A stretch of DNA of 63,889 bases from Candidatus Atribacteria bacterium UBA6794 (GCA_002452835.1 DKFO01000081.1:1-63889), one strand, 5' to 3'; numbered from the stretch's first letter, positions 1 to 63,889 are shown. Numbers and translations are program-made. The notes: generated by a model from the letters alone, not told the origin.

Positions 1-14
1 CTGATAACTATTTA

Positions 15-60
15 TCACCCTCACCCTTCCCTCTCCCCTCGAAGGGAGAGGGTTAGGGTT
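15..60. repeat. REP-like GC-rich palindromic element, family A (TCACCCTCACC..CCCTCTCCC-loop-GGGAGAGGG)
   Basis: Hairpin CCCTCTCCC/GGGAGAGGG. Similar copies at 8069-8116, 27494-27529, 41810-41846, 45066-45103, 47137-47175 and 49939-49975. Degenerate copies lie inside coding sequence at 31592-31628 and 32302-32333. Bases 1-60 also match 41796-41855. Confidence 0.85.
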
Positions 61-117
61 TTGAGAGAAAAATGTTGAATTCAGGAGATATACCTTAATT
101 TATAAATTTAGAAAAGT

Positions 118-558
118 TTATTTACGCTGATAAAGACCCATCAATTCTGCTTCCGCCAAGATATGTCCTTCCATAGCTTTTAAGAGATCTTTTTTATGAC
201 AGCCTTCTTCCAAATCAAGTTTGGTATCCAGGGCATAGAGTTTGAAGAAATAGCGGTGAGTGCCAGAGGGCGGGCAGGGACCTCCATAATTTAATTTGCG
301 AAAATCATTGATTCCCTGGGTGCCAGGAATTTCACCCTCTTCTATCACCTCGGTGACATGAATATTAAAAACAATCCAGTGAACCCAGGTACCTGCCGGT
401 GCATCAGGATCTTCCATAATCAGAGCTAATCTTTTAGTTCCTTCCGGAATATCTTCAATGATTAAACTGGGACTTACATCTTCTCCATCACAGGTAAATT
501 TTTCAGGAATATAACCACCATGATCAAAGTCAGGACTACTTAATTTCATTTTTTCCAA
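118..558 (-). CDS. YbhB/YbcL (PEBP, Raf-kinase-inhibitor-like) family protein
   Basis: 146 aa. Contains the DPDAP motif and GTHRYFFKLYALD (GxHRY), both typical of bacterial PEBP proteins. Confidence 0.85.
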   Translation of the reverse strand: MEKMKLSSPDFDHGGYIPEKFTCDGEDVSPSLIIEDIPEGTKRLALIMEDPDAPAGTWVHWIVFNIHVTEVIEEGEIPGTQGINDFRKLNYGGPCPPSGTHRYFFKLYALDTKLDLEEGCHKKDLLKAMEGHILAEAELMGLYQRK

Positions 559-623
559 CCTCCTTAAATAATTTTTCTATTTTTTATTTTAAAATCAGCA
601 TATTTCTTCACTACAAAATATTT

Positions 624-722
624 AAGGGAAATTCTTCCCCCCTTGAGAACACTTTAAACAACTTCTGGCTAACGTCCCTATTTAAACGATATACGTTATA
701 CGTAATACGGTATACGATATTA
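624..722. repeat. Modular intergenic repeat (family E hairpin AAGGGGAA..TTCCCCTT + GAGAAC.., fused to family C TATTTAAACGATATACGTTATACGTAATACG)
   Basis: Related copies at 7990-8066, 27628-27664 (E only), 8291-8330 (C only) and 41618-41715. Confidence 0.8.
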
Positions 723-785
723 ATATATAGTATTACCAATATTATAAACCAAAAACTTCAGAAAGGGAAACCATCGCTAAATAAA

Positions 786-1775
786 TTAATTTAATCCCTT
801 GCTAAAAAGAACTCTGGCTTGAGAAACTAAATCAAGGATATATTTGACCTTGGAAGGGGCAATTCCTGTTATTTGACTTATTTCCTCTGCTGATAAATTA
901 TTTTCGCAAGCTAAGAGAATTAAGTCTATCTCTTCATAAGGCATCCCGATCATGGTCTGGTCATCCAGACCTGGTAATAAATCAGGAGAAGGTTCTTTTT
1001 GAATTATGGAAGAAGGTATCTTAAGATATTCTGCCAGCTGATACACCTGTGATTTATATAAATTAATAATAGGCATCAGGTCAGCAAGATGGTCACAACC
1101 ATATTTTACCAAAAACCCAATCTGCTGCTCAGTCTTATTAGTGCAACCTACTACCATTCGATCTTCCTGCTCGGCATAATAATACAGTAATACCATTCTG
1201 AGACGATGTTTAGCATAAAGAATAGCCCTTCCTCTCTTGATGTAATTATGATAGGGCTTATCACTGAGCCCTTTTAATTGAGTAGCAAAGGGTGTTTCAC
1301 CACTTACTTGCTGATAATAATGGTGAGCTTTAGGGTATAAAATACTTTTTATCTTATACCAGAAAGGGAAATGGTCAAAAATACTATACTTTTTAAGATG
1401 GAATTTTCTTAAAAAAGAAGTAAGGTCGATAATCTCCCACTTAATTCCCCCTTGTCTGGCAAAATCTAAGGCATCTTGAACATGCTTCTTACTTGATTCA
1501 CTATCTGGCATCAGCAGAACTTTAACCTGCTCTTTACCCAGAGCTCTAACAGATAAGGCAGTAACTACCGAGGAGTCGAGGCCACCACTCAGTCCAATGA
1601 TAGCCCGCTTTCTTTTAAATTTTTGTTGATATTTAATAATACTTTGCTCAATTTCCTGACAAACCACAGGCGAATTTATATTCATCTTATCTTTCAATTT
1701 TTGATATTCTTCCATAATCTTGATCATACTCTTTTTGTGAAATTGTTTAGAACTAAAAAACAGTTTTTCTGGCAA
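786..1775 (-). CDS. nadE: NAD+ synthetase
   Basis: PP-loop ATP pyrophosphatase signature GLSGGLDSSVV. Length and overall pattern fit NadE. The true start may be an internal Met (MIKIMEEY). Confidence 0.75.
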   Translation of the reverse strand: MPEKLFFSSKQFHKKSMIKIMEEYQKLKDKMNINSPVVCQEIEQSIIKYQQKFKRKRAIIGLSGGLDSSVVTALSVRALGKEQVKVLLMPDSESSKKHVQDALDFARQGGIKWEIIDLTSFLRKFHLKKYSIFDHFPFWYKIKSILYPKAHHYYQQVSGETPFATQLKGLSDKPYHNYIKRGRAILYAKHRLRMVLLYYYAEQEDRMVVGCTNKTEQQIGFLVKYGCDHLADLMPIINLYKSQVYQLAEYLKIPSSIIQKEPSPDLLPGLDDQTMIGMPYEEIDLILLACENNLSAEEISQITGIAPSKVKYILDLVSQARVLFSKGLN

Positions 1776-1830
1776 GATTTGAAAAAATCATTTATTTATA
1801 ATATTATATTACCAGGAGGAATGAAAAAAA

Positions 1831-2577
1831 ATGATCACTACAATTTTATTTGATCTTGATAATACTTTAATATTGTTTGATGAGGCAAAATTCTTTAAAG
1901 CGTATATAAACAAAGTTGCTCCAATTATGTCTGACCTTGCCTCACCACATACCCTATGGCGGATAATACTTAATGCCACCAAAGCAGTCCTGCACAATAA
2001 TGGTAAATTAACTAATAAGGAAATCTTTTTTCAAGCCTTTATTAAAGATTTAGGTGGCCAGACCCAGGAGATCTGGAATCGCTTTCAGTATTTTTATGAA
2101 AACGAATTTGACCATCTAAAAGCTCAGGTTATTGTAAACAAAGGTGTTTCAGAGATTTTTTCTGCTCTTGCTCAAACAAATATGAAAATTGTGATTGCCT
2201 CCAATCCCTTCTGGCCTCTTATTGCTATGGAAAAAAGAATGTCCTGGGCTGGATTGGATAAAAAACTGGTCCATCTTATTACCCATTTAGAAAATATGCA
2301 CTTCTGTAAACCTCGTCTGGAATATTACCAGGAAATCTGTACTAAAATAAAGGAAAAACCTGAAGATTGCCTGATGGTCGGAGATGATCCAGTCAATGAT
2401 ATGGTAGCCGGAAAACTGGGAATGAAAACCTTCTTAATTACCGATAGTAAAAGAATTATTAAAACCCAATTAAGGACAATCAGCAATAAAATAAGATTTG
2501 GCTGGCAGAAAGGTCTGGTGAAACCAGATTATTCTGGTTCTTTAGTACAATTTCAGAACATTCTGCCTGAACTCTAA
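1831..2577 (+). CDS. HAD-superfamily hydrolase
   Basis: Motif I FDLDNTL (DxDxT) and motif IV GDDPVNDM. Confidence 0.8.
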   Translation: MITTILFDLDNTLILFDEAKFFKAYINKVAPIMSDLASPHTLWRIILNATKAVLHNNGKLTNKEIFFQAFIKDLGGQTQEIWNRFQYFYENEFDHLKAQVIVNKGVSEIFSALAQTNMKIVIASNPFWPLIAMEKRMSWAGLDKKLVHLITHLENMHFCKPRLEYYQEICTKIKEKPEDCLMVGDDPVNDMVAGKLGMKTFLITDSKRIIKTQLRTISNKIRFGWQKGLVKPDYSGSLVQFQNILPEL

Positions 2578-2613
2578 CTTTTATTAGTAAATTCCAAGAT
2601 ATAGCAATATGGC

Positions 2614-3231
2614 TCAAAGGGCGATATTGATAGCATCATAAATAAACTTTCCACTAAAGAATAAAAGAAATAAACCACATACTGCAAAAAGAATCTGTTG
2701 TAATCTCTGGCCAAAGAATTTACCACCTTTAAAAGTGATAGCAGAAAGAAAAAAATCCCAGCAAAAATCACAGCCCCAATGTACCAGAAAAAAAGCCATT
2801 AATCCTACCACACCAAACTGAGAGGCATCAGCAATTAACACAGCACCGATAGTTGCCCACCATATTAATAAATAGGGATTAGCAATACTCAAGACAATAC
2901 CTGACCGTAAAGGAGTATATGGAAAGGCAGAATTTTCTACTCCAATCTTGACCTTAGAAATGCTCTTTAATAATCCAATCCCCATTTTCAGCAAAAATAA
3001 ACCTCCCACCACACCGATAATCATCTTAACCCAATAAACTTCTAAAAATTGACCAAAACCTACTAATATCAATATGACCAGGACCAATTCAACCATTCCA
3101 TGTCCTAAGGCAATAAAGGCACCAGCATAAGGCTGTTCGGTCCCTTTACTTACTGTTACTGCAGTAATGGGACCAGGTGCCATAACTCCGGATAAAGAAA
3201 TAATTCCTGCTTTTAGTAAAAAAGATACCAT
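2614..3231 (-). CDS. LysE/RhtB-type amino-acid exporter family membrane protein
   Basis: 205 aa and about 6 hydrophobic segments. The N-terminal pattern GxxxxxSPGP-like (GVMAPGPIT) is typical of the LysE family. Last gene of the Moco operon direction. Confidence 0.55.
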   Translation of the reverse strand: MVSFLLKAGIISLSGVMAPGPITAVTVSKGTEQPYAGAFIALGHGMVELVLVILILVGFGQFLEVYWVKMIIGVVGGLFLLKMGIGLLKSISKVKIGVENSAFPYTPLRSGIVLSIANPYLLIWWATIGAVLIADASQFGVVGLMAFFLVHWGCDFCWDFFLSAITFKGGKFFGQRLQQILFAVCGLFLLFFSGKFIYDAINIAL

Positions 3232-3233
3232 TA

Positions 3234-3713
3234 TTAATCAGTAGCCTCCCCCTTTAATATGGCAATACCATGTGGTAAAGCCTTCAAAATGACAGCCAGT
3301 GATTCTCGCACACCCCTGGGACTTCCTGGCAAATTAATAATAAGACTTCTACCCCTCGTGCCAGCAATGGCTCTGGACAATATAGCCCTTGGTGTTTTTT
3401 TAAAACTTTCCAGGCGCATAGCCTCACAAATACCAGGCACTATCTTTTCTACCACTTCTCTGGTCGCCTCAGGGGTAACATCTCTTACTGCCAATCCTGT
3501 TCCACCGGTAGTTAGAACTAAATCGGCTTCCCATTTCTCAATAGCCTCCTTCAGAGTTGATTTAATTACCTCCAGCTCATCAGGAACAATTTTATACCAA
3601 ACTACCTCTGCCTCTATCTCTCCCAGCATCTCGCTGATGGTATTACCACTAAGGTCTTTTCTCTCACCATGGGCACTTCTATCACTTACAGTTATAATAG
3701 CTACCCTAATCAT
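3234..3713 (-). CDS. moaB: MoaB/MogA-type molybdenum cofactor biosynthesis protein
   Basis: 159 aa. Contains VITVSDR and LVLTTGGTGLAVRDVTPEA, the MoCF_biosynth domain signature. Confidence 0.85.
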   Translation of the reverse strand: MIRVAIITVSDRSAHGERKDLSGNTISEMLGEIEAEVVWYKIVPDELEVIKSTLKEAIEKWEADLVLTTGGTGLAVRDVTPEATREVVEKIVPGICEAMRLESFKKTPRAILSRAIAGTRGRSLIINLPGSPRGVRESLAVILKALPHGIAILKGEATD

Positions 3714-3714
3714 A

Positions 3715-4713
3715 TCAGGAAATCACCTCCAGGACATCTCCTGGTCGAATGGTACCGCCTTTAATTACCCGGGTAAAGATTCCTTCTTTAGGCATGATAG
3801 ACCGAATTTGTTGTCCACGCACCACAATATCCACATCATGGTCTTTCCCTATCTGAGTAATGGCAAGGATAACTTCCTCTCCAATCCTGATTTTAGTACC
3901 TAAAGGATAATTATATAAATCTTCCAGTCCCTGAAAATCTATATTCTCAAAGAGGTCGCCATAATCAAGCTCATAACCCTCTTTTCTTTGTTTTTCTAAA
4001 CTGGCTAAACTTAAGAGGCTTACCTGTTTGTGATCTCTTCCAGCATGGGCATCGCCTTCTATCCCAAAATCTGCAATTAAGTTAGCCTTGGACACCTGTT
4101 TTTTGGGACTTTGCCGACTATCTCCTATACAAACTGCCAATACTAAACCAGTTCTGGACTTCCCACTATCAATTTCAGTCTCTTTATTCTCATTATCTTT
4201 TTCTCCTTCGCTTTCCAGTTTTAGATATGATTCCCCCTGATAATGTCCACTTTGTCCCCCGTCTTTTTCCACCAGGTGAATATGATTGATTTCTATCCCC
4301 CGTTCTACTCCTTTACAGATATCATAAATGGTAAGAGCAGCAACTGTAACCGCATGTAATGCTTCCATCTCCACACCTGTTTTGCCGTTTGTCATAACAA
4401 TGGAACGGATTAAAATACTATTCCTCTCTTCCATGAAATAAAAATCCATATCCACATTGGTGAGCAGCAGAGGATGACAGAGAGGTATCAATTGACTGGT
4501 CTTTTTGGCTGCCATAATGCCAGCTACCTGGGCAATTCCTAAAACATCTCCTTTAGCCATTTTTCTATCTTTAATTAAGGCCAGTGTTTCTGGTTTCATA
4601 ATAACTTCTCCCTCGGCGATGGCAATTCGGTGGGTATCCTGTTTCCCTCCTATATCAACCATGCGAGCCCTTCCTTTTTCATTTAAATGGCTAAGAGTTT
4701 CTTTCTTATTCAT
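3715..4713 (-). CDS. moaC: Cyclic pyranopterin monophosphate synthase MoaC fused to a C-terminal MOSC domain
   Basis: The N-terminal ~160 aa is MoaC-like (MVDIGGK, KGDVLGIAQVAGIMAAKKT, LCHPL, EMEALHAV). An acidic linker follows. The C-terminal part (FGIEGDAHAG..HKQVSLLS) is MOSC-like. Confidence 0.8.
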   Translation of the reverse strand: MNKKETLSHLNEKGRARMVDIGGKQDTHRIAIAEGEVIMKPETLALIKDRKMAKGDVLGIAQVAGIMAAKKTSQLIPLCHPLLLTNVDMDFYFMEERNSILIRSIVMTNGKTGVEMEALHAVTVAALTIYDICKGVERGIEINHIHLVEKDGGQSGHYQGESYLKLESEGEKDNENKETEIDSGKSRTGLVLAVCIGDSRQSPKKQVSKANLIADFGIEGDAHAGRDHKQVSLLSLASLEKQRKEGYELDYGDLFENIDFQGLEDLYNYPLGTKIRIGEEVILAITQIGKDHDVDIVVRGQQIRSIMPKEGIFTRVIKGGTIRPGDVLEVIS

Positions 4714-4717
4714 GGTA

Positions 4718-5731
4718 TTATCCCCCTATTTGAGACATATCAAATTCAGAAATATTTTTTTCTCCTATCTGATGACTTAAAGGCTTAGCCTTAACTGCCG
4801 CCCTTAGATATTGTTTTATTAATTTTTTTCTTAACTCAACTTTATTTTGTGGTATTTCTCTTAATTTTCTCTTAAGCTCCAATTCCCTAACACTAAAGAG
4901 ACAGGGTCTTAAATTTCCTTCTGCAGTTAACCTGATCCGATTACAGCGAGCACAGAAATGTTGACTCACCGCAGTAATAAAGCCAAACCTTCCCTGGGCA
5001 CCAGGTAATTGATAATAACAACTGGCAGGTCCCCAGCCTTTTTCCATTAAAGTAGCCTTTAAATCTGGGAATTTTTCTTTTATCTCTTGCTGAATGGTCA
5101 AATCAGAGATAAAATGTCCCTTATTAATCTCCGTTAATTGGTGATTAGTAGGCATCAATTCAATAAAACGAATAAATAGTGGTCTTTTAATAGTTAATTT
5201 AATAAAATCCTCTACCTCATCATCATTAATATCCTTTAATAATACTACATTAATCTTAACCGGAGTTAACCCTTCTTCTAAGGCAGCATCAATACCTGCT
5301 AACACCTTTGATAAACCATCATACCTGGTGATGCCTTTGAATTTTTCCTCATCTAAGGAATCAAGGCTGATATTGACCCTATCCAGACCAGCACTTTTCA
5401 AAGAATGAGCCATCTCAGATAAATAATAACCATTGGTAGTCATAGAAATATCTTCTAATTCTTTTATTTTCCTTAATTGCTTTATAAAATCAACAACACC
5501 TTTCCTTACCAGGGGCTCCCCACCAGTTAATCTAATTTTGATCATACCCATTTCTGCCGCTACCTGGACAATCTCTAATATCTCTTCATAACGCAAGATC
5601 TGTTCATGGGCAATAAAATGAAATTTCTTACTGACTGGTGAACAATAGATACAGCGAAAATTACAGCGGTCAGTTAGAGAAATTCTAAAATAGCTAATTT
5701 GCCGACCATATAAATCAATTATTTTTTTCAT
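4718..5731 (-). CDS. moaA: GTP 3',8-cyclase MoaA (radical SAM)
   Basis: CNFRCIYC radical-SAM cluster motif, C-terminal auxiliary cluster region CARCNRIRLTAEG, and terminal GG. Confidence 0.9.
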   Translation of the reverse strand: MKKIIDLYGRQISYFRISLTDRCNFRCIYCSPVSKKFHFIAHEQILRYEEILEIVQVAAEMGMIKIRLTGGEPLVRKGVVDFIKQLRKIKELEDISMTTNGYYLSEMAHSLKSAGLDRVNISLDSLDEEKFKGITRYDGLSKVLAGIDAALEEGLTPVKINVVLLKDINDDEVEDFIKLTIKRPLFIRFIELMPTNHQLTEINKGHFISDLTIQQEIKEKFPDLKATLMEKGWGPASCYYQLPGAQGRFGFITAVSQHFCARCNRIRLTAEGNLRPCLFSVRELELKRKLREIPQNKVELRKKLIKQYLRAAVKAKPLSHQIGEKNISEFDMSQIGG

Positions 5732-7712
5732 AGGTCAAAATCTTCCCACATTGACTCAAATCATAACCTCCCAGCTGTCCAACCTGTTCTTGAAAATGTT
5801 CAGTGCCTATAATTTCTAACATCTTTTGAATTCCCTTACTCTGAAAATACTGCTCTGGAATGATTAAATCGTAACGTTCTTTAATTAAGGGAATAAAATC
5901 CAGACCAAAGGCACTGGCTGCAGAATAGATACCCAAACCAGCATCTGCCCGGTAGTTAGCAACCGCAGAAGCTACCATCAAATGGGTAAACTCCTCCTGT
6001 TGATAGCCATTAATATCAGCAGGATTAATATTTTCTTTACTAATTAAATAGTCAAGAAGGACTCTGGTTCCAGATCCCTTCTGGCGATTGATATAACGAA
6101 CATCCTTTCTGGTTAAATCAGGTATTCCTTGAATACCCTTAGGATTCCCTCGGGCAACTATTAATCCCTGCTCACGATAAGCCATATTTACCACTACCAA
6201 ATTATGTTCGGGTAGAAGGCGCCGGAGATAGGGAAAATTGTACTCCCCAGTTGGCACATCAAATAGATGGGAAGTTGCTATATGAGCAATTTCTTGTTTT
6301 AAAGCTAAAAGACCACCCATACTACCAGTATGAAAGGAGGCCAGGCGAAATTCTGGGGCAACAGCCTGTAGTTCATTGCGCAAAACATCCAGAATGAGGT
6401 CATGACTACCAATAATAATTATGCTGTTATCAAAATTAGCATTCTCCTCATTCTCCTCTAATAATTCTGCCTCTACCTCCTCCTTAAAGGACAATCCTTC
6501 ACTGAGAGCAGGAATTCTCACTAAGGCATCTGCTTCTAACAAAGAAGAAATATTTCCTGCTCCTCTACTTAAAGGATAGGCTATCAATTGATTATCTATT
6601 TGGGCTAATTTCACCCGCAAGAATTCCTCATTTCCCAATTTAGATACCACTTTTCTACTCATCATTGCTTTTACTATTTTTCTGCTCTGTGAAGGTATAC
6701 CTAAATGCCAGCATACTAAAGGTAAAACAAATTCCCAGGCCGCAATTAAAAAAGAGACCGGGTAACCAGGTAATCCAATGAGCGGGGTATTTTTTATTAC
6801 CCCTACTATAGTGGGCTTACCGGGCATAATAGCTACACCATGAAAGAGTGTCTCTCCTAATTCCCCTAATACCTGAGCTGTAAAATCTTTGGAGCCAGCA
6901 GATGTGCCAGCAATAACAGTAATAATATCATCTTCTTCAATGGCAGATTGTATCGTCTTTTTTAATTCCTCTTCCCTATCACCTATTACCGGATAAATAA
7001 TAGGTTCTCCTCCCCATTGTAACACATAACCGGAAAGCATCCGGGAATTAAAGTCCACTATTTCACCTGCTTTTAGTTCTTCTTCCGCCGGGCTTCTTAA
7101 CTCTTCTCCAGTAGGAATGATTGCCACGCGGGGCTTTTTTCTTACTCTTATGCTAATCACACCCCCAGCCAGTAGCGCCCCAATATCAATGGGTCTTATT
7201 TTATGATTTACCGGTAAAATCAGCTGATGGGTAACAATATCCTCACCAATCTGGCGAATATTTAAACCCGGGAAAACAGACTGATAGATTTGTATTCGTT
7301 CTTTTTCTTCTTTCTTATGGATGTTATTATGAATAGCTTTCACCTCAGATTTTTGCTCCACAGGGATAACATCCTCTATTTTTATAACCGCATCAAAGCC
7401 CTCCGGTAGAGGATTCCCAGTATTAACATATACAAAATCCTTCTGGTGCGTTAAAATAACTGGCTTACTTTCTGAGGCATTCACAGTATCCTGAGAGTGT
7501 ACTGCTATACCATCCATAGCGGCAGCAGCATAATGTAGTGCAGACCTCCTGGCATATACCGCTTCGGCGGTAATTCTTCCTCGTGCTTCTTCTACTGGAA
7601 GACATTCACTCTTTTGTTTTAAAACTATCTTCCTCTCAGAAATAGCCTCCTTTATTTTCTGTTTTGCCTCCGCTAAAGATATTTTGTTTAAGTAAATATT
7701 TCGGTTTATCAT
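5715..7712 (-). CDS. moeA: Molybdopterin molybdenumtransferase MoeA fused to a C-terminal periplasmic-binding-protein-like domain
   Basis: The N-terminal ~410 aa is MoeA-like (AAMDGIAV, PTGEEL, LPGYPVS). About 250 further aa resemble molybdate/tungstate-binding PBP-like domains (GSHD.., SGTR). Confidence 0.8.
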   Translation of the reverse strand: MINRNIYLNKISLAEAKQKIKEAISERKIVLKQKSECLPVEEARGRITAEAVYARRSALHYAAAAMDGIAVHSQDTVNASESKPVILTHQKDFVYVNTGNPLPEGFDAVIKIEDVIPVEQKSEVKAIHNNIHKKEEKERIQIYQSVFPGLNIRQIGEDIVTHQLILPVNHKIRPIDIGALLAGGVISIRVRKKPRVAIIPTGEELRSPAEEELKAGEIVDFNSRMLSGYVLQWGGEPIIYPVIGDREEELKKTIQSAIEEDDIITVIAGTSAGSKDFTAQVLGELGETLFHGVAIMPGKPTIVGVIKNTPLIGLPGYPVSFLIAAWEFVLPLVCWHLGIPSQSRKIVKAMMSRKVVSKLGNEEFLRVKLAQIDNQLIAYPLSRGAGNISSLLEADALVRIPALSEGLSFKEEVEAELLEENEENANFDNSIIIIGSHDLILDVLRNELQAVAPEFRLASFHTGSMGGLLALKQEIAHIATSHLFDVPTGEYNFPYLRRLLPEHNLVVVNMAYREQGLIVARGNPKGIQGIPDLTRKDVRYINRQKGSGTRVLLDYLISKENINPADINGYQQEEFTHLMVASAVANYRADAGLGIYSAASAFGLDFIPLIKERYDLIIPEQYFQSKGIQKMLEIIGTEHFQEQVGQLGGYDLSQCGKILTYEKNN

Positions 7713-7721
7713 AGTCTATCG

Positions 7722-7750
7722 TCAGGGGGGAAACTCCCCCTGAAACCCCT
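7722..7750 (-). repeat. Family B hairpin element (AGGGGTTTCAGGGG-loop-CCCCTGA) in a 5' leader
   Basis: Copies at 7722-7750, 9828-9851, 27462-27489 and 30582-30609 all lie just upstream of minus-strand gene starts. Plus-orientation copies are at 63791-63819 and 63869-63889. Confidence 0.8.
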
Positions 7751-7924
7751 TAATTATCAGTATTGAGTATCTATTATTTAGTATATAGTTTAAATGCTAG
7801 TTAAATAATAATTAAATAATAAAGAAAAATTCCTTTCCAAGAAATACATATCTTGTCTTTCTAATTTTTTATAACAAATCAATTCCTTATCTTGAGGTAT
7901 CAAAATTATTGAAATTCCTATACT
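7737..7924. repeat. ~190-bp AT-rich repeat (family F), inverted copy of 63622-63808
   Basis: By-eye alignment of this segment with the reverse complement of 63622-63808 is collinear with scattered substitutions and small indels. Both copies end in a family B hairpin. Confidence 0.8.
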
Positions 7925-7938
7925 GCAAGATAGGCAAG

Positions 7939-8545
7939 GGAATATTTCCCCTCTAAAAGAGGGATGTCCCGAAGGGACGGGGTGTTCCTCTTGACAACCC
8001 CTGAATTACATTCCGACTAGCAACTGTATTTAAACGATATACGTTATACGTAATACGATATACCATATTCACCCTCACCTTCCCTCTCCCTTCTAAGGGA
8101 GAGGAATAGGGTGATGAACATTACTTTCATTTTTAATAGACCATAGATATAACAAAAATTTGGTATACCTTATACGTAATATGACATACCATTTTGTCAT
8201 TGCCAGGAGCCAATTAAGTAATAAGTAACCAGTAATAAGCAAACTAAATGCCAGATACCAATGACCAACGACTAACAACCAGCGACTAATTTTAATGATA
8301 TACGTTATACGTAATACGATATACCATTTTTGTCATTGCGAGGAGCGAAGCGACGAAGCAATCTCATTCACTTATACCCGCAGTATTAATGAAAAGTGGT
8401 CAGTTATTGGTTCTCAGTTATAAGACCAAAGATACAGGTATAATAATATGAGATTGCCACGCCTGCCCCTTGCCCCTTAACTGGTGTTAAGAGGCAAGCT
8501 CGCAATGACCTTTTACTTAGGTAGTTTATCTTATATAGTATCGAA
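7939..8545. repeat. Cluster of mosaic intergenic repeats (families E, C, A and D: GTCATTGCGAGGAGCGAAGCGACGAAGCAATCTC)
   Basis: Fills the 845-bp gap between the two moeA genes. Modules recur at 624-722, 27462-27664 and 41618-41855. An inverted D-like copy lies at ~8449-8512. Confidence 0.8.
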
Positions 8546-8557
8546 TTGTAACTTATG

Positions 8558-9814
8558 CTAAAACAGGATGACAGTAACCTTCTGCCCCTGATATAATCCT
8601 TCCTGATTAAGTCCAATAGTAATATAACCATCAGCTCTGGCTAAGGAAGAAATCATACCTGATTTTCCCAAAATGGGAACCGCCCAGAGCTGGCCATCTC
8701 TCTTCTCTAATACTACCCGAATATATTCTTCTCTGCCTGCATCAGAAAATACATTTTTTTCCAGTATTGCCTCTATGGTCTTTTGCTCTGCAAAAGGAAA
8801 AATTTCCCCCTTTAAATCATTTATTATCCTTCTAATAACATTTTCAAAAACCATCAGGGCTGAAACAGGGTGACCTGGTAATCCAATAATGGGTTTCTGT
8901 TGATTTAAAGAAACAATGGTGGGCTTGCCTGGTTTTAAGGCCAGACCTTGCACCAGAATACCCGGGGGACCAAGACGATTCAGTACCTTTAAGGTATAAT
9001 CTCTACTGCCTACCGAACTACCTCCCGAAATTAATATCAAATCAATTTCCCTGTTTTCCAGACACCCCCGGAGTTCTCCTTCCAGTATTACCTCATCATC
9101 TGGAACGATACCTCTATAATGAGGAATACTACCAGTCTCTCTAACAGCAGCCCCCAGGGCATAGGAATTAATATCACGCACCTCAGCAGGTTTAGGTTTG
9201 ACATTAACAGGTACTATTTCATTACCAGTAGAGATAATGGCAATACCCAGTTTTCGATAAACAACTACCTTATCCCACCCCACTGCTGCCAGTAAACCAA
9301 TATCCGGTGGTCTTAAGCATTGACCTTTTTTCAAAATAAGCTCATTTTTCTTAATATCCTCATCTTCTCGCAGTACATTTTCCCAGGGAGCTACCGGCTT
9401 ATTTATTTCAATCAGGGTTTCGCTAAGCTGATCAGTATGCTCCAGCATCACCACCGCATCCGCTCCCTCTGGTAACATACCCCCGGTCGATATTCGTATC
9501 GCCTGGCCATCCGGTAAGGGAAAGTCAGGCTTTTCTGACATCTTTATTTCCCCCTTAACCTCCAGATAGGCCGGTAGGCTATCACTGGCTCCAAAAGTAT
9601 CGCGGGCTTTGACTGCATATCCATCCATGGTAGCCCTATTGAAACCGGGTATATTCTCCTGTGAGATGATATCCTCAGCCAGCACTCTTCTGGAGGCACA
9701 AAGAAGGTCTATTTCTTCCTTACGATGGGACAAAAAATACTCATAATCAAAATGTTGTCGAAAAAGTTGCAATCCTTCTTCCAATGTCCTAACTTTAAAT
9801 AGTAGTTCAGTCAT
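8558..9814 (-). CDS. moeA: Molybdopterin molybdenumtransferase MoeA (stand-alone paralog)
   Basis: 418 aa. Contains ATMDGYAV, STGNEI and GLPGHPVSALMVF, the canonical MoeA layout. Confidence 0.9.
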   Translation of the reverse strand: MTELLFKVRTLEEGLQLFRQHFDYEYFLSHRKEEIDLLCASRRVLAEDIISQENIPGFNRATMDGYAVKARDTFGASDSLPAYLEVKGEIKMSEKPDFPLPDGQAIRISTGGMLPEGADAVVMLEHTDQLSETLIEINKPVAPWENVLREDEDIKKNELILKKGQCLRPPDIGLLAAVGWDKVVVYRKLGIAIISTGNEIVPVNVKPKPAEVRDINSYALGAAVRETGSIPHYRGIVPDDEVILEGELRGCLENREIDLILISGGSSVGSRDYTLKVLNRLGPPGILVQGLALKPGKPTIVSLNQQKPIIGLPGHPVSALMVFENVIRRIINDLKGEIFPFAEQKTIEAILEKNVFSDAGREEYIRVVLEKRDGQLWAVPILGKSGMISSLARADGYITIGLNQEGLYQGQKVTVILF

Positions 9815-9851
9815 ACCTTATCTATCATCAGGGGAACCCCCCCTGAACTCC

Positions 9852-9960
9852 TTTTATAAAAAAATCCCATACCGAAATTTCGTCTCGTATAGGATATTCA
9901 ATATTTCCTGCTTCCCAATACGGGGGCTCAATAATTTCTTATTGAACCTTACGGTTAACT
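9852..9960 (-). ncRNA. Structured leader, candidate Moco/Tuco riboswitch (weak call)
   Basis: On the minus strand there is a 10-bp stem with a GAAA loop (GGUUCAAUAA-GAAA-UUAUUGAGCC, 9925-9948), a CCUAUAC..GUAUGGG hairpin, and AAAGGAG near the 3' end. It sits upstream of the first gene of the Moco operon. The consensus match is from memory only. Confidence 0.3.
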
Positions 9961-10332
9961 ATCATAGAACAACTCTTTAAGATAGTCAACTCTAAGAAAT
10001 ATTATTAATTTATTAAATAGCTCTTTAATTATACCCAAATTCGGTTAATTTTTCAAAGGATTGATTTATAAGTGTTGTTCATTTTCTAATTGCTATTGAA
10101 ATAATTATTATTTTTGTTAAAACATAGAAGTGTACTTATAAATAGAAACAGGGATGATGGTAGATAATCAGGTAATCAATAATTATGAAGAATAATTTCA
10201 ACTTAATAGTATTAAAATGTTAATGATTAATATACTTAAAAATTAATAAGAAAATAAGAATATTACCATGAATATATAGCATTTATCCATAACAGCTTAT
10301 TTGGAAATGGTTAGTACGGCATAAAATAATAA

Positions 10333-11496
10333 TTACCATGCATTTTGATAAATTTCCATAATATCTTCTAGACTAATCTTTCGAGGATTATGTATAAGTA
10401 ATCTATTATTCTTAATAGCAATTTTAGATAATTCCTCAATGTCTTCTTTTTTAACATTTATATCTCTTAATTTTTGAGGGATACCAATATCCTCAGAAAT
10501 TATCCTGACTGCTTTAACTGCCTTATGAGCACTTTCTATACTAGATAAACCTTCTACTTTTTCGCCCAAAGCCTTGGCAATATTTTTAAATTTCTCATAA
10601 TTTCCAGGCAAATTAAATTCTATTACTGAGGTAAGCATTAAAGCATTCGACAAACCATGAGGAATATGATATTTCCCTCCCAAAGCTAAGGCCAATGCAT
10701 GTACAGCATTACACCCTGCAATCGAAAAAGACATTCCAGCAAAAAGACTAGCAATAGACATATTGTATCTAGAATCTATATTTTTATCTCCTTGAAAAAC
10801 AGCTTTCCTAAGATTCTTACCAATTAATGAAATTGCTTTTAAACTTAAGATATCTGTAAATAAATTTGCATCTACTGAGGTGTAAGATTCAATTGCATGA
10901 CATAGAGCATCCATGCCCGTATGAGCAGTAACCTTAGGAGGTAAACTTAATGTTAAAAGTGGATCAACTATTGCGAGGTCAGCATACAAATAAGGACTAT
11001 ATATTACTACTTTTTCTTCATTTTCATCAATTAAAACAGAAACATTTGTTACTTCACTTCCAGTGCCAGCAGTAGTAGGAATTTGTATTTTTTTTAGACC
11101 TGGTTTTTTTACTTTATCAAAACCATAATAATCATCTAGCTTACCTTTATTAGTTACTAATACAGAAACGGCTTTAGTTACATCAATAGAACTTCCACCA
11201 CCTATTCCTACTAGGAGGTCATAATTTTCTCCTTCCATTTCTTTAATACAATCATATACTACTCGTGTATGAGGTTCTGGTTCTACTCCTTCAAAAACTC
11301 CTACTTTTAAATTTCTATTTTCTAATATCCTCCTAACCTTATCCATTATTCCAGACTTCACAATCCCAACATCTGTAATTATCAGAACTTTACTTGCGCC
11401 AAATTTAGTTGCTTCTTCACCGATATTTTCAATCGCATTATTCCCTACCATTATTTTTGAGGGAATAAATATGGTAAAATTTAAATTAATTTCCAT
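10333..11496 (-). CDS. Iron-containing (group III) alcohol dehydrogenase
   Basis: GGGSSIDVTKA, the GTGSEVT motif and the metal-ligand region HGLSNALML. Confidence 0.85.
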   Translation of the reverse strand: MEINLNFTIFIPSKIMVGNNAIENIGEEATKFGASKVLIITDVGIVKSGIMDKVRRILENRNLKVGVFEGVEPEPHTRVVYDCIKEMEGENYDLLVGIGGGSSIDVTKAVSVLVTNKGKLDDYYGFDKVKKPGLKKIQIPTTAGTGSEVTNVSVLIDENEEKVVIYSPYLYADLAIVDPLLTLSLPPKVTAHTGMDALCHAIESYTSVDANLFTDILSLKAISLIGKNLRKAVFQGDKNIDSRYNMSIASLFAGMSFSIAGCNAVHALALALGGKYHIPHGLSNALMLTSVIEFNLPGNYEKFKNIAKALGEKVEGLSSIESAHKAVKAVRIISEDIGIPQKLRDINVKKEDIEELSKIAIKNNRLLIHNPRKISLEDIMEIYQNAW

Positions 11497-11551
11497 ATTA
11501 TCTATCTCCTTTCTTCTAATTTTAAAATCTTTAATATTTTCTAAGCTCTAA

Positions 11552-13372
11552 TTACTTCAATAACTCACTTTTTACCCTTCCAAATTCATCCCATCCTCGA
11601 AGCTGATAATATCTTTCTAGCATTCGGTCTAACTGGGGATTCTTTTCGGCAAAAGCTCCCTCCACCCGAGCTGACTTTAAAAGTCTAGGCGGCAAAACAT
11701 CATCCATACGAGTAAAACCTATCTTGTTATTAAATGCCCTTTTTAAGTTGAACAGTTTGCTTCCCAATAGTAATAAGTCTTCAACATTCAATGACCAATC
11801 TGTGACTAAATTTAACCATTTGGTTATCTGTTCTAGTCCAATGCCTCCTAATAAAATAAATTTACAAATTCCCAAAGCATTTAACGTTGCCATAAAATCC
11901 TGCATTTTGATGGTTAATTCTACATTTTCCTCCCACGATCTTTCTGTATTTAATCCCATTGAAGATAGATTGACCCTTCCTCCTTCAGCAAGGTAACCCA
12001 GACTTTCTAAATGACACCCCCCTCTAGCTGCTGTGGCATAACTTAAAGCCATGGTAGCCCATAATCTTGGATCATGAAAAGCTACTTCTAAACCCTTCAC
12101 ATGAATGGCAAATTCGCGAGATATGCCTCCGAGATGAGAGGCCGCTCTTTTAGTACCTTCACCAAGAATCGATCCAATGCCTTCTCTTTTCGCAATTTTA
12201 GATATTAAATTAAGTATTGCCTCCCCATTGCCCCAAGTAAGTTTAATTCCCCCAGTATCTTTTTCTGTTATCAGACCATTTTCGTATGCCTCCATCGCAA
12301 AGGCAATTACACTGCCGGTAGACATAGTATCTAGACCATATCTGTTACATAAATCAGCTGCCTCAATCAAGGTAGCTAAATCATCATTAAGAAGCATGGA
12401 ACCTAAACCAGCAATCGTTTCATATTCGGGTTGTTCTGCTTCTTCTCCCTGATATGGGCCGCTTAAAATCTTTACCGACTTTGCACATCTGATCGGACAG
12501 GCAAAACAACTATGATGTTTTACAAATGCTTTTTCAGCCATGATCTCTCGGCTTATTTTTCTTGCCCCTTCTTCCCATCTCTTACCACGCCAATTCATAA
12601 TGGGAAGATCACCAGACAATTCTGCCCCAGGAACTGAACCTGAAGTACCAAATTGTGAAAAACCGGCAGTAGCCTCCTTAATAGAAGGAATATAATCTTT
12701 AATTGAACTAATCAACATGCTCTTGTTTTCAAAATTGACTTCACCTGTTCCTCTTACTACTATGGCTTTTATATTTTTAGCACCCATTACTGCGCCTAGG
12801 CCACCTCTAGCTGCCATACGCATCTGATTATACTCCCTGAAAACCGAAATACCTGCAATCTTTATTAAATTTTCTCCTGCAATCCCAATACACATAATTA
12901 CCGAGTTGCCATCTGTTTCCTCTTTTAATATTTTGCTAGTAACAAAGGAATCTTTTCCCCATAACTTCTCAGCAGATCTTATTTCCACTTTATCATTATT
13001 TATCATAATATATACTGGCTCATCAGCTTTTCCTGTAATATAAATACCATTATAACCCGCTTTTTTTAATTCAGCTCCAAAATATCCCCCAACTGTTGCT
13101 TCACACCAGCTATTAGATAAGGGGGATTTTGAGCAAACTGAAGTCTTGCAAGCTGATGGAACAGGAGTACCAGTAAGCAAACCAGGAATAATGATTAAAG
13201 GTATTTGAGGAGAAAATGGTGAGATATTATATGCTTTTTCTTTATAAAGTAGATATGAAGCTATACCACTTCCGCTAAGATAATTTGAATATAAATCTTC
13301 AGAAAATGACTCTTTCCTTATTTCTTTATTGGATAAGTTGATGATAATGTTCTTATTATTAAAAAAAGTCAT
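11552..13372 (-). CDS. Aldehyde:ferredoxin oxidoreductase (tungsten/molybdopterin AOR family)
   Basis: 606 aa. Typical AOR N-terminal domain, [4Fe-4S] ligand region SCFACPIRC, and DTMS/GLD motifs. Confidence 0.85.
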   Translation of the reverse strand: MTFFNNKNIIINLSNKEIRKESFSEDLYSNYLSGSGIASYLLYKEKAYNISPFSPQIPLIIIPGLLTGTPVPSACKTSVCSKSPLSNSWCEATVGGYFGAELKKAGYNGIYITGKADEPVYIMINNDKVEIRSAEKLWGKDSFVTSKILKEETDGNSVIMCIGIAGENLIKIAGISVFREYNQMRMAARGGLGAVMGAKNIKAIVVRGTGEVNFENKSMLISSIKDYIPSIKEATAGFSQFGTSGSVPGAELSGDLPIMNWRGKRWEEGARKISREIMAEKAFVKHHSCFACPIRCAKSVKILSGPYQGEEAEQPEYETIAGLGSMLLNDDLATLIEAADLCNRYGLDTMSTGSVIAFAMEAYENGLITEKDTGGIKLTWGNGEAILNLISKIAKREGIGSILGEGTKRAASHLGGISREFAIHVKGLEVAFHDPRLWATMALSYATAARGGCHLESLGYLAEGGRVNLSSMGLNTERSWEENVELTIKMQDFMATLNALGICKFILLGGIGLEQITKWLNLVTDWSLNVEDLLLLGSKLFNLKRAFNNKIGFTRMDDVLPPRLLKSARVEGAFAEKNPQLDRMLERYYQLRGWDEFGRVKSELLK

Positions 13373-13404
13373 ATTTAACTCTCCTTATCCTTAATTAGAT
13401 GTTA

Positions 13405-14727
13405 TTAATAAATACCCATTGCCCTTGGTATCCAAAGAACTACCTTTGGGAACAATATAGTAATAATCAAACCTATTATTTGCAATATTACAAAAGGGAC
13501 AACGCCTTTATAAATATCTTTTAATGTGACACTGGGGGGAGCTATTCCCTTTAAATAGAATATTGAAACAGCAAAAGGAGGTGTTAAGAAAGCAGTTTGA
13601 AGGCATACGGCTATAACTATACCAAACCAAAGGGGATCGAATCCAAGTTTAGGAATCATAGGAGCAACAATAGGAATAAAAATTAATAGTATTGGAATCC
13701 AATCTAAAAAAAATCCCATTATAAAAATAAGTATTAATATTATAGAAAGTATTCCATAAGGACCTATTTCTAAACTTAGAAAAAAGTTAGTAATTAAATT
13801 ACCTCCCCCTAAAGCTAAGAAAACTCCTCCGAATATTTTTGCAGCTACTGTAATCATTATTACAAACGAAGTGACAATCATCGTTTCATAAACAGATTTC
13901 TTAAATTCTTCCCAAGTAAGTTTACGATAAACAAGGGCAAGCACTAAGCTACCAACAACTCCAATAGAAGCAGCTTCAGTAGGAGAAGCTACACCTAAAA
14001 TAATTGAACCCAACACTAGGATGATAATAAGGATAAAAGGTAATACATTAATTGTAAACATTTTAAGAATATCAAGAAACTTATACCCTCTTTCTTCCGG
14101 TGGTAAAGAAGGGGCAAGTTCTGGTTTCAATTTACATTGTATAATAATATAGACAATATATAAACCTGATAATAACAGTCCAGGCAAGATGGCACCTGCA
14201 AAAAGACTGGGAATTGGTAAGCCTGCTAAAGGTCCATATAAAATAAGCATAACACTAGGTGGAATTAAAATACCTAAAGTTCCACCAGCCAAAATCGTTC
14301 CTGTAGCCAGTGGTTTATTATATCCATATTTCAACATACTCGGCAACGCAAGTAATCCCATTACCGTAACTGATGCACCTACTATGCCCGTAGCAGCAGC
14401 AAATAAAGTACATATTATAATAGTAGCTAAAGCAAGAGAGCCTTTCACTGGACTAAGTATGATTCTTATCGTTTTATAAGCCCTTTCAGCAACTCCTGAT
14501 GCTTCCATAAAAGTGCCCATAAATACAAAAAGAGGTACTGCAGGTAAAACATTACTTCCCATAATGGACCAGGTGTTTAAAATCATCTGACTAAAAACTC
14601 GGCTTCCCCATCCAATATATCCACCTATTACTGCAACTCCTGCTAAAACAGCAAATAATGGAAAACCAAGAAAAATAAAGATAGCTAAAAATACAAACAT
14701 CAGAAGAGCTATTAACTCAGGATCCAT
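13405..14727 (-). CDS. TRAP transporter large permease subunit (DctM family)
   Basis: 440 aa polytopic membrane protein. Overlaps the small subunit gene by 11 nt. Confidence 0.85.
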   Translation of the reverse strand: MDPELIALLMFVFLAIFIFLGFPLFAVLAGVAVIGGYIGWGSRVFSQMILNTWSIMGSNVLPAVPLFVFMGTFMEASGVAERAYKTIRIILSPVKGSLALATIIICTLFAAATGIVGASVTVMGLLALPSMLKYGYNKPLATGTILAGGTLGILIPPSVMLILYGPLAGLPIPSLFAGAILPGLLLSGLYIVYIIIQCKLKPELAPSLPPEERGYKFLDILKMFTINVLPFILIIILVLGSIILGVASPTEAASIGVVGSLVLALVYRKLTWEEFKKSVYETMIVTSFVIMITVAAKIFGGVFLALGGGNLITNFFLSLEIGPYGILSIILILIFIMGFFLDWIPILLIFIPIVAPMIPKLGFDPLWFGIVIAVCLQTAFLTPPFAVSIFYLKGIAPPSVTLKDIYKGVVPFVILQIIGLIITILFPKVVLWIPRAMGIY

Positions 14728-15232
14728 TATCTATCTCCTTTCCCAGTAGAATATAAATAGAACGAATAAATTGAGCAATTCCCTGAAGTAATAATAAACC
14801 CATTGCTACTGGCAATACTGTTTTTAAAGGATAAATTGGTGGTCTCCAAGTACCAGTAGCACTTACTTCTCTTATCCTCCATGAAAAAGCAGCAAAGTCT
14901 ATTCCTTTAATAAAAAGAATGGCTATTGCTGGGAAAAATAAAATTAAATATAAGATAATATTAACTATTGCCTTTACACGTGGGGAGAAATAATCAGAAA
15001 TTAAAGTCACTTTTACATGTCTATCTATAGAAAGAACATATGCAGCACCTAATAAAAAAATGGCTGCATACAGCATATAGCTTAAATCATAAGCCCAGAG
15101 AGTTGGGGCATTGAATAAATATCTAGAAATTGCTTCATAAAATAAAGCAAAAGTTAGAAGAATAATTAACCAAGCACTTACTTTTGCAAATAGTTCACTG
15201 ATCTTGTCAATAAACTTAAGAAATGACTTCAT
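14717..15232 (-). CDS. TRAP transporter small permease subunit (DctQ family)
   Basis: 171 aa with 4 hydrophobic segments, positioned between DctP- and DctM-type genes. Confidence 0.8.
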   Translation of the reverse strand: MKSFLKFIDKISELFAKVSAWLIILLTFALFYEAISRYLFNAPTLWAYDLSYMLYAAIFLLGAAYVLSIDRHVKVTLISDYFSPRVKAIVNIILYLILFFPAIAILFIKGIDFAAFSWRIREVSATGTWRPPIYPLKTVLPVAMGLLLLQGIAQFIRSIYILLGKEIDNGS

Positions 15233-15305
15233 CTTAATTCCTTTCTTGAAATTAAAAACACATTAATAAAATCATCTTTTACAAAAATTATTATTCCCAA
15301 CTAAT

Positions 15306-15362
15306 ATTCCTTTCTTTGTAGTCTAAAATTTGAAAGTATTTTAGAACTACAAAGAAAGGAAT
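15306..15362 (-). other. Intercistronic stem-loop between the TRAP binding-protein gene and the permease genes
   Basis: Perfect 17-bp arms ATTCCTTTCTTTGTAGT (15306-15322) and ACTACAAAGAAAGGAAT (15346-15362) with a 23-nt loop. No U-tract follows on the minus strand. Confidence 0.6.
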
Positions 15363-15376
15363 TTCCATTTTAATTA

Positions 15377-16507
15377 TTAATTTTCCGGCCAGTAATAATC
15401 AGCCAAGAAAGAGTAATCTGGGACAAACTTTTTCTCATATGGTACAACTATTTGGGCATAAGCTTTCTGTGATTCGTAAATTTCAGCAAAATTTGGATTT
15501 TTCTGAATTTCTTCCTCAGCAAATTTCTCCCATCCTTTGAGGAATGCTTCTGCTATATCATCTGGGGTTTCAACAATTTCAACATTGTGTTCGTCTTCAA
15601 ACCATTTCATAAATTCTGCTTGATCTCGGTATTCCTCCAAAACGTTATACAATATCATTTCATTACATACTGTCTCAAAAATTCTTTGTAGATCTGAAGG
15701 TAATTTTTCCCAGACCTGTCTATTAACCAAGAATCCCATAAAGCCGGTTGGCTGATGGAATCCAGGTACATGTAGATATTTTGCAAATTCATGGAAACCC
15801 ATATTTTTTTCAGCCCGCAAATCACCATATTCGGCTGCATCAATTATTTTTCTTTCTAAAGCTGAAACTATTTCAGGTCCTGCTACCATTGTTACATTCA
15901 TTCCTGCTTCAGCATATCCCACAGCCCCTAAACCTGCCGCTCTAACTTTTATCCCTTTACAATCTTCTAAGCTATTCAATGGTTTGGTGAACCAACCCAT
16001 TGCTTCACCAACCTCTAATTTTGCGGGGAAAGGCTTGATATTTTGATATCCAATTTTTTTATAAAGGTCTTCATAGAGTTCTCTTCCCCCACCAAAATTC
16101 ATCCATCCCCAAAAATCAAAGGTACTCATTCCAAAGGGACCACCAGTAACAGAGGCAAATAGAGTAAAAGCAGAGTTTTTACCAACCCAATATCCTGGCC
16201 AGGTATAACCTATATCTAAAACCCCGGTTTCTACTGCATCAAGCATATCAGTAGCTTCACAGATTGTTCCTGGGGATAGAAATGGAGTTAGTTTAAGTCT
16301 GCCATTACTAACCTCTTCAATACGTTTAAGAGTGTTTAAAGCACTAAGACTATCCTGAGTATCAAGTGCAAAAACAGATTGAACTGTTAATTCAAATACT
16401 TTTTCTTGATCTTCTTCAGCAGATAAACCTGAAATTATACACAAACTAAACAACAGAACTAAGCAAATTGATGCTGAAAAATATTTAAGTAATTTTCTAT
16501 TTTCCAT
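15377..16507 (-). CDS. TRAP transporter substrate-binding protein (DctP family, long type)
   Basis: 376 aa with a signal peptide-like N terminus. Adjacent to the DctQ/M genes. Confidence 0.8.
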   Translation of the reverse strand: MENRKLLKYFSASICLVLLFSLCIISGLSAEEDQEKVFELTVQSVFALDTQDSLSALNTLKRIEEVSNGRLKLTPFLSPGTICEATDMLDAVETGVLDIGYTWPGYWVGKNSAFTLFASVTGGPFGMSTFDFWGWMNFGGGRELYEDLYKKIGYQNIKPFPAKLEVGEAMGWFTKPLNSLEDCKGIKVRAAGLGAVGYAEAGMNVTMVAGPEIVSALERKIIDAAEYGDLRAEKNMGFHEFAKYLHVPGFHQPTGFMGFLVNRQVWEKLPSDLQRIFETVCNEMILYNVLEEYRDQAEFMKWFEDEHNVEIVETPDDIAEAFLKGWEKFAEEEIQKNPNFAEIYESQKAYAQIVVPYEKKFVPDYSFLADYYWPEN

Positions 16508-16632
16508 ATTTTTATCCTCCTGTTTTTAAAATTTGATTTGATTATTAATAATCAATCTCTTAGGTTAACCAAATTAGTAAATGAAAAATCGATTCTAAAT
16601 TAATTCCAATTTATCACCTCCTCTCTTAATGA

Positions 16633-16649
16633 AGTTGTCAAATACAACT
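16633..16649. promoter_or_regulatory. Palindrome AGTTGT-N5-ACAACT, candidate operator upstream of the TRAP genes
   Basis: 6-bp inverted arms in the 298-bp AT-rich gap upstream of the binding-protein gene. A GntR-family regulator is encoded nearby. Confidence 0.25.
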
Positions 16650-16805
16650 ACATATTAATTTATTACTCTAGTAACTAAAAGTAGTAATTGCATGTTAGTA
16701 ATTTTTCATTTTTATTATATGCCTATGTTAAATATCTTTTCGTTATTTTATTAATGTAAAAATTTATACAAAATAATAAAACATATGACAATCTAAAAAA
16801 CAATC

Positions 16806-18023
16806 TTAGAAAACATTTGCTTTATTCAATTTTTCAATTTTTTCTTTACTATAAGATAAAATACCTGAAAGAACATTTTCAGTATCTTCACCTAAAAGAG
16901 GAGGAGGTTTTCTTACACTTGCAGGTGTCTTAGATAATTTTATGGGGTTCCCCCCAATTTTAATTTTCCCAACAGTCGGATGCTCAACTTCCCAGAACAT
17001 TTCCCTATCTTCTGCAATATGGGGGTCATTTACTACCTGATCAACAGAATATATAGGTGCACAGGGTATCTTTTCTGAAAGTAGTTTTAAAATTATTTCT
17101 TCTACTTCTTTGTCCGATGCCCATTCCTCTACAATTTCTTTAATTTCAACATGATTCTTTACTCTTTTGTTATTACTATTGTATCTTTCACCATCAGCCA
17201 AATACTCTTTATCAATAAATTTACAGAACCTCTTCCAAATATTATCATTACCTACTCCCAAAACAAACCACCCATCTTTGGCTTTAAAAGAATCATAAGG
17301 ATAAATAAATTCATAACGATTGCCTTCCCGTTTAGGTATTCTTTTCTCAACGATATATATTTGGGTTAGTGTTTCCATAGCAGAAACAACTGAATCTACC
17401 AACGCAATATCTACTTTTTGTCCTTCCCCCGAGAAATCTCTGTATCTTAAAGCTGCTAATATTCCTATAGTTGCATTTAAAGCAGCAAGAATATCAGCAA
17501 TTGCAGTACCGGTTCTAGTGGGAGGACTATCAGGCCACCCCGTTACACTCATAATTCCTCCCATAGCTTGCCCAATAATATCGTATCCAGGCCTATCTTT
17601 ATATCTCCCAGAATGACCAAATCCTGAGATGGAAGTATAAATAATTCTAGGATTTATCTCCTTTAAACTTTCATATCCTAGACTTAATTGTTCCATAGTG
17701 GTCGGTCTAAAATTCTCAATCACCACATCTACTCTTTTAATTAAATCCCTAAAAATTTCTTTTCCCTTAGGCTTTTTCAAATCTAATGTAATACTTTTTT
17801 TATTTCTATTTAGATTCATAAAGTATCCACTTTCTGATTCAATAAAGGGAGGATATTGCCTTGTATCATCTCCTCTACCAGGAATTTCGATCTTTATTAC
17901 CTCTGCCCCCAAATCCGCAAGTAACATAGTACAAAATGGACCAGCAAGAACACGCGACAAATCAAGTACTTTTATTCCTTTCAAAGCTAAAGTTTGACAA
18001 TCTAACTCCTTTTTATCTTTCAT
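16806..18023 (-). CDS. Family III CoA-transferase (CaiB/BaiF type)
   Basis: GIKVLDLSRVLAGPFCTMLLADLGAEVIKIE is the canonical N-terminal signature. Confidence 0.85.
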   Translation of the reverse strand: MKDKKELDCQTLALKGIKVLDLSRVLAGPFCTMLLADLGAEVIKIEIPGRGDDTRQYPPFIESESGYFMNLNRNKKSITLDLKKPKGKEIFRDLIKRVDVVIENFRPTTMEQLSLGYESLKEINPRIIYTSISGFGHSGRYKDRPGYDIIGQAMGGIMSVTGWPDSPPTRTGTAIADILAALNATIGILAALRYRDFSGEGQKVDIALVDSVVSAMETLTQIYIVEKRIPKREGNRYEFIYPYDSFKAKDGWFVLGVGNDNIWKRFCKFIDKEYLADGERYNSNNKRVKNHVEIKEIVEEWASDKEVEEIILKLLSEKIPCAPIYSVDQVVNDPHIAEDREMFWEVEHPTVGKIKIGGNPIKLSKTPASVRKPPPLLGEDTENVLSGILSYSKEKIEKLNKANVF

Positions 18024-18042
18024 ATTCTATTCCTACTACTTT

Positions 18043-18450
18043 CTAAGATTTCACTAACACACATTTATATCCATAGGCAATAATACCTGAAGAACCGTCT
18101 TCCTGAATCTTTCTAAATACTAACTTTACTCTTGTACCAATCTCTAAATCGTTGAAATCACAGTCTACCACTTGAGACATTAGTTTGACTCCGTTATCCA
18201 ATTCAATGATAGCAATGGCAAAAGGCGAATAATCTTTGAACTCAGAAGATGGTGTTCTGATGATGGTAAAACTATAGATTTTACCTTCTTTAGGTAGCTT
18301 AATGGGCGCAAAATCTCTGGATTTACAATTAGAACAAATTAGTCGCGGTGGGAAAAATATTTTACCACAATTATTGCATTTATTTGCCTCTAAACGGTAA
18401 CGTTGGGGGATTTCTCTCCAAGTTTTTGAAACTTTTACTGCTGTAACCAT
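18043..18450 (-). CDS. DUF35 Zn-ribbon/OB-fold protein (thiolase/HMGCS scaffold type)
   Basis: CNNCGK..CSNCKS zinc ribbon followed by an OB-fold-like segment. Immediately downstream of the thiolase gene. Confidence 0.8.
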   Translation of the reverse strand: MVTAVKVSKTWREIPQRYRLEANKCNNCGKIFFPPRLICSNCKSRDFAPIKLPKEGKIYSFTIIRTPSSEFKDYSPFAIAIIELDNGVKLMSQVVDCDFNDLEIGTRVKLVFRKIQEDGSSGIIAYGYKCVLVKS

Positions 18451-18452
18451 CT

Positions 18453-19607
18453 TTATATCGCCTCCAATATATGTACTATTACACTTCCACCAGATCCACC
18501 TAAATTATGGGTCAAACCAATTTTAGCATTCCTTACTTGTCTCTCTCCTGCTTCTCCTCGAAGTTGAGTCACTACTTCAACTACCTGGGCTATTCCAGTA
18601 GCACCAACCGGATGTCCTTTAGATTTTAATCCTCCACTTGGATTAATGGGAATTTTACCACCAATTTCGGTTAAACCTTCTTCAACCGCTTTCCCTCCTT
18701 CGCCTTTCTTTACAAAACCTAAATCTTCCATTGCACATATTTCAGCAATAGTAAAACAATCGTGCACTTCTGCTACATCAATATCTTCTGGTCTAACTCC
18801 AGCCATTTTATAAGCTTGTTTACCAGCTTCCACGGTTGCCTTTGAAGTAGTAATATTTTCTCTATCCGCTAAGGCAATTGTATCGGTAGCATGACCTACA
18901 CCAATTATTTTTACTGGTTTATTAGTAAATTCCTTAGCTCTTTCTGCCGGACATAGAACAACTGAAGCTGCTCCATCACTAATTGGGGAACAATCCAGTA
19001 ATCTTAAGGGGTCTGCTATTACAGTAGAATTGAGAACCTGTTCTATAGTAACTTCGAAGGGAAATTGAGCATAAGGATTTTTAGCACCATTCTTATGATT
19101 TTTTACTGCTACCTTCGCTAACTGTTCTCGAGTAGTGCCATACTCATACATATGCCTTCTGGCGATTAAAGCATAAAGACCAGGGAAGGTCACCCCTTGA
19201 AAAGCTTCATACTCTCTATCACCAGCAGCAGCTAAACCATAAGTTGCTTCACCAGTATCAATATCTGTCATTTTCTCTACCCCCCCAGCTAAAACAATGT
19301 CGCTAAAACCGGAAGCTACATCAAGGAAAGCCTGTTTTAAAGCCAATGCCCCAGCAGCACATGCTGCTTCAACTCTTATTGCGGGAATCGGAGCATAACC
19401 TAAATAATCAGCTAATAGAGAACCCAAATGCTCTTGGCCTACAAAAAGTCCTCCTGAAAAATTTCCAACATACATTGCCTCAATTTTCTTAACACCACAA
19501 TTATCAATTGCTCTTAGAGCAGATTCTACAAAAATATCACGTAGAGATTTACCCCAAAGCTCACCAAATTTTGTTATACCAACTCCTATAATTGCTACAT
19601 CTCTCAT
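18453..19607 (-). CDS. Thiolase (archaeal-type acetyl-CoA C-acetyltransferase / SCP-x-like)
   Basis: [17 protein letters not shown] terminus, active-site region EAACAAGA, and C-terminal NLGGSGGS. Confidence 0.85.
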
Positions 19608-19631
19608 ATAAAATCACCTTTTTATAAAAAT

Positions 19632-20669
19632 TTATTCTTTGATCATCCTTCTATATCTAACGTAAGTCCCGTAATCGATATAAATTTTATCTTCCAACAT
19701 TTCCTTAACAGTTGGGGCTAAATGCCTCACCTTTTCAATTTTTTCTTTTACTTTAATAATGAAAGAATCACTCCCGGCGCCAGAGCCAAAAGAAGTGATC
19801 AAAATAAGATCCCCCGAATGAGCTACATCTAGGGTTGCAGCTAAGCCTAATAGAGAACAACCAGAATAAGTATTTCCAACTTTAGGTGCAACTAATCCAG
19901 GTCTCATTTGATCCATAGTAAAGCCAAGTATTTTACCAGCTCTAAGAGGAAACTTTCCATTAGGTTGATGGAAGATTGCATAGGTAAAATCAGTAGGTTT
20001 TAATCCAGCTTTTTTCATAATGCCTTTTGCAGAACCTAAAACATGTTTGAAATAGGCTGGCTCTCCGGTAAATCGACCTCCATGTCTTGGATAAAATTCT
20101 CCGTCTCTTCTCCAAAAATCTGGTGTATCAGTAGTGTAGGAATAAGTTTCTAAAATATCTGCTAATGTATCTTCACTACCAATAATAAATGCTGCTCCTC
20201 CAGCAGCAGCAGAATATTCCAAAGGTTCATGAGGTGCACCCTGAGAAGTATCCGCTCCAATGCCTAATCCGTATTTAATTAATCCCGCCTTTACTAATCC
20301 ATAGCATACAAATACTGCTTCACTACCAGCTTTACAGGCAAATTCATAGTCTGCTGTATGTACTTCCGGTATCGCTCCAATAACCTCTGCAATAATAGAA
20401 CTACTTGGTTTAACGGCATAAGGTGGTGATTCAGAACCAATATAAACCGCTCCAATCTCTTCTGGATTGACAAGAGCTCTCTTCAGTGCATTTTGTGCTT
20501 CTTCTACTCCAATGGTTACTGAATCCTGATCCAAATAAGGTACCGTTTTTTCTTCTAATAAAAGTCCTTCTTTAAGCGCTTCTGCATCTTCACCCCATAT
20601 TTTCGCAATTTCTTCTACCTTAATTCTGTATTTTGGTATATAAGCACCATATCCTACAATGCCAACCAT
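19632..20669 (-). CDS. Hydroxymethylglutaryl-CoA synthase, archaeal-type (345 aa)
   Basis: VGIVGYGAYIPKYRIKVEEIAKIWG N terminus and size are typical of the short archaeal HMGCS that partners with thiolase and DUF35. Confidence 0.75.
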   Translation of the reverse strand: MVGIVGYGAYIPKYRIKVEEIAKIWGEDAEALKEGLLLEEKTVPYLDQDSVTIGVEEAQNALKRALVNPEEIGAVYIGSESPPYAVKPSSSIIAEVIGAIPEVHTADYEFACKAGSEAVFVCYGLVKAGLIKYGLGIGADTSQGAPHEPLEYSAAAGGAAFIIGSEDTLADILETYSYTTDTPDFWRRDGEFYPRHGGRFTGEPAYFKHVLGSAKGIMKKAGLKPTDFTYAIFHQPNGKFPLRAGKILGFTMDQMRPGLVAPKVGNTYSGCSLLGLAATLDVAHSGDLILITSFGSGAGSDSFIIKVKEKIEKVRHLAPTVKEMLEDKIYIDYGTYVRYRRMIKE

Positions 20670-20724
20670 TATTGTTACTCCTTTTTTAAGTCTAAATTAA
20701 TTTAATTAGGATAAAAATCTAATG

Positions 20725-21250
20725 AACCACCCTGCGGCAAGCCGCAGGGTATCAAAGATCAGAAAAGCCTTATCTGTTTCAGATCTTCTTTTGGCTTACC
20801 TTGCTTTTGTACATAATTTTCTACTTTAGACCAGTTTCCTCTCTCACCAACTGTGGCCACATAGTATCCATCAGACCAAAATTCTCCACCCCATAACTCT
20901 CTTTTGAGCTGGGGATACCTTCTAAATATCTCCCTGGCAGTGATGCTTTTGAATATGCGCACGATCTCCCCTGGTGCTATTTTGGGATGAGCACTACAGA
21001 GAAGATGAATATGATTCTTATCCATTCCTAAGGCTTCCATCTCTATGGCATAGCGTTCTTCTATACCATCGGCTGTCTCTTCTATGATCTTTACCACCAT
21101 TTCATCAAGCAATACCTTGCGATACTTGACCGGAAACACCAGCTGATAATGGATCTGCCAGGCACAATGATATCCTTTTTGAACTTCTCCTTGACTCATA
21201 TTATCATCATACTCAGAATCTACCCTGTGGCAAGCCACAGGGAATTTTCA
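20725..21250 (-). mobile_element. IS200/IS605-family insertion sequence (tnpA only)
   Basis: The Y1 transposase gene is bracketed by two same-orientation hairpins: CCCTGCGGC-AA-GCCGCAGGG (20730-20749) and CCCTGTGGC-AA-GCCACAGGG (21223-21242). Confidence 0.8.
20759..21199 (-). CDS. tnpA: IS200-type Y1 (HUH) transposase TnpA
   Basis: HUH motif HIHLL and catalytic Tyr region GYYVATVG. I place the start at MSQGEV (21199) because the longer ORF runs into the terminal hairpin. Confidence 0.85.
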   Translation of the reverse strand: MSQGEVQKGYHCAWQIHYQLVFPVKYRKVLLDEMVVKIIEETADGIEERYAIEMEALGMDKNHIHLLCSAHPKIAPGEIVRIFKSITAREIFRRYPQLKRELWGGEFWSDGYYVATVGERGNWSKVENYVQKQGKPKEDLKQIRLF

Positions 21251-21274
21251 AGTTTCAAGTTAAATATTAAGATT

Positions 21275-21976
21275 TCAATATACTTTTTTTGCATATGATA
21301 TTAAAATACTTTTAGTCTCTCTCATATGATCTCTTAAAGCTTTTACCGCTTCATCAGGTTTCCCTGTTTTTAAAGCAGCAATGATTGCTTGGTGTTCAAT
21401 AGGAATCTCCTCTCTTCTGTGAGGAGCAGAAAAAATAGTAATTAATAAGCCAAATGATTTATACCATAAATTTTCAATAATATTACATAAGGTTTTATTA
21501 TGACAGACACAATAAATAGAAAAATGGAATCTTTTATTTATTTCCTGAATTTTAAAAAGATTACTTGGCTGTTTTTTCAGTTCTTCATTTAATTCTTTTG
21601 AAATATTCTCAATATTATCTAATTCTTCAATAATCATATTTATACACGCACATCTAATAGCTTCACTTTCTAATATCTTCCTGACCTGATATATTTCTTT
21701 AATTTCATCCAAATCATACTCTTTAACTACAAATCCACGTCTTGGTAATAAAGCAATCAAACCTTCACTCTCTAATCTTCTTATAGCTTCTCTTACGGGA
21801 GTACGGCTAACATTTAATTCTTCAGATATCTTTCTGGTAGATAATTTACTTCCCCGTTTTATTCTTCCATAAACAATATCTTTCTTAATTTTTTCAGCAA
21901 TAACTCCTACCATTGGTTCAAATATTATTAATTTCTCTATATTATCTTCATCAATTGTTTTAAAAGTACTATCCAT
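21275..21976 (-). CDS. GntR-family transcriptional regulator (FadR/FCD subtype)
   Basis: The N-terminal wHTH (LSTRKISEELNVSRTPVREAIRRLESEGLI) is followed by an all-helical C-terminal domain. Confidence 0.85.
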   Translation of the reverse strand: MDSTFKTIDEDNIEKLIIFEPMVGVIAEKIKKDIVYGRIKRGSKLSTRKISEELNVSRTPVREAIRRLESEGLIALLPRRGFVVKEYDLDEIKEIYQVRKILESEAIRCACINMIIEELDNIENISKELNEELKKQPSNLFKIQEINKRFHFSIYCVCHNKTLCNIIENLWYKSFGLLITIFSAPHRREEIPIEHQAIIAALKTGKPDEAVKALRDHMRETKSILISYAKKVY

Positions 21977-22021
21977 ATTTTGATTTTCTCTTCTTCATTT
22001 TAAAAATTTTATAAATGTATT

Positions 22022-22040
22022 CTGGGATATTGTATCCCAG
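22022..22040. promoter_or_regulatory. Palindrome CTGGGAT-N5-ATCCCAG in a divergent promoter region
   Basis: 7-bp perfect inverted arms between the GntR gene and the 189-aa HTH-like gene. Confidence 0.25.
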
Positions 22041-22174
22041 TTACCAATATATTATAATTATAAAAAGAAAAAGTCAAGATTTTAAATTAAAATTTCTTAT
22101 ATAAGTCCATATGGCCTAATGTAATAATTCTTGACTAATACAATTCAAAAAAATTTAAGAAGACAGTATGCCTT

Positions 22175-22744
22175 ATGAAATCAATTAATAATTATATTGA
22201 AGACAATATTATTTACTATAAAGCAGTATTAAAAAATGAATCTATTTCTAAACCTCTTTTAAAGTGCCAGAAAAAAATAATAACTCTTCATTTCTTTGGT
22301 GAAGAAGATAAGGAATTTTTAAGATCTGGCAATATTTCATTATTACGAAGGAAAAAAATTTTAGAATTTTGCAAAGAAGCCTTTACACAAGGAGCACTTC
22401 TCACCCAAGAAGACCTAGCTTTATTATTATGCACGAGTTTAAGTACGATAAAAAGGGACATACTTTCTTTAAATCAAGAAGGATTTACAGTACCTACTAG
22501 GGGATTTATTAAAGATGTGGGCAGAGGAATATCTTTTAAATCTAAAATAATAAAATACTATAAAAAAGGTATAACCATAAATCAAATAGCAAATTATTTA
22601 TGGCAAGATGAATATATAATAATACAGACTATAGATGAATATCAAGAAGTACTTGACTTATATAATAAAAATATCCCAATAAAAAATATTCATATTATTA
22701 CTAATATCTCTGTAAAGATAATAAAAGAGTATTTAAAAATATAA
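22175..22744 (+). CDS. Hypothetical HTH-like protein, possibly DUF1670 family
   Basis: The segment QGALLTQEDLALLLCTSLSTIKRDILSLNQEGFTVPTRG resembles, from memory, the conserved core of DUF1670 proteins. Needs a profile search. Confidence 0.35.
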   Translation: MKSINNYIEDNIIYYKAVLKNESISKPLLKCQKKIITLHFFGEEDKEFLRSGNISLLRRKKILEFCKEAFTQGALLTQEDLALLLCTSLSTIKRDILSLNQEGFTVPTRGFIKDVGRGISFKSKIIKYYKKGITINQIANYLWQDEYIIIQTIDEYQEVLDLYNKNIPIKNIHIITNISVKIIKEYLKI

Positions 22745-22824
22745 TTTTCTAAATATTTAGTAATTATAGTATATAAGAAGAAGTTATGTAACCAACCTAA
22801 ATTTTATTGTAGTAATAGATAGAT

Positions 22825-23814
22825 TTATCCCATAAAAACGGTCATAAGTTCGGCTAACGAAATGTCTCCGAAATAGTACTTCAGGTCAAACTTAGCCAGA
22901 ATCTCCTTTATAACTTCTGATTGATATTGCTGATCTTTTAGGGCGTCTTCAATCTCACTTATATCGCATAAGGATAAAAAATCTCTGAATATCTGACAAT
23001 TCTTTATCCTCCCTTTTTCTACATCAAGTAGTAGCTCAACCTTGCCTCCCGAAAATCGACGAGAATTTTTAATAGTATAAGGGGGAGAATAGCCAAAATT
23101 CCATTCCCACCTACTATATTTCTCCTCCACCAATTTATTTATTTGTTCTAAATCATATTCACCAAGAGGGTAGTGTTTAATTTCCCTTCCTTGAAACAAT
23201 TCTTTTAGAATAGATTCTTTAAATTCTGTAATATTCATCTGTTTATTGTTAAGATATGGTTTGATATTGGTAACCCGACTACGGACTGATTTGATTCCCT
23301 TGGATTGAATCTTATCAAATCCCACCTGTAATGCCTTAGTTATAACCTCTAAATCAGAGTCAAAAAGTAAGGTACCATGATGCAACAACTTATTTTGAAA
23401 AAGACGCTGAGCATTGCCCGATATTTTCTTACCTTCTATAGTAATATCATTACGACCGGATAATTCGGCAGCTGCCCCTAATTGATTCAGGGCTTTTACC
23501 ACCGGTAGAGTAAATTCTTTAATATCTAAATTAATTGGGTTTTCTAAGTGGATTAAAAAGGTAAAATTCAAGTTGCCCAAATCCTGATAAACTGCTCCAC
23601 CACCAGAAAGTCTACGCACTACCTTAATCTTATGTTCATTAACAAAGGGTAAATTGATTTCTTCTATAGTATTCTGGTTATGGCCAACTACAATAGTAGG
23701 GGTATTCTGCCAGAGAAATATTATCTCCTCATCGATATCAAAATTTTTTAAGATATATTCTTCTAAAGCTAAATTAAAGTAAGGGTCTAAAGAGTGACTA
23801 TCAATATATTTCAT
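22825..23814 (-). CDS. lplA: Lipoate-protein ligase A
   Basis: RRLSGGGAVYQDLGNLNFTF and the overall LplA pattern. 329 aa. Confidence 0.85.
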   Translation of the reverse strand: MKYIDSHSLDPYFNLALEEYILKNFDIDEEIIFLWQNTPTIVVGHNQNTIEEINLPFVNEHKIKVVRRLSGGGAVYQDLGNLNFTFLIHLENPINLDIKEFTLPVVKALNQLGAAAELSGRNDITIEGKKISGNAQRLFQNKLLHHGTLLFDSDLEVITKALQVGFDKIQSKGIKSVRSRVTNIKPYLNNKQMNITEFKESILKELFQGREIKHYPLGEYDLEQINKLVEEKYSRWEWNFGYSPPYTIKNSRRFSGGKVELLLDVEKGRIKNCQIFRDFLSLCDISEIEDALKDQQYQSEVIKEILAKFDLKYYFGDISLAELMTVFMG

Positions 23815-23927
23815 TTTTTATCTTACTCCTTAAAAACATTTTCATTATACTTATTTTCCTTATATAATATCAACATATAATATAAATAATATAAACTTTT
23901 TAGAAGGCAATAAATATTGCTGAAGAA

Positions 23928-24848
23928 TTGTTTAAGAAGGAGTCAGTTTTGCTTAATAAAACAAAAGGCTATCTTATGATTGCTACCGCTGGTATGCTGT
24001 GGGGAACGGTTGGCTTTTTTGTAACAAAATTACTTGCTGCCCAGGTCCCTCTTTCTACTATTATTTTCTGGAGGATGTTCTTTGCTTTTATAATCCTCTT
24101 CCTCTTTCTTTTTTTTACAGATAGATCCAGATTAATAATTGACCGCTCTATATTAATATATGTTATTGCCCTTGGCTTAATAAGCCAATGCCTCTTCAAT
24201 ATCTGTTATTTTAGTGCTATCAAGCTAACTTCTATTGCCACTGCGGTAACTTTACTCTATACTGCACCCCTTTTTATCGCCATAATGGCGCGCATTTTAT
24301 TTCATGAATTTTTTACCAAAAACAAAGTATTAGCGCTAGCACTATGTGTAACAGGCTGTTTTCTTACTGCAACTGGTGGTATTTGGGAAAATCTACAATT
24401 AAACTGGCAAGGAATACTGCTGGGCGTGGCCTCTGGGGTAACCTTTGGCTCTTTACCCATTATCAGTAAATACATCTCCCCTAAATGTCATCCCTATACC
24501 ATTGTCTTTTATTCTATCGGTTTTGGTCTTCTATTTTATTTACCATTCTCTCAACCTATGTTTCTTTCCCCCTCAAATCATAAGCTGGTGATCTGGTTTT
24601 ATATTCTATCTCTCAGTATTATTTCCACTATCATAGCCTATCTTCTCTATATTGGTGGATTAGCAACAGGTATAGAAGCCTCTAAAGCAGGTATCATTAG
24701 CACCATAGAGGTAGTAGTATCAGTTATAATATCACATTTTGCCTTCCAGGAACAATTATGGGGTTGGAAATTGATAGGCATTCTGATGGTTATAGGATCT
24801 GTAATTGTGGTGCAATTAGAACGACCCTCAAATCTCGATGCCCACTAA
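23928..24848 (+). CDS. EamA/DMT-family transporter
   Basis: About 10 hydrophobic segments in two EamA-like halves. Confidence 0.75.
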   Translation: MFKKESVLLNKTKGYLMIATAGMLWGTVGFFVTKLLAAQVPLSTIIFWRMFFAFIILFLFLFFTDRSRLIIDRSILIYVIALGLISQCLFNICYFSAIKLTSIATAVTLLYTAPLFIAIMARILFHEFFTKNKVLALALCVTGCFLTATGGIWENLQLNWQGILLGVASGVTFGSLPIISKYISPKCHPYTIVFYSIGFGLLFYLPFSQPMFLSPSNHKLVIWFYILSLSIISTIIAYLLYIGGLATGIEASKAGIISTIEVVVSVIISHFAFQEQLWGWKLIGILMVIGSVIVVQLERPSNLDAH

Positions 24849-24873
24849 ATATGGATACCAGAAAAAGTCTAAT

Positions 24874-25770
24874 TTATAGTAAAGCAGTACTAAAATATCT
24901 CTCTGCCCGATCAGGTAACACGGTTACCACTCTATTTCGGCCATTGTCCAAATGTAAAGCAGCAAAAACATTAGCCCCTGAAGAGGTCCCCACCAACAAC
25001 CCTTCCTGCAGCGAAAGTTGGCGTGTAGTTTTAATAGCCTCTTCATCAGAAACCGTTAGCACATAATCAACCAGATTGACATCTAAAACCCCTGGAATAA
25101 ATCCATCCCCGATGCCCTGTATCTGATGTAAACCAGGTTCTTTCCCTAAAAGAGCAGCACTATTTTTTGGTTCTACCGCCACAATTTTTATATCAGGATT
25201 TTTTTCTTTCAAAAATTGACCCATACCCTGCAGTGTTCCACCACTTCCTACTCCAGCAACAAAAATATCAATCTCACCTTTGCTATCTTGCCAGATCTCA
25301 GGTCCTAGATTTTTATAATGTGTTTCCGGATTTTTGGGATTTACAAATTGATCTGCCACAAAATATTTTTCCGGTTCCTGCTGGATTATTTCCCTCATTC
25401 TATTAATTGAGCCAGTTAAACTTTCCTCCGCAGGAGTAGTAATAATCTCGCCACCAAAGGCCTGTATAATCTTTTTTCGCTCATCACTCATGTTTTCTGG
25501 TATAACACAGATTACCTGATAGCCTTTTTGTACCCCCACCAGAGTTAAACCTATGCCAGTATTACCCGAAGTGGCTTCGATAATAGTCATACCTGGTTTT
25601 AATTTCTGATCTTTTTCCGCTTCTTCAATGATGTATTTTGCTACTCGATCCTTAATACTACCACCAGGATTGAGAAATTCTGCTTTCGCATATACATTAC
25701 CTGAAGACATTTTCTCTAAACAAAGAAGAGGTGTATTACCAATTGCTTTGATAATATTATTAATTAACAT
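24874..25770 (-). CDS. cysK: Cysteine synthase (O-acetylserine sulfhydrylase) family PLP enzyme
   Basis: PLP-lysine region NPGGSIKDR, TSGNTGIGL, and GVGSGGTL loop. Confidence 0.8.
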   Translation of the reverse strand: MLINNIIKAIGNTPLLCLEKMSSGNVYAKAEFLNPGGSIKDRVAKYIIEEAEKDQKLKPGMTIIEATSGNTGIGLTLVGVQKGYQVICVIPENMSDERKKIIQAFGGEIITTPAEESLTGSINRMREIIQQEPEKYFVADQFVNPKNPETHYKNLGPEIWQDSKGEIDIFVAGVGSGGTLQGMGQFLKEKNPDIKIVAVEPKNSAALLGKEPGLHQIQGIGDGFIPGVLDVNLVDYVLTVSDEEAIKTTRQLSLQEGLLVGTSSGANVFAALHLDNGRNRVVTVLPDRAERYFSTALL

Positions 25771-26108
25771 AGTAATGCCTTTCTGTTTTTAGTGATGATT
25801 TAATTTTTATAATATAACAATAAAATAACAAATTGTAAATAATAATTAATATCTTTATGTCAATTCCAATTTACCGATAGTTCCAGGCTATTTTCGCTAA
25901 TTTCTTTTAAAAAGAGTTTTTTTCGTAAGATACTCCTTTTGCTTGTCCAATTTTTTTTAAGTTGTTATAATTAATTTACCAAGATGAATTTTTTTGAATT
26001 ACATTTTGGGTCTTTCAGGAGACTATTCGGAGGTCACTCAAAGAATGGTAAATAAAAAGAGATTTTAAGGAATAAGTTTCTTAAAGCATATTGTCTATTG
26101 TGACCAGC

Positions 26109-26621
26109 TCAGGAATTATATTTATCGAAACAGACAATCTCTGACAAGGGTTTTCTTTCCGTTTTGGGTCCTAACTTGTTAGGATATCCAAGAGTCATTA
26201 AAGCAACTACCTTTACCCCTTCTGGAATATCTAAAATTTCTTTAACCCGATCCTGATAGAAAGCACCTATCCAGCAAGTGCCTAACCCTAACGAGGCTGC
26301 TTCTAAGCTCATATGATCCAAAGCTAAGGCTAAATCGACTGGATAACTATATTCGCTACCGCCCATTAGATAATTAGGAGCAGTGGCACAACCTACTATT
26401 ACTACCGGAGCTTCTCCTACAAATTTCTGATTTTTACAGGCAGAAACTAATCTTTCTCTTAATTTTTTGTCTCTTACTACTATAAACTTCCAGGGTTGAT
26501 TATTGCAGGCGGAAGGAGCTAATCTACCTGCTTCTAAAACTTGTTGCAGTATTTCTTCAGGAATTTCTTTATCCTGATAACTTCGTACACTCTGTCTTTT
26601 TTTAATTACTTCCAAAACCAT
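26109..26621 (-). CDS. Nitroreductase-family protein
   Basis: RQSVRSY and APSACNNQPW motifs. Confidence 0.85.
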   Translation of the reverse strand: MVLEVIKKRQSVRSYQDKEIPEEILQQVLEAGRLAPSACNNQPWKFIVVRDKKLRERLVSACKNQKFVGEAPVVIVGCATAPNYLMGGSEYSYPVDLALALDHMSLEAASLGLGTCWIGAFYQDRVKEILDIPEGVKVVALMTLGYPNKLGPKTERKPLSEIVCFDKYNS

Positions 26622-26780
26622 ATATATAATTCCTCTTCTATAGTTTTTTAATCTATTTTTATTATATCTTTTTTGCGCTCCCTTTCAAGAGAAAAAAACT
26701 TCCCTTCTAAACCTAACCTTTCAAACTTAAAAATATGCCAAAATTTTTTAGAATAAGATTAATTTTTAGCGCAAATTAAG

Positions 26781-27431
26781 CTAAGGCAATGTTAAAACAG
26801 ATTGCGGATTTATTCTCTTATCTAACCAGCTAATCTGGTTTCGTTCTTTCATTATCTCCAAAGTACGATAGATATCTGCCAGGGAATACTGATTGGGCAT
26901 AGTATACACCAAATCCTGAGCGGTAACCTGTCCTTTTTCTGACCCTAAATCCTTAAGATACATGATAATTAATTCCCTGATCTTCTCATATTTTTCTTCC
27001 TCTTTTGGGGAAAGTGATTGCCCTAAAATAGAATCTGGATTTGTTGGTTTCCCATTTTCTATTTTTTCAGAACTTTTGTGAATATTAAGCTCTTCATTTA
27101 ATTTTTGTTTTATTTCTACCTGACTTTCCCTTAGGTTCTGAATCTGTTCTTTCACTTCTTTCCAGTCATTAACTATTTCTCCAGAAGGGACATTATCTTT
27201 ATTCTGGTTTTCCGTGCTACCTTCTTTCATCTTAAAGTAGGCTGATTCATAAATATATTGGGACAAATATTCCAGATTATCTGCATTCTGCTTCATACTG
27301 GTAATCATTAATTCTATCTTTTTGAAAAGCTGCTGGGACCAAAAATAAAAAATAATGCCTAAACATAATGCTAATATAATAACAATAATAGCCAGTAATG
27401 GTGCTGTTTGTTCAAATAACATATTCTCCAA
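26781..27431 (-). CDS. Hypothetical membrane-anchored coiled-coil protein
   Basis: One N-terminal hydrophobic helix and a charged coiled-coil-like middle. I recognise no motif. Confidence 0.5.
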   Translation of the reverse strand: MENMLFEQTAPLLAIIVIILALCLGIIFYFWSQQLFKKIELMITSMKQNADNLEYLSQYIYESAYFKMKEGSTENQNKDNVPSGEIVNDWKEVKEQIQNLRESQVEIKQKLNEELNIHKSSEKIENGKPTNPDSILGQSLSPKEEEKYEKIRELIIMYLKDLGSEKGQVTAQDLVYTMPNQYSLADIYRTLEIMKERNQISWLDKRINPQSVLTLP

Positions 27432-27461
27432 CTTTTTTACTCTCCTTTAACCACAAGATAA

Positions 27462-27664
27462 TCAGGGGAGGTGTCCCCTGAAACCCCTCATTATCACCCT
27501 CACCTTTCCTCTCCCTTCTAAGGGAGAGGTTTAAAGTAAGAGGGTTAGTATATTGATATTACTTATTTTACTTATTTAAAATAATTGTTTTTTAAGAATA
27601 TCAAAATTGCCTGGCAATTGCGATATTCAAGGGGAAAGATTCTCCTTCACAACCCGTGAATTAA
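27462..27664. repeat. Composite repeat block (family B hairpin + family A palindrome + family E hairpin)
   Basis: B at 27462-27489, A at 27494-27529, E at 27628-27664. Confidence 0.8.
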
Positions 27665-27676
27665 AAGCAAAATAAA

Positions 27677-28084
27677 CTAGATTTCTTCGCCTCCCGGTAA
27701 AATTTGAGAAGTAAAATCCTGATCTTGCATTTTATTTTTACTCTCTTTATCTTGTTTCTGAGCTATATTCTCGCTATCACCATTAAGAGGTTGGATATTG
27801 CTTGGTTCTTTTTTCTCCTTAATATCTTTATTAATATTATTAATATTAATATTTTGCTTATCTTCGGGTGCACTTTTTGGGAAAATTAAATCCTGGTTAT
27901 ATAAGATTTTAGGCAATCTTTCTAAACGAATGGTGCTCACTGCTAATCCTTTGGATATTTCAGTAACCATAAGCGAAAGCTGGGTATAAAGTCGATAGAA
28001 TGCAATAGCCAGCCAGATAGCAAATAAGCTGATAATGATGGACAGAAAAGATAAGACGATAACAATTATTCCTCCATTATTCAT
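27677..28084 (-). CDS. Hypothetical small membrane protein with low-complexity K/N/E-rich tail
   Basis: One N-terminal hydrophobic helix. Only 10 nt separate its start from the stop of the sirtuin gene. Confidence 0.45.
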   Translation of the reverse strand: MNNGGIIVIVLSFLSIIISLFAIWLAIAFYRLYTQLSLMVTEISKGLAVSTIRLERLPKILYNQDLIFPKSAPEDKQNININNINKDIKEKKEPSNIQPLNGDSENIAQKQDKESKNKMQDQDFTSQILPGGEEI

Positions 28085-28094
28085 AACAATTACC

Positions 28095-28856
28095 TCACCA
28101 GATATTCATATATTTACACAGCTCAGTCAGGAACATACCAATATCCTGGTGTACCACGATAATAGCTTTACGGTCCAAATGGGTCTCCATATAGTTAATA
28201 ATAACCAACTCCCCTCCCCTGGCTAAACAATATTCTGGTAACAAATTAGCTGGCGAAACCTGTAAGGAGGAGCCTACTACTAAAAATAGATCAGCTTTAT
28301 TAGCCTCAGTAACAGCTTCATCCAGATTGGATAACATCTCGCCAAATAAAACTACCTCCGGCTTAAAAACACCGCCACACTGACAATAGGGAACATGCTG
28401 GTCATTACTGTCTATTTTTTCTAACAATAATTGTGAGGAAATCTTCTTTCCGCATCTATAACAGATGGCCTGGGATAAGTTCCCATGAATTTCCAGAACC
28501 CGTTGCGAGCCTGCCTTCTGATGTAAATTGTCAATATTCTGGGTTATTAAGGTATGTAAATAGCCTGCACGTTCCAGTTGAGCAAGGGCATAATGAGCCT
28601 TATTGGGGGAAACTTTATCTAATTCTTCGATCCTGGGACGATAAAACTGATAAAATCGGGCTGGATTTTCCTGAAAAGCCTCGATGCTGGTAACTTCTAT
28701 CGGGTTTACTTTAGACCATAAACCTTTACCTGGGGTCCGAAAATCAGGAATACCAGAAGCTGTACTGACCCCTGCTCCGGTCAAACAGACCGTGTATTTT
28801 GAATCTTTTAGTAATTCACTAAGTTTTACAATTTTTTGTTGCTCTATATCTTTCAT
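28095..28856 (-). CDS. cobB: NAD-dependent protein deacylase (Sir2/CobB family)
   Basis: GAGVSTASGIPDFR, HGN catalytic His, and Zn ribbon CYRCGK..CQCGG. Confidence 0.85.
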   Translation of the reverse strand: MKDIEQQKIVKLSELLKDSKYTVCLTGAGVSTASGIPDFRTPGKGLWSKVNPIEVTSIEAFQENPARFYQFYRPRIEELDKVSPNKAHYALAQLERAGYLHTLITQNIDNLHQKAGSQRVLEIHGNLSQAICYRCGKKISSQLLLEKIDSNDQHVPYCQCGGVFKPEVVLFGEMLSNLDEAVTEANKADLFLVVGSSLQVSPANLLPEYCLARGGELVIINYMETHLDRKAIIVVHQDIGMFLTELCKYMNIW

Positions 28857-28964
28857 CTTATGCTACTGAAAATAAAAACTCCTTTCCATATTTCTTTCTG
28901 TCCTTATACCCTACCCTAAGGGTTAACAACTCTCTTATCTATATTATTCCATTAATTCTATTTT

Positions 28965-30038
28965 TTAGACATTAAATCGGAAATTGACAATATCCCCATC
29001 CTCAATCAGATAATCTTTTCCTTCAATTTTTAATAAACCCTTTTCTTTAATCTTAGATAGGGAACCCCACTTTTTAAAATCGTTAAAATTGACTATCTCT
29101 GCCCGGATAAAACCACGCTCCATATCACTATGCACTTTACCTGCTGCTTTAACTGCGGTAGTGCCTCGGTGAATAGTCCAGGCTCTTACCTCATCTTTGC
29201 CTACTGTAAAAAAGGAAATTAAACCCAGATGTTGATATAAAACCTGAGCTAATCTGGTTATACCGCTTTCCTTAAACCCCAGGTCTTCTAAAAATAATTG
29301 CCTTTCTTCTTCTGGTAATTCATTAATTTCCATCTCTACTTTTCCACAAATAGGGATACTCGCCATGTGATGCTCTTCGATAAATTGATTAAATTTTTCC
29401 TGATTGGGAAATTTATTTTCCCGTAACTGTTCTTCATCAAGATTAACAGCCACCACAATGGGCTTAAGACTAAATAAACCATACCCACTTAATACTTTTA
29501 ATTCATCCTCACTCAGGGTCAAACTGGTTAATAGATGACCATCTCCTAAATGTTGTCCACATCTTTCTAAAATTTTCTTTTCGTTTTCCTCTGATAAAGT
29601 CAACTTTCTTTTAGAACTATCAAGTCTACCAATACGATTTTCTACCAATTCTAAATCCCTCAAAATAATTTCATAAACCAGGCTCTCCAGCTGGCGAACA
29701 GGGTCAGTGTCACCAGGAATAGCTTCCTCCTCAAAAACCCGAATTACCATTAAAAGTGCATCTGAATTTTGTACTTGATGAAAAATCTCTTGTTTTAACT
29801 TTTCAGGTATATCTGCCGAAATACCAGGAATATCAATTATTTCAATGGTCGCATAAATAGTTTTTTGGGGCTGATAGAGGGAGCTCAAATAATCAATTCG
29901 CTCATCAGCCACCTTAACCACACCAATATTTTTTGTTTTTGCTGAGGAAAATGAATCAGTCTGCCTATGCTGACTGGTAAGAAGATTAAAAATAGTTGTT
30001 TTCCCAGTTAAAGGCATTCCTAAAATACCGATATTCAT
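28965..30038 (-). CDS. ychF: Ribosome-binding ATPase YchF
   Basis: P-loop GMPLTGKTT and C-terminal YchF-type domain (FIRAEIV..GKDYLIEDGDIV). Start chosen at MNIGILG. Confidence 0.8.
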   Translation of the reverse strand: MNIGILGMPLTGKTTIFNLLTSQHRQTDSFSSAKTKNIGVVKVADERIDYLSSLYQPQKTIYATIEIIDIPGISADIPEKLKQEIFHQVQNSDALLMVIRVFEEEAIPGDTDPVRQLESLVYEIILRDLELVENRIGRLDSSKRKLTLSEENEKKILERCGQHLGDGHLLTSLTLSEDELKVLSGYGLFSLKPIVVAVNLDEEQLRENKFPNQEKFNQFIEEHHMASIPICGKVEMEINELPEEERQLFLEDLGFKESGITRLAQVLYQHLGLISFFTVGKDEVRAWTIHRGTTAVKAAGKVHSDMERGFIRAEIVNFNDFKKWGSLSKIKEKGLLKIEGKDYLIEDGDIVNFRFNV

Positions 30039-30058
30039 TACCCACCTCAAAATGAATT

Positions 30059-30475
30059 TTAGAGCAATCCCCGGCCATAAGTAGCCATAGTCAGATTACC
30101 GTATTTAACACCCTTTACTGCTTTTAGCTCATTAGCAAGCTGCTTAAGAGCACTTGCCTCTCCCTGGACAATAATTACCTCCAGACAATTATCATGGTCC
30201 ATATGGATATGCTGAGTGGAAGTAATCATATCATAATAGTCGTGTTGCAAAGTAGTTAATTTTTGAACTAAACCCCTTTTATGATGACTGTAAACCAGGG
30301 TAATAGTACCAGCCACCTTTTCATTGTTAGCCCATTCAGTTTCCACCAACTCTTCCCGAATCAAATCTCTTATTGCTTCAGATCGATTTTTATATTTTCG
30401 CTCTTTAACCTGAAGATCAAATTTTTGTAATAATTCTTCTTCTAAAGAAATACTAAAGCGAACTAAATGAGACAT
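30059..30475 (-). CDS. nikR: Nickel-responsive regulator NikR
   Basis: N-terminal ribbon-helix-helix (VRFSISLEEELL..RSEAIRDLI) and a His-rich ACT-like C-terminal domain (HHK, HIHMDHDNCLEV). Confidence 0.85.
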   Translation of the reverse strand: MSHLVRFSISLEEELLQKFDLQVKERKYKNRSEAIRDLIREELVETEWANNEKVAGTITLVYSHHKRGLVQKLTTLQHDYYDMITSTQHIHMDHDNCLEVIIVQGEASALKQLANELKAVKGVKYGNLTMATYGRGLL

Positions 30476-30877
30476 AACAAATCCTTTTTTTCTTCATCTA
30501 TTCTATACTTGAAAAAATTCATTACTTATTAAAGACTTATTTTATTTTTTCTTTTACTTTAGATGTTCTAAAAGAAGGTAATCAGGGGAGGTATCCCCTG
30601 AAACCTCTTAAGGAGAATACCCTGGTAAAAAATAATATTTTCTTGCCTAATAATAACACAAGAAGATAGGAGGAGCAAACTACTTTAAAGAAGCCTTCTT
30701 TATTACTAAACTTCTGGCAGGAAACAAAGATTTATGGTATATTTAATATAATACTTTATAGTTGTACACTAAGAATACTTCGTAAAATATGCCATCTCGA
30801 GCGAGAACATAAATGAAGCACCTGCTTATTTTTATTTATACACCATCATGCTACAAAAAATAGAGGGGACAATTGCT

Positions 30878-32524
30878 ATGGATGCCGTTCAAAAATTTCA
30901 GGAGCTACTTAAAAAGATTTTCCAGTTTGAAGCCTCTGATTTAGATTTCGGAATTTATCGCGTTTTGAATTACAAAAGAGATAGGATAGAGAAATTTATT
31001 CAGGAAGACCTTAAAGATAAAATAGAATCTGCCTTTGCTAAGCATAAAGATGAAAGACTGACTGACCTGAATCAGAGATTGGAAAGTGCGAAAGAGAAGG
31101 TTAATCATAATTTGGGACCAACGGCTTTCACGCCTACCGGAGACCTTAAAGAAGAGTTTAAGGATACACCTATCGGCAAAGATTTCCTTTCAGTAAAAGC
31201 GCAAAAAGAAGAAGTAGAAGCGATTGACGAGATTAAATTACAGGTTTTCAATGACCTTTATAATTTCTTCTCTCGCTACTACGAAGAAGGCGATTTTGTT
31301 CCCCATTACCGCTATTCTATAAAAGGGCATAAATATGCCATTCCTTATAATGGCGAAGAAGTAAAACTCTACTGGGTGAATGCAGAGCAATATTACACAA
31401 AAACAGGCTTTCTTTTCCGCGACTACACATTTTCAATTCATTCCCCTTCTCTGAAGGGGTGGCAGGCGAAGCCTGACGGGGTAGTCAAAGTTATCTTTCG
31501 CATCGTTTCAGCCAGAGAAGAACTCGCTTCAAACAAAGCCACCAAGGAGAGATTCTTTATTCTTGACGATGAAACACCGATAGAAATTGTTCCCTCTCCC
31601 CTGGCAGGAGAAGTTAAGGGTGAGGGGGAAATAATTATCCGCTTTCAGTATAGAGAACTTACCGAAGATGAAGTAAAGGACTATGAGGTAGGAGGAGGAA
31701 GCAACGTTGCCAGACAGGAGAAGATTAACCAGAGAAGTTATGAAAAGGCACTAAAAATGATTAATGATACTATTTTTAAGGAAGCTTTGAGCAGGGAGTA
31801 TAAAAGCGAAAAGCCACTTTTCTTTTATCACATCTCAAGATTCACCGCTAAAAATACCAGGGATTACTTTATCCACAAAAACCTTAAAAAATTCCTCTCT
31901 GAACAACTGGATTACTTCATCAAAGCCGAGGTTTTAGATATTGATACCCTGGGAGGAGAAAAGTTTTTAGATAAACATATAACCAGAGCCAGAGTAGTGC
32001 GAGAAATTGGAGAGGACCTCATTGATTTTCTCTCCCAGATTGAGGATTTCCAGAAAAGGCTATGGGAGAAAAAGAAATTTGTCTTAAAAACAGAGTATGT
32101 AATTACCATAGATCGGGTACCAGAAGAATTTCACCAGGAAATCTGGAATAACGAAGAACAGAAGAAAGAATGGAAAGAGTCAGGATTTGATATACCGTCC
32201 TCAGTATCTGCCCTGCAAAAGCAAGAATCTAAACTCCCCATTGATACTAAATACTTTAGCCAGGAATTCAAAGAAAAACTCCTTGAGAAATTAACCGAAA
32301 TCCCCTCTCCCTCGACGGGAGAGGGTAAGGGTGCTAATTTAGATGACCTTTTAGATGGCTTGCTCATAAAAAGCGAAAACTGGCAGGCGCTGAATTTGCT
32401 TCTGGATAAATATAAGGAAAAAGTGCAGACCATCTATATTGACCCACCTTTTAACAAAGAGCAGGATGCCGACTATCTTTACAATGTGAAATATAAAGAT
32501 TCCACCTGGATGAGCCTGTTGTAA
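30878..32524 (+). pseudogene. 5' fragment of a long Type III-like DNA methyltransferase (mod), truncated just after motif IV
   Basis: The reading frame ends at ..TIYIDPPFNKEQDADYLYNVKYKDSTWMSLL*. That is the DPPY-type motif IV plus the following W-x-S-x region. There is no motif I/AdoMet-binding half. It carries two in-frame family A repeat insertions. Confidence 0.7.
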
Positions 32525-32625
32525 AATCGTAAGAATTTCTTTGGCTTGACATCTGGGTTTACTTTATTTTCTTTCCCTTAATCTTATTCTGTGAAAAAAT
32601 AAATACATCAAATCTAATAAAGATT

Positions 32626-32670
32626 AAATATTTTAAAATATTTGACATATTTTAAAATATTTGTTACAAT
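32626..32670 (+). promoter_or_regulatory. Consensus sigma70-type promoter overlapped by two palindromic boxes
   Basis: TTGACA (32642-32647), a 17-nt spacer, then TACAAT (32665-32670). An 18-bp perfect palindrome AAATATTTTAAAATATTT lies at 32626-32643 and a 14-bp palindrome ATATTTTAAAATAT at 32647-32660. AGGAG precedes the ATG at 32710. Confidence 0.6.
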
Positions 32671-32709
32671 TTATAAAAATATGATTTTTTACGTAAATAG
32701 GAGAATTAT

Positions 32710-32940
32710 ATGACAGGAGCTAGTAAATACGAAACACCGGGAGAAAAATTTAAACGATTGGCGACCAAGAGAACAAATGAGGTATTGAAAAGATTAAAAA
32801 TACTCGGGAACTGCTCTAACAGACAGGTTTATGAATATACAGAGGAGGAGGTTGAAGCAATATTTTCTGCTATTGATCGCAAGGTAAAAGAAGTGAAAGC
32901 AAAGTTTTACTTTCCGAAGGAAGAAAAATTCAAACTTTGA
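32710..32940 (+). CDS. Small basic protein of unknown function (first gene of the cassette, possible regulator)
   Basis: 76 aa with a good RBS. Its stop is 11 nt before the next start. No motif recognised. Confidence 0.6.
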   Translation: MTGASKYETPGEKFKRLATKRTNEVLKRLKILGNCSNRQVYEYTEEEVEAIFSAIDRKVKEVKAKFYFPKEEKFKL

Positions 32941-32951
32941 GGGGGTTGATT

Positions 32952-34952
32952 ATGTCTGGAAGATTAATTGACGCTTATCTGGGCGAAATTGGGGTAAGAA
33001 GAACTGTTCGCAACTGGCCGGAGGATATAAAAGCTATTGTTGATGGTTATAGAGCATATACAACGCTACCTCATGCTGTACAAAAGGATGCCATCCAGAA
33101 TGGCTGGAGTGCCAGAAAAAACAAGAAAGGAAGAGAATGGAGTTTTACTTTTCAACTGGTTGAAGGAAGAGAACGACAATATTTATTGATGACCGATCAA
33201 GGAACTACAGGACTTACCGGAAAAGTTTTAAAACCGGAGGAATATGAAGAAGATTTACCACCTGAGGAAAGATGGGGAAGGTTTGAAGGAGTCGCCTTCA
33301 CCCAGTCCCGTTCAGAAAGAACTCTTGGTTCGAGGGGCAGAGGAAAATTTATTTTTGTTGGTGCTTCGAAAGAACAAACGATTTTATATGATACACTCAG
33401 AGATGACGGTACTTATAGATTTGGCTTCAGAACCGTGATAAAAACTGAATCACCTGTAGCTGCCTATGATGGTGAAAAAGGTAAAGTTAAATTGGGAGAA
33501 ATGACCGATAATCAAATTGAGCCACTATCTACGGTTGGTACCAGAGTTATTATTGTTGAACCGGTGGATGAAGTTGTTGAGGCTATCAAAAACGGACTTT
33601 TTCTCCGTTTTATAGGAGAAACTTGGTGGGAGATAATATCTAAATACCGTGCCTGTATTAAAGTAAAATGTGGGGAAAAGGAAGATCTGGCGAGAATCCC
33701 GGAAGAGTTTGAACTAAAAAAGGAAGATTCTAAAGAGTTTAAGGTATGGATTAGACAAAATAATATTAAAATTTCTGTTAGCTTCGGTGAAGCGAAAATA
33801 AAAAATCTTCATATAGTATATTGTAAAGACCCAGTTCCTGAAGATATAAGAGGTGTAGCTATCCAGAGGGATGGAATGAAAATATGTGCGATTGAACCAA
33901 GATATATGGGTAAAGAAATTGCAGAAAGAACCTTCGGTTATATTAACTTCGATGCAGATACAGAAGAACTTTTACTTGAAGATGAGGGGATAGAACATTA
34001 TTCCTTTGATTTCCGCCGTTCTCTTCCAAGTAATATAAAAAGAGTAGTGGAAGAGGGAATGATAACTTTTGCAAGAGAAAAATTGGGTTATGGCGGAGAT
34101 GCAAGAGAAATACATAGGGAACAGCAACGAAATGCTGAAAGAAGAGCTTTGACAGTGGTAAATAATTTTGCCCGTGCTCTGGGTATAGGGGCGGGACCTG
34201 GACCTAGTCGTGGTGGAGGAGGTGGTGAAAGAACTCCTAAAAGGACACGAATTCAGATGGCAGAGTTAATATTACCCCGTCCTGACGATCTGAGAATAAA
34301 TTATGGGGAGAAAGTGAGAAATATAGCAATAAAAATAGTAAACGATGGAGAACGAGATGTTGATATGCGAGTTAAACTTTTCCTTAGGTTTTATGATAAA
34401 CCTCTCAAAACTTTTCTTGAACAAGATATTACTGTTAGGGCGAATAGCACTACAGGTAATTTAGGACCATTTGAAGAGATATTCACTAGAGATGAGTATC
34501 CCAATATGGGCAAATATACAATTGTGGCAAAAATTGTATCCCTCATGGATGAAGATAAAGGGAAAGAATTGGATTATAAGACAAAAAACTTCTATCTTGA
34601 AGAAGATCCTCCGAGGCAGGGATTATTTGAAGGATGTGAGGCTTTTGGTTTTCCGGATAAAGAACCTATAAAATACTGGATGGGATACAGTGAATACGGA
34701 AGTGAAAGAGGGCTCATTCTTTATTACAATTTGAATCATCCGGGCTATACATCTGTATCTGAAAATGAGGACGATCTTGCTGAATATATACTCAGAATAG
34801 CCGGACAGGAAATTTGCATATATGATTTAATGCAGGAAAACCCAATTCTTTTTAGAGATAATCAGAGAGACGAATCTCAAGAGATTTTAAAACAGGAACG
34901 GAAAGTCGTTGGTGAACTAATATATAGATTTCGTAAAGGAGAAGTTGAATAA
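32952..34952 (+). CDS. GHKL (Bergerat-fold) ATPase-like protein with a large unknown C-terminal region
   Basis: N-box-like DAIQNGWSA, G1-like TDQGTTGLTG and G2-like GSRGRGKFIF in the first ~160 aa. A Gly-rich linker (GAGPGPSRGGGGGERTPKR) follows, then a ~220-aa C-terminal region. ATG at 32952 follows GAGGGGG. Confidence 0.6.
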   Translation: MSGRLIDAYLGEIGVRRTVRNWPEDIKAIVDGYRAYTTLPHAVQKDAIQNGWSARKNKKGREWSFTFQLVEGRERQYLLMTDQGTTGLTGKVLKPEEYEEDLPPEERWGRFEGVAFTQSRSERTLGSRGRGKFIFVGASKEQTILYDTLRDDGTYRFGFRTVIKTESPVAAYDGEKGKVKLGEMTDNQIEPLSTVGTRVIIVEPVDEVVEAIKNGLFLRFIGETWWEIISKYRACIKVKCGEKEDLARIPEEFELKKEDSKEFKVWIRQNNIKISVSFGEAKIKNLHIVYCKDPVPEDIRGVAIQRDGMKICAIEPRYMGKEIAERTFGYINFDADTEELLLEDEGIEHYSFDFRRSLPSNIKRVVEEGMITFAREKLGYGGDAREIHREQQRNAERRALTVVNNFARALGIGAGPGPSRGGGGGERTPKRTRIQMAELILPRPDDLRINYGEKVRNIAIKIVNDGERDVDMRVKLFLRFYDKPLKTFLEQDITVRANSTTGNLGPFEEIFTRDEYPNMGKYTIVAKIVSLMDEDKGKELDYKTKNFYLEEDPPRQGLFEGCEAFGFPDKEPIKYWMGYSEYGSERGLILYYNLNHPGYTSVSENEDDLAEYILRIAGQEICIYDLMQENPILFRDNQRDESQEILKQERKVVGELIYRFRKGEVE

Positions 34953-35632
34953 TGGCTGTAATTATTAGAGAAGATAAAATTATCGAAGGCAAAAAATATG
35001 AGGTTTTAGTATATCGAGCGAAGCCAGGTAAACTTGTTACCGAGGAAGAAAAGAAAAGAGCAGAAAAGTTTGATCGTTTTCTCTCGGGAGAAATGAAAGG
35101 AATAGAGCAAGAAATGGAAAATAATGGTTTGATTAAACTAAAAGGGAAAAAAGGTAAGGTACATGAACTGTGGTACGAAGTGGGTAAAAAGCTTGAGTTT
35201 GTCATGGATACCACTGTTGTGGCTGCTGAAGACAGGGAATTTGTTTGGCGTGCAATATACGATCATGCTGGGAAACTTGCCCCTGGGCCTCTGACAGAAA
35301 GAGTAAGAAGAGATCCTGAAACAAGTCACTTTTCGTACTGCTATAAATTATCCCGGTTTCCTTGGGATTTTGTCGATTCGGCGGGTGACTGGACTTCGTG
35401 GAGCGAATTTTTTGATAGAAGAGAAACAAAAAATGATTCACGTATCATAGAATGGCTTAATAAAAAAGCAAAGGAAAGTAAAATTTTAAGCAGACAGAAC
35501 TGGCTAAGACCCTTAACAAAAGCAATTCATCGGGACTTTGACAAAATAGATACCACGGTTTTCTCTACTGATGAGCTGTATGGACGGCTTGAAAAAATTT
35601 TTTCTGGTTTGAAATTAAATGAAAAGAAATAA
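34952..35632 (+). CDS. Hypothetical 226-aa protein, function unknown (candidate effector/partner)
   Basis: The start overlaps the upstream stop (TAATG). The end overlaps the Dcm start by 14 nt. No confident motif. Confidence 0.6.
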   Translation: MAVIIREDKIIEGKKYEVLVYRAKPGKLVTEEEKKRAEKFDRFLSGEMKGIEQEMENNGLIKLKGKKGKVHELWYEVGKKLEFVMDTTVVAAEDREFVWRAIYDHAGKLAPGPLTERVRRDPETSHFSYCYKLSRFPWDFVDSAGDWTSWSEFFDRRETKNDSRIIEWLNKKAKESKILSRQNWLRPLTKAIHRDFDKIDTTVFSTDELYGRLEKIFSGLKLNEKK

Positions 35633-36995
35633 TAAATTTTATGCTATAGATCTTTTTGCTGGATGTGGCGGATTGAGTGAAGGATTCACACAAGCCGGAT
35701 TTGAAGTTATTGCACAGGTAGAGATGAATAGATGTGCATGTGAAACATTAAAAACAAGACATATATATTATGGATTGAAAAAACTTAAAAAAGGATATCT
35801 TTATGACAAATATCTGAAGGAGGAAATTAATAAAGAAGAAATCCTGTCCAAGTTTGATGACCTTGCGGAATCCATCTCTTACAGAGTAATTCAAGCAACT
35901 TTCGGGAATGATGAAAAGTCTGAAATTCTGGGAAGAATAGAATCAACAAGACAATACCATAAAGCTCCGAAATTTCATGTGCTTCTCGGGGGACCTCCCT
36001 GTCAGCCCTACTCAATTGCAGGAAGAGCAAGGGATCCATGGGGGATGGAAAATGATGAGAGGCACTTTCTCTACAAACATTATCTTGAAATTCTGGAGAG
36101 TTTCCAGCCAGACATTTTCGTATACGAAAATGTACCGGGTCTTTTTACAGCAAAAGCCGGTGGTAATAGAATATTTGAAAAGATGTTAGATGATTTTATC
36201 TCGCTCCATCCAGCCTATGAAATAATACCCCCTCTTCAGCAGATTTATACCGAACCATGTAATTATATTCTCGATACTGCTGATTTTTTAATCCCGCAGA
36301 GAAGAAAAAGACTGCTTCTCGTGGGATACAGGAAATCTCTTGAGGAAAAAAATCCAGAGATTAAAAATATTTTTACAAAGTTACAAAAACTTGCGCTCAA
36401 AAATAGAAAAAAAGGATACCTTACTGTTGATGACGCCATTGGTGATCTTCCTCCGCTAAGACCCGGTGAAGGCAGTAATGGATGGTACGGTTATTATCAG
36501 CCAAGTTCGAGTTTAAAGGCCTATCAAACAGAAATGAAAAGAGGGTCTCCCGGTACAGTCAATCACAGTGCAAGAACGCATATGAAGAGTGATCTTGAAA
36601 GATATAAATTTTTCATTGAATATCATAAAAATGGTAACGGAGCTGCAACTTTAGATACTCTTAAAATGGAATGCCCCGATCTTTTACCAGAACACAAACA
36701 TCTTGATAAATTTCTTGATAGATTTAAAGTTCAATGGTGGACACGTCCTTCCTCGACCATTACAGCTCACATATGTAAAGACGGGCACTATTACATCCAT
36801 CCTGATATAAGTCAGTGTCGTTCTTTTACTGTAAGAGAGGCAGCGAGATGCCAGTCGTTTCCTGATAATTTTAAATTTGAAGGACCACGAACCGAGCAGT
36901 TCAAACAGGTAGGGAATGCGGTCCCCCCAAAACTAGCAAAAGCCATCGGGATATTTATTATGCGTGAACTGGAGAAAGTTTATGGAGAAAAATAA
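35619..36995 (+). CDS. dcm: DNA (cytosine-5)-methyltransferase
   Basis: Motif I FAGCGGLSEGF, motif IV GGPPCQPYS, motif VI YENVPGL, motif VIII QRRKRLLLVG, motif IX TVREAARCQSFPDNF and motif X QVGNAVPP. Confidence 0.92.
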   Translation: MKRNNKFYAIDLFAGCGGLSEGFTQAGFEVIAQVEMNRCACETLKTRHIYYGLKKLKKGYLYDKYLKEEINKEEILSKFDDLAESISYRVIQATFGNDEKSEILGRIESTRQYHKAPKFHVLLGGPPCQPYSIAGRARDPWGMENDERHFLYKHYLEILESFQPDIFVYENVPGLFTAKAGGNRIFEKMLDDFISLHPAYEIIPPLQQIYTEPCNYILDTADFLIPQRRKRLLLVGYRKSLEEKNPEIKNIFTKLQKLALKNRKKGYLTVDDAIGDLPPLRPGEGSNGWYGYYQPSSSLKAYQTEMKRGSPGTVNHSARTHMKSDLERYKFFIEYHKNGNGAATLDTLKMECPDLLPEHKHLDKFLDRFKVQWWTRPSSTITAHICKDGHYYIHPDISQCRSFTVREAARCQSFPDNFKFEGPRTEQFKQVGNAVPPKLAKAIGIFIMRELEKVYGEK

Positions 36996-37647
36996 TGTAC
37001 TGCCCAAAATCCCTTCACAGAGGGAAATAAGTTCATTCCGTACAAAACTTCTACGCTGGTTTAACAAAAACGAAAGGAAATACCCATGGAGAGACACCAG
37101 TGATCCCTTCAGAATTTTGATAGCCGAAATGATGCTAAGACGGACCAGAGCAGATCAGGTGAAGCATGTGTATGAACAATTATTTCTGGAGTATCCTGAT
37201 ATAGAGAGCCTTACAGATGCCGAAGATGAAAAAATAGAGAAAATTTTGTATCCTCTGGGACTGAAATGGAGAACACAGGCATTCAGTCTTGTAGCCAAGG
37301 AAATAAAAGTAAAATATGGCTCGAGGGTCCCTGAAACAAGAGATAAGTTGAGAAAATTACCAGGAGTGGGTGAATATGTAGCAGGTGCTGTATTATCGAT
37401 AGGTTATGGTAAAAAAGAATGGATGGTGGATAGTAATATCGTAAGGGTCTTCAGAAGGTATTTCGGGGTCGGAACTTCTAGAGAAGGAAGAAGGGATAAA
37501 CATGTTATAGAAATGGCGAAATTATATGTTAACTGTAATGATCCCCGGAAGGCAAATCTCGCAATTCTCGATTTTTCTGCTCTTATCTGCGCTTCCAGAA
37601 ATCCCGTATGCAAAGAATGTCCTATAAAAATGGAATGTAGATGTTAA
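36982..37647 (+). CDS. HhH-GPD [4Fe-4S] DNA glycosylase, MutY/Mig-like (probable T/U:G mismatch glycosylase)
   Basis: HhH LRKLPGVGEYVAGAVL with no EndoIII-type Lys. Catalytic Asp in MVDSNIVRVFRRYFG. Cluster motif C-x6-C-x2-C-x5-C (CASRNPVCKECPIKMEC). The start overlaps the dcm end. Confidence 0.75.
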   Translation: MEKNNVLPKIPSQREISSFRTKLLRWFNKNERKYPWRDTSDPFRILIAEMMLRRTRADQVKHVYEQLFLEYPDIESLTDAEDEKIEKILYPLGLKWRTQAFSLVAKEIKVKYGSRVPETRDKLRKLPGVGEYVAGAVLSIGYGKKEWMVDSNIVRVFRRYFGVGTSREGRRDKHVIEMAKLYVNCNDPRKANLAILDFSALICASRNPVCKECPIKMECRC

Positions 37648-37728
37648 TTCAATAGGATACTTTTTAAAACACTTACCTGCACCGAAAGAAAAATCCCATA
37701 AAAAATATATCTAGCTCTTTATTTCTCT

Positions 37729-37976
37729 GTTATACCCAACTTCACCTTTTTTTAAACCATAAATGCTGAAAAAACCTTAGTTTTCAAGGTTTATAAGATT
37801 TTAAAACAAGATTTTGTAGACTAAGGTATTGCGTATTCTGTTTTGTTATGGTATTTTTAAAAAAATACTATAATGCTTGGTATCAGTGATATTGAAAATT
37901 GCATACTAATTTAAAAATAACTTTCTTTTGATTACCAAGGGTTCTATGGTTTGAAAGAGTGAAGTTGGGTTATACA
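37729..37976. mobile_element. MITE-like element (~250 bp) with ~30-bp imperfect terminal inverted repeats
   Basis: Left arm GTTATACCCAACTTCACC..AAACCAT (37729-37760). Right arm ATGGTTT..GTGAAGTTGGGTTATAC (37946-37975). The 9-bp TCTAGCTCT occurs on both sides (37710-37718 and 37991-37999). Confidence 0.6.
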
Positions 37977-37990
37977 ATTATTATGTAATT

Positions 37991-39593
37991 TCTAGCTCTC
38001 TTTTTGATGATATAAAAAAAGAAGTCTCCAAAATAAATATTCTCATTGGCTCAAAGAAATTTATTGAAGGCTGGGATACCTGGCGTGTTTCTTCAATGGG
38101 ACTGCTAAATATTGGCAAAGGACAAGGTCCTCAGATTATCCAGTTGTTTGGAAGAGGAGTAAGGCTTAAAGGTAAAGGTATGTCTTTGAAAAGAAGTGAG
38201 CGCCCTGCCTATTTGCCCAGCAACCACTCCTCCCCTAGAGAGGAATTTTGGCTACAGCTCTTAGAAATACTCAATATTTATGGAATTAAAGCTGACTACC
38301 TGAGTAAGTTTTTAGAAGCAATCAGGAGGGAAGAAGCGGAATTTGAGACTATTGGAATACCTGCCCAACCTCAATACCAGGAAAAATGGGAGACTCTTTA
38401 TACCCTTTCTAAACCCGAAAAGAGGTTTGAGGAAGAAGAGATCTTAAGATTAGAGATTGACGACAGAATTTATTTTACTGTTGACCTCTTGCCAAAAGTA
38501 TCAATGTATTTATCAAAAGAGAGAAAAGAGGATGGTATAAAGACAGGAGAAATAAAAACAGCATTTGATGAATTGAGAATTCCGGAAGATATTATAGATT
38601 TGCTCGATGAGGGAAGGATATGGCAGGAAATAATTGAATTTAAAGTGCAGAGAAACTATTGGAATTTAGTTTTTGAGAAAGATATGTTAAAAAATATCCT
38701 TTTATCTGATAGATATACCCTCCTTTCGCTTCCCGAAATTTTGGAAGTTAAAGATGAAGAAGACAAAAAACAGCTGGAAGATGTGGCGCTCCTGATTATT
38801 AAAAAATATCTGGATTTATTTTACAGGAAGAATGCCAAACGTTTTGAGTCAAAAAACTTACGTTATGATAAGGTTAGACAACTACCATTGCCCCCTTATC
38901 TCTGAAGAAAGACAGGGTTACCTGGTGCAGGTAGTTAAGAAGGAGAAGGAGCTGATCAAAGAGATAAGGAGCCTGGTAGATGATTTAGAAAAACTATTTA
39001 AAGAAGAAAATACCAGTTTGCCCCGAGTGTATTTTGATGGTTCTCTCTATGTGCCGATGCTACTTCAAAGCAAGAAAATAAATAAAATTTCTCCCGCGGG
39101 TTTAGTGGATAGTGAACAAAAATTTGTGCTGGGACTAAGAGAATATTTGAAAAGGCATAAAGATAAATTTCCGAGTGAGATATATCTTTTAAGGAATTAT
39201 CCTTTTTCCGGGGTGGGTTTTCAACTTCAATGGGCTGGATTTTACCCTGATTTTATTATGTGGATTAAAGAAGGCAGGCAACAAACTCAAACTATTGTCT
39301 TTATAGACCCTAAAGGATTAGAACATATTAAAGGACTGGATAATGAAAAAATAAAATTTGCTGGCTTTCTGAATGAAAAGGATGACCCTGAAACGGTTAC
39401 TATAAAAAAGATTGAAAAGAGTCTCCGGGATAAAAATATCCGATTGGAATCTTTTATCCTTTCCAAAACTTCTTATGATGACTTGAGAAAAGGAGAAACT
39501 GTTTTTCCCACGATGGAAGAATTTATGGCTCACCACGTTTTATTCTTATCAGATAAAAATTGGCCTGAAAAATTAATCAGCATGATAATATAA
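37991..39593 (+). pseudogene. 3' fragment of a Type III-like restriction helicase-nuclease (res), also frameshifted
   Basis: Begins mid-protein at the helicase motif VI region (FIEGWDTWRV..QLFGRGVRLKG). The frame changes at the C5 run 38891-38895. The C-terminal part has a PD-(D/E)xK-like YPDFIMW..IVFIDPKG. Confidence 0.7.
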
Positions 39594-39691
39594 ATAACAT
39601 AAAACATAAATAGACAAGAATTCGTTATAATGTAATGGACAAAAAGGTTAACCAAGTTAGCAAAAGAGGGTCAATAGGAGGTATAATACTG

Positions 39692-40333
39692 ATGAAGATG
39701 CGCAAAAGTGAAATAATCATCTTGGGAATAATTCTGCTTTCCTTGATCATCAGTATTTACTTCTATCCTCAGATGCCCGAGAAAATGGCTTCGCACTGGA
39801 ATGCTCAAGGCCAAGTAGATGGCTATATGTCAAAATTTTGGGGACTGTTCTTGATGCCCTTTATGTTTATAGGTCTTGCTTTACTTTTTGTGGCTATTCC
39901 TCGAATAGACCCCTTGAAGGTAAATATTGAAAAATTCAGGAAATTTTATGATATATTTATCGTCTTGTTTTTTGTTTTTCTGTTTGCAATTCATTGCCAA
40001 ATCATTCTCTGGAATATGGGAATTGAAATAAGTTCCAATGTTATTCTCCCAATCGGTCTTGGTCTTTTATTTTTCTATATCGGTATTCTTTGTGAAAATG
40101 CGAAAAGAAACTGGTTTATCGGAATCAGAACCCCCTGGACTTTAAGCAATGAGGTAGTCTGGGATAAAACCCATAAAATCGGTGGAAAATTGTTTAAGAT
40201 TGCTGGAGTAATTGCTCTTTTAGGAGTTTTCTTTCAGAACTATGCCTTCTTCTTCATCATTATTCCAGTAATTGCAGTCTCTGCCTATACCATTATTTAT
40301 TCCTATGTGGAATACCAAAGGGAAACAAAATAA
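39692..40333 (+). CDS. SdpI/YhfL-family membrane protein (DUF1648 + SdpI domains)
   Basis: MASHWNAQGQVDGYMSK and NWFIGIRTPWTLSNEVVW motifs. Start chosen at 39692, after AGGAGG. Confidence 0.75.
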   Translation: MKMRKSEIIILGIILLSLIISIYFYPQMPEKMASHWNAQGQVDGYMSKFWGLFLMPFMFIGLALLFVAIPRIDPLKVNIEKFRKFYDIFIVLFFVFLFAIHCQIILWNMGIEISSNVILPIGLGLLFFYIGILCENAKRNWFIGIRTPWTLSNEVVWDKTHKIGGKLFKIAGVIALLGVFFQNYAFFFIIIPVIAVSAYTIIYSYVEYQRETK

Positions 40334-40425
40334 TAGCATTATGGGAAATTTTTCCTAAGTAAGGTAAAATATCCAAGGAGTGAATACCCCCTGGATACTC
40401 CTAAATTAACCCTATCAATTAAAGT

Positions 40426-40647
40426 TCAAGTTCCATATTTATCTTTATTAATTTTGATGCATGTTGGTGGAGCAATTTTTTTGGCATAACGTAGAGCTTT
40501 TTTCTCACTGGAAAAAGTACGGTCTCCAATCATAATCGGTGGGAAAATCGTTTTACCATGATAAGACTGATAGCCAAATTTAACTATATATTCGTCCTGA
40601 CTTTTAGATATTTCACAATAATCATAATTATTTTTGGTAATATTCAT
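40426..40647 (-). CDS. Hypothetical 73-aa protein
   Basis: ORF 33 nt downstream of the peptidase gene on the same strand. No motif. Confidence 0.4.
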   Translation of the reverse strand: MNITKNNYDYCEISKSQDEYIVKFGYQSYHGKTIFPPIMIGDRTFSSEKKALRYAKKIAPPTCIKINKDKYGT

Positions 40648-40680
40648 AATATTGAGTCTCTCTCAGTTTTTTATTAACTT

Positions 40681-41325
40681 TTATAAAACACTGGGGCTAA
40701 TAACAATAGCCATACTATATTTGGGATTGGCGGTTAGATTTAAATTCATAAATTGGTCATAAGAGATAGTATAGTCTTTCCCGATGGTCGGATCATTGGT
40801 AACTATTTCTTTTTTCTCAGAATCAAAGCCAACAATAACACGAGCATGAGCCAGAGGGTTAGTTTCCTTATATTTCTGTATTGCTATTAAGGGAATTTGG
40901 TTGTAAAGATATTTTTCAATTTCTTCCAGGGTTAAAACAGTAAAGGAGGCCTCAAATCCTAAATCCTTAGCAAATTTAACCATTTTATAAATATCCCCTA
41001 AACCATCTGGTTTAATAATTTCTTGGGCTAATTCCTGCTGGGTCACCTGAACTCCAAAATAATTTAAGGTCATTGCCCCGGAGGCAGGTAAGCACCAATT
41101 AGTACCGGCGTATTTCTGATAGGGAACTTCCAGATAAACTGAACCAGTCTTAGCCTTATAATCATTCTCTGTTAGGAAGCTGCTAGTGAGCAGATCACTC
41201 TCCTGATTAGCAAGCTCTGTTTCTGGTATAATTCCACTACAGGATGTTAAAAAGAATACCGCACTTATGATCAGTAAGATTTTACTGATGTTGATTAATT
41301 TTCCCCAAACTTTCATTTTATCCAC
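40681..41325 (-). CDS. C39-like (papain-fold) cysteine peptidase lipoprotein
   Basis: Lipobox LTSCSG, nucleophile region GTNWCLPASGAMTLNYFG and His region AHARVIVGFD. Confidence 0.7.
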   Translation of the reverse strand: MDKMKVWGKLINISKILLIISAVFFLTSCSGIIPETELANQESDLLTSSFLTENDYKAKTGSVYLEVPYQKYAGTNWCLPASGAMTLNYFGVQVTQQELAQEIIKPDGLGDIYKMVKFAKDLGFEASFTVLTLEEIEKYLYNQIPLIAIQKYKETNPLAHARVIVGFDSEKKEIVTNDPTIGKDYTISYDQFMNLNLTANPKYSMAIVISPSVL

Positions 41326-41377
41326 CCCTTATGACCAGTTGAAAAAGAAGCAAAGTTTGGGCAAAATAAAAAAAGGT

Positions 41378-41462
41378 GGTAGCCTGGCAACCTTGGTCTT
41401 AGACTTTAGGCCCATAACTTTGCGCCCTATTCTTTCGAATAGTTTGCCTTTTTCAACCTTAT
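41378..41462 (-). ncRNA. c-di-GMP-I (GEMM-I) riboswitch, proximal copy
   Basis: The minus strand reads GGCAAACUAUUCGAAAGAAUAGGGCGCAAAGUUAUGGGCCUAAAG..UUGCCAGGCUACC. This parallels V. cholerae Vc2 (GGCAAACCAUUCGAAAGAGUGGGACGCAAAGCCUCCGGCCUAAACC..). A U-run follows. Confidence 0.8.
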
Positions 41463-41517
41463 TATTTAAATTTTTTTATTTATACTTTTTATTTTTTTGC
41501 TAAAAGAAAAAGAAGTC

Positions 41518-41605
41518 GGTAGGCTGGCAATCTTAACAGTTTCCTGCCTTAGACCCAGTCCTTTGCGCCCTATTCTTTCGAATAGTTTGCCTTTTTCAAC
41601 TTCAA
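41518..41605 (-). ncRNA. c-di-GMP-I (GEMM-I) riboswitch, distal copy
   Basis: The minus strand reads GGCAAACUAUUCGAAAGAAUAGGGCGCAAAGGACUGGGUCUAAGGCAGG..UUGCCAGCCUACC, followed by CUUCUUUUUCUUUU. Confidence 0.8.
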
Positions 41606-41617
41606 ATAATAAATATC

Positions 41618-41855
41618 AGGATATTCAAGGGGAATTCTTCCCCTTGAGAACCCTTGAATTAATTTCTGACTAGCAACTGTATTTAAATGATATACGTTAT
41701 ACGTAATACGGTATTGTCATTGCAAGGAGCAAAGCGACGAAGCAATCTCATCCACTTATATCCGCATCTTTTATCTGAAAACAGTTAACTGCAAACTGAT
41801 AACTATTTATCACCCTCACCTTCCCTCTCCCTTCTAAGGGAGAGGGATATGGTAA
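41618..41855. repeat. Composite repeat block (families E + C + D + A)
   Basis: E/C at 41618-41715, D (GTCATTGCAAGGAGCAAAGCGACGAAGCAATCTC) at 41716-41750, A at 41810-41846. 41796-41855 matches bases 1-60. Confidence 0.85.
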
Positions 41856-41989
41856 TATAATATCATATTTTCTAAATTAAGGATAATATTTTTAAAATAT
41901 CGAAATTTCAAAGAAATTTCGATTCTACTATATTTATTCCCTAAATAAAAATATTTAGACAAAAATTTTACTTAAAATTAAAATTTTTT

Positions 41990-43132
41990 TTATTTCTGCA
42001 ATAATTTAGAAGGATAATCTATTCTATTAGATAATTTATCCTGATAACGTTCCAGGGCGAGCTGGATCAACCTATCTATCAATTCGGTAAAACCAATTCC
42101 GCTTTTTTCCCATAATCTGGGATACATACTTACCTCGGTAAAACCTGGAATAGTATTGATTTCATTAAGGTAGACGTGGTAGGAATTGCTTCTCTTCTGG
42201 ACCAAAAAATCAACCCGGGCTAAACCTGCCGCATCAATTGCTAAAAAAGCAAGCTTAGAGAGGTTTTGAATTTGCTTGGTTAGCTCATCAGGAATCTTAG
42301 CTGGAATAACCAGCCGGGTATGCTCATCAATATACTTGGAATCATAATCATAATATTCTCCCGCCGGTTGCACCTCACCCACCATTGAAACTTCTGGTTC
42401 ATCATTACCCAGGACACTACACTCCAGCTCAATATTATCTTCTACTCCTTCTTCGATAATAATTTTACGGTCATAAGATGCAGCTAAATCAATGGCAGGA
42501 GCTAATTCACTTCTTTGCTGCACTTTACTGACCCCCACACTGGAACCCAGATTGGTCGGCTTCACAAAAAGAGGAAAATTAAATTGTTCTTCTATTTCTG
42601 CTAATATCTTTTTTTTCTCAATGTTCCATCTTTTACGCTTTATCATCATCCATCTGGCATGAGGAAGCCCTGCTTGCTGAAAAATCTTTTTCATCAGTTC
42701 TTTATCCATAGCCAGTGAGGAGGCCACTACCCCTGAACCTACATAGGGAATACCAATTAATTCTAACAGACCCTGCACGGTACCATCTTCTCCATAAGGT
42801 CCATGTAAGAGAGGGAAGATAACATCTAACCTTTCTAAAGGAGAATAGGCAATCTGATTATTTCTTCTGCTGGCGACTAAAAATTGATGATGGTCTGTTT
42901 TACTTTCCCAGCAAATTATCTCTTTTCCCTCCACTCTACCAGTAAGTAGAGCCTGGCGACTATCAGAAGGTGATAACCAGTAACCACTTTTGGTAATACC
43001 AATCGGTATAGCTTCATATTTTTCAGTATCAATGGCTTTCATCACTGAGCAGGCTGAACAGAAAGAGACTTCATGCTCACCTGATTTTCCTCCAAACAAT
43101 ATCCCTACTTTTAATCTTTCTGGCTGTTTCAT
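41990..43132 (-). CDS. ddl: D-alanine--D-alanine ligase
   Basis: GILFGGKSGEHEVS N terminus, HGPYGEDGTVQGLLE, and ATP-grasp C-terminal EINTIPGFT. Confidence 0.9.
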   Translation of the reverse strand: MKQPERLKVGILFGGKSGEHEVSFCSACSVMKAIDTEKYEAIPIGITKSGYWLSPSDSRQALLTGRVEGKEIICWESKTDHHQFLVASRRNNQIAYSPLERLDVIFPLLHGPYGEDGTVQGLLELIGIPYVGSGVVASSLAMDKELMKKIFQQAGLPHARWMMIKRKRWNIEKKKILAEIEEQFNFPLFVKPTNLGSSVGVSKVQQRSELAPAIDLAASYDRKIIIEEGVEDNIELECSVLGNDEPEVSMVGEVQPAGEYYDYDSKYIDEHTRLVIPAKIPDELTKQIQNLSKLAFLAIDAAGLARVDFLVQKRSNSYHVYLNEINTIPGFTEVSMYPRLWEKSGIGFTELIDRLIQLALERYQDKLSNRIDYPSKLLQK

Positions 43133-43195
43133 GATATTCCTCTCTCTAAAATGATATCTCTGAATTTACCTCAAGCTCAATAGCTATAAAAAATA

Positions 43196-43447
43196 TTATC
43201 CTCCACCTATCACCGGGAATACCTCAATCATATCGCCCTCTTTTACCTGATAATCAAAATTAACTATTTTTTTATTAACCAAAACCATCCCCACATAACC
43301 GATAACTTCCTTGGGTAAAAAACGGTTCAGAATCGATAAAATATCCTCTTGAGAATCAAGCTGCAAATTTAAGACTTTATTAGAATTATCCTTCAGGTAT
43401 TGTTCAAAACCAGAATAAAACCTAATGGTTACTTTCATGCCTATCAC
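43196..43447 (-). CDS. MoaD/ThiS-family ubiquitin-like sulfur carrier
   Basis: About 80 aa ending in GGG. The start may be the MKVTIRF Met. Overlaps the end of rarA. Confidence 0.6.
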   Translation of the reverse strand: MIGMKVTIRFYSGFEQYLKDNSNKVLNLQLDSQEDILSILNRFLPKEVIGYVGMVLVNKKIVNFDYQVKEGDMIEVFPVIGGG

Positions 43448-44873
43448 TCCTGCTTCTTTTATTCTTCTCAGTAATAGTATCTCCTTTAAGTGGTACTATC
43501 TGCTTCATCTTTTCTCTCTGCTCCATCTTTTCTTTAATCTCTTTTTCCAGACCTCTCTTCGTTGGGAAATAATACTTTCTATCTTGCAGTTGTTCAGGAA
43601 GATGCTGTTGATCCACTAAGGCCTCCTGAAAATCGTGGGCATATTGATAACCTTTTCCATAACCCATCTCTTTCATCATCCTGGTAGGAGCATTGCGAAT
43701 TACTAAAGGTACTGGCAAAGGACCATATCTTTTGATATCCTGACTGACCAGTTGCCTGCCTTTATAGAGTGCATTACTCTTGGGGGTATTGGCTAAATAA
43801 ACTGCCGCCTGGACAAGGGCTAAATCTCCCTCTGGCATACCCAAGAAATGAACTGCCTGCATTGCCGAAACAGCAACCGTAAGAGCCAGGGGGTCAGCAT
43901 TCCCTACATCTTCCGAAGCAAACCTGACAAGTCTACGGGCAATATAGAGGGGGTCTTCACCTCCTTCAATCATACGGGTAACCCAATATAAGGCTGCATC
44001 CGGATCAGAATCACGCATACTCTTATGTAAAGCAGAAATAAGATTGTAATGCTCTTCCCCGCTTTTATCATAACGGAGGATATTTTTCTGAGCAATTTCC
44101 TGGATTATTTTCCGATCTATTTTAATTTTTTCCTTCTCTTCTTTATCCTTCTCCTTATTCTTATCCTTACCCTTCTCTTTATCCTTAAAGTCAGCAATTC
44201 TGGTATTGACGGCAAATTCTAAGATATTCAAGGCTATGCGGGCATCTCCGTAAGAAAGCTGGATAATGAGATTAATTGCCTCTTGCTCAATCTCTATCGG
44301 TAAATTTCCAAAACCAGCTTCTTGGTCAGTTAAAGCTCGCTGAATAATTTTAGCTAAATCTGCCTCGCTCAGTGGCTCCAGGACATAGACATTAGAACGG
44401 GACAATAAGGGAGGAATAACTTCAAAAGAAGGATTTTCAGTAGTGGCACCTATCAAGATAATTGTTCCGTCCTCTACATAGGGCAGAAAGGCATTCTGCT
44501 GAGACTTGTTAAAACGATGAATCTCATCCACAAAGAGAATAGTCCTCTGTTGATGGAAGGTCCAGCGCTGTTTCACCTCTTTAATTATTTCCTTCAAGTC
44601 AGGAATACCAGAGGTAACGGCACTAAATGGTACAAAAAAACTCTTGGTCATCCGAGCAATAATCATAGCCAGAGCTGTTTTACCAGAGCCTGGTGGCCCC
44701 CAAAAAATAAGGGACTGTAGCTGATCATTTTCAATGGCAATACGTAAGGGTTTACCTTTGCCTATAAGCTTTTCTTGCCCGACAAACTCATCTAAATTCT
44801 TGGGCCGCATCCGATCCGCTAAGGGGGCTAATCCTGTTATTTTTTCTACCTGTTGATGAAAAAGGTCTCTCAT
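43422..44873 (-). CDS. rarA: Replication-associated recombination protein A (RarA/MgsA AAA+ ATPase)
   Basis: Walker A GPPGSGKT, Walker B FVDEIHRFNK, and MgsA C-terminal domain (HYNLISALHKSMRDSDPDAALYW). Contains a K/D/E-rich insertion. Confidence 0.9.
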   Translation of the reverse strand: MRDLFHQQVEKITGLAPLADRMRPKNLDEFVGQEKLIGKGKPLRIAIENDQLQSLIFWGPPGSGKTALAMIIARMTKSFFVPFSAVTSGIPDLKEIIKEVKQRWTFHQQRTILFVDEIHRFNKSQQNAFLPYVEDGTIILIGATTENPSFEVIPPLLSRSNVYVLEPLSEADLAKIIQRALTDQEAGFGNLPIEIEQEAINLIIQLSYGDARIALNILEFAVNTRIADFKDKEKGKDKNKEKDKEEKEKIKIDRKIIQEIAQKNILRYDKSGEEHYNLISALHKSMRDSDPDAALYWVTRMIEGGEDPLYIARRLVRFASEDVGNADPLALTVAVSAMQAVHFLGMPEGDLALVQAAVYLANTPKSNALYKGRQLVSQDIKRYGPLPVPLVIRNAPTRMMKEMGYGKGYQYAHDFQEALVDQQHLPEQLQDRKYYFPTKRGLEKEIKEKMEQREKMKQIVPLKGDTITEKNKRSRSDRHESNH

Positions 44874-45065
44874 TTTTCTCCTTAACCTCTTTTATCTCAT
44901 TATCTTATCATCTTTTTCCCATTTTTTAAATAACAAGTTACTCAAAACCATTCTTGCCTCTATTTAAGGATATTTTTCTCTTTGATAAGGTTTCTTTTCA
45001 CCTCCCTGACCATCTCTGAAAAGAAAAAAGATTGAAGAGAGGTATTTTTATTTGATGAGAGATCT

Positions 45066-45103
45066 TCACCCTCACCCTATCCCTCTCCTTTCAAGGGAGA
45101 GGG
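45066..45103. repeat. Family A palindromic element
   Basis: TCACCCTCACCCTATCCCTCTCCTTTCAAGGGAGAGGG. Confidence 0.8.
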
Positions 45104-45487
45104 AAAAGAGAGTGTTCTTCCCCCTTCTTTTGAGAAATAGGATTAAGATACAGTGTCGAGGGAAGTTATTTAGGCATATACCTAAAATTAGACTATAATA
45201 AATTACAATATCAAGGTATAATAATATTTAATTCTTATCTTAATGAGGAATAATAAATAATATATGATAAGTTAGATTTTAAGTCAGATTAATTCCCATA
45301 ATTTCTATATTTGAGTTAAAAAGAGGATTTATTATAAAATAAAAAAATCCAGAGATAGAAATCATACGGAAATCATACATAATAATAAAATAATAAATAT
45401 AATAAATATTAAAGCTTGCTGTTAATTCAATGGTTATCAAGGGAAATAATTCCCTGATAAAATAAAATTTGGCAGGAGAGAAAGATT

Positions 45488-47173
45488 ATGAATAATCATA
45501 CCATTAGGGTGGCCTGTCTCCAGTTAGAGGCGAGACCATTTTCAGAACAGGCTAAAAATAAAGAAAATATATTACAGTTCATGAAACAGGCCGCTCTGTC
45601 TAAACCTGATTTGATAGTACTACCTGAATGCATCTACCCCTGTTATTTTTTATCTCCCAGAATCGTCCCTGGTTATAGTGAGCTGGCCAATCTGATTGAG
45701 CAATTCTTAAAAGAAGTCCAGGATTTTGCCCGAAAATACCAAACTTTCCTTGCCCTGGGTCTACCTGAATATAACCAGGAAAAAAATGAGCTTTACAATT
45801 CCGCACTACTAATTGATGACGAAGGACAAAAGGTGGGACGGGTAAGAAAATCATTTTTATGGCATTTTGATCATAACTGGTTTCAAAGTGATCATCACTA
45901 TCCCGTTTTTGATACCAAAATTGGTAAAATCGGTTTATTTATCTGTGCTGATGGCCGCCTGCCCGAAATCATCCGCTGTCTCTCCCTACAGGGTGCCGAA
46001 ATTTTATTAGACCTTACCAATTGGGTCACCAGTGGTCTGGAGAGAAAAGCCTGGTCTAATCCCCAGGCAAATTACATGATACCTACCAGAGCCCTGGAAA
46101 ATAGAATATGTATTGTGGCAGCAAACAAAATTGGTTTTGAAGAAAAATCAATTCAATATTGTGGGAAAAGTGCCTTCTTCTCACCAGAGGGAAAGACAGT
46201 AATGATGGCTTCTCCTGACCAGGAAGAAATTTTAGTTCAAGAAATTGACCTTTCTCAATCCCATCAGAAAAATATTGCCGGGGTTATTGATGTTTTTCAA
46301 AGTAGAAAACCGGAACAATATCATTATCTTACCTTACCTACCCACCAGTTACCCATTTGGCAAAAGAGCAAGGAAAAAACGAATATTATTGAGGAAAATC
46401 CTTTTGCCGCAGTTATCCAAATCGGAGAACCGCCAGACCAAGACCTTTCTGCCTATCTTTCCAAAATTGAGTATTTTTTCCATACCTTAGCAGAACAAGA
46501 GGTACATATTTTTTCTTTTTCTCAAATTAATAATTTTAACGCTCAACAAAGTGCGAAAATACTGGACTTCCTAAAAGACTTGACCAAGAACTATCCTTCA
46601 CTCTGCTCTATAGTATTGAGTGAAGAAGAAAATTCCCGGAGGTATAAAACTATCTTTCTGGTCCAATCAGGAAAAATAATAGGAAAATATAGAAAAACAC
46701 ATCTGGAATTCTCAGAAAAAGATAAAATTACTCCTGGCGAAAATTATTTTGAAGTCTTTAAGACCCAATTTGGAGTAATCGGAATGATGCTTGATTATGA
46801 AGGTTTTTTCCCGGAAATTGCGCGCATCTTAACCTTAAAAGGTGCCGAAATAATCATCTGGCCAGCTCAATTTAGTCATGATGAACATCTCAAAATCGCT
46901 CAGACCAGAAGTGCAGAAAACAAAATCTTTATCATCTGTCCTAATTCTATTCAGCAACAAGGTAATGGTCATAGTATTATTACCTCTCCAGCCGGGCAAA
47001 TTATTACTGGCTGTCTGGAAAATCTAGAAATAGCAAGTATAGCCTCAATTTCTCCAAGCTTAGCAAGAGATAAAATTATCGTCCCTCATACCCATGCCAT
47101 TTTAGGACGCCAACCCGCATCTTATAACTTATTAACCTCTCCTCTCCCCCCTCTTTCAAAGGGAGAAGGTTAG
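45488..47173 (+). CDS. Tandem carbon-nitrogen hydrolase (nitrilase-superfamily) domain protein
   Basis: Domain 1 has Glu (LIVLPEC), Lys (RVRKSFLW) and Cys (LFICADG). Domain 2 keeps the Lys (KYRKTHLE) but has DYE where the Cys is expected. The last ~11 codons lie in a family A repeat. Confidence 0.7.
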   Translation: MNNHTIRVACLQLEARPFSEQAKNKENILQFMKQAALSKPDLIVLPECIYPCYFLSPRIVPGYSELANLIEQFLKEVQDFARKYQTFLALGLPEYNQEKNELYNSALLIDDEGQKVGRVRKSFLWHFDHNWFQSDHHYPVFDTKIGKIGLFICADGRLPEIIRCLSLQGAEILLDLTNWVTSGLERKAWSNPQANYMIPTRALENRICIVAANKIGFEEKSIQYCGKSAFFSPEGKTVMMASPDQEEILVQEIDLSQSHQKNIAGVIDVFQSRKPEQYHYLTLPTHQLPIWQKSKEKTNIIEENPFAAVIQIGEPPDQDLSAYLSKIEYFFHTLAEQEVHIFSFSQINNFNAQQSAKILDFLKDLTKNYPSLCSIVLSEEENSRRYKTIFLVQSGKIIGKYRKTHLEFSEKDKITPGENYFEVFKTQFGVIGMMLDYEGFFPEIARILTLKGAEIIIWPAQFSHDEHLKIAQTRSAENKIFIICPNSIQQQGNGHSIITSPAGQIITGCLENLEIASIASISPSLARDKIIVPHTHAILGRQPASYNLLTSPLPPLSKGEG

Positions 47174-47201
47174 AATCAGATAGTAACAGTAAGAAAATTT
47201 A

Positions 47202-48119
47202 GTGAGGGTACTATTTTTGAAAGTAGAATTAATTATTAATCATACTGCTGGTGGTGGAAAACCACAAAAAATAATTTCTGAAATTCTCAGTTACTTTGAT
47301 ACCATGAACCTGAAATACCATCTCAGCTGGACTCCCTCTCCGGGAGGAGCAACTACCTTAGCCCGGCAAGCTGCAGAACAGGGGGCAGACCTGATCGTCT
47401 CAGTTGGTGGTGATGGTACCATCAATGAAATTATCAATGGGATTATTCCAACACAAAATCAGCCAGCTTTAGGCATAATTCCTGCCGGATGGGCTAATGA
47501 TTTTATCAAAAGCACCTCTATACCTAAAGATATTTTTCAGGCCTGTCAGATTATTCCTAAGCAGAAAACAAAAATGATTGATATAGGACTAATTAATGAG
47601 CAAATGTATTTCGCCAATGTGTGTGGTATTGGTTTTGATGCTGAGATTGCTGCTCGAGCCAATCAGATGAAAATAAATCATCCTGACTGGAAAACATTAA
47701 GTGCTTATGTTTATGTCTTTGCCACTATCCAAAAGCTGCTTTCCCCTCTATCTTCTTTTCAGGCTAAAATAACTATTGATAGACAGGTATTAGAAGGCGA
47801 GATGTTATTTATAGCAATTGCCAATGGCAGAGTGGAAGGTGGTAAATTTAACATTACTCCTGATGCTGAAATTGATGATGGCTTACTGGATATCTGTGTT
47901 GTTGGTAAAATGAATAGGTTTCGCTCTCTGTATCTTTTACCAAAGGCCATAAAAGGAACGCATCGTGAGGTAGCAGAAGTCAGCTTCTTTAAAGGAAAAG
48001 AAATAAGGGTAGAGGCTGATAGAGAGGTAACTGCTCAGGTTGCCGGTGAAATAATACCAGCCCAAAATAACTATCACATTAAAATCTTACCTAAAAAGCT
48101 TAATTTAATTGTATCCTGA
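47202..48119 (+). CDS. Diacylglycerol/lipid kinase family protein (YegS/BmrU type)
   Basis: IINHTAGGGK and VSVGGDGTINEIINGI motifs. The start codon is uncertain (GTG 47202 or TTG 47217). Confidence 0.8.
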   Translation: MRVLFLKVELIINHTAGGGKPQKIISEILSYFDTMNLKYHLSWTPSPGGATTLARQAAEQGADLIVSVGGDGTINEIINGIIPTQNQPALGIIPAGWANDFIKSTSIPKDIFQACQIIPKQKTKMIDIGLINEQMYFANVCGIGFDAEIAARANQMKINHPDWKTLSAYVYVFATIQKLLSPLSSFQAKITIDRQVLEGEMLFIAIANGRVEGGKFNITPDAEIDDGLLDICVVGKMNRFRSLYLLPKAIKGTHREVAEVSFFKGKEIRVEADREVTAQVAGEIIPAQNNYHIKILPKKLNLIVS

Positions 48120-48153
48120 AGAAATTATTTGCTCAGTATCACTAGCTACCCTG

Positions 48154-49104
48154 TTAAACAATTCTCAGAGCAAAGAGAGGGCAATGAGGTACACAATAAC
48201 CACAGGTAAGACATTGGTTATAATCTACAAAAGCCTTCCCATCCTTCAAGGATAGGGCTTGATTAGGACAAGCCTGGACACAGGTGCCGCATCCTTCACA
48301 GAAACCAGAAATAAAAAGCTTCTTTCTTTGAAATCCTTCTTTAGCTAATTCTTTTTGATTAATCTTTTTATTCTCAAATAATTTGAGATTTATTTCTAAC
48401 TCTCGAAGATGGATCATGCCTACCGCAATGGATTCGATTTCCTTTATGTTTCTGACAAAATCGATTGCCTTTTCTATCTGTCTGATTAGATAGCCACCGG
48501 CCAGTGCCTTCATGGCATATATGCCCTTACCGGCATCATGAACTTTCTTAATAGCCTGAATCATTTCCTCTGGTGTCCCCCCGATAATACCTAATCCAAT
48601 CTGATTGATAAGTGGAAAAACAATGTCGATTTCTTTTATTTCAGCGGATTTTTCCACCACCTCTACAGCATGGGTAGAAACTCCTACAGCCCTTATTATT
48701 CCTTCTTTCTTTAAGTCCACCAGGCAAGAAAGAGCCCCTGCTCTTTTCTGAAAAACATTCTTATCTTCTCGCGCTGCATGGATGTGAAAAATATCAATAT
48801 AATCACGGTTCAATTCTCGGCAGGCTTCCAAGACTGCCTCTTTCATTTCTTGATAACCAGTGGCATGTGATTTACTGGCTATAATCACTTCTTTTGGAAA
48901 ATCAACAAGGGCTTCTCTAATATGAGGGTAGGTTTGATAAGCCTGAGCAGTATCCAGAAAGTTAATCCCGGCAGATAATCCTTCCCGAATAACCTTGGCT
49001 CCTTCTTCAGAAGAGATATTAGCCTGCAGCGGTCCCATAGGCAAAACACCAAAACATAATTCACTTACTTTTATTCCCGAATTTCCCAGTGTATTATATT
49101 TCAT
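48154..49104 (-). CDS. Aldo/keto reductase fused to a 2x[4Fe-4S] ferredoxin domain
   Basis: AKR N-terminal pattern (LGNSGIKVSELCFG, FLDTAQAY) plus CEGCGTCVQACP and CLTCGYCVPHCP. Confidence 0.8.
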   Translation of the reverse strand: MKYNTLGNSGIKVSELCFGVLPMGPLQANISSEEGAKVIREGLSAGINFLDTAQAYQTYPHIREALVDFPKEVIIASKSHATGYQEMKEAVLEACRELNRDYIDIFHIHAAREDKNVFQKRAGALSCLVDLKKEGIIRAVGVSTHAVEVVEKSAEIKEIDIVFPLINQIGLGIIGGTPEEMIQAIKKVHDAGKGIYAMKALAGGYLIRQIEKAIDFVRNIKEIESIAVGMIHLRELEINLKLFENKKINQKELAKEGFQRKKLFISGFCEGCGTCVQACPNQALSLKDGKAFVDYNQCLTCGYCVPHCPLFALRIV

Positions 49105-49414
49105 CTTTTTCTTCCATCTTCCCCTTCCTGAATTTTTCCAATCTATCCATATAATATCATAACATACATCATAATATACATTTAATTATTTATATTTTAT
49201 ATGAAGATTTTCTATCTTACTAAAATTTACACTAACAAATTTTACCTTAACTAATCATTGTGGTGCAGATAAAGAAAACTAATTTTTCCAAAAAAATTCT
49301 TATTTTTTGAAAGAAATTAACTTTATTTTGCGTATAAGTTGGTAGGCTGGGAGATAAATACTCCCATAAATCAAATAAAAGAAAAGACTAACAAAGAAGG
49401 GAGGTGAAAAGATT

Positions 49415-49918
49415 GTGAAGACAAAAAAGATTGCCTTATTAGTGTTTGTGGTAGCTATCGCTTTCTTGTTTTTGAGTATTGCTTCCTTTGCTGAGGCACG
49501 TAACCAGGGGGGTTTTACTGCTAAATGCGGTGCTCCGTGTGGTTGCCTAAACCGGGAAGGTTACCCTGCTGGTAGGTATTCTGGTTATCCTGATTGGGAA
49601 AATAAAGGCGGGAGAATGATTAATTTAGATCTTTCTGAAGAACAGATTACTGAAATCAAGCAGATTAGATTGGAGTTTCAAAAGGCTTCTTTAGAATTAA
49701 AAAAGGAAATGGAAACAAAAAGGCTGGAAGTTAGAGAATTGATGATGGAAGACCCCCTTGATATGGCGAAGATTAGAGCAAAATGGGAAGAAATTGCTCA
49801 ACTACAGGTAGAATTAAAAGTAATGGCACTAGAAAATCAACAGAAAGTAAAAGAAGTACTAACACCTGAACAACTGGCAAAATGTCCTATGGGTTTCCCC
49901 AGATTAAGATTCAGGTAA
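49415..49918 (+). CDS. Periplasmic Spy/CpxP/ZraP-like (LTxxQ) protein
   Basis: Signal peptide plus LSEEQITEIKQIR and LTPEQLAK repeats. Confidence 0.6.
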   Translation: MKTKKIALLVFVVAIAFLFLSIASFAEARNQGGFTAKCGAPCGCLNREGYPAGRYSGYPDWENKGGRMINLDLSEEQITEIKQIRLEFQKASLELKKEMETKRLEVRELMMEDPLDMAKIRAKWEEIAQLQVELKVMALENQQKVKEVLTPEQLAKCPMGFPRLRFR

Positions 49919-49938
49919 GAAATTAGAGAACCCTGGTA

Positions 49939-49975
49939 CCCTCTCCCTCAAAGGGAGAGGGGTAGGGTGAGGGTG
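49939..49975. repeat. Family A palindromic element between convergent genes
   Basis: CCCTCTCCCTCAAAGGGAGAGGGGTAGGGTGAGGGTG. 9-bp GC-rich stem with no flanking U-tract. Confidence 0.8.
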
Positions 49976-49985
49976 TCAGAATATA

Positions 49986-50657
49986 TTATCTTTGATTTAT
50001 CCGTTCCAGGTAGGTGCAATAGGCAGAACCTGTCTCAGTTATAATAATTTCATCTTCCTGTTTCCTAATAAATCTAAGAAATTTTAACACCTCCAAAATA
50101 GCTTCCGCCTCTTTTTCATCAATAGCCATCTCGGTAGTCATTTCCTGAAACATATTTTCTGTTACATAATGTCTTTCATAAATCTCATATAAAACATCTT
50201 TACTATGCGGAACTAAAAGATAATCAGCCGACAGAAATAGCCACTTAACTTTTTCCTTTTTCTCTTTTTTATATAGCTCAATAGTCTTACTAATTTCTTC
50301 TTCCCTTAATTTTTGCTCCTGCTTTTCAATGTTTACCTGATCCATCCAGGCCATAACAGTGCCAGCAATTAATTCCTGAAATTTCTGGTCATCTTTAAAT
50401 AGCTCTGGAATATTACGATGTTTTTGTAATGGTCCAGTACTTCCTAAAAAATCGCTTTTTATATTCCGATCTAAAAAATGGTAAATATCTTCCTGAAACA
50501 AAAAAATGGCACAAAATAGACAGACAAAGAATAGGGCTATCCAGGAATTGGTTAATGCTACCCAGCCTCCCTCAAGAGGCCACCAAATCATAATCAAAAG
50601 CAGAGTAACCAAACATAAAATACCATAAGGTAAGATATTCAATACAATTTTTCGCAT
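49986..50657 (-). CDS. Hypothetical membrane protein
   Basis: Two N-terminal hydrophobic helices and a charged helical remainder. No motif. Confidence 0.45.
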   Translation of the reverse strand: MRKIVLNILPYGILCLVTLLLIMIWWPLEGGWVALTNSWIALFFVCLFCAIFLFQEDIYHFLDRNIKSDFLGSTGPLQKHRNIPELFKDDQKFQELIAGTVMAWMDQVNIEKQEQKLREEEISKTIELYKKEKKEKVKWLFLSADYLLVPHSKDVLYEIYERHYVTENMFQEMTTEMAIDEKEAEAILEVLKFLRFIRKQEDEIIITETGSAYCTYLERINQR

Positions 50658-50690
50658 GAGATTTCTTTCGCATTTATTAATTATTTATTA

Positions 50691-51215
50691 TTATAGTTCC
50701 TCTAATACTTTCAGTATAGCAGGCAGATATGCTGGTAAATCATTAGGTGTGCGTGAGGTAACCAGGTGATGGTCTACTACTACCTCCTGGTCCAGGTAAT
50801 TAGCTCCTGCATTTATCAAATCATCTTTAATAGCAAAAAAGCAGGTGGCATCCTTTTCATTCAATATTCCTGCGGAAATAGGAACCCAGGCTGCATGGCA
50901 AATAGCTGCTACCAAACCATCTTTTTCAAATATTTTACGGACAAAACCAAGTATCTTTGGATAACGTCGCAGATGATCAGGAGCATAACCACCTGGAATA
51001 ACTACTCCCACAAAATCATCCGCTCTCACTTCTTCAATGGAGAAATCAGCTGCTACCGGATATTGATGCTTACTGTAATAAGTCTTCTTCTCGGGTCCTA
51101 CAACCTTGACCTCATAACCTGCCTCTTTAAGCCGATAATAAGGATACCATAATTCCTGGTCTTCATATAAATTTTCAACCAGTATGGCTACTTTCTTATT
51201 CTTAGCATTTTCCAT
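50691..51215 (-). CDS. DJ-1/PfpI-family protein
   Basis: Nucleophile elbow AAICHAAW and IPGGYAPD. Confidence 0.85.
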   Translation of the reverse strand: MENAKNKKVAILVENLYEDQELWYPYYRLKEAGYEVKVVGPEKKTYYSKHQYPVAADFSIEEVRADDFVGVVIPGGYAPDHLRRYPKILGFVRKIFEKDGLVAAICHAAWVPISAGILNEKDATCFFAIKDDLINAGANYLDQEVVVDHHLVTSRTPNDLPAYLPAILKVLEEL

Positions 51216-51506
51216 CTCTTTTCGCCTCCCCTTTACATTCTTAATGTATATTTTTTATATTATTTATTATTTTATATTAATGATATTACCACAAATTAAA
51301 GTCAATAAAAAGAAATTCCCTTTCACTTTTTTATATAAAAAATCACTAGTTAAAAATTTCAAACATTGATTGAATGGTAACCATTATAAATTCAGGAATA
51401 TTATATCGAAAATAACATAAACAATGGCTATTACAAGTAGGATAAAAAAGTCTTTACTGGTAAAATATATTAAAATTATTAATAAAAAGCTATCTAATTA
51501 TCTATC

Positions 51507-52046
51507 TTAATTGATAGTTTTGATTTTTTTATCAATCTCGTCATAAAGTTCTAACCCAGCCTGCTCAAAAACCCTTAGTAAATCCTCATAAGTATTTTCA
51601 CCGCCCAGTAGATTCCAAAATTCAGAGCCCACTAATACTTCCTGGGATAAATCGAATAATCCTTGCAGGGTCCAGCGTTCATATGGCTTTGGTTCATAAG
51701 GGTTGTAAGGAATAGCAACTATGGTTTTGATATTCGCTTCTGGTTTGATACTACCCCGCATGGCAATCCAATCGAGTAATTGCTTTTTTATACCGATAAA
51801 TTCATTGATGTTTGGTTTATTTGCCTTCGGTTCAGCAATCATTTTACCAATTTGCTCAAAAATTGAAGTACCTAGCATAGTATTTACTGACTGGATAAAA
51901 GAAAACAGCGCCATTCTATCTTTGCCAAGTAAGCGAAAATGAAAAGGCATTGATTTGGTTTCCGGAGTATAATTTGTTAACTTATTACGAATTTTTTCTA
52001 CCAGATAATCTTTTATTTGTTTGCTTTGAATTGTGCTAAGTGCCAT
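51507..52046 (-). CDS. TdeIII-like type II restriction endonuclease, apparently shortened (179 aa)
   Basis: SMPFHFRLLGKDRMALFSFIQSVNTMLGTSIFEQ and IPYNPYEPKPYERW..GSEFWNLLGG match my memory of the RE_TdeIII family. The central region expected to carry the catalytic residues seems absent. Confidence 0.5.
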   Translation of the reverse strand: MALSTIQSKQIKDYLVEKIRNKLTNYTPETKSMPFHFRLLGKDRMALFSFIQSVNTMLGTSIFEQIGKMIAEPKANKPNINEFIGIKKQLLDWIAMRGSIKPEANIKTIVAIPYNPYEPKPYERWTLQGLFDLSQEVLVGSEFWNLLGGENTYEDLLRVFEQAGLELYDEIDKKIKTIN

Positions 52047-52047
52047 A

Positions 52048-53637
52048 TTATCTTCCGTTTTTCAAATGGAAAATTATCTCAGAATAGGGTGATTTATCCC
52101 TTTCCGTTCTATTTAACACGGGACGTTTAAACTGATTTATAATTTTCATACCAGCTCGCTGAGCTATTGCTGGATAAAGATTATACTTATCATTGGCTAC
52201 TAAAAATACATTAAAATCATTTACTAAACATCTTTTACAGTTTAACAGTACCCTGGAAATCCCTTCTACATAAGAAGCTCGTGCTTCTGTTCCTTTCCCT
52301 TTATAAAGGGGGCCTATCTCAAGTTCGTCTTTACGTTTAAAACCAAAAAGATCATAAGCATAAGCATGTTGTTCGTGGTAATCAATTTGCCCCACATATG
52401 GCGGTGAAGTAAAGATACCCTTGATTTTATTTTTTGATAATAGCTCAAAAAATTTTTTATTTCGTTTTTCAACTTCTTTAAAAATATCCACTGTGCGGGA
52501 ATCAGCTGAAATAATTGTATAGTAGGAATTAGTTTTTAATTTAGAAAATGCCTTTAATCGGTAAATTGTATCAGTTGCATAGCGATTAAACCAATTTTTT
52601 ATGGAAAAAATAGGCTTGCAAATTTTTTTATGTTTCCAACAATAGTAAGTAGTTACTTGTGGTTCTTTTAAGGTAGCTAAATCCGAATGTGTTGTTGCAC
52701 GGCAAGACCTGATTGTTCGGCTTAGAATTATTGCCAAAATCTTTTTATTTCTTACATCTTGAACTTTTTTGATTTGCTCAAAAGCAAAATCAATTTCTTT
52801 CCTAACATTTTTGATATACCACTTATCCAAAAAATTCTGAGCAGAAAAATGGTTAAGTTCAATGCCATATTTCCTGATAAGTTCATTGTAAATATTTAAA
52901 AATTCCCTTTCCTTTTCAACACCGTATTTCTCTTCATCTATTTGTTTAGTATATACTTTATGCTTGAATTCGGGACTAGGAAAATATTTATTATTAAATT
53001 CAGCTAAACGAAGACCCAATTCGTATTCAAAATCTATCATATTGTGATTAGTTTCAAACCCGGTAATTGCTTTTTGTATTTTTTTAATTTCCTCTTCTAA
53101 AGAAGTAAAATCATAATTAAGGAGTTTTGTTTCCGCAATAAGGCAATTGAAACGAGAAACATCAATACCAATTGAGTGTATACTCATTTCATGAGCCTGT
53201 ACTAACGTAGTTCCCGAACCTGCAAAAGGATCAAGAATAATATCACCGGGTTTAAAATAAACATCTTTTTTAAAATCATCTGTATGGTCATCAATAAAAT
53301 ACTGAACTAGTTGAGGGATAAACTTTCCTTTATAGGGATGTAAGCGGTGCACATGTTTTGTGGTATCTTTTTCTCGCAGGTGATCAAAAGACAAAGTCCA
53401 ATTTAAATCATTACCTAGTTGTTTTTTCCAATTTATCTCCCGCCAACCCCGATAAGATTGGTAATAATTTTTTAAATCATCTACATCTATAAGTACCGAA
53501 TTTCTATTATTATACTTTCTTACTTTTCCATATTGAACTAAATAGGAAATATTTGATTCACTAATATCCCTTTTCAGAAAATCACTTACCCATCTACTTG
53601 CTTCTTTAATGGTAAGTAAAGTCTTTGTTGGTTGCAT
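52048..53637 (-). CDS. DNA methyltransferase (N4-cytosine or N6-adenine), motif I before motif IV
   Basis: HRLHPYKGKFIPQL..ILDPFAGSGTTLVQA (AdoMet motif I) at about aa 135. GIFTSPPYVGQIDY (motif IV) at about aa 410. Its stop lies 1 nt before the endonuclease gene start (52046). Confidence 0.8.
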   Translation of the reverse strand: MQPTKTLLTIKEASRWVSDFLKRDISESNISYLVQYGKVRKYNNRNSVLIDVDDLKNYYQSYRGWREINWKKQLGNDLNWTLSFDHLREKDTTKHVHRLHPYKGKFIPQLVQYFIDDHTDDFKKDVYFKPGDIILDPFAGSGTTLVQAHEMSIHSIGIDVSRFNCLIAETKLLNYDFTSLEEEIKKIQKAITGFETNHNMIDFEYELGLRLAEFNNKYFPSPEFKHKVYTKQIDEEKYGVEKEREFLNIYNELIRKYGIELNHFSAQNFLDKWYIKNVRKEIDFAFEQIKKVQDVRNKKILAIILSRTIRSCRATTHSDLATLKEPQVTTYYCWKHKKICKPIFSIKNWFNRYATDTIYRLKAFSKLKTNSYYTIISADSRTVDIFKEVEKRNKKFFELLSKNKIKGIFTSPPYVGQIDYHEQHAYAYDLFGFKRKDELEIGPLYKGKGTEARASYVEGISRVLLNCKRCLVNDFNVFLVANDKYNLYPAIAQRAGMKIINQFKRPVLNRTERDKSPYSEIIFHLKNGR

Positions 53638-53847
53638 ATTATTCCATCAAACCCTCGATCAATATCTTATTAAGTTCTGGGAAAATTTTAATTATAACTA
53701 GAAGAACACAATTTTCTTTATCTATAAATTATGATAACAAATTAGCCTAAATCAAGCAATAAAAATTCGTTGTATTATATAGAATTATTCACTAACTTAT
53801 TTATGTCTAAAGTAGTGAGATTAAGAAGCAACTTAATGTAGATTGGA

Positions 53848-53925
<78 letters not shown>

Positions 53926-53947
53926 CATAGCTATACCATAAATTATA

Positions 53948-54487
53948 TCATAGCTCACTCACAGTAACTACTATTTTTAGCCTGACCGCTATAAAAGCGG
54001 CGGCAATCACTTTCAACAAATCCCCAGCTAAAAAGGGAATCACCCCTACTATAATAGCTTCTTTTACTCCTATTTTGGTAATAATTATTAGCTGTACTAC
54101 TCCAAAAAGATATATTAGGAAAGCACCCAGTAATCCTATGGTGAAATAAGGAAATATTTTGGCTTCTCTTAAGTTTTCAGTGAGTTTACCGATAATATAA
54201 GCAGAAATAATAAAGCCTATTAAAAAACCACCAGTTGGTCCGAATAAGACTCCCATACCACCTCTAAAACCCGAAAAAACTGGTAAACCAACTGCTCCCA
54301 GTAATACATAGATTAGCTGACTTAAAGCGCCGAGTTTACTGCCTAAAACCATTCCCGCTAGGAAAGTAAATAGGTTCTGCAGACTTATGGGAACTAAGCC
54401 AATGGGAATAGAAATAAAAGCGCCAATTGCAGTCAGAGCGGCAAATAAAGAAATTAAAATCATCTGGTAAATAGTTATCTTTTCCAT
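53948..54487 (-). CDS. bioY: Biotin transporter BioY
   Basis: 179 aa, 6 hydrophobic segments, IPISLQNLFTFLAGMVLG pattern. Close to birA. Confidence 0.85.
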   Translation of the reverse strand: MEKITIYQMILISLFAALTAIGAFISIPIGLVPISLQNLFTFLAGMVLGSKLGALSQLIYVLLGAVGLPVFSGFRGGMGVLFGPTGGFLIGFIISAYIIGKLTENLREAKIFPYFTIGLLGAFLIYLFGVVQLIIITKIGVKEAIIVGVIPFLAGDLLKVIAAAFIAVRLKIVVTVSEL

Positions 54488-54542
54488 TATTAAAACCTTA
54501 GCTGAATAGCTTAACCTGATTCATAATAATACCATTCATCAT

Positions 54543-57500
54543 TTACTCGATATAGGATATCTGTTCCAATCCAATAGCATGGTTACCTTTATAAATATTC
54601 CCCAGGGAAGCATCTATAGCAATCTTATCACCAGTTTTAAATTCATTATTGTTAATAGTACATTTCTTTTCCCCTTCCAGTACTATTAAGTGTTTACAAT
54701 TCACCACACAAATTTTACCTAACTGGGCTGCAGTGACTGCAGCATGAGAAGTTACTCCACCACGTGCTGTTAACAATCCATCACATTCAAAAATCATCTC
54801 TATATCATCAGGTACCGTATCTGGCCTAATTAAAATCTTATGTTCTTGAGGATATCTTTCAGCCAGTAGTCTTATATCTTCCAGGTTAAAGGCCACCCGA
54901 CCATTCATTGCCCCTCTACCGATTCCGATGCCCATTCCAACTAGATAGTTAAGAATATCTGGGCTGGTAAAAATAGGAGTTTTCTCTTTATCCTTCAAGG
55001 TATATGGTCTGGTTTGTAAAATATATAAATCTTTCTTGTGTTTAGATTTAAAAGTAAATTCAATTTCTTGATGGTCATACCCTCTATTATAAATTAACTC
55101 TTTTGCTAACCTCAGTAATTCTTGATAAATTTCCGGGAATTGTTTTTCCAGAGAATCTCCTTTAAACTGAGGAAACTTTTGGGTTTGAAACTCAGAAACC
55201 GGTAGAGGATAAACTAATCCTGATACAATATCTTCTCCCTGACTGCAACGAGTAAAATCACCATATAAGGTAACCTCCGAACTTTTTGCAAATGGTATCT
55301 TGGTGAAGAAGACACCGGTCCCCGATTCAGTATTAATATTGCCAAGAATCATTTCCTGTACTATAACTGCCGTTCCCCATTCTTCAGCAATCTGAAGTTT
55401 TTTACGAAATATTTGAGCTCTAGCATTATACCAGGATTGAAATACAAAAATTATAGCCTGAATCAGCTGCTGGAAGGGATCTTCTTCTAATTTAACACTA
55501 TAGTCGTGTAATAAATTTTTATAAGAAAAGGCAATTGTTTTCATCTGATTTCTGCTAAATTCTCTCTTTTCTTCTACTCCATATATTTTTTTAAACTTTA
55601 AGATTAGCCTGTCAAATTCATCACGCTCAATCCCATGAGCCATACCCCAATTTTGCAATAATCTTCGGTAAGAATCCCAGGCAGCCCATCCATACTCAGG
55701 GATTTTGCTTAAACTTTCAGCAATTTCATCGTTCATACCTATATTCAAAATAGAATCCATAGCTCCAGGCATGGGAATGACTGTTCCTGAACGGACTGCC
55801 AGTAATAAGGGATTATTGGGATCACCAAACTTCTTCTTAGTTATCTTTTCTAATTCTACTAATTTATCTTTAATCATCCCTAATATTGCCTGGTACATTT
55901 CAGGAAACTGGATAAAAGCTTCTCTATCTCGGAACCATTCTGTGGTCAGGACAAAACCTGGCGGAACTGGGAATTTGTAGGAATATAATTTTTTCAAATA
56001 ATAGGCTTTGGCACCCAAAAATATCTGATTATCAACTCTGGGATTAGACTTATGCAAGGAAGTACATAGCAATTTGGGGTTATAATTGAGTAGCATATGG
56101 ATAACTTCCGGTTTTAATCTCCCCATCATATTTCTTAAAGTGCTCAGTATTTTGGAGACATAATTATCTAAATTTTGTACTAAAAAAGCTGAAACGATTA
56201 TATCACGGTAAAACTCTTCTGATTTCCGGTAGATAATGTGTTCCAGACTGGTTTTATCAAGAGTATCGAATCCCTTTATGTTTTGCTGAATAATCGTTTT
56301 CAGAGGGGAACTGAAGGGCTGGATATAATAATTATCAATTATTTCTTTAATATTGAGGGTAATAAAATAAAAAATATTTACAAATTGCTCCATAGAAAAG
56401 GTTGTAGTTTTAAAACTATAATTAAGCATTTCCAGATGGGAGTTAAAATTCTCATTAGAAATACCATTTAAACTCAATCCTTCTTTAAACAAATCCAGTA
56501 TTCTAGCAGCATTATGGAAACCATCAATAGTCATATAATCCAGATTTATTTGACTGATGAATTTACTGATAAGATAATCGACCAGTTTCTCCAGACGCAA
56601 AATTAATCCCATAGCTACAAACTTCTGTTCATAATATTGTCCATACATAGAAGGAATTCCGGAGGCAATGTGACGCTTATAGTATATACTTTCCTGAGCT
56701 TTGGTCCTGGGAGATTCTAGAATGATCTTCTTTAAACTGGAAATCATTTTATAGATAAGTTTTATCGAGGTGACGTATCTATTATTTTTAATATTTTTTT
56801 CTAACCTTTTTATTTCTTGGTTGGTAAAAAAATTGGATTTCTGTAAATCAAGGTAGATAAATTTGTAATCCAGTGTATATTTATGCTTTAAAAGTTGATA
56901 AAGTTCAATCAGGTAAATAACTCGCTTGCTATCACAGTCGTCAAGGCTATTGATTTTTTCTAAAGCCTTTTTTATTTCATCAATATCCTCTTCCAGTATA
57001 GCTTCTGGACTTACTTTCATTGATTTACAAAGCTTACCTGTAATATTATGTACCGGAGCAAACCACTTTCCTGATGTAGACAATTCTTTTTGAACATCCT
57101 CAGGAATATATTCTAACAGAGGATGATAATTTCGGTCATACCAGAAACAGAAAATTCTTCGTATCAGCTCTATCTGAGAGTTATTGCTTTCTACATGTAC
57201 CTGCTTTCTTAAAAAGTGGATTAATTTATCTTCACTATAAGAGAGTTTATCTATATCTGTGGAAATTTCCCTGATCTTTCCCTCTGCTCCAATAGTACTA
57301 TAATAAACCGGGAACAGGCTTAACAATTGTTTTATTAAAACATAGTTTGATTTGATATCACTATTGAGCAATTGGCTAATATCTCTTTGAAAAAGGTCTT
57401 CATCGCGAAAGAGTACTCCCCCTATCTTCAAATTTACAATCAAGGCAGATATCAACTTACTGCTATATTTTGGCGAACTCTTGATTAGTTCCAACCATAA

Positions 57501-58649
57501 TCTGGTCATTTTCAAATGATTATGATTTATCTGGACTTGCCATTCGTCATCAACCTTTGCTTCTCCAGGGTAAACAAACCCAAATGCAATGAGTTGATCG
57601 TTAAAAATATCTATCCTGCTCTGGTCCCCTGTTTGATAAATCTTTTGCCCCAATCTCAATAGGCATTCCAGGACTTTTTCCATATTTTCCGATTTCAAGT
57701 TATTAAAAACAGAAAAAGTCACCTTTAAAAAACAATCAAAAGCTAAACTTATAAATTCATTTGGTGAAAATTCCTTAAACAGCCGGGCTAATTTTGCTAA
57801 TAGAGAGGCTCTTAAGCCAATAATTTCCGGTATTTCCAATAAATAATAGGTAAAATATATTTTTTCTAAAAGCGGAATCTCTTTTTCAATTAAACCAATT
57901 AATTTATCTGTGAATTCTTTAAAATCAGGAATACTTTCCAAATCTTCCCAGGTATTGGCCTGGGATAATTTTTTCTGAGCATCTCTAATAAGTTTTTTTT
58001 CAACTTTAGAAATTTCTAAAATTGCAGTAGAATGTTCTTTATAAAAAAACTCATCTCTTTTCTCACACCATTTCTTAAAATTTAAACGATTTTGCCATAT
58101 AGCTATATTTTCTTGAAGAGATATTTTAAGTAAAGTAGTAGTCCTCTCTGAATAGGCTCTATTCTTCCTAAATTGAACAGGAATCTTCTTCAAAAAACTT
58201 GAGGCGTATATTATCATTTCTGGATCATCAGATAAGTTCTTCTCTAAAATGTCAAGCACTACCTCAGCAAAAATATCAACCTGCATTTTAAACCCGCTAT
58301 CACTGCTCAATTCTTTAATGAATTCCAAGAAAGTATTAAGAGCAAGTTGTCTATTCTGATAATCAAGCTTTTGATTTAAAAAATCTTTAAATAAGGTTAA
58401 GATAGCCTTTAAAGCCTTATTTGCTTCAGGATGAGATTTATAAAACCATAAATCATTCAAGGCAACCCCTCTGAGTTTTTTATTGATTAATTCCGGTCTA
58501 AGAGGGGAATTATGGACTTCTTCCAATAGATTATTTATCCGCTGATGGATACCGAAATGCGCAGTGCTTATATCTAACAACCATTTTTGCTCAGGAGGAA
58601 AACTCTTCTCATTCAGTGTTTGTACCAGGTCTTTATTTTCCATAACCAT
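54543..58649 (-). CDS. Giant PEP-utilising-enzyme-family protein: ~870-aa unknown N-terminal region + PPDK-type ATP-grasp + phosphohistidine swivel domain, no PEP/pyruvate barrel
   Basis: The C-terminal ~495 aa contains VPPGFVLTTEWF, LLLAVRSGTVIPMPGAMDSILNIGMND, WDSYRRLL, GTAVIVQEMILGN..SGTGVFFT, QGEDIVSG and TARGGVTSHAAVTAAQLGKICVV. The protein ends ~65 aa after the His. Confidence 0.75.
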   Translation of the reverse strand: MVMENKDLVQTLNEKSFPPEQKWLLDISTAHFGIHQRINNLLEEVHNSPLRPELINKKLRGVALNDLWFYKSHPEANKALKAILTLFKDFLNQKLDYQNRQLALNTFLEFIKELSSDSGFKMQVDIFAEVVLDILEKNLSDDPEMIIYASSFLKKIPVQFRKNRAYSERTTTLLKISLQENIAIWQNRLNFKKWCEKRDEFFYKEHSTAILEISKVEKKLIRDAQKKLSQANTWEDLESIPDFKEFTDKLIGLIEKEIPLLEKIYFTYYLLEIPEIIGLRASLLAKLARLFKEFSPNEFISLAFDCFLKVTFSVFNNLKSENMEKVLECLLRLGQKIYQTGDQSRIDIFNDQLIAFGFVYPGEAKVDDEWQVQINHNHLKMTRLWLELIKSSPKYSSKLISALIVNLKIGGVLFRDEDLFQRDISQLLNSDIKSNYVLIKQLLSLFPVYYSTIGAEGKIREISTDIDKLSYSEDKLIHFLRKQVHVESNNSQIELIRRIFCFWYDRNYHPLLEYIPEDVQKELSTSGKWFAPVHNITGKLCKSMKVSPEAILEEDIDEIKKALEKINSLDDCDSKRVIYLIELYQLLKHKYTLDYKFIYLDLQKSNFFTNQEIKRLEKNIKNNRYVTSIKLIYKMISSLKKIILESPRTKAQESIYYKRHIASGIPSMYGQYYEQKFVAMGLILRLEKLVDYLISKFISQINLDYMTIDGFHNAARILDLFKEGLSLNGISNENFNSHLEMLNYSFKTTTFSMEQFVNIFYFITLNIKEIIDNYYIQPFSSPLKTIIQQNIKGFDTLDKTSLEHIIYRKSEEFYRDIIVSAFLVQNLDNYVSKILSTLRNMMGRLKPEVIHMLLNYNPKLLCTSLHKSNPRVDNQIFLGAKAYYLKKLYSYKFPVPPGFVLTTEWFRDREAFIQFPEMYQAILGMIKDKLVELEKITKKKFGDPNNPLLLAVRSGTVIPMPGAMDSILNIGMNDEIAESLSKIPEYGWAAWDSYRRLLQNWGMAHGIERDEFDRLILKFKKIYGVEEKREFSRNQMKTIAFSYKNLLHDYSVKLEEDPFQQLIQAIIFVFQSWYNARAQIFRKKLQIAEEWGTAVIVQEMILGNINTESGTGVFFTKIPFAKSSEVTLYGDFTRCSQGEDIVSGLVYPLPVSEFQTQKFPQFKGDSLEKQFPEIYQELLRLAKELIYNRGYDHQEIEFTFKSKHKKDLYILQTRPYTLKDKEKTPIFTSPDILNYLVGMGIGIGRGAMNGRVAFNLEDIRLLAERYPQEHKILIRPDTVPDDIEMIFECDGLLTARGGVTSHAAVTAAQLGKICVVNCKHLIVLEGEKKCTINNNEFKTGDKIAIDASLGNIYKGNHAIGLEQISYIE

Positions 58650-58679
58650 CTTTGTTTATTTTGAAATCCTCCCTTCTTA

Positions 58680-59678
58680 TCAATAATATCTTAGAATGGT
58701 TCCAGATATTATCTCTGAAGATTTACCATCTTCTGTTTTTAAAATTAATGCACCCTTATCATTGATATCAATGGCTTCCCCAACTATTACTCTGTTTCCT
58801 ACATCCACTTCAATTATTCTCCCAATGGTGTCATTGTATTTCTTCCATTCTTCCAAGATAAAGAGAAAACCATCCTTTTTATATCTCTCATACCGGTTTT
58901 CAAATTCAACACAAAGATGCTGAACCAACTTTATTCTTGATACCTCTTTGCCGGTAATTGCTTTTAAGGAAATGGAATTGCTTTGAATATCCTCTGGAAA
59001 CTCAAAAAGATTGTTATTTACATTTATACCTATTCCCACTATAACCCATCCTATATTTTTTGCAACCACACTCATTTCAGTAAGTATCCCACAAACTTTT
59101 TTCCCATCGATTAATACATCATTAGGCCATTTTATTTGCACTTTTATGTTCGGAATTAAGGGGGAGATGATTTTAGCAACTACTACGGCAGTCATTAAAG
59201 TGATTATAGGCATATAGGAAGGGGTAAGTTTAGGATATAATATCAGGGAAAGCCAAAGACCACCTGGCGGTGAAAACCATTTTCTTCCTAATCTCCCTTT
59301 CCCACCATTTTGCTGCTCAGCAATGATTATTGTTCCTTCTGGTACTTTATCTTCTTTATTTAGAATCTTTTGTTTGGCAATTATATTGGTAGATTCCAAT
59401 TCAGGAAAATAATAAATAGTTTGTCCAATATATCTGGTAGTCAAACCAGGGTAAATTTCAGAGGGCAAAAGGATATCGGGACGGGAAATAAGGCGATAAC
59501 CTTTTCGGTCATCGACAGCAATACCATAACCTAATTGTTTTAATTTCTGAATTTGTTTCCAGACTGCCACTCGAGAAAGTGAGAGTTTATTACTTAATTG
59601 TTCTGCCAATATAAAGTTTTCCTCTGAGAGATGAGACAATACCGGGATATCTAAACTTTTTATCTTCATGTTAGTCAT
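58680..59678 (-). CDS. birA: Bifunctional biotin--[acetyl-CoA-carboxylase] ligase / repressor BirA
   Basis: N-terminal wHTH (LSLSRVAVWKQIQKLKQLGYGI) and GGKGRLGRKWFSPPG biotin-binding loop. Confidence 0.9.
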   Translation of the reverse strand: MTNMKIKSLDIPVLSHLSEENFILAEQLSNKLSLSRVAVWKQIQKLKQLGYGIAVDDRKGYRLISRPDILLPSEIYPGLTTRYIGQTIYYFPELESTNIIAKQKILNKEDKVPEGTIIIAEQQNGGKGRLGRKWFSPPGGLWLSLILYPKLTPSYMPIITLMTAVVVAKIISPLIPNIKVQIKWPNDVLIDGKKVCGILTEMSVVAKNIGWVIVGIGINVNNNLFEFPEDIQSNSISLKAITGKEVSRIKLVQHLCVEFENRYERYKKDGFLFILEEWKKYNDTIGRIIEVDVGNRVIVGEAIDINDKGALILKTEDGKSSEIISGTILRYY

Positions 59679-59713
59679 TAGTCAATACTCTCAGACCTAC
59701 TGCTTCCTGCCTA

Positions 59714-60364
59714 TTACTTAAAGTCAGTGGGATGAAAAGATACCTTTTCCATACCCTGCAATTTAGCCCTAATCTGATCAATAATTAGTTGAAGATGTGT
59801 TGCTTCCTGCACAAAATCCAGCTCATCAGTAGCTACTGTCAAGATAGGACAAAGGGAAAAATTTTCCACCCACTTTTCATATAAAATATTAAGCTGTTCT
59901 AAATAAGTTCTGGAAATCATCTGCTCATAATCTCTGCCTCGTAAGGCAATTCTGCGCTGTAAGGTAGGTATAGAGGCTTGAAGGTAAATAATAAGGTCAG
60001 GAGGTGATAAAAAATCTACCATGATTTTAAATAATTCTCGATAATTATGATAGTCACGTGGACTCATTAGCCCCTGTTCATACAAATTTTTGGCAAATAT
60101 ATCTACATCTTCATAAATACTACGGTCCTGTACCACAGAAGAAGGATCCTGGACAATCATTTGGTGATGTTGAAAACGTTTAGATAGAAAATAAATCTGC
60201 AGGTGAAAACTCCACCTTTTCATATCATAGTAAAAATCTTCTAAATAGGGATTGTTTTCCACTACCTCGTAGAAGGCTTTCCATCCCAATTGTTGACTTA
60301 ATAGTTCAGTGAAGCTGGACTTCCCGCTTCCGATATTGCCAGATATTATAATAAATTTTTTCAT
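59714..60364 (-). CDS. Deoxynucleoside kinase
   Basis: P-loop GNIGSGKSS, DRSIYED and LID RIALRGRDYE. Start chosen at MKKFIIISG. Confidence 0.85.
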   Translation of the reverse strand: MKKFIIISGNIGSGKSSFTELLSQQLGWKAFYEVVENNPYLEDFYYDMKRWSFHLQIYFLSKRFQHHQMIVQDPSSVVQDRSIYEDVDIFAKNLYEQGLMSPRDYHNYRELFKIMVDFLSPPDLIIYLQASIPTLQRRIALRGRDYEQMISRTYLEQLNILYEKWVENFSLCPILTVATDELDFVQEATHLQLIIDQIRAKLQGMEKVSFHPTDFK

Positions 60365-60386
60365 AATTCTCTTCTCTGGATTTCTC

Positions 60387-61013
60387 TCACTCTTTATCTC
60401 TCTCTCGTAATTTTTGACAAACAAGGTCTAAATCTCGACTATTGCCTACAAAATCTAATTCATCAGCATTAAAAATAATCAGTTTGGAATGGGGAAAGTT
60501 CTGCTTGTTATTAAAATAATCTTCATAAGCATCGTTTAATCTTGCTAGGTAATCAAAAGAGATTTTTCGTTCAAAGGGACGGTCTCTTAACATTATTCTC
60601 TTCATCAGCAAATTGGTACTAGCCCTTAAATAGATAATCATATCAGGGGAAGGAATATCCCGGCACATAATCTGAAAGAGATGCTCATACATGGCCAATT
60701 CATTTCCGGATAGATTAAGATGAGCAAAAATTCGGTCTTTGGCAAACATATAATCTGAAAAGGATAATTGTCGAAACAGATCCTGCTGAGTAACCTTTAT
60801 CTGCTGGTCATATCGACTTAATAGAAAGAAAATCTGAGTTCGAAAAGCATAACCTTTTCTATCTTCATAAAAACGAGGTAAAAAGGGGTTTTCTTCTACC
60901 ACTTCCAGAATAGTTCTGGCTTGATACCTTTTACTTAATTGCAGTACTAAACTTGTTTTCCCAGCACCAATAGCCCCTTCGACAACAATATACTTACTCT
61001 GGAAGTTATACAT
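60387..61013 (-). CDS. Deoxynucleoside kinase (second paralog)
   Basis: P-loop GAIGAGKTS, FSDYMFAKD and LID RIMLRDRPFE. Confidence 0.85.
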   Translation of the reverse strand: MYNFQSKYIVVEGAIGAGKTSLVLQLSKRYQARTILEVVEENPFLPRFYEDRKGYAFRTQIFFLLSRYDQQIKVTQQDLFRQLSFSDYMFAKDRIFAHLNLSGNELAMYEHLFQIMCRDIPSPDMIIYLRASTNLLMKRIMLRDRPFERKISFDYLARLNDAYEDYFNNKQNFPHSKLIIFNADELDFVGNSRDLDLVCQKLRERDKE

Positions 61014-61054
61014 TTTTAAAAAACCTCTTCTTTTTTTTCTCTTCTATCTTTATT

Positions 61055-61074
61055 TATGGTCGGGGTATTTAATT
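61055..61074. repeat. 20-bp inverted repeat, partner at 62849-62868, bracketing cstA
   Basis: ATGGTCGGGGTATTTAATTT (61055-61074) is the exact reverse complement of 62849-62868. Confidence 0.85.
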
Positions 61075-61127
61075 TATTTATATCAAAGAATATATTTGCT
61101 CACTTATGCTGGACAATTAACAATTAC

Positions 61128-62744
61128 CTATTTAGTTTCTCCTGCTGTTTTCTCTCTGAATTTACTTAAAGCCTGGAATCCATTATAGACTACAAAACTA
61201 GCTAAAATTAAGAGCAAAATAGAAATCGATCCCAGCAGTACATTCCCCTTACCAAAATTAGTGAAGACCAGATTAATCAAGGCCACAATGGTAACAACCA
61301 TCATAAAGGCCATGGGATAGGCAGTAATTTTAAATTGTTTACCCAGATGAGCCAGATAGGCAGTGGCACCCATTAAGGATAAACCGGCTAATAATTGGTT
61401 AGCTGATCCAAATAACGGCCAGATGGCTGTCCATTGTCCGGTCAGCGCTAAAGCTCCACCAAATACCACCGTAATAAATGTGCCATAGAATCTGTTGGAT
61501 ACCGCTGGGAATTTTTCTGAAGTTAATTCTTCAAAACTATATCTACCCAAACGGGTAGCGGTATCTAAGGTAGTAAGTAAAAAGGCAGAAATGGTCAATG
61601 AACCAAAAACAATACCAGTCTGCTCTGGAATGCCCAAACCAGCCAGGAATTTACCCATACCATGAGCAAAAACACCAACTGCTCCTCCCCATTCTGCCAG
61701 TCCTACTTTCATACCCTCTTGAGTTAATATAGCAGCGGACCCCAGGGCAACAACGGCGAGTACACCTTCGATAAGCATGGAACCATAGCCAATCATCCTG
61801 GCGTCTTTTTCATTGCTCAGTTGTTTGGAGGTAGTACCAGAGGCAACCAGGGAATGGAAACCAGAAACTGCTCCACAGGCAATGGTAACAAATAACATTG
61901 GGAATAAATATCCTACACTAGTTTTAAAAGTAGTAACAGAAGGATAAACCAGGGTAGGCCGCACAATCAATATTCCAATTACTCCTCCTATTAAAGCCGC
62001 ATAAAGCAAGAAAGAGGAGAGGTAATCACGGGGTTGCAAGAGTACCCAGACTGGTAGGATTGATGCCAGGATAACATATCCCATTAAAATCCAGGTCCAG
62101 GTAACCTGGTTGAAGAATAAAAATGGCCAGTTAAGACCAATCCAGATAGCAGCGATAAGGAGAATAACACCTACTACGGTAACAATAGGTAGGCTGATGT
62201 TAGCTCGATAAAGGGCAAATCCCATCCCCAGGGCAATCAATAGCATCAAAAATCCAGCTGTAGCAACCGATCCACTGGCAGCAAAAGCCTGTGCAGTTAG
62301 AATGGCAAAGACAGCAATAATCAGCACTAGAGTTAACCAGGTAAACAATAAAAACCAGGTCCTGGCTGACTTTCCTACATACTGACCAATGATTTCTCCT
62401 ACAGATTTTCCTTTATGTCGCACTGAGGTAATTAGACCAAAATAATCATGTACTGCTCCCACAAACACAGAGCCCAGCACGATCCAGAGAAAGCATGGTA
62501 GCCATCCAAACACCACGGCCGCAATAGGGCCAGTGATGGGGCCTGCACCGGCAATTGAAGCAAAATGGTGACCTAATAACACTGGCGCCTTAGCTGGTAC
62601 ATAATCCACCCCATCATTCATAGTGTGCGCTGGTGTCTTTGCTTTTTCATCAATGCCCACTAATTTATCTAAAAAACTTCCATACACATTATAAGCAATA
62701 AGAAAAACAATTATAGCTAAAATCAATATTGTTAAAAGATTCAT
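61128..62744 (-). CDS. cstA: Carbon starvation protein CstA (peptide/pyruvate transporter family)
   Basis: GHHFASIAGAGPITGPI motif in a polytopic 538-aa protein. Confidence 0.9.
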   Translation of the reverse strand: MNLLTILILAIIVFLIAYNVYGSFLDKLVGIDEKAKTPAHTMNDGVDYVPAKAPVLLGHHFASIAGAGPITGPIAAVVFGWLPCFLWIVLGSVFVGAVHDYFGLITSVRHKGKSVGEIIGQYVGKSARTWFLLFTWLTLVLIIAVFAILTAQAFAASGSVATAGFLMLLIALGMGFALYRANISLPIVTVVGVILLIAAIWIGLNWPFLFFNQVTWTWILMGYVILASILPVWVLLQPRDYLSSFLLYAALIGGVIGILIVRPTLVYPSVTTFKTSVGYLFPMLFVTIACGAVSGFHSLVASGTTSKQLSNEKDARMIGYGSMLIEGVLAVVALGSAAILTQEGMKVGLAEWGGAVGVFAHGMGKFLAGLGIPEQTGIVFGSLTISAFLLTTLDTATRLGRYSFEELTSEKFPAVSNRFYGTFITVVFGGALALTGQWTAIWPLFGSANQLLAGLSLMGATAYLAHLGKQFKITAYPMAFMMVVTIVALINLVFTNFGKGNVLLGSISILLLILASFVVYNGFQALSKFREKTAGETK

Positions 62745-62895
62745 TAATACAAACCTCCTTTAAAATAGATAAGATACCTTAACCTTGAGTAAAATAATAT
62801 AATTAATAAATTTTGAAATGGTAATAAATTGTGGTTAAATTATCCAGAAAATTAAATACCCCGACCATTAAATTAACTAAAAGCAAACCTTAAGA

Positions 62896-63459
62896 TTAGT
62901 TTATTACCTTATTGATTGTTTTTTTATCACCCCCAATTTCCTTTTTAAAAGTATAAATTGGAGCAACCTCTCTACCCTTGGCATTACAAAAAACACAACT
63001 ATTTTTTACATCAATCAACAACAAACGAAGGTCACACCAACCCTTTATTCCTAAGAAAAAGGTCTTACTATATTTAAATTTTTGGGCTTTAGCAATAACC
63101 TCTGGAGCAAAACCTTCCTCGGAGACCATTATCCCATTGACAGTGTGAGACATTACCTCAAAAGAAGGGGTAACTAATTCCTGAGTAGCATTAATCAAAA
63201 ATCGAGAAAAATCGTTTATCTCACTATCTGTTACCAAGTTTTCAAATCCTTTAACTAAGATGATTTCTTTTTCCTGATACCGGTCAATTTGGATTTTTTT
63301 GGTAAGAACATGGCGGTAGTGTTCTATAATAGAAATGGCATAGATATCGACCTGCTGGCCAGCAATGAATTTATTGGTTTCCACATTATAATGCAACTGA
63401 TATCTCTTTACCAATTCTGCAAGATATTCTGTTAATGAAGGTTGCATTTTACTTTCCAA
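62896..63459 (-). CDS. Hypothetical protein
   Basis: 187-aa ORF with no recognised motif. Confidence 0.45.
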   Translation of the reverse strand: MESKMQPSLTEYLAELVKRYQLHYNVETNKFIAGQQVDIYAISIIEHYRHVLTKKIQIDRYQEKEIILVKGFENLVTDSEINDFSRFLINATQELVTPSFEVMSHTVNGIMVSEEGFAPEVIAKAQKFKYSKTFFLGIKGWCDLRLLLIDVKNSCVFCNAKGREVAPIYTFKKEIGGDKKTINKVIN

Positions 63460-63621
63460 TTCCCGATTCCTGATTCTTATGATATAATTTTTCGTTTACC
63501 TCTTACTTCACAAACTACCCTTAATTTTATTACAATAATTTCTAGTTTGCAACTATGATTTAACCAATAATCATCAAAGTATTTAGTAAAATTTTTTAGA
63601 ATATTTTTGATATTAATTTGA

Positions 63622-63808
63622 GGTATAGGAATTTCAATAATTCTGTTACCTCAAGATTAAGGAATTGTTTTGTTATAAAGAATTTAGTAAGAAACGATAT
63701 GCATTTCTTGGAACAGTATTTTTCTTTATTTTTTAACTAACATTTAAACTATACACTAAATTAAATATTAGATACTCAATACTGATAATTGAGGGGTTTC
63801 AGGGGACG
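63622..63808. repeat. ~190-bp family F repeat (inverted copy of 7737-7924) ending in a family B hairpin
   Basis: See 7737-7924. A second B hairpin begins at 63869 and is cut by the window end. Confidence 0.8.
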
Positions 63809-63889
63809 AAGTCCCCTGATTATCTTGTTGCAAAACAAGATAGCATTTTCTTGAATTATATTATTTTTGAGGGGTTTCAGGGGATACTT

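What the first reader, a model, noticed from the sequence alone, without database searches (positions are those of the whole stretch)
32626..37647. Compact five-gene operon (76-aa protein, GHKL ATPase, 226-aa unknown, Dcm, Mig-like glycosylase) with no recognisable nuclease: candidate undescribed methylation-linked system
Seen directly:
- The five same-strand ORFs are packed with 11-nt, -1-nt (TAATG), -14-nt and -14-nt junctions.
- They sit behind a textbook TTGACA-N17-TACAAT promoter.
- The Dcm has all of motifs I, IV, VI, VIII, IX and X, so it looks functional.
- The last gene is an intact HhH-GPD [4Fe-4S] glycosylase.
- The second gene carries Bergerat-fold ATPase motifs.

Established background: GHKL/MORC-like ATPases have been noted next to methylases in prokaryotic conflict systems, and classical m5C R-M units pair Dcm with a PD-(D/E)xK or HNH nuclease.

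Inference: I see no such nuclease, helicase, Z1 or AIPR partner here. The effector is therefore either the GHKL protein with its ~220-aa unknown C-terminal domain, the 226-aa protein, or something not yet described. The whole unit sits where the core of another R-M system used to be, as expected for a mobile defence cassette.
Basis: partly seen in the sequence, partly recalled or inferred. Interest (0 to 1): 0.85.

Follow-up and report, generated by a model that had tools for sequence, protein, structure and literature searches.

The report
Uncharacterised GHKL-ATPase cytosine-methylation defence cassette
This is a real five-gene operon: a cytosine DNA methylase and a T:G-mismatch repair glycosylase are joined to a conserved, unstudied trio (a small leader protein, a topoisomerase-VI-B/MORC-like ATPase and a 226-residue partner with no known fold), and no DNA-cutting enzyme can be recognised, so it looks like an untested kind of methylation-linked genome defence.

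Summary
Five tightly packed + strand genes sit behind a near-consensus promoter. They lie inside the remains of a type III R-M system.

**What the genes are**
- The 666-aa protein is a GHKL ATPase plus transducer by fold (Topo VI-B 1.8e-11; Hsp90 and MORC also match), yet no Pfam, PADLOC or NCBIfam model detects it.
- The 226-aa protein has a confident model but no fold match in the PDB or BFVD.
- The glycosylase is Mig.MthI-like (1KEA, 4e-43).

**Linkage across 82 loci from bacteria and archaea**
- The ATPase and the 226-aa gene are adjacent in 72 loci; the rest are mostly truncated.
- The 76-aa gene precedes the pair in 31 loci.
- A Dcm lies within four genes in 41 loci, usually with Vsr or an HhH-GPD glycosylase, and this linkage follows clades.
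- 34 loci carry the pair but no methylase.

**The 76-aa protein**
It also heads other GHKL and methylase cassettes, and it travels with promoter palindromes, so it is probably an autoregulator.

**Interpretation**
No nuclease was found anywhere in the core. The best reading is an ATP-driven, m5C-gated, R-M-like defence. It is a new variant of the MORC/paraMORC R-M theme predicted in 2008. That theme has no experimental study that I could find.

The parts
32628..32660 (+). Two exact copies of the 14-bp palindrome ATATTTTAAAATAT (32628-32641 and 32647-32660) bracketing the -35 box. Putative operator pair.
   Evidence: inverted repeat I6, 16-nt arms, 100% complementary; these are the only two copies in 63.9 kb, against 0.30 expected; the same palindrome lies upstream of closely related 76-aa genes in L009, L010 and L100, which carry a different effector set.
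32642..32670 (+). Sigma-70-type promoter TTGACA-17-TACAAT with a TG extension.
   Evidence: 11 of 12 positions, best site in 30400-39800. TTGACA promoters with other palindromes lie upstream of the 76-aa gene in many related loci.
32710..32940 (+). 76-aa leader protein (s76). Putative autoregulator, or a small subunit specific to GHKL cassettes.
   Evidence: 452 homologs, and the aligned subset is strongly conserved (20 invariant columns among 37 sequences). It lies immediately upstream of the ATPase in 31 of 82 loci. It also heads at least four other cassette types that carry GHKL ATPases and/or methylases. No Pfam, PDB or PHROGs hit.
32952..34952 (+). 666-aa GHKL (Bergerat-fold) ATPase plus transducer, a long helix, an Ig-like beta-sandwich and an alpha/beta tail. 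Its layout resembles Topo VI-B and MORC.
   Evidence: Conserved QK[DE]AIQN, DxGxxG, GxxGxGK, G-x-R, K284, H349 (ExxxH) and N593. 417 cluster representatives at 50% identity. No sequence-model hit.
34952..35632 (+). 226-aa obligate partner (p226): an N-terminal beta-hairpin followed by a helical bundle. No known fold relative.
   Evidence: pLDDT 89.6; best Foldseek E-values 0.68 in the PDB and 0.97 in BFVD. Immediately downstream of the ATPase in 72 of 82 loci. Family-wide conservation is limited to G78, W99, W147, W150, R164 and R186, plus acidic positions 94, 162 and 200.
35619..36995 (+). C5 cytosine DNA methyltransferase (Dcm-type).
   Evidence: PF00145 1e-53. The best PADLOC model is DrmMII (PDLC02649, 8.7e-137), but no other DISARM gene is present.
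36982..37647 (+). Mig.MthI-like HhH-GPD [4Fe-4S] DNA glycosylase. Predicted to repair T:G mismatches that arise when m5C deaminates.
   Evidence: 1KEA 4e-43, full length. It also hits PADLOC 'REase_II nicking endonuclease' PDLC03398 at 2.5e-46. It occupies the position that Vsr holds in other loci.
30848..32524 (+). Relic: N-terminal half of a type III Mod methyltransferase, ending just after the DPPF motif.
   Evidence: PDLC03646, 1.8e-85, profile positions 3-525 of 1057.
38096..39593 (+). Relic: C-terminal part of a type III Res, split into two overlapping ORFs (38096-38905 and 38832-39593) by a frameshift.
   Evidence: PDLC03654, profile positions 623-886 and 939-1115 of 1154.

Best explanation
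The operon encodes an R-M-like, methylation-gated defence unit built from three modules.

1. **Regulation (inferred).** The 76-aa protein binds the twin palindromes that bracket the -35 box. It would autoregulate the operon much as a C protein does in classical R-M systems.

2. **Effector (architecture shown, activity inferred).** The 666-aa protein is an active GHKL ATPase with a transducer domain, laid out like Topo VI-B and MORC. With its obligate 226-aa partner it would form an ATP-driven dimeric clamp on DNA. This clamp would act on DNA that lacks the resident m5C mark. It could cut through a catalytic site that current methods cannot recognise, recruit a host nuclease, or trap the DNA topologically and block replication.

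3. **Self-marking and damage control (identities shown).** The Dcm methylates host cytosines. The Mig-like glycosylase removes T from the T:G mismatches produced by m5C deamination, as Vsr does in sister loci.

The core pair also exists without any methylase in other clades. The methylation gate is therefore an add-on acquired by some lineages, including this one, and not an intrinsic property of the effector.
For: **Core pair**
- ATPase and p226 are adjacent and co-oriented in 72 of 82 loci spanning bacteria, CPR, DPANN and Asgard archaea.
- GHKL plus transducer fold, with all ATP-binding motifs and a [DE] at the position of the catalytic base conserved.

**Methylase link**
- A Dcm lies within four genes in 41 of 82 loci. 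These Dcm genes belong to diverse families, sit on either strand and occur in convergent or divergent layouts typical of R-M units. They are accompanied by Vsr (15 loci) or HhH-GPD (17 loci).
- Dcm linkage follows clades. Most loci in the window's part of the tree have it, with a few archaeal exceptions (L020, L023, L036, L040).
- In the window the p226/Dcm and Dcm/glycosylase genes overlap by 14 nt, which suggests co-translation.
- Conventional restriction enzymes are rare among 111 neighbours in 40 Dcm-linked loci, which leaves the pair as the only conserved candidate effector.

**Regulator**
- The palindrome occurs only at the promoter.
- It co-travels with close s76 homologs even when the effector genes differ.
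- Other lineages have different palindromes at the same promoter position.
- Where s76 is absent, a roughly 350-aa protein whose N-terminus looks ribbon-helix-helix-like by eye (not tested) often takes its place.

**Glycosylase:** best match is the T:G glycosylase Mig.MthI.

**Precedent:** GHKL+S5 ATPases were predicted to work in Dcm/Vsr R-M operons (PMC2292703).
Against: - No nuclease motif or fold was found in any core protein. p226 has no conserved catalytic constellation across the family.
- 34 loci have the pair but no methylase within about 8 kb. Their neighbours are housekeeping genes or unrelated defence genes. The effector therefore does not need a linked methylase.
- Near-identical s76, Dcm and glycosylase genes (78%, 79% and 73% identity) are combined in L009 with a different effector set. 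The effector and the methylase are thus not co-specified the way R and M subunits usually are.
- In this operon the methylase lies downstream of the putative toxic effector, which is an awkward order for safe establishment in a new host. Only weak internal promoter-like sites precede dcm.
- No binding, ATPase, methylation or restriction activity has been measured.
Confidence: 0.45

Rival explanations
1. **Autonomous defence or abortive-infection module next to an orphan Dcm and repair pair.** s76, the ATPase and p226 would be a self-contained system triggered by infection rather than by methylation state. The dcm and glycosylase genes would be a separate solitary methylase unit, like E. coli dcm-vsr, that has repeatedly landed beside it.
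For: - 34 of about 75 complete loci have the pair with no methylase, and whole clades lack one (CPR and a proteobacterial clade).
- Neighbours in those loci include ThsB, AbiD, GmrSD, CARF and PDC genes, which is a defence-island setting.
- The same Dcm/glycosylase chassis pairs with a different effector set in L009.
- In three loci the Dcm sits beside an AlwI-like restriction enzyme that could be its true partner.
Against: - 50% adjacency to Dcm is far above what defence-island proximity would give, and it is stable within clades.
- In the window clade the genes overlap in one operon behind one promoter.
- Other s76-led cassettes also carry methylases, either N6/N4 or Dcm, so methylases are a recurring partner of this whole group.
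Confidence: 0.27
2. **Dedicated repair machine for m5C deamination damage.** The GHKL ATPase would act as a MutL-like matchmaker, with p226, that stimulates the T:G glycosylase or Vsr and coordinates downstream repair. This would parallel the way E. coli MutL stimulates Vsr (established background).
For: - The ATPase co-occurs with Dcm plus Vsr or HhH-GPD in about 32 loci.
- The GHKL+S5 architecture is shared with MutL (PMC2292703).
- In L005 and L006 the cassette lies between mutS and uvrC.
Against: - 34 loci have the pair without Dcm, Vsr or a glycosylase.
- A tightly operator-controlled promoter and a leader gene shared with R-M-like cassettes suit a toxic function better than a repair function.
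- The patchy, horizontally transferred distribution and the insertion into a dead R-M locus are typical of defence genes.
Confidence: 0.1
3. **Modification-dependent (type IV-like) restriction.** The ATPase/p226 complex would attack DNA that carries a foreign modification. The resident Dcm would be unrelated, or would mark a pattern that the complex ignores.
For: - The pair can stand alone without a methylase, as type IV enzymes do.
- Methyl-directed restriction enzymes appear among the neighbours in a few loci.
Against: - No methyl-reading domain (SRA, YTH, DUF/Mrr-N, McrB-N) was detected.
- Translational coupling to an active Dcm would risk self-attack.
- The clade-stable Dcm link is not expected for type IV systems.
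Confidence: 0.06

Closest known systems
Prokaryotic MORC / paraMORC GHKL+S5 ATPases in predicted R-M operons (Iyer, Abhiman and Aravind 2008, PMC2292703)
   Same: - A GHKL ATPase plus S5/transducer module.
- Operons with cytosine methylases and very-short-patch repair enzymes.
- Patchy, laterally transferred distribution in bacteria and archaea.
- The window protein also has the ExxxH motif at the end of the transducer (E345, H349), which that paper gives as the hallmark of paraMORC2.
   Different: - Pfam HATPase_c_3 does not detect it.
- No SF2 helicase, HNH, PD-(D/E)xK, PLD, Z1 or AIPR partner.
- The constant partners here are a 226-aa protein of unknown fold and a 76-aa leader, which are not mentioned in the parts of that paper I read.
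- The repair enzyme is a Mig-type glycosylase instead of Vsr.
- Family membership, for example in paraMORC2, could not be tested because no reference sequences were available.
Topoisomerase VI B subunit (Methanosarcina mazei Top6B; PDB 9o0g, 1mx0)
   Same: Best structural match over the whole length: GHKL, transducer with a long helix, and a C-terminal beta-sandwich (E 1.8e-11, 665-694 aligned columns).
   Different: About 10% sequence identity and TM-score only about 0.3. There is no Top6A/Spo11 partner (Toprim plus a winged helix carrying the catalytic Tyr). p226 is helical, with no Toprim domain and no conserved tyrosine.
Classical type II m5C R-M unit with a repair gene, e.g. MthTI with Mig.MthI on pFV1 (from my own knowledge), or dcm-vsr
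   Same: Dcm-type methylase immediately followed by a T:G mismatch repair enzyme. The glycosylase is most similar to Mig.MthI (1KEA).
   Different: There is no recognisable restriction endonuclease. The position of R is taken by an ATPase and an unknown partner.
C-protein-controlled R-M systems
   Same: A small first gene is co-transcribed with the putative toxic genes. Two palindromic sites lie at the promoter.
   Different: No sequence model, including HTH families, detects s76. DNA binding has not been tested. The methylase is downstream in the same operon and does not have its own promoter.
GHKL (HEF_HK) plus Response_reg_2 pairs next to C5 methylases (Bellieny-Rabelo et al. 2021, PMC8011034)
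   Same: A GHKL protein is tightly linked to a small uncharacterised partner and colocalises with C5 methylases and Vsr.
   Different: Those proteins match HATPase_c_3, HEF_HK and Response_reg_2 in Pfam. The window proteins match none of these.
GHKL-Shedu (paraMORC3, VcSduA; PMC12137116)
   Same: A GHKL ATPase used in an experimentally shown anti-phage system.
   Different: VcSduA carries a C-terminal PD-(D/E)xK (DUF4263) nuclease. The window protein has beta-sandwich and helical C-terminal domains with no nuclease motif.

Membership tests
GHKL (Bergerat-fold) ATPase superfamily | Motif I (N-box: acidic residue four positions before an invariant Asn) | tested here: met
   QK[DE]AIQN, with N50 conserved in 82 of 85 sequences and D/E at position 46.
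GHKL (Bergerat-fold) ATPase superfamily | Motifs II (DxGxG), III (GxxGxG lid) and IV (G-T/x-basic) | tested here: met
   D82-x-G-x-x-G87, G126-x-x-G129-x-G131-K132 and G196-x-R198 are conserved in at least 81 of 85 sequences.
GHKL (Bergerat-fold) ATPase superfamily | Bergerat fold confirmed by structure comparison | tested here: met
   Foldseek against the PDB: Topo VI-B 1.8e-11, GRP94/Hsp90/TRAP1 1e-8 to 1e-7, MORC3/4 about 1e-7, probability 1.0. The model's mean pLDDT is 72.6.
GHKL (Bergerat-fold) ATPase superfamily | Match to curated sequence models (HATPase_c, HATPase_c_3) | tested here: not met
   No Pfam, NCBIfam or PADLOC hit at E <= 0.1. Only 1 of 39 diverse members hits HATPase_c_3, at E 0.064.
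MORC / paraMORC (Iyer et al. 2008) | GHKL domain followed by an S5-fold transducer domain | tested here: met
   Alignments of about 410-450 columns to the MORC3/4 ATPase modules (TM-score 0.50-0.52 normalised to the target) and to the Hsp90 N+M domains.
MORC / paraMORC (Iyer et al. 2008) | MORC-specific GhXhhpXXRhl motif in the S5 domain | not tested
   I did not align the family against MORC reference sequences.
MORC / paraMORC (Iyer et al. 2008) | paraMORC2: conserved ExxxH at the C-terminal end of the S5 domain | tested here: inconclusive
   E345-x-x-x-H349 is present at the end of the transducer, and H349 is conserved in 80 of 85 sequences. No paraMORC2 reference sequence was available, so homology to that family is unproven.
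MORC / paraMORC (Iyer et al. 2008) | Operon context with DNA methylase and Vsr-type repair | tested here: met
   Dcm in 41 of 82 loci, Vsr in 15 and HhH-GPD in 17.
Topoisomerase VI (type IIB) | B subunit partnered with a Top6A/Spo11 subunit (Toprim plus a winged helix with the catalytic Tyr) | tested here: not met
   p226 is a beta-hairpin plus helical bundle with no fold match. No Toprim protein is in the conserved neighbourhood.
Type II m5C restriction-modification system | C5 methyltransferase with the catalytic motifs | tested here: met
   PF00145 1e-53. Motifs I, IV (PCQ), VI (ENV), VIII, IX and X are seen in the translation.
Type II m5C restriction-modification system | Cognate restriction endonuclease (PD-(D/E)xK, HNH, GIY-YIG, PLD or half-pipe) | tested here: not met
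   No hit for the 76-, 666- or 226-aa proteins in Pfam, PADLOC, NCBIfam, PHROGs or PDB profile searches, nor in Foldseek for the 666- and 226-aa models. The only 'REase_II' hit is the glycosylase, to a nicking/V-type model.
Mig.MthI-type T:G mismatch glycosylase (HhH-GPD) | HhH-GPD core, [4Fe-4S] Cys cluster, catalytic Asp, no MutY C-terminal domain | tested here: met
   1KEA 4e-43 over residues 18-219. The VDSN motif aligns to VDAN. CASRNPVCKECPIKMEC is present. The protein is 221 aa. It scores below the mutY equivalog cut-off (164 against 286 bits).
Mig.MthI-type T:G mismatch glycosylase (HhH-GPD) | T:G (not A:G) substrate specificity | not testable with these tools
   This needs a glycosylase assay. 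Support from context: it is interchangeable with Vsr next to Dcm.
C-protein-controlled R-M | Xre-type HTH controller protein | tested here: not met
   s76 has no Pfam or PDB hit. The only NCBIfam hit is Hha at E 0.066.
C-protein-controlled R-M | Paired palindromic operators at the promoter of the controller gene | tested here: met
   Two exact 14-bp palindromes flank the -35 box and are unique in the window. They are shared with close s76 homologs.
DISARM class 2 | DrmA helicase, DrmB (DUF1998), DrmC (PLD) and DrmE together with DrmMII | tested here: not met
   Only the methylase matches (DrmMII, 8.7e-137). No other Drm model hits any protein in the locus.
Dcm-linked Z1 / AIPR / HATPase_c_3 operons | Z1 and AIPR proteins | tested here: not met
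   No Pfam hit to either in the window genes. Neither family appears among the 25 most frequent Pfam families of 84 neighbours in the Dcm-less loci; neighbours in the Dcm-linked loci were scanned with PADLOC only.

The most novel reading that the evidence does not exclude
The ATPase/p226 pair may be a nuclease-free DNA clamp of the MORC or Topo VI-B type. It would read the cytosine-methylation state of DNA and neutralise unmethylated invaders by ATP-driven entrapment or compaction, without cutting them. That would make it a prokaryotic counterpart, and possibly the ancestral context, of the link between MORC ATPases and DNA methylation in eukaryotic silencing. The 76-aa protein would then define a new, non-HTH family of controllers shared by a whole group of GHKL and methylase cassettes.
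Probability: 0.15. Interest if true: 0.9.

Novelty: new variant of a known kind. Interest (0 to 1): 0.68.

Why it matters
- **A widespread family with no annotation.** The ATPase family has 417 cluster representatives at 50% identity and occurs in bacteria, CPR, DPANN and Asgard archaea. It is almost confined to uncultured lineages. Pfam, NCBIfam, PADLOC and PHROGs all miss it, and so do collections of more than 120,000 phage and plasmid records.
- **A test case for a defence with no recognisable nuclease.** The methylase marks self, but the conserved effector has no recognisable nuclease. That puts it alongside BREX-like open problems.
- **A handle on prokaryotic MORC-like ATPases.** GHKL/MORC ATPases were predicted to work with DNA methylation in prokaryotes in 2008, and I found no experimental study of such an operon. 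This compact five-gene operon, with a clear promoter and operator, is a convenient entry point.
- **A caution for annotation pipelines.** The Mig-like glycosylase scores 2.5e-46 against a PADLOC 'REase_II' model. Automated tools may therefore call this locus an ordinary complete type II R-M system.

Tried and rejected
- **Sequence models for the three unknowns.** Pfam, PADLOC, NCBIfam and PHROGs gave nothing.
- **PDB profile searches.** I used close (A1, A2) and diverse (A4, A6) alignments and got nothing meaningful.
- **Foldseek on p226.** Searches against the PDB and BFVD gave best E-values of 0.68 and 0.97, so I rejected the RSV nucleoprotein and designed-repeat hits as noise.
- **HEPN-like Rx4-6H in p226 (R120..H126).** Rejected. 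The arginine is not conserved across the family and no HEPN structure matched.
- **PD-(D/E)xK reading of D146...E158-x-K160 in p226.** Rejected, because those residues are not conserved family-wide.
- **HNH-like reading of the YNxxH segment (N593/H596) in the ATPase tail.** Only N593 is broadly conserved and the model is of low confidence there. Not supported.
- **The extra roughly 124 aa in the 800-aa variants as a hidden nuclease.** It is a tandem duplicate of the beta-sandwich.
- **The roughly 350-aa alternative upstream gene, or the 167-aa one, as relatives of s76 or p226.** No profile similarity.
- **Partners in the other s76 cassettes (225, 240, 247, 259, 285 aa) as relatives of p226.** No profile similarity.
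- **Hidden non-Dcm methylases in the 34 Dcm-less loci.** None appear among the top Pfam or PADLOC families of 84 neighbours.
- **A plasmid or phage origin.** No homolog in PLSDB, INPHARED or IMG/VR.
- **Terminal repeats or an integrase flanking the cassette.** None found.
- **MADS.** Hits among neighbours in three loci belong to adjacent systems, not to the core.

Full report
**1. The observation**

The five + strand ORFs are present exactly where described. The junctions are an 11-nt gap, a TAATG 1-nt overlap and two 14-nt overlaps. TTGACA-17-TACAAT at 32642-32670 is the strongest promoter-like site in the surrounding 9.4 kb.

- The fourth gene is a complete C5 cytosine methyltransferase (PF00145 1e-53, TIGR00675 7e-51).
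- The fifth is an HhH-GPD [4Fe-4S] glycosylase. Its closest solved relative is the T:G mismatch glycosylase Mig.MthI (1KEA, 4e-43, full length). It has no MutY C-terminal domain.
- The flanking ORFs are the N-terminal half of a type III Mod and two frameshifted C-terminal pieces of a type III Res. The cassette therefore does occupy the gutted core of an older R-M system.
- The identical arrangement recurs on at least six independent metagenome contigs.
- GC content of the cassette (36.7%) does not differ from the surroundings (35.6%). I found no integrase and no terminal repeats.

**2. The three unknown proteins**

None of the 76-, 666- and 226-aa proteins matches any model in Pfam, NCBIfam, PADLOC-DB v2 or PHROGs. 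Profiles built from their families find nothing in the PDB by sequence.

*The 666-aa protein.*
- Its AlphaFold model (pLDDT 72.6) matches Topo VI-B over its whole length (1.8e-11). It also matches Hsp90/GRP94/TRAP1 N+M domains and MORC3/4 ATPase modules (1e-8 to 1e-7, probability 1.0).
- The four GHKL motifs are conserved across 85 family members: QK[DE]AIQN, DxGxxG, GxxGxGK and G-x-R. So are K284, H349 and N593.
- Behind the transducer come a long helix, an Ig-like beta-sandwich and an alpha/beta tail. The sandwich is duplicated in roughly 800-aa variants. No nuclease-like constellation is conserved there.
- An ExxxH motif (E345, H349) sits at the end of the transducer. Iyer et al. give that motif as the signature of their paraMORC2 family (PMC2292703). 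I could not test membership because no reference sequences were available.

*The 226-aa protein.*
- Its model is confident (pLDDT 89.6, pTM 0.85): a beta-hairpin followed by a helical bundle.
- It has no fold relative in the PDB or BFVD (best E-values 0.68 and 0.97).
- Across the family only G78, W99, W147, W150, R164 and R186 are at least 80% conserved, together with three mostly acidic positions.
- That pattern looks like a structural or DNA-binding partner. It does not look like a classical metal-dependent nuclease.

**3. Comparative genomics**

- The ATPase family has 459 hits at the 90% clustering level, all unnamed, and 417 representatives at the 50% level, down to 27% identity.
- A scan of one genome per species returned 80 loci from Chloroflexota, Bacteroidota, Proteobacteria, Planctomycetota, Patescibacteria (CPR), DPANN, Bathyarchaeia and Asgard archaea. 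Nearly all are MAGs, with one isolate, Paraliobacillus quinghaiensis.
- No homolog exists in 72,556 plasmids, 50,697 phage genomes or IMG/VR.

Counts over 82 non-redundant loci, including the window:

| Feature | Loci |
|---|---|
| 226-aa gene immediately downstream, same strand | 72 (the rest are mostly cut by contig ends or fragmented) |
| 76-aa gene immediately upstream | 31 |
| Alternative upstream gene, roughly 350 aa (N-terminus looks ribbon-helix-helix-like by eye) | 14 |
| Dcm within four genes, either strand, diverse Dcm families | 41 |
| HhH-GPD glycosylase | 17 |
| Vsr | 15 |

34 loci carry the pair but no Dcm. Their 84 neighbours show no methylase among the leading Pfam or PADLOC families. 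They are a mix of housekeeping genes and unrelated defence genes such as ThsB, AbiD, GmrSD and CARF.

On a neighbour-joining tree of the ATPase, Dcm linkage is clade-structured. Most loci near the window and nearly all in the 800-aa clade have Dcm plus a repair gene; a few archaeal loci near the window (L020, L023, L036, L040) do not. A CPR clade and a mostly proteobacterial clade have none.

In the 40 Dcm-linked loci, conventional restriction enzymes are rare among 111 neighbours. The ATPase/p226 pair is therefore the only conserved candidate effector.

**4. The 76-aa protein**

Two exact copies of the 14-bp palindrome ATATTTTAAAATAT bracket the -35 box. They are the only copies in the window, against 0.30 expected. 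Among 176 fetched loci, the palindrome occurs only upstream of closely related 76-aa genes. That includes L009, L010 and L100, where the downstream effector genes are different. Other lineages have different palindromes at the equivalent promoter position.

A metagenome scan seeded with the 76-aa family shows that it heads several cassette types:
- (A) the ATPase/p226 pair;
- (B) a related 595-630-aa GHKL ATPase (profile-profile probability 98.8% to residues 34-411), followed by two unrelated proteins and then Dcm with a glycosylase or Vsr;
- (C) an N6/N4 methylase, a 225-aa protein and a 792-aa protein;
- (D) a roughly 840-aa protein with a convergent N6/N4 methylase;
- others that contain HATPase_c_3 proteins.

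The 76-aa protein is thus a leader shared by a whole group of GHKL and methylase cassettes. It is most simply read as an autoregulator analogous to R-M C proteins, although no sequence model, including HTH families, detects it. A role as a small structural subunit is not excluded.

**5. Mechanism**

*Shown:*
- an intact Dcm;
- a Mig-type glycosylase interchangeable with Vsr;
- a GHKL ATPase with an intact active site;
- an obligate partner of unknown fold;
- an operator-decorated promoter;
- clade-stable but facultative linkage to Dcm.

*Inferred:* the ATPase and p226 form an ATP-driven dimeric clamp that acts on DNA lacking the resident m5C mark. Dcm protects self, the glycosylase pays the mutational cost of m5C, and the 76-aa protein throttles expression.

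The weak points are:
- the missing nuclease;
- the 34 methylase-free loci;
- the swap of effector modules on a nearly identical Dcm/glycosylase chassis;
- the methylase lying downstream of the putative toxic genes.

I give this model about 0.45. The rivals are an autonomous defence module that merely neighbours an orphan Dcm and repair unit (0.27), a MutL-like accessory for very-short-patch-type repair (0.10) and a modification-dependent system (0.06).

**6. Relation to what is known**

The kind was predicted computationally in 2008: GHKL+S5 ATPases embedded in Dcm/Vsr R-M-like operons (PMC2292703). A related theme of a GHKL protein with a small partner next to C5 methylases was described in 2021 (PMC8011034). 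One GHKL-nuclease fusion (paraMORC3/Shedu) has experimental support (PMC12137116).

My literature searches found no description of this ATPase family, of p226 or of the 76-aa leader, and no experimental work on any methylase-linked MORC/paraMORC operon.

The locus fails the tests for the following:
- a type II R-M system, because there is no endonuclease;
- DISARM, because only the methylase matches;
- Z1/AIPR operons;
- Topo VI, because there is no Top6A partner.

I therefore file it as a new variant of a known, predicted kind. It has unusually clean anatomy and an open effector mechanism.

**7. Verdict**

Interest is 0.68. The most novel reading still open is a nuclease-free, methylation-reading DNA clamp akin to eukaryotic MORCs. 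I give that about 0.15 probability, and it would deserve about 0.9 interest if true.

Noticed in passing
window 41374-41457 and 41515-41601 (- strand): Two tandem c-di-GMP-I-type riboswitch aptamers (RF03167 at 65 bits and RF01051 at 76 bits). They lie upstream of the - strand gene 40681-41325, a 214-aa peptidase C39/C70-like protein with a signal-like N-terminus.
   Followed up: no
window 9891-10008 (- strand): Molybdenum/tungsten cofactor riboswitch (RF01055, 46.8 bits).
   Followed up: no
window 36982-37647: The Mig-like repair glycosylase scores 2.5e-46 against the PADLOC model PDLC03398 'REase_II, Type II nicking endonuclease'. Together with the adjacent MTase_II hit, this could make automated tools call the locus an ordinary complete type II R-M system.
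   Followed up: partly
L162:1655-3046 and L123:3136-4377: In other cassettes led by the 76-aa gene, one gene encodes a protein built from host-like DNA-binding modules. One has an RNA polymerase alpha C-terminal domain plus HhH and sigma-70 region 4. The other has the DnaA C-terminal HTH plus sigma-70 region 4. They might be sensors or decoys.
   Followed up: no
L001:12043-13701; L003:12188-15754: Extra genes are inserted between dcm and the glycosylase in close relatives. One locus has a second GHKL protein (552 aa, HATPase_c_3 3.6e-21). The other has a HAD hydrolase plus a 956-aa protein with PNP_UDP_1, NACHT-like and HEAT regions.
   Followed up: partly
L005 8001-12771 and L006 5826-10539: The four-gene version of the cassette (no 76-aa gene was called) sits exactly between mutS and uvrC in two related contigs.
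   Followed up: no
L050, L053, L056, L072 (downstream of the 226-aa gene): In four loci (three CPR plus L050) a DUF2130 protein follows the pair directly. In two of them an OLD-family ATPase-TOPRIM nuclease follows that. This could be an alternative nuclease partner in methylase-free lineages.
   Followed up: partly
window 37734-37750 / 37954-37970: A 17-nt inverted repeat (88% complementary, 203 nt apart) lies in the 448-nt non-coding stretch between the glycosylase stop codon and the Res relic. A promoter-like site (TTGAAA-16-TACAAT, 37951-37978) overlaps the second arm.
   Followed up: no
window 38832-38905: The Res relic is split into two overlapping ORFs, which indicates a frameshift. Decay has therefore continued after the core was lost.
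   Followed up: partly
L021, L047, L068: An AlwI/BpuJI-like restriction endonuclease gene sits next to the Dcm in three loci that also carry the ATPase/p226 pair. One of them is the only cultured isolate, Paraliobacillus quinghaiensis.
   Followed up: partly
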